Positions 1 through 16,152 of a DNA stretch of 16,152 nucleotides are shown piece by piece. Origin of the DNA: Calditrichaceae bacterium (GTDB lineage Bacteria > Calditrichota > Calditrichia > Calditrichales > JBFXGD01). The stretch covers positions 1-16,152 of the forward strand of contig JBFXGD010000068.1 of assembly GCA_050178385.1 (NCBI GenBank), given 5' to 3'. Position numbers and translations under genes: made by a program. Numbering within the stretch: position 1 is the stretch's first letter; every line of letters begins with the position of its first letter. The notes beneath the pieces are model-generated. The model did not search any database, was not told where the DNA came from, and was given only the letters and a program-made list of their open reading frames with translations.

Positions 1-77
1 GAACTGAGCTGTACATGATGGTTTCTTGTCTGACGAACTAACTGATCAAGATGAGCTCCCGCATGATTAATCTTCAT
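1..77 (-). CDS. 5' end of a probable Pycsar-effector-family (DUF5706) membrane protein, truncated by the window edge
   Basis: Manual minus-strand translation from ATG at 77: MKINHAGAHLDQLVRQTRNHHVQLS(S). Strong SD AAGGAG (ctcctt at 82-87). The motif RQTRxHHVQLSS resembles the DUF5706 N-terminus, which normally continues MADxKAN. Only 25 codons are visible. Confidence 0.6.
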   Translation of the reverse strand, partial: MKINHAGAHLDQLVRQTRNHHVQLS

Positions 78-215
78 AAATCTCCTTACTTAATAGTATC
101 CAGGGTAATCTTTTTTGGATAATTTAACAAAATCTATTAGAAATTGTAACTACGTTGAATTTTTCCTATCAAAGTAACTAGTATTAATGTTCAATAATAT
201 AAAGGAGTCAAAACA

Positions 216-602
216 ATGAGTTACCATTTTAGCAAGGAAACAGACTACGGATTTCAGGAAGCCATCGATCTTGTCACATCGAAACTCAAATCAGTCGGTT
301 TCGGAATTATTACGGAGATTGATATTACCAATACATTCAAAACCAAACTGAATGTGGACTTCCCAAATTATCGCATTTTAGGCGCGTGCAATCCTGTAAA
401 TGCCCATAAGGTTTTACAGCACGACGACAAAGCGGGCACCATGCTTCCTTGTAATGTCGTTGTGCAGGAAAAAACAAACGGTAAAACGGAAATCTCTTTT
501 ATTGACCCGAGCGCCTCATTCAAAGCAGTGGAAAACAAGGAAGTTCAGAAAATCGTTTCGGAAATCAGCGCAAAAATGCGGTCAGTTTTTGAAATAATCT
601 AA
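216..602 (+). CDS. DUF302 domain-containing protein
   Basis: 128 aa with GFGIITEID, YRILGACNP, LPCNVVV and IDP motifs typical of DUF302. SD AAAGGAG at 201-207. Confidence 0.9.
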   Translation: MSYHFSKETDYGFQEAIDLVTSKLKSVGFGIITEIDITNTFKTKLNVDFPNYRILGACNPVNAHKVLQHDDKAGTMLPCNVVVQEKTNGKTEISFIDPSASFKAVENKEVQKIVSEISAKMRSVFEII

Positions 603-715
603 GTAAGTACCCGAATAATTATTTATTAAAATCGAACCGGATGCCAAAGCTTCCGGCAAAGTTAATATTACTTCAGAGAAGATTCATAGCATCGCGTTGA
701 TAATTAAGCCCTTAT

Positions 716-744
716 TTGCATCGTTCTTTTTAATCCGTTAAATT
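716..744 (+). promoter_or_regulatory. Putative sigma-70-type promoter of the phosphotransferase gene
   Basis: TTGCAT (716-721), 17-nt spacer, TAAATT (739-744), about 50 nt upstream of ATG 793. Confidence 0.5.
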
Positions 745-792
745 TTAATCAATTCTGAACACTATAAAAAAGACGCATGCCAGAAAGGCCTT

Positions 793-2223
793 ATGACAAC
801 TGTCATTCAAAACAATCTTATCAAGCTCTTTGAAGAATGGGCGAATGAATCATTTTTAAAAATAAATCAGCTTCCCATGCAGGGATCCGACCGGCAGTAT
901 TTCCGGATTTCAGGACATAATAAAACGGCTGTCGGAGTTTATAATCCGGATCGTAAAGAAAATTCCGCTTTCATTGGTTTTTCAAAGCATTTTTCAGCCA
1001 AAGGGTTAAATGTCCCCGAAATTTATGCTGAGAATCCGGATAAAAGCTGTTATCTGATTCAGGATTTGGGCGACACCACTCTCTTCTCTTATCTGACGAC
1101 AAGCCGGGAATCCGGCGAGTTTCCACAACCCTTGATGAGCCTCTACAAAAAAGTAATCGACGCGCTTCCCCGATTCCAGATCGAGGGCGGCAGTGGAATC
1201 GATTACCGGCTCTGCTATCCCCGGGGCAGCTTTGACAGACAGTCCATGATGTGGGATCTTAATTATTTTAAATATTATTTTTTAAAACTGGCCAAAGTCC
1301 CATTTGATGAGCAAAAACTCGAAGACGATTTTCTAAAATTTACAGACTATCTGCTCGAAGCCGATCATGACTATTATATGTACCGGGATTTTCAGTCACG
1401 CAATATCATGATCCGGGACGATGAACCCTTTTTTATTGATTATCAGGGCGGCAGAAAAGGCCCTCTGCAGTATGATCTGGCTTCGCTCCTCTATGACGCG
1501 AAAGCGGATCTGCCAAATGATATCCGCCAGGAGCTGCTTGAAAGATACATGGAATCTATGGGACAATTTATTAATTTTGACCGCGATAAATTTCTCCGTC
1601 ATTATTACGGTTTTGTCCTTATCCGCATCATGCAGGCTTTGGGGGCTTATGGTTTCCGTGGATTTTATGAGCGCAAAGAGCATTTTTTACAGAGCGTCCC
1701 CTATGCCATTCAAAATCTCGAATGGGTACTCCGTAATACAGAGCTTCCCGTTGGCATCCCGGAACTTAAAAACGCCTGGGAACAAATGGTGCAAACCGCT
1801 GAGCTGCGCCAGTTTGGGCACCCTCAACTGCATCTGAATATACGCGTACAAAGTTTTTCGTATAGACGGGGGATCCCGGTGGATGAAAAAGGAAACGGCG
1901 GCGGTTTTGTTTTTGACTGCCGGTTGCTGCCCAATCCGGGGAGATATAATGAATATAAAGAACTAACCGGAAATGATCCTGAAGTTATTTCATTTCTTGA
2001 AAAAAAGGATGAAGTCGGTTCCTTCCTGGCCCACTTAAAAAAGGTGATTGATCAGGCAGTTGAATCCTATCAAAAACAGAATTATACGGATTTGATGATC
2101 GCGTTCGGCTGCACCGGAGGCCAGCACAGATCGGTTTATTGCGCGAATCAGATGGCATCACATCTCAAAGAAAAATATAATATCAGTGTGGATCTGCGGC
2201 ACCGGGAGCAGGAGAGGAAGTAA
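793..2223 (+). CDS. AmgK-like (APH-family) anomeric MurNAc/GlcNAc phosphotransferase fused to a RapZ C-terminal domain
   Basis: N-terminal kinase motifs GSDRQYFR, QDLGD, YRDFQSRNIM, IDYQG and GPLQYDLASLL. C-terminal part from about nt 1834 has SFSYRRGIP, FVFDCRLLPNP, LTGND, IAFGCTGGQHRSV and HRE, characteristic of the RapZ/YvcJ C-terminal domain. Adjacent to a MurU-like gene. Confidence 0.85.
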   Translation: MTTVIQNNLIKLFEEWANESFLKINQLPMQGSDRQYFRISGHNKTAVGVYNPDRKENSAFIGFSKHFSAKGLNVPEIYAENPDKSCYLIQDLGDTTLFSYLTTSRESGEFPQPLMSLYKKVIDALPRFQIEGGSGIDYRLCYPRGSFDRQSMMWDLNYFKYYFLKLAKVPFDEQKLEDDFLKFTDYLLEADHDYYMYRDFQSRNIMIRDDEPFFIDYQGGRKGPLQYDLASLLYDAKADLPNDIRQELLERYMESMGQFINFDRDKFLRHYYGFVLIRIMQALGAYGFRGFYERKEHFLQSVPYAIQNLEWVLRNTELPVGIPELKNAWEQMVQTAELRQFGHPQLHLNIRVQSFSYRRGIPVDEKGNGGGFVFDCRLLPNPGRYNEYKELTGNDPEVISFLEKKDEVGSFLAHLKKVIDQAVESYQKQNYTDLMIAFGCTGGQHRSVYCANQMASHLKEKYNISVDLRHREQERK

Positions 2224-2310
2224 AAACAAGAAAAAAGATAAAAGATAAAAGAAAAAAGAGAAGAAAGTAAAAAGCGTTAAGAGTTAAGAGTGCAAGAGTT
2301 ATGAGTAGGG
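2222..2310 (+). repeat. Purine-rich degenerate heptamer tracts (GATAAAA-type followed by GAGTTAA-type)
   Basis: gaaaaaa-gataaaa-gataaaa-gaaaaaa (2230-2257), then gcgttaa-gagttaa-gagtgcaa-gagttat-gagtagg (from 2274). Confidence 0.7.
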
Positions 2311-2327
2311 GTTGTTCCGGCAGCCCC
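2305..2327 (+). repeat. GTAG-type REP-like hairpin
   Basis: GTAGGGGTTG-ttccgg-CAGCCCC: starts with the GTAG tetranucleotide and forms a 7-bp stem with one G-T pair. Confidence 0.5.
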
Positions 2328-2340
2328 AAAATGTCATCCT

Positions 2341-2360
2341 GCCCGCCAGAGGCGGGTTTT
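2341..2360 (+). terminator. GC hairpin with short U tract; possible intrinsic terminator or REP-like palindrome
   Basis: CCCGCC-aga-GGCGGG followed by TTTT (2357-2360), 118 nt after the kinase stop codon. Confidence 0.4.
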
Positions 2361-2460
2361 AAGAAGAGGGATCTTTTGCTTACTTGGAAAAAACACGCTG
2401 TTGATCTAAAATTGATTGTTTAGATTCTTCGGGGCGAATTTTATGTGAAAGCAAAAGCAT

Positions 2461-2535
2461 TAACCCTCCCCTCGATCCCCTCCCTTATGCATAAGGGAGG
2501 GGAAGGGCATGATTTATCAGGCCCGGGGTGGGTTA
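2461..2535. repeat. REP-like composite palindrome
   Basis: Perfect 28-bp palindrome TCCCCTCCCTTATGCATAAGGGAGGGGA (2476-2503). Second hairpin GGGCATGATTTATCAGGCCC (2505-2524). Both are enclosed by an outer stem TAACCCTCCCC / GGGGTGGGTTA with one mismatch. Confidence 0.8.
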
Positions 2536-2538
2536 GAA

Positions 2539-2586
2539 GAAGTAGGAAGTAGGAAGTAGGAAGTAGGAAGTAGGAAGTAGGAAGTA
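2539..2586 (+). repeat. Tandem heptamer (GAAGTAG)x6 plus a partial seventh copy
   Basis: Six perfect GAAGTAG units at 2539-2580 followed by GAAGTA. Confidence 0.95.
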
Positions 2587-2630
2587 AAAAATAAGAAAAA
2601 AGATAAAAGAAGAAAGCCAAAACTTATTAA

Positions 2631-3371
2631 ATGAAAGCAATGATATTCGCGGCGGGCCTGGGTACAAGACTGCATCCTTTGACCGCGGCCAAACCAAAGG
2701 CTTTGGTTGAGGTCGGAGGCGTTCCAATGATTGACCTTCTGATCCGCCGGTTAATCCATTTTGGCTTCGATGAAATAATCATCAATGTTCATCATTTTGC
2801 CGATCAGATTATCTCCTTTATCAAATCAAAAAATTCTTACTATATCCGGATTGAGATATCGGTGGAAGATACTCTGCTCGATACTGGGGGCGGACTGCAA
2901 AAGGCAGCCTGGTTTTTTAATGACCAACAACCATTTCTGCTACATAACGTGGATGTTCTCTCTGATTTAGATTTAAAAAATTTAATGAATTACCATCAGC
3001 AGACCGGAGCTCTCGCCACTCTCGCGGTCAGGGATCGCAAAACATCACGCTATCTGCTTTTTGACAGGAACAATCAATTATGCGGCTGGAAATCTGTCAA
3101 AGAGGACAAAACCATCATTACCCGGCCGTCCGGAGACCTGATTCCCCTGTCATTTACGGGTATACAGCTGCTTAATCCTGAAATTTTGAACCTTTTTAAT
3201 GAAAATGCCCCTTTCCCGATTATTGATTTTTACCTCAGACTCGCGGGGATGAACAGGAATATTCAGGGTTTCAGGGATGATCATTCAAGATGGATTGATC
3301 TGGGAAATCCCGCAAATTTGGAACTTGCCGAAAAATTATTCAAAAATGATTTCAGAAACGATAAATTCTAA
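2631..3371 (+). CDS. Sugar-1-phosphate nucleotidyltransferase, MurU-like (MurNAc-alpha-1-P uridylyltransferase)
   Basis: MKAMIFAAGLGTRLHPLT...PKALVEV, LLDTGGGL, FLLHNVDV and WIDLG motifs; about 246 aa with no C-terminal beta-helix; directly downstream of an AmgK-like kinase. Confidence 0.85.
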   Translation: MKAMIFAAGLGTRLHPLTAAKPKALVEVGGVPMIDLLIRRLIHFGFDEIIINVHHFADQIISFIKSKNSYYIRIEISVEDTLLDTGGGLQKAAWFFNDQQPFLLHNVDVLSDLDLKNLMNYHQQTGALATLAVRDRKTSRYLLFDRNNQLCGWKSVKEDKTIITRPSGDLIPLSFTGIQLLNPEILNLFNENAPFPIIDFYLRLAGMNRNIQGFRDDHSRWIDLGNPANLELAEKLFKNDFRNDKF

Positions 3372-3607
3372 TCCTTGCTTTTTACACATAATTCTTTAAG
3401 TTTAAACGTAGCCATTACATACTTAAGAAATAATCTCATTAAAACGGACAATTTAATCTTTACATTGCGCATAAATTATTTTTGGGGGATTTACCTTGCA
3501 AGGTATTGCAGTGACGGTCATCATGGATAATTTTTCCATTCAGGATATATTGTTAAAACACTTCTCAAATCCGGCGGCAACCAATCATTTAATAGAACAG
3601 GATTTGA

Positions 3608-4015
3608 ATGGATTCTCCAGCTGAAAGACGAACATTGCACAGGATTGAATTACCCGGAACAAAAGTATTGTATAAAAAGCCCGGGGGTATTGATTTTTTT
3701 AATACTTATTCAAAACCTGTGGAATTGATTAATATCTCAAAAGGCGGTATGTGCATCACGGTTACCGAATCCTTTGAATTTGGTGATTCTGTGGCCATGA
3801 AAGTCTATTTCCCTGATGGTGAAAAATTGAAATTAAAAGGCCAGGTACGCTGGCATAAACCCGAATTAACCAATGGTTCATATACGGTGGGAATACAGTT
3901 TTTTGCTTTTGGATATCAAAGAAAATACAATTCCGTCAAAGCCCTCGATTATCTCCGCACCCTTAAAGATCAAACCCTGTCGGCAGCGCAGCAAAAAGTG
4001 AATTCCGAAACCTGA
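3608..4015 (+). CDS. Stand-alone PilZ domain protein (putative c-di-GMP receptor)
   Basis: N-terminal ERRTLHR (RxxxR), then NISKGG ((D/N)xSxxG), LKGQVRW and YTVGIQF strands. Confidence 0.85.
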   Translation: MDSPAERRTLHRIELPGTKVLYKKPGGIDFFNTYSKPVELINISKGGMCITVTESFEFGDSVAMKVYFPDGEKLKLKGQVRWHKPELTNGSYTVGIQFFAFGYQRKYNSVKALDYLRTLKDQTLSAAQQKVNSET

Positions 4016-4195
4016 TCAAAATTATTCATCGATATCGATTTTGTAAAAATAACCATCGAACGGTCACCTGCCGGACATCCGGTTGAAATATAAATAGTTA
4101 AAAATCGGCAATGGTATGTTCGCATATCTCACCGGCCTTTTTTTTATTAGATTAAATTTTGGTTTATTATCATACTATCCTAAATCTCAAAGCGT

Positions 4196-4224
4196 TTGAT
4201 CGTTAAAATTTATTTTTCTATATT
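4196..4224 (+). promoter_or_regulatory. Putative sigma-70-type promoter of the symporter
   Basis: TTGATC (4196-4201), 17-nt spacer, TATATT (4219-4224), about 50 nt upstream of ATG 4276. Confidence 0.5.
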
Positions 4225-4275
4225 TAGTTAAATCCACATGCATAGATTATTACATCCTTAATCTGAGAATGATTT

Positions 4276-5529
4276 ATGAAACTTCAACTTCATTGGCAGA
4301 TTCTTATCGCGCTGATTCTGGGAATCTTATTCGCGTTTATTTCCAGGATTTTTCATTTTGAGTCATTTGTAATCGATAAACTTTCCATACTCGGAACCAT
4401 CTTTCTTCGCGCCCTGCGCATGATTATTGTGCCCTTAATAGTCTCTTCAATCATCTCCGGAGTTACCAGCATCGGCAGCGCTGAAAACTTTGGCAGAATG
4501 AGTTTGAAAACGTTTACTTACTACATCTCCACCAGTTTACTGGCTATTCTCACCGGTCTGATATTGGTCAATTTAATTCAACCCGGCGTCGGCGCGGAAC
4601 TGGGATTTGAAAAAATACCCGAGGAGTTGAGTGCGAATGTCGAGAGACTTGGCGATACGCTACTGGGAATTATACCTACAAACCCCCTGGCTTCTATGGT
4701 AAACGGTGATATTCTGCCAACGATTTTTTTCTCCTTATTATTTGGTTTTTTTATTACCCGCGCGCCGGAACCGTATAATCAGAAGATGACCGATTTTTTC
4801 CAGGGTGTTTTTGAAGTCATGATGAAGCTATCCCATTTTATAATCCTTTTTACCCCGATCGGTGTGTTTTCGCTCATGGCAAAAATTGTCGCGCAAACCG
4901 GTACTGATGTCTTTCTGCCGCTCGGCGGATATATGGTGACGGTAATTTTAGCCCTGACGATTCACGCGGTTATTACGCTTCCGGCGCTATTATATTTTAT
5001 CGGCGGTATTAATCCCGTCTCTCACGTTAAAGCCATGTCTGCCGCGCTAATGACCGCTTTCTCCACATCATCTTCTTCAGTTACTTTGCCGCTGACAATG
5101 GATTGCATCGAAAACAACGCCGGCGCTTCCAACAAAGTGAGCAGTTTTGTTCTCCCGCTGGGCGCTACGATTAATATGGACGGAACTGCACTCTATGAAT
5201 GTGTCGCCGCCATGTTTATCGCGCAGGTTTATGGGATTGAACTGGGATTTACTCAGCAGTTTATTGTCGTTTTAACTGCCCTGCTTGCCAGCATCGGTGC
5301 TGCCGGCATTCCTATGGCCGGATTAGTAATGATGACAATTATCCTTGGCGCGGTCGGCCTGCCACTGGAGGGTCTTGGTTTAATTCTGGCTGTAGATCGG
5401 GTGCTCGATATGATGCGCACATCTGTAAATGTCTGGAGTGATTCATGCGGAACGATTATAATCGCCCGAAGCGAAGGTGAGCAAAATTTAAAAGTATTAC
5501 GGTCAAAATTATTAAATTCGGTCAGTTAA
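4276..5529 (+). CDS. Dicarboxylate/amino acid:cation symporter (DAACS/SDF family, GltP/GltPh-like)
   Basis: 417-aa hydrophobic protein with FLRALRMIIVPL, AFSTSSSSVTLP, FVLPLGATINMDGTALY and AVDRVLDMMRTSVNVWSD motifs. Confidence 0.95.
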   Translation: MKLQLHWQILIALILGILFAFISRIFHFESFVIDKLSILGTIFLRALRMIIVPLIVSSIISGVTSIGSAENFGRMSLKTFTYYISTSLLAILTGLILVNLIQPGVGAELGFEKIPEELSANVERLGDTLLGIIPTNPLASMVNGDILPTIFFSLLFGFFITRAPEPYNQKMTDFFQGVFEVMMKLSHFIILFTPIGVFSLMAKIVAQTGTDVFLPLGGYMVTVILALTIHAVITLPALLYFIGGINPVSHVKAMSAALMTAFSTSSSSVTLPLTMDCIENNAGASNKVSSFVLPLGATINMDGTALYECVAAMFIAQVYGIELGFTQQFIVVLTALLASIGAAGIPMAGLVMMTIILGAVGLPLEGLGLILAVDRVLDMMRTSVNVWSDSCGTIIIARSEGEQNLKVLRSKLLNSVS

Positions 5530-5620
5530 GAAAAAATAAATTCCGTTTAATCCATGATTCGCTCAGCTTAAGATTCCGTCAGCTGAAATCCCGGAATCAA
5601 TTTATCCGAAGGTTTAAAAT

Positions 5621-6331
5621 ATGGATATTAATCTAACATATCAGGACTCTATAAGGCTGCTCAAAATCCTTATGGGACGCCATGATATTATTCCCGAAAT
5701 CAATTCAAAAAACAATCTGCTTACATATTTTGATGATGTGAATGAAAAAATATTTGATTTTCGTCCTCCTCTCCCTATTCCGCAGATCTCTGCGATCAGC
5801 GAATCCGCTCTTTTTTCTGAACTGCCGCTTGTCCTGCCGCCGCCCTACCTGATCTTATTGATTCAGGCGGGTAACAGCGCCCTTGCGTATATCAAAGAGG
5901 GTAAAATCGAAAAACATAAAGTAATAAAAAAATACATGGTCCGAAAAAAACAGGGCAAATCCCAGATATCCTATTTGAAAACAAAGGGAAAATCGCGCGC
6001 GGGTTCAAGAGTTCGGCTTGCGAACGCGGTGCTGTTTTTCGAAGAAATTAATGCAAAACTTCAGGAGTGGACAAAGGGGAACGAGGTCGGACGAATCCTT
6101 TACAGCTGGCCGGTGTCAATGTCGGAGCTGATTTATAATTCAAAAATTAAACCTCCTTTTGAAAAAAAAGACAGCCGTCTGATCAAAATACCGATGGATG
6201 TCAATATTCCAAACTTTGCTGAACTTCAGAGGGTTAACCGGTTCGTAATGAAGGGATATTTAAGGCAATACAAAGAAAATAACCTTGTCAAAGAAATGCT
6301 GGGAGAAATTGTGGATGGTTCGGACAAATAA
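5621..6331 (+). CDS. Bacterial Vms1/ANKZF1-like release factor 1 (bVLRF1) family protein
   Basis: ILLIQAGNSALA...HKVIKKYMVRKKQGKSQ...GKSRAGSRVRLAN aligns by eye with the Vms1/ANKZF1 core (HKxxxRYTxRxKQGGSQ...SAGxxLRxxN). C-terminal PPFEKKDSRLIKIP..V..PNFAELQRV also fits the family. Confidence 0.75.
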   Translation: MDINLTYQDSIRLLKILMGRHDIIPEINSKNNLLTYFDDVNEKIFDFRPPLPIPQISAISESALFSELPLVLPPPYLILLIQAGNSALAYIKEGKIEKHKVIKKYMVRKKQGKSQISYLKTKGKSRAGSRVRLANAVLFFEEINAKLQEWTKGNEVGRILYSWPVSMSELIYNSKIKPPFEKKDSRLIKIPMDVNIPNFAELQRVNRFVMKGYLRQYKENNLVKEMLGEIVDGSDK

Positions 6332-6361
6332 AAAAGGCCGACCCATCATTTTGGGCCGACC
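6330..6361 (-). terminator. Intrinsic terminator of the DxDGDG-repeat protein gene
   Basis: Minus strand GGTCGGCCCA-aaatga-TGGGTCGGCC-TTTTTT: 10-bp stem with two G-U pairs that form only on the minus-strand RNA, then a U tract. Confidence 0.75.
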
Positions 6362-6397
6362 GTTGTGGGGGTATTAAGATTTTAAATACTATGAGCG

Positions 6398-6919
6398 TTA
6401 GTTAGTTTTCCCGGCTTGTTTTACATTCCCTTTCGGACCTGTGCCGTCGCATTCACCCGATTCGCCGCCTAAGCCTTCTCCGCTCTGAATTTTACCCTGC
6501 ATATTACCATACTGATTCTGCATACCCGTTCCATCCGCGGGACGCACATAATCTTCATCCTGGCCATTTGGTATGCCGTCACCATCCGCATCCGGTGCGT
6601 TATCATTAAATCCGTCACCGTCTTCATCGATATACCCGCCGACTCCATGGCCGCCGCTCGCTTTGGGACCGGTGTAATCTTCATCTATGGCATTCGGAAT
6701 TCCGTCACCATCATGATCCGGCGCGTTGTCATTATATCCGTCGCCATTTTCGTCAACAAAATTGACTCTGGATTGAACCTGTGATTTAGTTTTCGTTGCT
6801 GTTTTCACCTGATTTTTGTAACGATTCTGATTTTTTACTTCAAGTGAATCCTGTGCATTGGCTTCCGCAAAAAAGGCCATAAGCAGTAAAGCCATGATAA
6901 ATCCTGTTAAGCGTTTCAT
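6398..6919 (-). CDS. Secreted low-complexity protein with duplicated DxDGDG (thrombospondin-3/EF-loop-like) putative Ca2+-binding repeats
   Basis: Start reassigned from 6991 to ATG 6919 (SD GGAGG at 6927-6931). MKRLTGFIMALLLMAFFAEANA-Q is a Sec signal peptide. Two 29-aa repeats: FVDENGDGYNDNAPDHDGDGIPNAIDEDY and YIDEDGDGFNDNAPDADGDGIPNGQDEDY. Confidence 0.8.
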   Translation of the reverse strand: MKRLTGFIMALLLMAFFAEANAQDSLEVKNQNRYKNQVKTATKTKSQVQSRVNFVDENGDGYNDNAPDHDGDGIPNAIDEDYTGPKASGGHGVGGYIDEDGDGFNDNAPDADGDGIPNGQDEDYVRPADGTGMQNQYGNMQGKIQSGEGLGGESGECDGTGPKGNVKQAGKTN

Positions 6920-6967
6920 TTTTAATCCTCCGATGATTAATGAGTATGTTAATTTATTACTCATTAA

Positions 6968-6984
6968 TGCCAATGCCGTGCCAA
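6968..6984 (-). promoter_or_regulatory. Sigma-54 (-24/-12) promoter
   Basis: Minus strand TTGGCACGGCATTGGCA: perfect TGGCACG, GG-N10-GC spacing, ending 49 nt upstream of ATG 6919. Confidence 0.75.
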
Positions 6985-7130
6985 AACCCATTACAGATTG
7001 TTTTTATTATATTTATGGATGTTATGTTTAAATGAGATATCATAATAATTCGACTTAATGGTAGATAAAAAACATTTCACGGTCGAATATTTCTGAATTA
7101 TTACATGTAAAATGGGAAAATTCATTATAA

Positions 7131-7160
7131 AAATAAAAAACCCGGCTTTGCCGGGTTTCT
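7131..7160 (-). terminator. Intrinsic terminator after rocD
   Basis: Minus strand AAACCCGGC-aaa-GCCGGGTTT-TTTATTT immediately after the stop codon at 7167. Confidence 0.85.
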
Positions 7161-7166
7161 AAATTA

Positions 7167-8372
7167 TTACGCTTCAAGCACTTTCTTTATCCGATCAAAT
7201 GCCCAGTCGATTTCTTCTTTTTTTATAATCAGCGGTGGCGCAAGACGAATAACATTTTCATGGGTTTCTTTACACAACAACCCTTCTTTCTTTAATGCCT
7301 CACAAAACGGCCTGGCTCCACCCGCGTCTTTATTGAGTTCTATCGCGATGAACAGGCCGCGTCCCCGATATTCCTTCACATGCGCACTCTTTAATGTACG
7401 CAACAATTCAAGCATATAATTACCCAATTCCGCGGATCTTGCAGGCAATTTTTCATCAACAATCACATTTAATGCTTCGCGCGCAATGGCACACGCCAGT
7501 GGATTACCGCCAAATGTGCTGCCGTGCTGTCCCGGTTTAAAGACGCTCATCACTTCTTTTTTACCCACGACAGCGGATACAGGGTAAAATCCGCCTGACA
7601 ATGCTTTGCCGATTATAACCATATCGGGTTTTTCTATATCTTCATGCTGGTACGCGAACATTTTTCCGGTTCTTCCCAAACCGGTTTGAATTTCATCAGC
7701 AACAAACAACACATTATTTTCAGCACAATATTCACTTGCACCTTTTAAATAACCTGCGGGAGGAATTTTGATACCCGCTTCGCCCTGGATCGGTTCGAAC
7801 ATAAAAGCCACCGTATTCTTATTTACCGCTTTTTTAAATGCATCCAAATCACCATAAGGCACAACAACAAAACCGGGAGTGAACGGCCCGAATCCATCCT
7901 TATAATCGTCTTCAGTTGAAAATCCCACGATTGTAGTCGTTCTTCCATGAAAATTATCGGCGCATACAATTATTTCGGCTTTCCCTTCCGGAACACCCTT
8001 GACCTTATATCCCCATTTTCTTGCCGCTTTAATGGCGGTTTCTACTGCTTCCGCGCCTGAATTCATGGGGAGCACCATATCCTGTTCACTAATTTCAGCC
8101 AGTTGTTTATAGAAATATCCGAGCTGATCATTCCGAAACGCTCTGGATGTCAGTGTTACTTTTTTTAACTGCTCCATTGCGGCATCCATAATGCGCGGAT
8201 GACAATGTCCCTGGTTCAATGCGGAATAGGCGCTGAGAAAATCCATATATTTCCGGCCTTCAACATCAGTTACCCAGACTCCTTCTGCTTTTGAAATAAC
8301 GATATCAAGCGGATGATAGTTATGCGCTCCATATTGTTCTTCAAGTGCTATATAATCCCTGGTTTGCATCAT
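7167..8372 (-). CDS. rocD: Ornithine--oxo-acid transaminase (class-III PLP aminotransferase)
   Basis: [86 protein letters not shown] and [16 protein letters not shown] motifs. SD AAGGAG at 8375-8380; the second ATG at 8369 may be the true start. Confidence 0.95.
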
Positions 8373-8407
8373 TACTCCTTTATTCTTTCCCTTAATTAAT
8401 AGATTTA

Positions 8408-9124
8408 TTATGGATTTGACGGTCTAATATCAATTTCGCTGACCATTGCTCTTTGAGGCATTTTGATCATGTGTATAACACTTTCGGCCACATCTTCCGG
8501 TTTAAGTATGCTGTTTCTTTTGGGTTCAGGCGTATTATTCTCATCATTAAAAAATTCAGTATCAACACTACCCGGACAGATTGCCAGAACACGTACTCCG
8601 TTTTTGCGTTCTTCGAGCATCAGACAACGGCTGAATCCGATAACCGCGTGTTTTGTCGCCGCGTAGCCGCCACCTCCGACAAATGCATTTCGTCCGGCAA
8701 GAGACGCGATGTTCACAATAACAGATTCTCCTGATTTTCGTATATATGGCAGAGATTCTCTGGTGGTGAGAAATAAGCCGCGCACATTGATATTGAACAT
8801 TTCATCCCATTTGTCAGTAGGCATATCAGCGATACTACTAAAATATCCCAATCCGGCGTTATTAATTAAAATATCAATTCCGCCAAAGGCATCAACTGTT
8901 TTTTTAACAAAGTTTCTGATATCATCTTCCCTGCTCATGTCCCCGGTATAGTCTATGACATTCGCACCTTTATCCCTGAGCATGGCGGAAGTTTCGGATA
9001 ATCGCTCTTTACCACGGGCGGATATGGCGATTTTTGCGCCCTCCTGAGCAAGGGCAAGCGCGATGGATCTGCCAATTCCTTTGCTTGCGCCCGTAATTAA
9101 AGCGACTTTATCTATTATTTTCAT
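8408..9124 (-). CDS. Classical short-chain dehydrogenase/reductase (SDR)
   Basis: [12 protein letters not shown], catalytic Ser and [13 protein letters not shown]. Start reassigned to ATG 9124 (SD-like AAGGGGG just upstream). 35-bp gap to rocD suggests co-transcription. Confidence 0.9.
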
Positions 9125-9146
9125 AAATCCCCCTTTTAAAATTATA

Positions 9147-9175
9147 AATTTACTAAAAATTAACATGGTTTTCTA
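9147..9175 (-). promoter_or_regulatory. Putative sigma-70-type promoter of SDR-rocD
   Basis: Minus strand TAGAAA, 17-nt spacer, TAAATT; AT-rich context lowers specificity. Confidence 0.35.
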
Positions 9176-9307
9176 TCTTATTTATCATTATTAGACGTAA
9201 AAACAGTCACGAAAAAGATAGAAAATTATGTCTTTTAGCATGGATTAAAAAAAGAGGATGAACGTGAACCGAAAATTTTATTCAGACTGTTATTCCGGCA
9301 GATAATA

Positions 9308-9928
9308 CTATAGAATATCGGTATTCTTAAATTTATCTGGTTTTATAATTCCCCCGGAAACGACCCATTTCATACCCTCTTCCACGGAAATATTCAGCGG
9401 AATTGTTTTATTCTCGGGAACCATGATAAAGAATCCTGACGTAGGATTTATGGCAGCCAGAACCAGCACATTTAATTTTTTAACCGACTCGCCGGGAAAC
9501 ATAATTTCGCCGTTAACAAATCCTACCGACCAGATCCCTTCACCCGGATATTCCACAAACACTACCCTTTGAAAAGATTGTTTTTCTTTCTTTGAGAATG
9601 TTTCCATCAGTTGCTTTGACGCGGAATATACAACTTTCGCGATCGGGATCTTATACATCAATTTTTCACCCCAGATCAACAGCCGCCCGATTAAGATATT
9701 GCTGGTCAGAAGCCCGATGAACCAGATAAGAATAATTGTGATAACCAGTCCGATGCCAATCGGCCAGAATCCAAGAAACGGTTCTAAAACCGGCCTGATA
9801 AGATTATCGAGAGATATAAAAATTGCCTTTATTACAATAAAGGTAATCACCAGGGGCACTACGATCAGTACCCCGGAAATCAGGTAGCCTTTACTTTTAC
9901 CTTTAATTTTATAGAAAAGTTTTGTCAT
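9308..9928 (-). CDS. DUF502 family membrane protein
   Basis: Two N-terminal TM segments (GVLIVVPLVITFIVI; GIGLVITIILIWFIG), KIPIAKVVYSASKQL, FQRVVFVEYP, NPTSGFF and SVEEGMKWVVSGG. Confidence 0.9.
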   Translation of the reverse strand: MTKLFYKIKGKSKGYLISGVLIVVPLVITFIVIKAIFISLDNLIRPVLEPFLGFWPIGIGLVITIILIWFIGLLTSNILIGRLLIWGEKLMYKIPIAKVVYSASKQLMETFSKKEKQSFQRVVFVEYPGEGIWSVGFVNGEIMFPGESVKKLNVLVLAAINPTSGFFIMVPENKTIPLNISVEEGMKWVVSGGIIKPDKFKNTDIL

Positions 9929-9938
9929 AATTTCTCAC

Positions 9939-9966
9939 AAAAAAAGCCCGGCACTTGGCCGGGCTT
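9939..9966 (-). terminator. Intrinsic terminator after the large repeat-protein gene
   Basis: Minus strand AAGCCCGGC-caagt-GCCGGGCTT-TTTTT, 7 nt after the stop codon at 9974. Confidence 0.85.
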
Positions 9967-9973
9967 GGGTTGA

Positions 9974-12900
9974 TTATTCCTTATTTGGTAAATCCTGCCC
10001 AACCGGGATGGTTTCTGCAGGCTTTTCTTTAACAAATATTCTGGTTTCAATTTTAGATTCATCGGTTCCGTCACTAACCGTGACTGTGATATTGCTTTCC
10101 CCCGCCTGATCTTCGGCAGGCGTCCATTTAAATTCACCTGATTTCGAATCCAGACTGGATCCGGCCGGCATTCCGCTGGCGGAATAGGACAGGTTATCGC
10201 CATCCGGATCATCAGCGGAATAAGAGAAGGTCAGCGTTGAACCGGCTTCGGTTTCTTTTGAAGAAGGCCCGCTGATCCCGGGTTTTCTGTTCACATTATT
10301 TACCGTTATATTTACCGTCTTCGATACTGATGTTTCTCCATCTGAAACATTAAATGCCACGCTATATTTACCGGATTGATCATAACCCGGTTTCCATGTA
10401 AAAAATCTGGATGGTTTATCAAAACCAGAGCCATTAGGCAGATTATCAACGGAGTAAATCAAAGTTGTGCCCTGATCATCGTCCGCCGCTTCTACTTTAA
10501 AACTAAGCTCCTTATTTTCATCTACCGGCTTGTCATTTAATTCGGTAAATTTTGGAGGACGGTTTACGTTTTCAACCGTTATATCAACGGAAGTAATTGA
10601 TTCAGCTTTTCCGTCACTTACTTTGAAAGATACCTTATATGTTCCGGCCTGCTCAAAACCCGGTTTCCAGGTAAAAGTCTTTTCCGCCGGATCAAAGGCG
10701 CTTCCATCCGGCAAATTTGCGGCCGAATAGGTTAAAGTATTATCCGTATCTTCATCCCTGGCGTTTACCATGAATGTCAGCTCTGAATTTTCCTTAACCG
10801 TTTGCGCGGCCAAATCCTGCATAACCGGCGCGCGATTAAGATCATCTATTATTATATTGCCGGTTTTAGTATCAGATAAACCTCCGGTATCCGTTACTTT
10901 ATATTCAATACTGAATTGACCTGCCTGCAGGAAATTTGGTTTCCATGTCAACAAGCCCGATTTTGAATCAAATACCGAACCTTCCGGCAATCCTGCGGCT
11001 TCAAAAATCAGATTGCCCTGATCCTCAGCATCAGGATCATTCGCGGTCAGATTAATCACCAGCTCAGTATTTTCAATTCCCTTTACTGCCGCCACAGCCG
11101 TCAGGACAGGCGGACGATCAACATGATTAACTTTGATATCAAAAGTTTTTTCGTCGGTCAAACCGCCGGGATCTGCAGCGGTAACTTTTATCCCCGGGTA
11201 CTCACCGGATTGATCAAACCCCGGTGTCCAGGTAAATACTCCGGATATCGGATCAAACACAGCGCCATTTGGTAAATTCAAAACAGATAATTTTATTTTC
11301 CCGTTATCTTCCTTATCCGGATCAGTAAAATTGATTTTTAGTGTCCATTTCGAATTTTCATCGATAGTCTGAGGCTCCAATACAGCAAGCTGCGGAGCCC
11401 TGTTTACATGATTAACGGTAATATTGAGCGGTTTTGTCACCGCAAACTCACCATCAGCTGCCTTTAAGGTTACCGTGTAGGTTCCCGATTGCTCAAATGT
11501 CGGTATCCATTCCAAATTTAAGGTCACCGGATCAAATGACGCGCCTTTCGGTAAATTCTCAGTCGAATAAATTATTTTCCCGGCATCTTCTTTATCCGGA
11601 TCGGTTGCCGGAATAAGCGCGTACTTAAGATCCGCATTTTCATCGATAGTCTGTGCCGTCTGATCCGCAAAAACCGGTGTTCGGTTAACATGGTTAACAG
11701 TAATATTCAGATTCTTGGTTACAGATAAGCCCTGTGGATCAGTATTTGTCAAATTGATGACATAAGCGCCGGATTGTTCAAACGTCGGTGTCCATGAAAA
11801 TTCTCCCGTCGCAGAATTGAATACCGCGCCTTCGGGCATACCGGCCGCGGATAAAATCCATTTACCTGCGTCTTCCTTATCAGGATCAGAGGCCGTGGTT
11901 TTAACGGTCAGAAGCACATTTTCATTGACCGTCTTATCGGAAATATCCGCCAGGACTGGCATACGGTTGACATGATTTACAGTGATCACGGTTTTCTTTT
12001 TATCGGTCAATCGACCATCGCTTACGGTAAATTCAACCGTGTATGTGCCTGACTGTTCAAAAGTTGGCGTCCAACTGAAAGCCTGACCTTCCAGGATCGC
12101 CCCTTCCGGAAGTCCGCTGGCTGAATAGATCAGTTTACCGGTATCCTCAATATCCGGATCCGAACCGCTAAGACTGAATGTCAGAGGCGCATTTTCATCG
12201 ACAATCTTCGGTTCAAGCGCGGCAAGTACCGGCGGACGGTTTACATGTTCCACCGAAATATTCATGGTTTTACTTTCTTCCAGACCGGCCACATCTTTCA
12301 CCGTAAAAGTAATATTCTGATATTCGCCGGACTGTTCATAATCCGGTACCCAGCTAAACATAAGAGAATCCGGATTAAATTTTGAGCCTTTTGGTAAATT
12401 TGCAGCGCTGTATTTTAATTTTCCCACATCTTCTTTGTCAGGATCGCTTCCGGAAATACTAAACGTTAGCAGACTGTTTTCTTTTACAACTTTATCATTC
12501 AAATCTGCAAGAACCGGTGGACGATTAACATTTGCCACGGATATATCAACATTAATTGAATCACTCATGGCTCCGGCCTTAAAAATGAACAACAGCTTTT
12601 TATACTCGCCTGATTGATCATAAGTCGGTGTCCAGGAAAATTCTGCCGTCGCCGGATTAAATTCAGATCCCGCGGGCAGATTTTGAGCAAGATAACTCAA
12701 TTTATCCTGATCTTCTCTGTCAGGATCACTCCCGTTCAATGTAAATCTTACAGCGTTTGCTTCATTGGCAGCGATAGGCATTATTGGTTCAAGCGTTGGT
12801 TTTCTGTCAATATGACGAACAGTAATCGTCGCGCCCTCTCGCATCAATGCTCCCGGCGGATCATGAATCAGAAAATCTATGGTGTAAACTCCGGACTGCT

Positions 12901-14362
12901 CAAAAGTAGGCGTCCAGTTGAATTTCCTGGTTTTTGGATCAAAGATAGCGCCTTCGGGCAAACTTTCCGCCGTGTAGGTCAACAGTCCCTTATCTTCCTT
13001 GTCCGGATCAGATCCTTCAGGAACAACAAAGGCAAGAGGTTTATTCTCATCGATGTCATAATCGGGGATTTCCGGAATGGACGGAGGTCTGTTCACATGG
13101 ATCACATTGATAGCAAAAGTCGTTGGTGTTGTAAGTTCACTCGCTGTGCGTTCGATGACTTTAATCGTCACTCCGGGATAATCACCGGATTGTTCATAGT
13201 CCGGAGTCCATGAAAACGCGCCGCTTAATGTATCGAACACGGCGCCCTTAGGCAGATTCTCTATCTCAAAATGTATCGCGTCGCCATCGGGATCGAAAGC
13301 TTCCGCCTGTAATGCAAGAGTAACATTTTCATCGACTGTCTGATTTTCTATTTGCGTTATTACCGGCGGATGATTGTGTCTGACAATAATCGTTTTATCA
13401 TCCGCTGCGATGTATACATAAACATCGTTTTTCCATACAGCATACACCTTACCTTCAGAAACATAATCCGCTTCCTTGACCGGCTTTTTAAGATCGGTAA
13501 CATCTACAATTTCAAGTTTTCTTCTAAGTTCATTTGCAAGATATAGCGAATTACCGGCCTTATACGCGTTGTACACATAACCATCGATCGGTACCCTGGA
13601 AATTAATGAAGGAAATTTCGGATTGGTGACATTCACTATCCAGAGACCGTCGGGACCATTGGCAACATAAGCGGTACCATTGTCCACCTGGACGGTTTTT
13701 GCGTTACTCATCTGCGCGTATTGCCCGAGCCGCACCGGTAATGCAGGATTTGAAATATCCAGTATAATCAGTCCGCCGTTTTTATCAGCCACATATAATA
13801 TTGAACCATCAATGAAAAGTCCCCACGCCCAGCGCGGTGTATCATAGTTCCCGATTAGCTTAGGCGCGTTGAGATCACTGATATCATATATATTAACTCC
13901 AAGCAGTTCTTCCGCGACATATACATAAGGATACTCTGCCACGACCCAGAAAGCATCGCCTTTCGTCCGGATTCTCCCAACGGAAACGATATCGGAAGGA
14001 TTTGAAATATCCAGAATTTCAACTCCGTATAATTCTTCGGACATGTATGCGTATTTATCATGAACAAATACGTTGTGCGCACGATGCTCTGATCTGTAAA
14101 CTCCCAATTCCCGGGGATTCTCAGGACTTGTTACATCAAGAACCTGAAGTCCCGACCAGACATTCGTGACATATAAACGAAAATCTTTAAAAAAGATATT
14201 CTGAATACCATCATTTACCTGTTCTCCTGTCAGCAATTTGGCAGGTTCTTTGGAACTGATAAACTCAGCGCTGGCTTTTTGTCCATAGGTCGGATGAGTA
14301 AGAATTAAACCGAATAAAAAAACAAATAGTAGATTCCGGAACATGCGTCCTCTGGAATTCAT
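9974..14362 (-). CDS. Large exported protein: LVIVD-repeat beta-propeller plus 12 tandem putative-Ig/cadherin-like domains (adhesin-like)
   Basis: Signal-peptide-like N-terminus (MFRNLLFVFLFGLILTHPTYG). Six full and one partial LVIVD-like repeat (YVA...GLxILDISNP). From residue 330, 12 repeats of about 90-96 aa with N/D-R-x-P...EN...DPD...LP-x-G...W-T-P...Q-S-G-x-Y. SD AGGAG upstream. Confidence 0.9.
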   Translation of the reverse strand: MNSRGRMFRNLLFVFLFGLILTHPTYGQKASAEFISSKEPAKLLTGEQVNDGIQNIFFKDFRLYVTNVWSGLQVLDVTSPENPRELGVYRSEHRAHNVFVHDKYAYMSEELYGVEILDISNPSDIVSVGRIRTKGDAFWVVAEYPYVYVAEELLGVNIYDISDLNAPKLIGNYDTPRWAWGLFIDGSILYVADKNGGLIILDISNPALPVRLGQYAQMSNAKTVQVDNGTAYVANGPDGLWIVNVTNPKFPSLISRVPIDGYVYNAYKAGNSLYLANELRRKLEIVDVTDLKKPVKEADYVSEGKVYAVWKNDVYVYIAADDKTIIVRHNHPPVITQIENQTVDENVTLALQAEAFDPDGDAIHFEIENLPKGAVFDTLSGAFSWTPDYEQSGDYPGVTIKVIERTASELTTPTTFAINVIHVNRPPSIPEIPDYDIDENKPLAFVVPEGSDPDKEDKGLLTYTAESLPEGAIFDPKTRKFNWTPTFEQSGVYTIDFLIHDPPGALMREGATITVRHIDRKPTLEPIMPIAANEANAVRFTLNGSDPDREDQDKLSYLAQNLPAGSEFNPATAEFSWTPTYDQSGEYKKLLFIFKAGAMSDSINVDISVANVNRPPVLADLNDKVVKENSLLTFSISGSDPDKEDVGKLKYSAANLPKGSKFNPDSLMFSWVPDYEQSGEYQNITFTVKDVAGLEESKTMNISVEHVNRPPVLAALEPKIVDENAPLTFSLSGSDPDIEDTGKLIYSASGLPEGAILEGQAFSWTPTFEQSGTYTVEFTVSDGRLTDKKKTVITVNHVNRMPVLADISDKTVNENVLLTVKTTASDPDKEDAGKWILSAAGMPEGAVFNSATGEFSWTPTFEQSGAYVINLTNTDPQGLSVTKNLNITVNHVNRTPVFADQTAQTIDENADLKYALIPATDPDKEDAGKIIYSTENLPKGASFDPVTLNLEWIPTFEQSGTYTVTLKAADGEFAVTKPLNITVNHVNRAPQLAVLEPQTIDENSKWTLKINFTDPDKEDNGKIKLSVLNLPNGAVFDPISGVFTWTPGFDQSGEYPGIKVTAADPGGLTDEKTFDIKVNHVDRPPVLTAVAAVKGIENTELVINLTANDPDAEDQGNLIFEAAGLPEGSVFDSKSGLLTWKPNFLQAGQFSIEYKVTDTGGLSDTKTGNIIIDDLNRAPVMQDLAAQTVKENSELTFMVNARDEDTDNTLTYSAANLPDGSAFDPAEKTFTWKPGFEQAGTYKVSFKVSDGKAESITSVDITVENVNRPPKFTELNDKPVDENKELSFKVEAADDDQGTTLIYSVDNLPNGSGFDKPSRFFTWKPGYDQSGKYSVAFNVSDGETSVSKTVNITVNNVNRKPGISGPSSKETEAGSTLTFSYSADDPDGDNLSYSASGMPAGSSLDSKSGEFKWTPAEDQAGESNITVTVSDGTDESKIETRIFVKEKPAETIPVGQDLPNKE
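10022..13375 (-). repeat. Twelve diverged ~280-nt coding repeats (Ig/cadherin-like domains)
   Basis: Repeat starts read from the translation: NHPP, NRPP, DRKP, NRPP, NRPP, NRMP, NRTP, NRAP, DRPP, NRAP, NRPP, NRKP. Confidence 0.9.
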
Positions 14363-14430
14363 GGCGTGCTCCTATTTGTGGTATGCTTCAATGCATAATT
14401 AATTGAGAATCAATGATTTAAAATCGCGAT

Positions 14431-14459
14431 AATTTACCTTTACCTGTTCAGAAAATCAA
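14431..14459 (-). promoter_or_regulatory. Putative sigma-70-type promoter of the large repeat-protein gene
   Basis: Minus strand TTGATT, 17-nt spacer, TAAATT, about 70 nt upstream of ATG 14362. Confidence 0.5.
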
Positions 14460-14743
14460 GCTGTATTGTCAAATGGGATTCTTCACAAGTCCTATACTCG
14501 GCGATACAATTCGTTTTCTTTAATAATTAAATAATTTCCATTATGATATACCCCATATCTTGTTTTGGTGATTTTTAATCGATTTTACATCAATTTTCCT
14601 GCCAAAATCCGGGTGCCTTTTTTATACAATACTACCCTGCAAATCCTGGCTAATGAAACCCGCAATTGTGCAAAAATTTCCCATCTTTTCTGTGTTATTC
14701 CCGTCAGGATGAATATGTTTACCGATTAAAGTGAATCCATGAA

Positions 14744-14759
14744 TGGCCCGAGAATTGCA
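14744..14759 (+). promoter_or_regulatory. Sigma-54 (-24/-12) promoter
   Basis: TGGCCCGAGAATTGCA: one mismatch to TGGCACG-N4-TTGCW, correct GG-N10-GC spacing, 35 nt upstream of ATG 14795. Confidence 0.75.
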
Positions 14760-14794
14760 TACTTTATTCAGAAAACATTTTAGACAGGTATGAT

Positions 14795-15493
14795 ATGCGA
14801 AACTATATATTAATTCTAATATTATTAATTCTTACACTTGATACCAATTATGGCGGTGACATTGATAAATCCGGTCCAAACCGATTTCTCATTGGTTTTG
14901 AAAAACGGATCGATACCACTGCCAGAAAAGCCTTACTCGATCGCTATCAGGGTAAGATTATTAAAGAAGTAAATGGATTTTCATTTCCTGTTTATTTAGT
15001 CGAAATAAATCGCGGTTCAAGAGCTGACATTAATCCTGCTGATATACTTGATCAACTTGAATGCGAAAGCGGAATAATGTATGTCTCCATACAGGAAAAT
15101 AATAGCGGTGAAAAAGAAGTGCCGGAGGGATTTCCTTCCAATCCGCAGAGGCAGGGGGATTTCAGGATTACAAAGCCTCAATCATCCAAATATGCGTCAA
15201 ATTTCAAACCGCAGACGGCTAACTCCTATGAAGAAGTCATTTCGCATCATCTTCCTGAATTGCGCCATGTTGCCGTCCAATCCGGGCCTCATGAAAAATC
15301 AGATAAATATAATACCGTATTTGAAATTAGCCTCGATAAAAAAGGCATTGTTACATACGTGCGCATAGTTAAGAGCAACATTAGCGATGCCGGGCTTAGA
15401 AAAAAACTTCGTGAATTCATCTACAGCTGGAATGATTTTCCTGAAAGAACAGCTCCTGAGACGTTAAAAGTTACATTTAAATTTGAAATCTAA
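14795..15493 (+). CDS. Exported hypothetical protein: subtilase-prodomain-like N-terminal domain plus TonB-C/AgmX-PglI-like C-terminal domain
   Basis: Hydrophobic N-terminus MRNYILILILLILTL. PNRFLIGF...RKALLDRYQGKIIKE...VYLVEI...ILDQL..ESGIMYVS resembles S8 propeptides. YEEVISHHLPELR...VFEISLDKKGIVTYVRIVKSNISD..L...IYSWNDFP...VTFKF resembles TonB-C/AgmX domains. Pattern recognition only. Confidence 0.6.
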   Translation: MRNYILILILLILTLDTNYGGDIDKSGPNRFLIGFEKRIDTTARKALLDRYQGKIIKEVNGFSFPVYLVEINRGSRADINPADILDQLECESGIMYVSIQENNSGEKEVPEGFPSNPQRQGDFRITKPQSSKYASNFKPQTANSYEEVISHHLPELRHVAVQSGPHEKSDKYNTVFEISLDKKGIVTYVRIVKSNISDAGLRKKLREFIYSWNDFPERTAPETLKVTFKFEI

Positions 15494-15504
15494 CTCTACC
15501 AAAG

Positions 15505-16152
15505 CTATTCGGAAGCCGGATTAACCGGCATAACCGGAACAGCGGTATAAACAAATAAAAACCGTTCGAGCAATTCACCAAGTACCAAAAAAATGCCAAT
15601 AAAATAGAAGCTCTCGATGTTGCCCAGAAAATGATATCCCACATATATCAACGGAATAAACAAACCTATGATTATACGTGAGGCAAAAAGCAAATTATGC
15701 TCCATCATCATAATCCGGGCCGTTTGATAGGTCTCAGCAGAACGTTTTGTCAAAAATTTAAACCGCGCGTAAATGATCAGAATTTCCAGCAGGAGAACAG
15801 TAAGAATCATATTTGCAATAAAATTCTGCATTTCCGGCCCGCTGAATACCCAAATCAATGCTGAAATCCCTGTTTTCGCAAGACCGGCCAGAATATTTGT
15901 TGCCGTTGTCGGATGTCTCCAGGCGGGTAAACCGTTTTTGATCAGAGCGTCCTGAAATTTATAAAACAGATAAACCGCAAATCCGGCCGCTGCCAATTCT
16001 CCTATTTTAATGCTGATTCCCGCTTTATGGAAGAGGTAAAAACCATACATTAACAGGATCAGAACACCAAAACCGTAGAATGTGGAACGCAATTTTATGG
16101 CCCATTCAAACCTTATCAGTTTTTCAACATTTGAACGGTATAAAATTCCCAC
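15505..16152 (-). CDS. 3' part of a DmsC/NrfD-like molybdoenzyme membrane-anchor subunit (5' end outside the window)
   Basis: Open frame to the window edge with several TM segments, a PAW(RHPTT) motif and C-terminal LGELLERFLF, typical of DmsC/NrfD anchors. Confidence 0.6.
   Translation of the reverse strand: MGILYRSNVEKLIRFEWAIKLRSTFYGFGVLILLMYGFYLFHKAGISIKIGELAAAGFAVYLFYKFQDALIKNGLPAWRHPTTATNILAGLAKTGISALIWVFSGPEMQNFIANMILTVLLLEILIIYARFKFLTKRSAETYQTARIMMMEHNLLFASRIIIGLFIPLIYVGYHFLGNIESFYFIGIFLVLGELLERFLFVYTAVPVMPVNPASE

Follow-up and report, generated by a model that had tools for sequence, protein, structure and literature searches.

The DNA analyzed here, a window of 16,152 nucleotides from a Calditrichaceae bacterium, encodes a genuine, intact member of the catalogued bVLRF1 family, a small stand-alone protein predicted to fold most like yeast Vms1. 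By analogy with Vms1, we propose that this protein could act as an accessory tRNA-CCA endonuclease on split 50S-peptidyl-tRNA complexes, with repair of the cut tRNA by the HD-domain CCA-adding enzyme of the host; we give this reading a probability of about 0.55. Literature searches, subscription journals and preprint supplements aside, brought up no experimental work on a bacterial VLRF1, and we infer the function of bVLRF1 in tRNA cleavage or ribosome rescue from its kinship to Vms1.

Family Assignment and Predicted Fold

The bVLRF1 open reading frame starts with ATG, contains no internal stop codons, and encodes a stand-alone protein of 236 a.a. between stop codons (Table 1). A Pfam scan places it in a single family, bVLRF1 (PF18826), at 109.7 bits against a curated cut-off of 27 bits (E-value 1.5e-31; residues 77-210 aligned to positions 2-138 of a profile of 145), and an NCBIfam scan assigns no family. 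There is no Pfam match to RF-1 or eRF1, the loop reading GKSQ with no GGQ, nor to a zinc finger, ankyrin repeats, or VIM. A sequence search yielded 1308 homologues at E ≤ 1e-3 from 1576 candidates; fetched homologues are 199-255 a.a. long (5-95% range), for which 236 a.a. is typical, and the nearest named relative (L014, 81%) is also from the Calditrichaceae. The gene is under purifying selection, since its dN/dS against a same-genus orthologue, also of 236 a.a., is 0.24, with 97% identity between the two over residues 98-133. When the PDB was searched with the single sequence, yeast Vms1 chains were the sole matches (E-value about 1e-3); with a profile built from 118 homologues, the Vms1 chains reached E-values of 1.6e-11 to 3e-11, and nothing else fell below 0.1.

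Table 1. Sequence features of the bVLRF1 gene and its immediate surroundings (window positions).
Feature	Position	Strand	Basis
bVLRF1 gene, stand-alone Vms1-like release-factor-fold protein	5621..6331	+	ORF, PF18826, AlphaFold2 pLDDT 89.9, dN/dS 0.24
N-terminal extension, residues 1-76 (predicted helix 7-19 and strands 26-48)	5621..5848	+	model secondary structure, Vms1 structural alignment
VLRF1 domain (eRF1 middle-domain, RNase H-like fold), residues 77-210	5849..6250	+	Pfam, Foldseek, VIA
Putative catalytic loop, Y105-Q115, with R108 (5942-5944), G112, and Q115 (5963-5965)	5933..5965	+	ungapped Vms1 alignment
Basic motif G123-R132 (GKSRAGSRVR), entering long helix 127-151	5987..6016	+	invariant S125, G128, R130, R132
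Terminator-like hairpin of the convergent downstream gene, after the bVLRF1 stop codon	6336..6361	-	10-pair stem and T run

The AlphaFold2 model of the protein is confident overall. It predicts a VLRF1 core in the order strands 76-82, 85-92, and 95-103, loop, and helix 127-151, preceded by an N-terminal extension with strands 26-28, 33-37, and 43-48. Superposition of this model returned Vms1 first by two routes: Foldseek ranks 1-4 are all Vms1, and Vms1 also heads a wide structure search (6r86_R; VIA Z 11.7, rmsd 3.4, 170 aligned), in which aRF1 follows at Z 10.9. The structural alignment runs from model residues 2-217 to Vms1 residues 13-397 (end points only), and among the top 20 rows of the wide search only those of Vms1 reach the N-terminal extension. 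An extension of ~70 a.a. had been claimed by the initial annotation; it is present, with about 76 a.a. before the Pfam domain, and is a trait of the bVLRF1 family, for which two conserved N-terminal strands have been described (PMC6514570, supplement). The model has no codon-recognition domain, Pelota C-terminal domain, or mRNA-channel tail.

With an above-cut-off VLRF1 profile match and a Vms1-like predicted fold, the family assignment of the initial annotation is borne out, neither of the outcomes that it named as refuting having arisen. The eukaryote-like quality-control or tRNA-cleaving activity that it proposed is the best supported of the putative functions, but comes as less of a surprise than it suggested: Pfam already has a model for the family, and its members have been listed in print (PMC6514570, supplement). 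Nor is the family annotated only as hypothetical, as had been expected, for UniRef labels its relatives "VLRF1 domain-containing protein."

Compared with known systems, the window protein resembles other bVLRF1 proteins in score, stand-alone form, length, N-terminal strands, and GxuQ loop, and differs in its host lineage, Calditrichota being missing from the list as given in PMC6514570. With yeast Vms1 and human ANKZF1 it has in common the fold and a set of loop residues at 13-16% structural identity. Vms1 and ANKZF1, however, are multi-domain proteins with a zinc finger, ankyrin repeats, and VIM, none of which is found in the window protein; the Vms1 loop reads GGSQ rather than GKSQ, there is no ubiquitin system here, and CCA cleavage, which is known for the eukaryotic proteins, is putative for the bacterial one. 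The eRF1/aRF1 middle domain, Pelota, and Balon have the RNase H-like core in common with it (model residues 70-212, with Z of 7.5-10.9), whereas the window protein is without GGQ, stop-codon domain, or C-terminal domain, and these matches leave its N-terminal extension uncovered. Balon and baeRF1 are three-domain proteins with no conserved Gln and an HPF neighborhood, in contrast to the single domain, extension, and invariant Gln found here.

The Putative Catalytic Loop and Basic Motif

In an ungapped alignment, Y105, R108, K110, G112, S114, and Q115 correspond to Y285, R288, K290, G292, S294, and Q295 of Vms1, the numbering of which is anchored on bioRxiv 10.1101/301341. According to the same source, mutants of Vms1 R288, G292, and Q295 lose function, and Y285A has a partial defect. 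The bacterial counterparts of these critical residues are all kept: Y105, R108, G112, and Q115, together with S125, G128, R130, and R132, show no variation in any of the 118 homologues aligned (120 listed homologues minus two fragments), which argues at the sequence level for the endonuclease reading. The loop motif was found in 355 of the 360 fetched proteins, and GKSQ is the norm in the family. The retained catalytic loop of the initial annotation thus holds up, with its Gln kept, its coordinates exact (nt 5933 is the first nucleotide of Y105 and nt 5965 the last of Q115), and GKSRAGSRVR present downstream. Residues 111-130 have low pLDDT (60-69), and the model therefore suggests that this region is flexible. 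The basic motif probably contacts rRNA or tRNA; arginines at the corresponding helix of aeRF1 proteins bind large-subunit rRNA (PMC6514570). Two relatives, P0219 and P0345, carry Glu in place of the loop Gln along with an altered downstream basic motif, and are possibly an inactive or re-purposed subgroup.

Instead of cutting the tRNA, Q115 could position a water molecule as in eRF1, which would make bVLRF1 a peptidyl-tRNA ester hydrolase that acts on the split 50S subunit and leaves the tRNA intact. An invariant Gln within GxuQ, argued to be a peptidyl hydrolase or release-factor loop (PMC6514570), would suit this activity, as would eRF1/aRF1 folds lying within 1 Z of Vms1 and the lack of a conserved repair neighbor. 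We nevertheless consider it unlikely, given that later work on Vms1/ANKZF1 reports CCA cleavage (PMC7026593), that a Tyr and an Arg matching Vms1 Y285 and R288 are still found in the bacterial loop, and that a fusion to a CCA enzyme, described below, would have no rationale if the tRNA stayed intact.

A non-catalytic factor for ribosome binding or hibernation, like the aeRF1-fold protein Balon, is very improbable. Balon chains do match the fold (Z 8.8-9.4; Foldseek E-value about 2e-4), and the Glu-bearing P0219 and P0345 would fit such a role, yet none of the Tyr, Arg, Gly, and Gln of the loop varies across the alignment; Balon chains are moreover about 360 a.a. long, multi-domain, and ranked under Vms1, and neither an HPF match nor another recognizable hibernation factor occurs among 65 scanned neighbors of bVLRF1 genes.

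Rescue, Quality-Control, and tRNA-Repair Genes of the Host

A survey of the host genome (G000, 94% complete), as proposed in the initial annotation, found RqcH (554 a.a.), a 148-a.a. ArfB-like protein, RtcB, and one CCA-adding enzyme, which has an HD domain and is encoded away from the bVLRF1 locus. RF1, RF2, Pth, SmpB, tmRNA, and MutS2 (783 bits) are also encoded, and there is no match to ArfA. A short RqcP-like S4 protein was not found in this 94% complete genome, the 4 matches lying in frames of 205-419 a.a. Compared with the machinery for ribosome-associated quality control (RQC) of Bacillus subtilis (MutS2, RqcH, RqcP/YlmH, and Pth), the host has MutS2, RqcH, and Pth. No canonical RNase Z scores over the cut-off in G000 or in two further host-order genomes, G001 and the single-contig G002. 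By our reading of the annotation, CCA is encoded in 2 of the 40 tRNA genes of G000 and not in the other 38, so CCA addition is routine in the host cell. Two further loci were observed in this genome: a tRNA-Sec gene (G000:C55:16057-16149) on the same contig as rqcH, and an RF2 frame without the usual N-terminus (G000:C49:12507-13505), which we take to be consistent with a programmed prfB frameshift.

Co-Occurrence with RqcH and ArfB

RqcH is present in 48 of 50 bVLRF1-carrying genomes chosen from 80 loci, and in 12 of 13 carriers of the host order, compared with 301 of 401 random Bacteroidota (48/50 vs. 301/401, p 3e-4, the carriers being hand-picked and kin not independent). Within one Cytophagales family, RqcH occurs at equal frequency in carriers (84/87; 84/86 without G574) and non-carriers (112/114; Fisher p 0.65), and the excess of RqcH among carriers is therefore lineage-driven. 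A random sample of the phylum likewise gave 5 of 6 carriers against 295 of 394 non-carriers (p 1.0). Strict dependence on RqcH finds no support in these counts, as the excess is gone within the family and in the random sample. In two genomes, G214 and G636, the bVLRF1 loop is intact and neither the NFACT-N nor the NFACT-R model matches an RqcH; G214 is near single-contig, with 4.66 of 4.7 Mb in one contig. Prokaryotic VLRF1s have been said to occur independently of RQC components (PMC6514570); this statement, in the form given there, understates the frequency of RqcH among carriers, and dependence is likewise unsupported.

ArfB, counted at E ≤ 1e-30 such that matches just above the cut-off may be missed, was found in 62 of 87 carriers and 49 of 114 non-carriers of the 201-genome family sample, in which kin are not independent. 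Replacement of ArfB by bVLRF1 was rejected, ArfB being commoner in carriers with no mutual exclusion. This bears on whether bVLRF1 could stand in for ArfB or ArfA by rescuing intact non-stop 70S ribosomes as a single component, which we judge to be improbable. Such a factor would explain why bVLRF1 is stand-alone, patchy, and sometimes without RqcH, single-component action has been suggested (PMC6514570), and the host has no ArfA match; against this, the host has ArfB, tmRNA, and SmpB, ArfB is not excluded by bVLRF1 in the family sample, and the model has neither a codon-recognition domain nor an mRNA-channel tail.

Distribution and Descent

Carriage of bVLRF1 is patchy: 13 of 31 host-order relatives, 18 of 86 genomes of the host phylum (Calditrichota), 7 of 401 Bacteroidota (the center genome included), 87 of the 201 genomes sampled from one family of Cytophagales, with a Cyclobacteriaceae record among them (an unpublished carrier, G574, counts in the family tallies alone), and none of 14 control genomes. 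Cultured carriers are found in Pontibacter, Algoriphagus, and Cyclobacterium. The published bVLRF1 list, as given in the supplement of PMC6514570, comprises Bacteroidetes, Lentisphaera, one proteobacterium, one planctomycete, one Heimdallarchaeon, and green algae; Calditrichota is absent from it, the one Caldithrix row elsewhere in that supplement being a 405-a.a. protein. On a quick tree, host-phylum bVLRF1 rows need 5 changes, and the window protein shares a group (SH-aLRT 96) with two sequences from Spirochaetota and two without a name. Because of these two results, the tree suggests that bVLRF1 has spread by transfer and loss, and no donor is claimed.

Patchy spread and signs of horizontal transfer would also be expected of a tRNA-cutting toxin or defense effector that stands apart from housekeeping. 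We give this only the slightest chance, for there is one bVLRF1 copy per genome, the GC content of the gene (0.407) is close to that of the genome (0.418), no bVLRF1 match was found in viral contigs or plasmids, and no antitoxin-like or defense neighbor is conserved.

Gene Neighborhood

A dicarboxylate symporter gene lies upstream of bVLRF1 across a 91-bp gap, and bVLRF1 converges on a 197-a.a. ORF downstream. The hairpin between the converging genes has a fold z of -3.04 on the minus strand, against 0.34 on the plus strand. Folding of the 91-bp gap is not significant (z -0.37), and its 5 promoter-like matches are fewer than in shuffles (mean 8.0). An operon with the symporter was rejected as a functional clue, the pairing being confined to the host, a same-genus relative, and near-identical records. 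Among the 12 other large window ORFs, Pfam and NCBIfam identified no RNA-repair, translation, or rescue gene (3 of the 12 have no Pfam match, one of these having a weak NCBIfam match only). The initial remark that no repair partner is adjacent is thus true within the window, but it is uninformative, because no neighbor is conserved and a candidate repair enzyme is encoded elsewhere in the genome.

Gene order around bVLRF1 is kept within the genus only, and a conserved neighborhood was rejected on surveys of 81 and 186 loci. The commonest neighbor clusters at the 81 loci are of a generic kind, two-component proteins at 13 loci and SDR proteins at 10, and no co-oriented neighbor cluster occurs in more than 6 of the 186 loci, which are partly redundant and many of them short. 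Pfam scans of 65 neighbors (60 of 64 cluster representatives plus 5 other frequent neighbors) returned unrelated metabolic, transport, and envelope genes; the 4 unscanned representatives were judged by sequence or window homology to be a symporter, an SDR protein, an aminotransferase, and what we assume to be a signal peptidase-like protein. In tblastn searches of the 186 loci, CCA, RtcB, and Pth queries gave no match near bVLRF1 and the RqcH query gave one, at L154; the same search for repair or rescue neighbors at 10 further loci gave none.

At L154 (L154:632-1390 and 3557-4105), an RqcH homologue lies ~2.2 kb from bVLRF1 with an unknown 402-a.a. gene between them. In G002, and in this one host-order genome only, a RelA/SpoT-domain and TPR protein (L005:139-1419, minus strand) adjoins bVLRF1 and is co-oriented with it. 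Related Bacteroidia MAGs (L018, L024, L030, L031, L033, L066, and L086) carry a 330-a.a. gene in the vicinity of bVLRF1 and on the other strand, which in five of these seven loci is paired with a 120-a.a. gene; the pair resembles, to our eye, a toxin-antitoxin pair. In the window itself, the 197-a.a. ORF (6398-6991, minus strand) has a likely signal peptide, repeated DxDxDG motifs, and no Pfam match; it has look-alikes in clusters without a name from Ignavibacteriota, Aminicenantota, and Calditrichota, there are weak leads to TSP3, and it might bind calcium. Positions 793-3371 (plus strand) encode a fusion of an AmgK-like kinase with a RapZ C-terminal domain and, after it, a MurU-like nucleotidyltransferase; both score below equivalog cut-offs and look like a peptidoglycan-recycling pair. 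Positions 9974-14362 (minus strand) encode a surface protein of 1462 a.a. that has LVIVD repeats as well as about 12 repeats of an Ig/cadherin-like type.

A Possible bVLRF1-CCA Fusion

One distant homologue, P0140 (MBF0301121.1; 395 a.a.), carries bVLRF1 (111 bits, residues about 33-240) followed in frame by a complete PolyA_pol head domain (69 bits), the CCA head at about residues 263-395. This single record is of a partial protein, encoded on a 3544-bp contig of an Oligoflexia MAG; it was found by profile search among the 150 matches listed of 1503, and is the only one of 360 fetched proteins longer than 290 a.a., the searches having had length windows. Its best NCBIfam match, below the full-length cut-off, is "multifunctional CCA addition/repair protein." The bVLRF1 part stops where stand-alone homologues stop, and the CCA part starts with its own Met. 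Either P0140 is a genuine fusion, or two abutting genes have been joined in it by error (a frameshift artefact or mis-join), and both readings imply gene adjacency, unless the contig is chimeric. The templating motif EDxxR reads EDxxS in P0140, possibly a sign of decay; CCA enzymes can tolerate loss of the arginine of this motif (PMC2532741). The CCA part is predicted with pLDDT <50, a low confidence due to few aligned sequences, and this fold was set aside.

By a rough, post hoc estimate on one record, a random fusion partner would be cca about once per several thousand, and would fall among about ten pre-named repair or rescue genes once per few hundred, this second figure being equally rough and post hoc. 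No second bVLRF1 fusion was found among proteins of 467-2000 a.a. (a weak search), in the best 120 of 245 matches of 217-692 a.a., or, for metagenomes, in the best 80 matches out of 331, and neither a second fusion nor a cca neighbor appeared in 186 plus 10 loci. The bVLRF1 clade has been said to be without genuine fusions (PMC6514570, supplement), to which P0140 is a possible exception. The fusion hints that bacteria use bVLRF1 as eukaryotes use Vms1.

Proposed Mechanism

In eukaryotes, Vms1/ANKZF1 binds in the large-subunit A site and removes CCA from peptidyl-tRNA; the cut end carries a cyclic phosphate, and the CCA enzyme then recycles the tRNA (PMC7026593); in human cells, healing is reported to be by ELAC1. 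The HD domain of the E. coli CCA enzyme removes 2',3'-cyclic phosphates (PMC6961547, citing Yakunin 2004). For the bacterial protein, we infer ribosome binding, substrate, cleavage chemistry, and repair route as follows. A stalled 70S ribosome would be split, possibly by the MutS2 encoded in the genome, into a 50S subunit holding peptidyl-tRNA, on which RqcH may add an alanine tail. The basic helix of bVLRF1 would enter the empty 50S A site, such that the loop with Y105, R108, G112, and Q115 could reach the acceptor end of the tRNA. Cutting off the terminal CCA would free the nascent chain and leave a tRNA with a 2',3'-cyclic phosphate, which the HD domain of the host CCA enzyme would heal before CCA is rebuilt, which would make this enzyme a one-protein equivalent of human ELAC1 and TRNT1. 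bVLRF1 would then be a dispensable add-on to Pth, ArfB, and tmRNA, and not an obligate partner of RqcH.

Beyond the loop residues, the endonuclease reading is favored by Vms1 being the closest solved fold to the predicted model, by the partner in P0140 being the very enzyme predicted from the eukaryotic pathway, by the frequent presence of RqcH in carriers, and by a host genome with MutS2, RqcH, and HD-CCA and no RNase Z over the cut-off. Against it stand the lineage-explained co-occurrence with RqcH and the carriers G214 and G636, as well as the nature of P0140, a single partial record with EDxxS and no second fusion found. In addition, the host encodes Pth, which in B. subtilis has been reported to release tailed chains (cited in PMC11317155).

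Significance

Termination has been described as the least understood step of RQC, with no dedicated termination factor known in bacteria (as stated in PMC11317155). It is tempting, although on balance somewhat doubtful, to view bVLRF1 as a dedicated bacterial RQC terminator of Calditrichota, Cytophagales, and scattered lineages, i.e., a Vms1-type CCA endonuclease acting on 50S-bound peptidyl-tRNA and coupled to HD-CCA repair, a coupling to which the fusion in P0140 would point. bVLRF1 is the proposed source of eukaryotic Vms1, and the ancestral activity of VLRF1, hydrolase or nuclease, was disputed in print (PMC6514570). The gene in the window is ordinary for its family, and its value is that of a test case: with a small, single-domain protein and an invariant loop, the questions of how RQC ends and of VLRF1 ancestry become testable on bacterial ribosomes. 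The fusion, together with HD-CCA enzymes in hosts lacking RNase Z, predicts tRNAs shortened by 3 nt and ending in a cyclic phosphate, which would be repaired by Cca alone. If bVLRF1 is such an RQC terminator, the eukaryotic cut-and-repair cycle would be older than eukaryotes.
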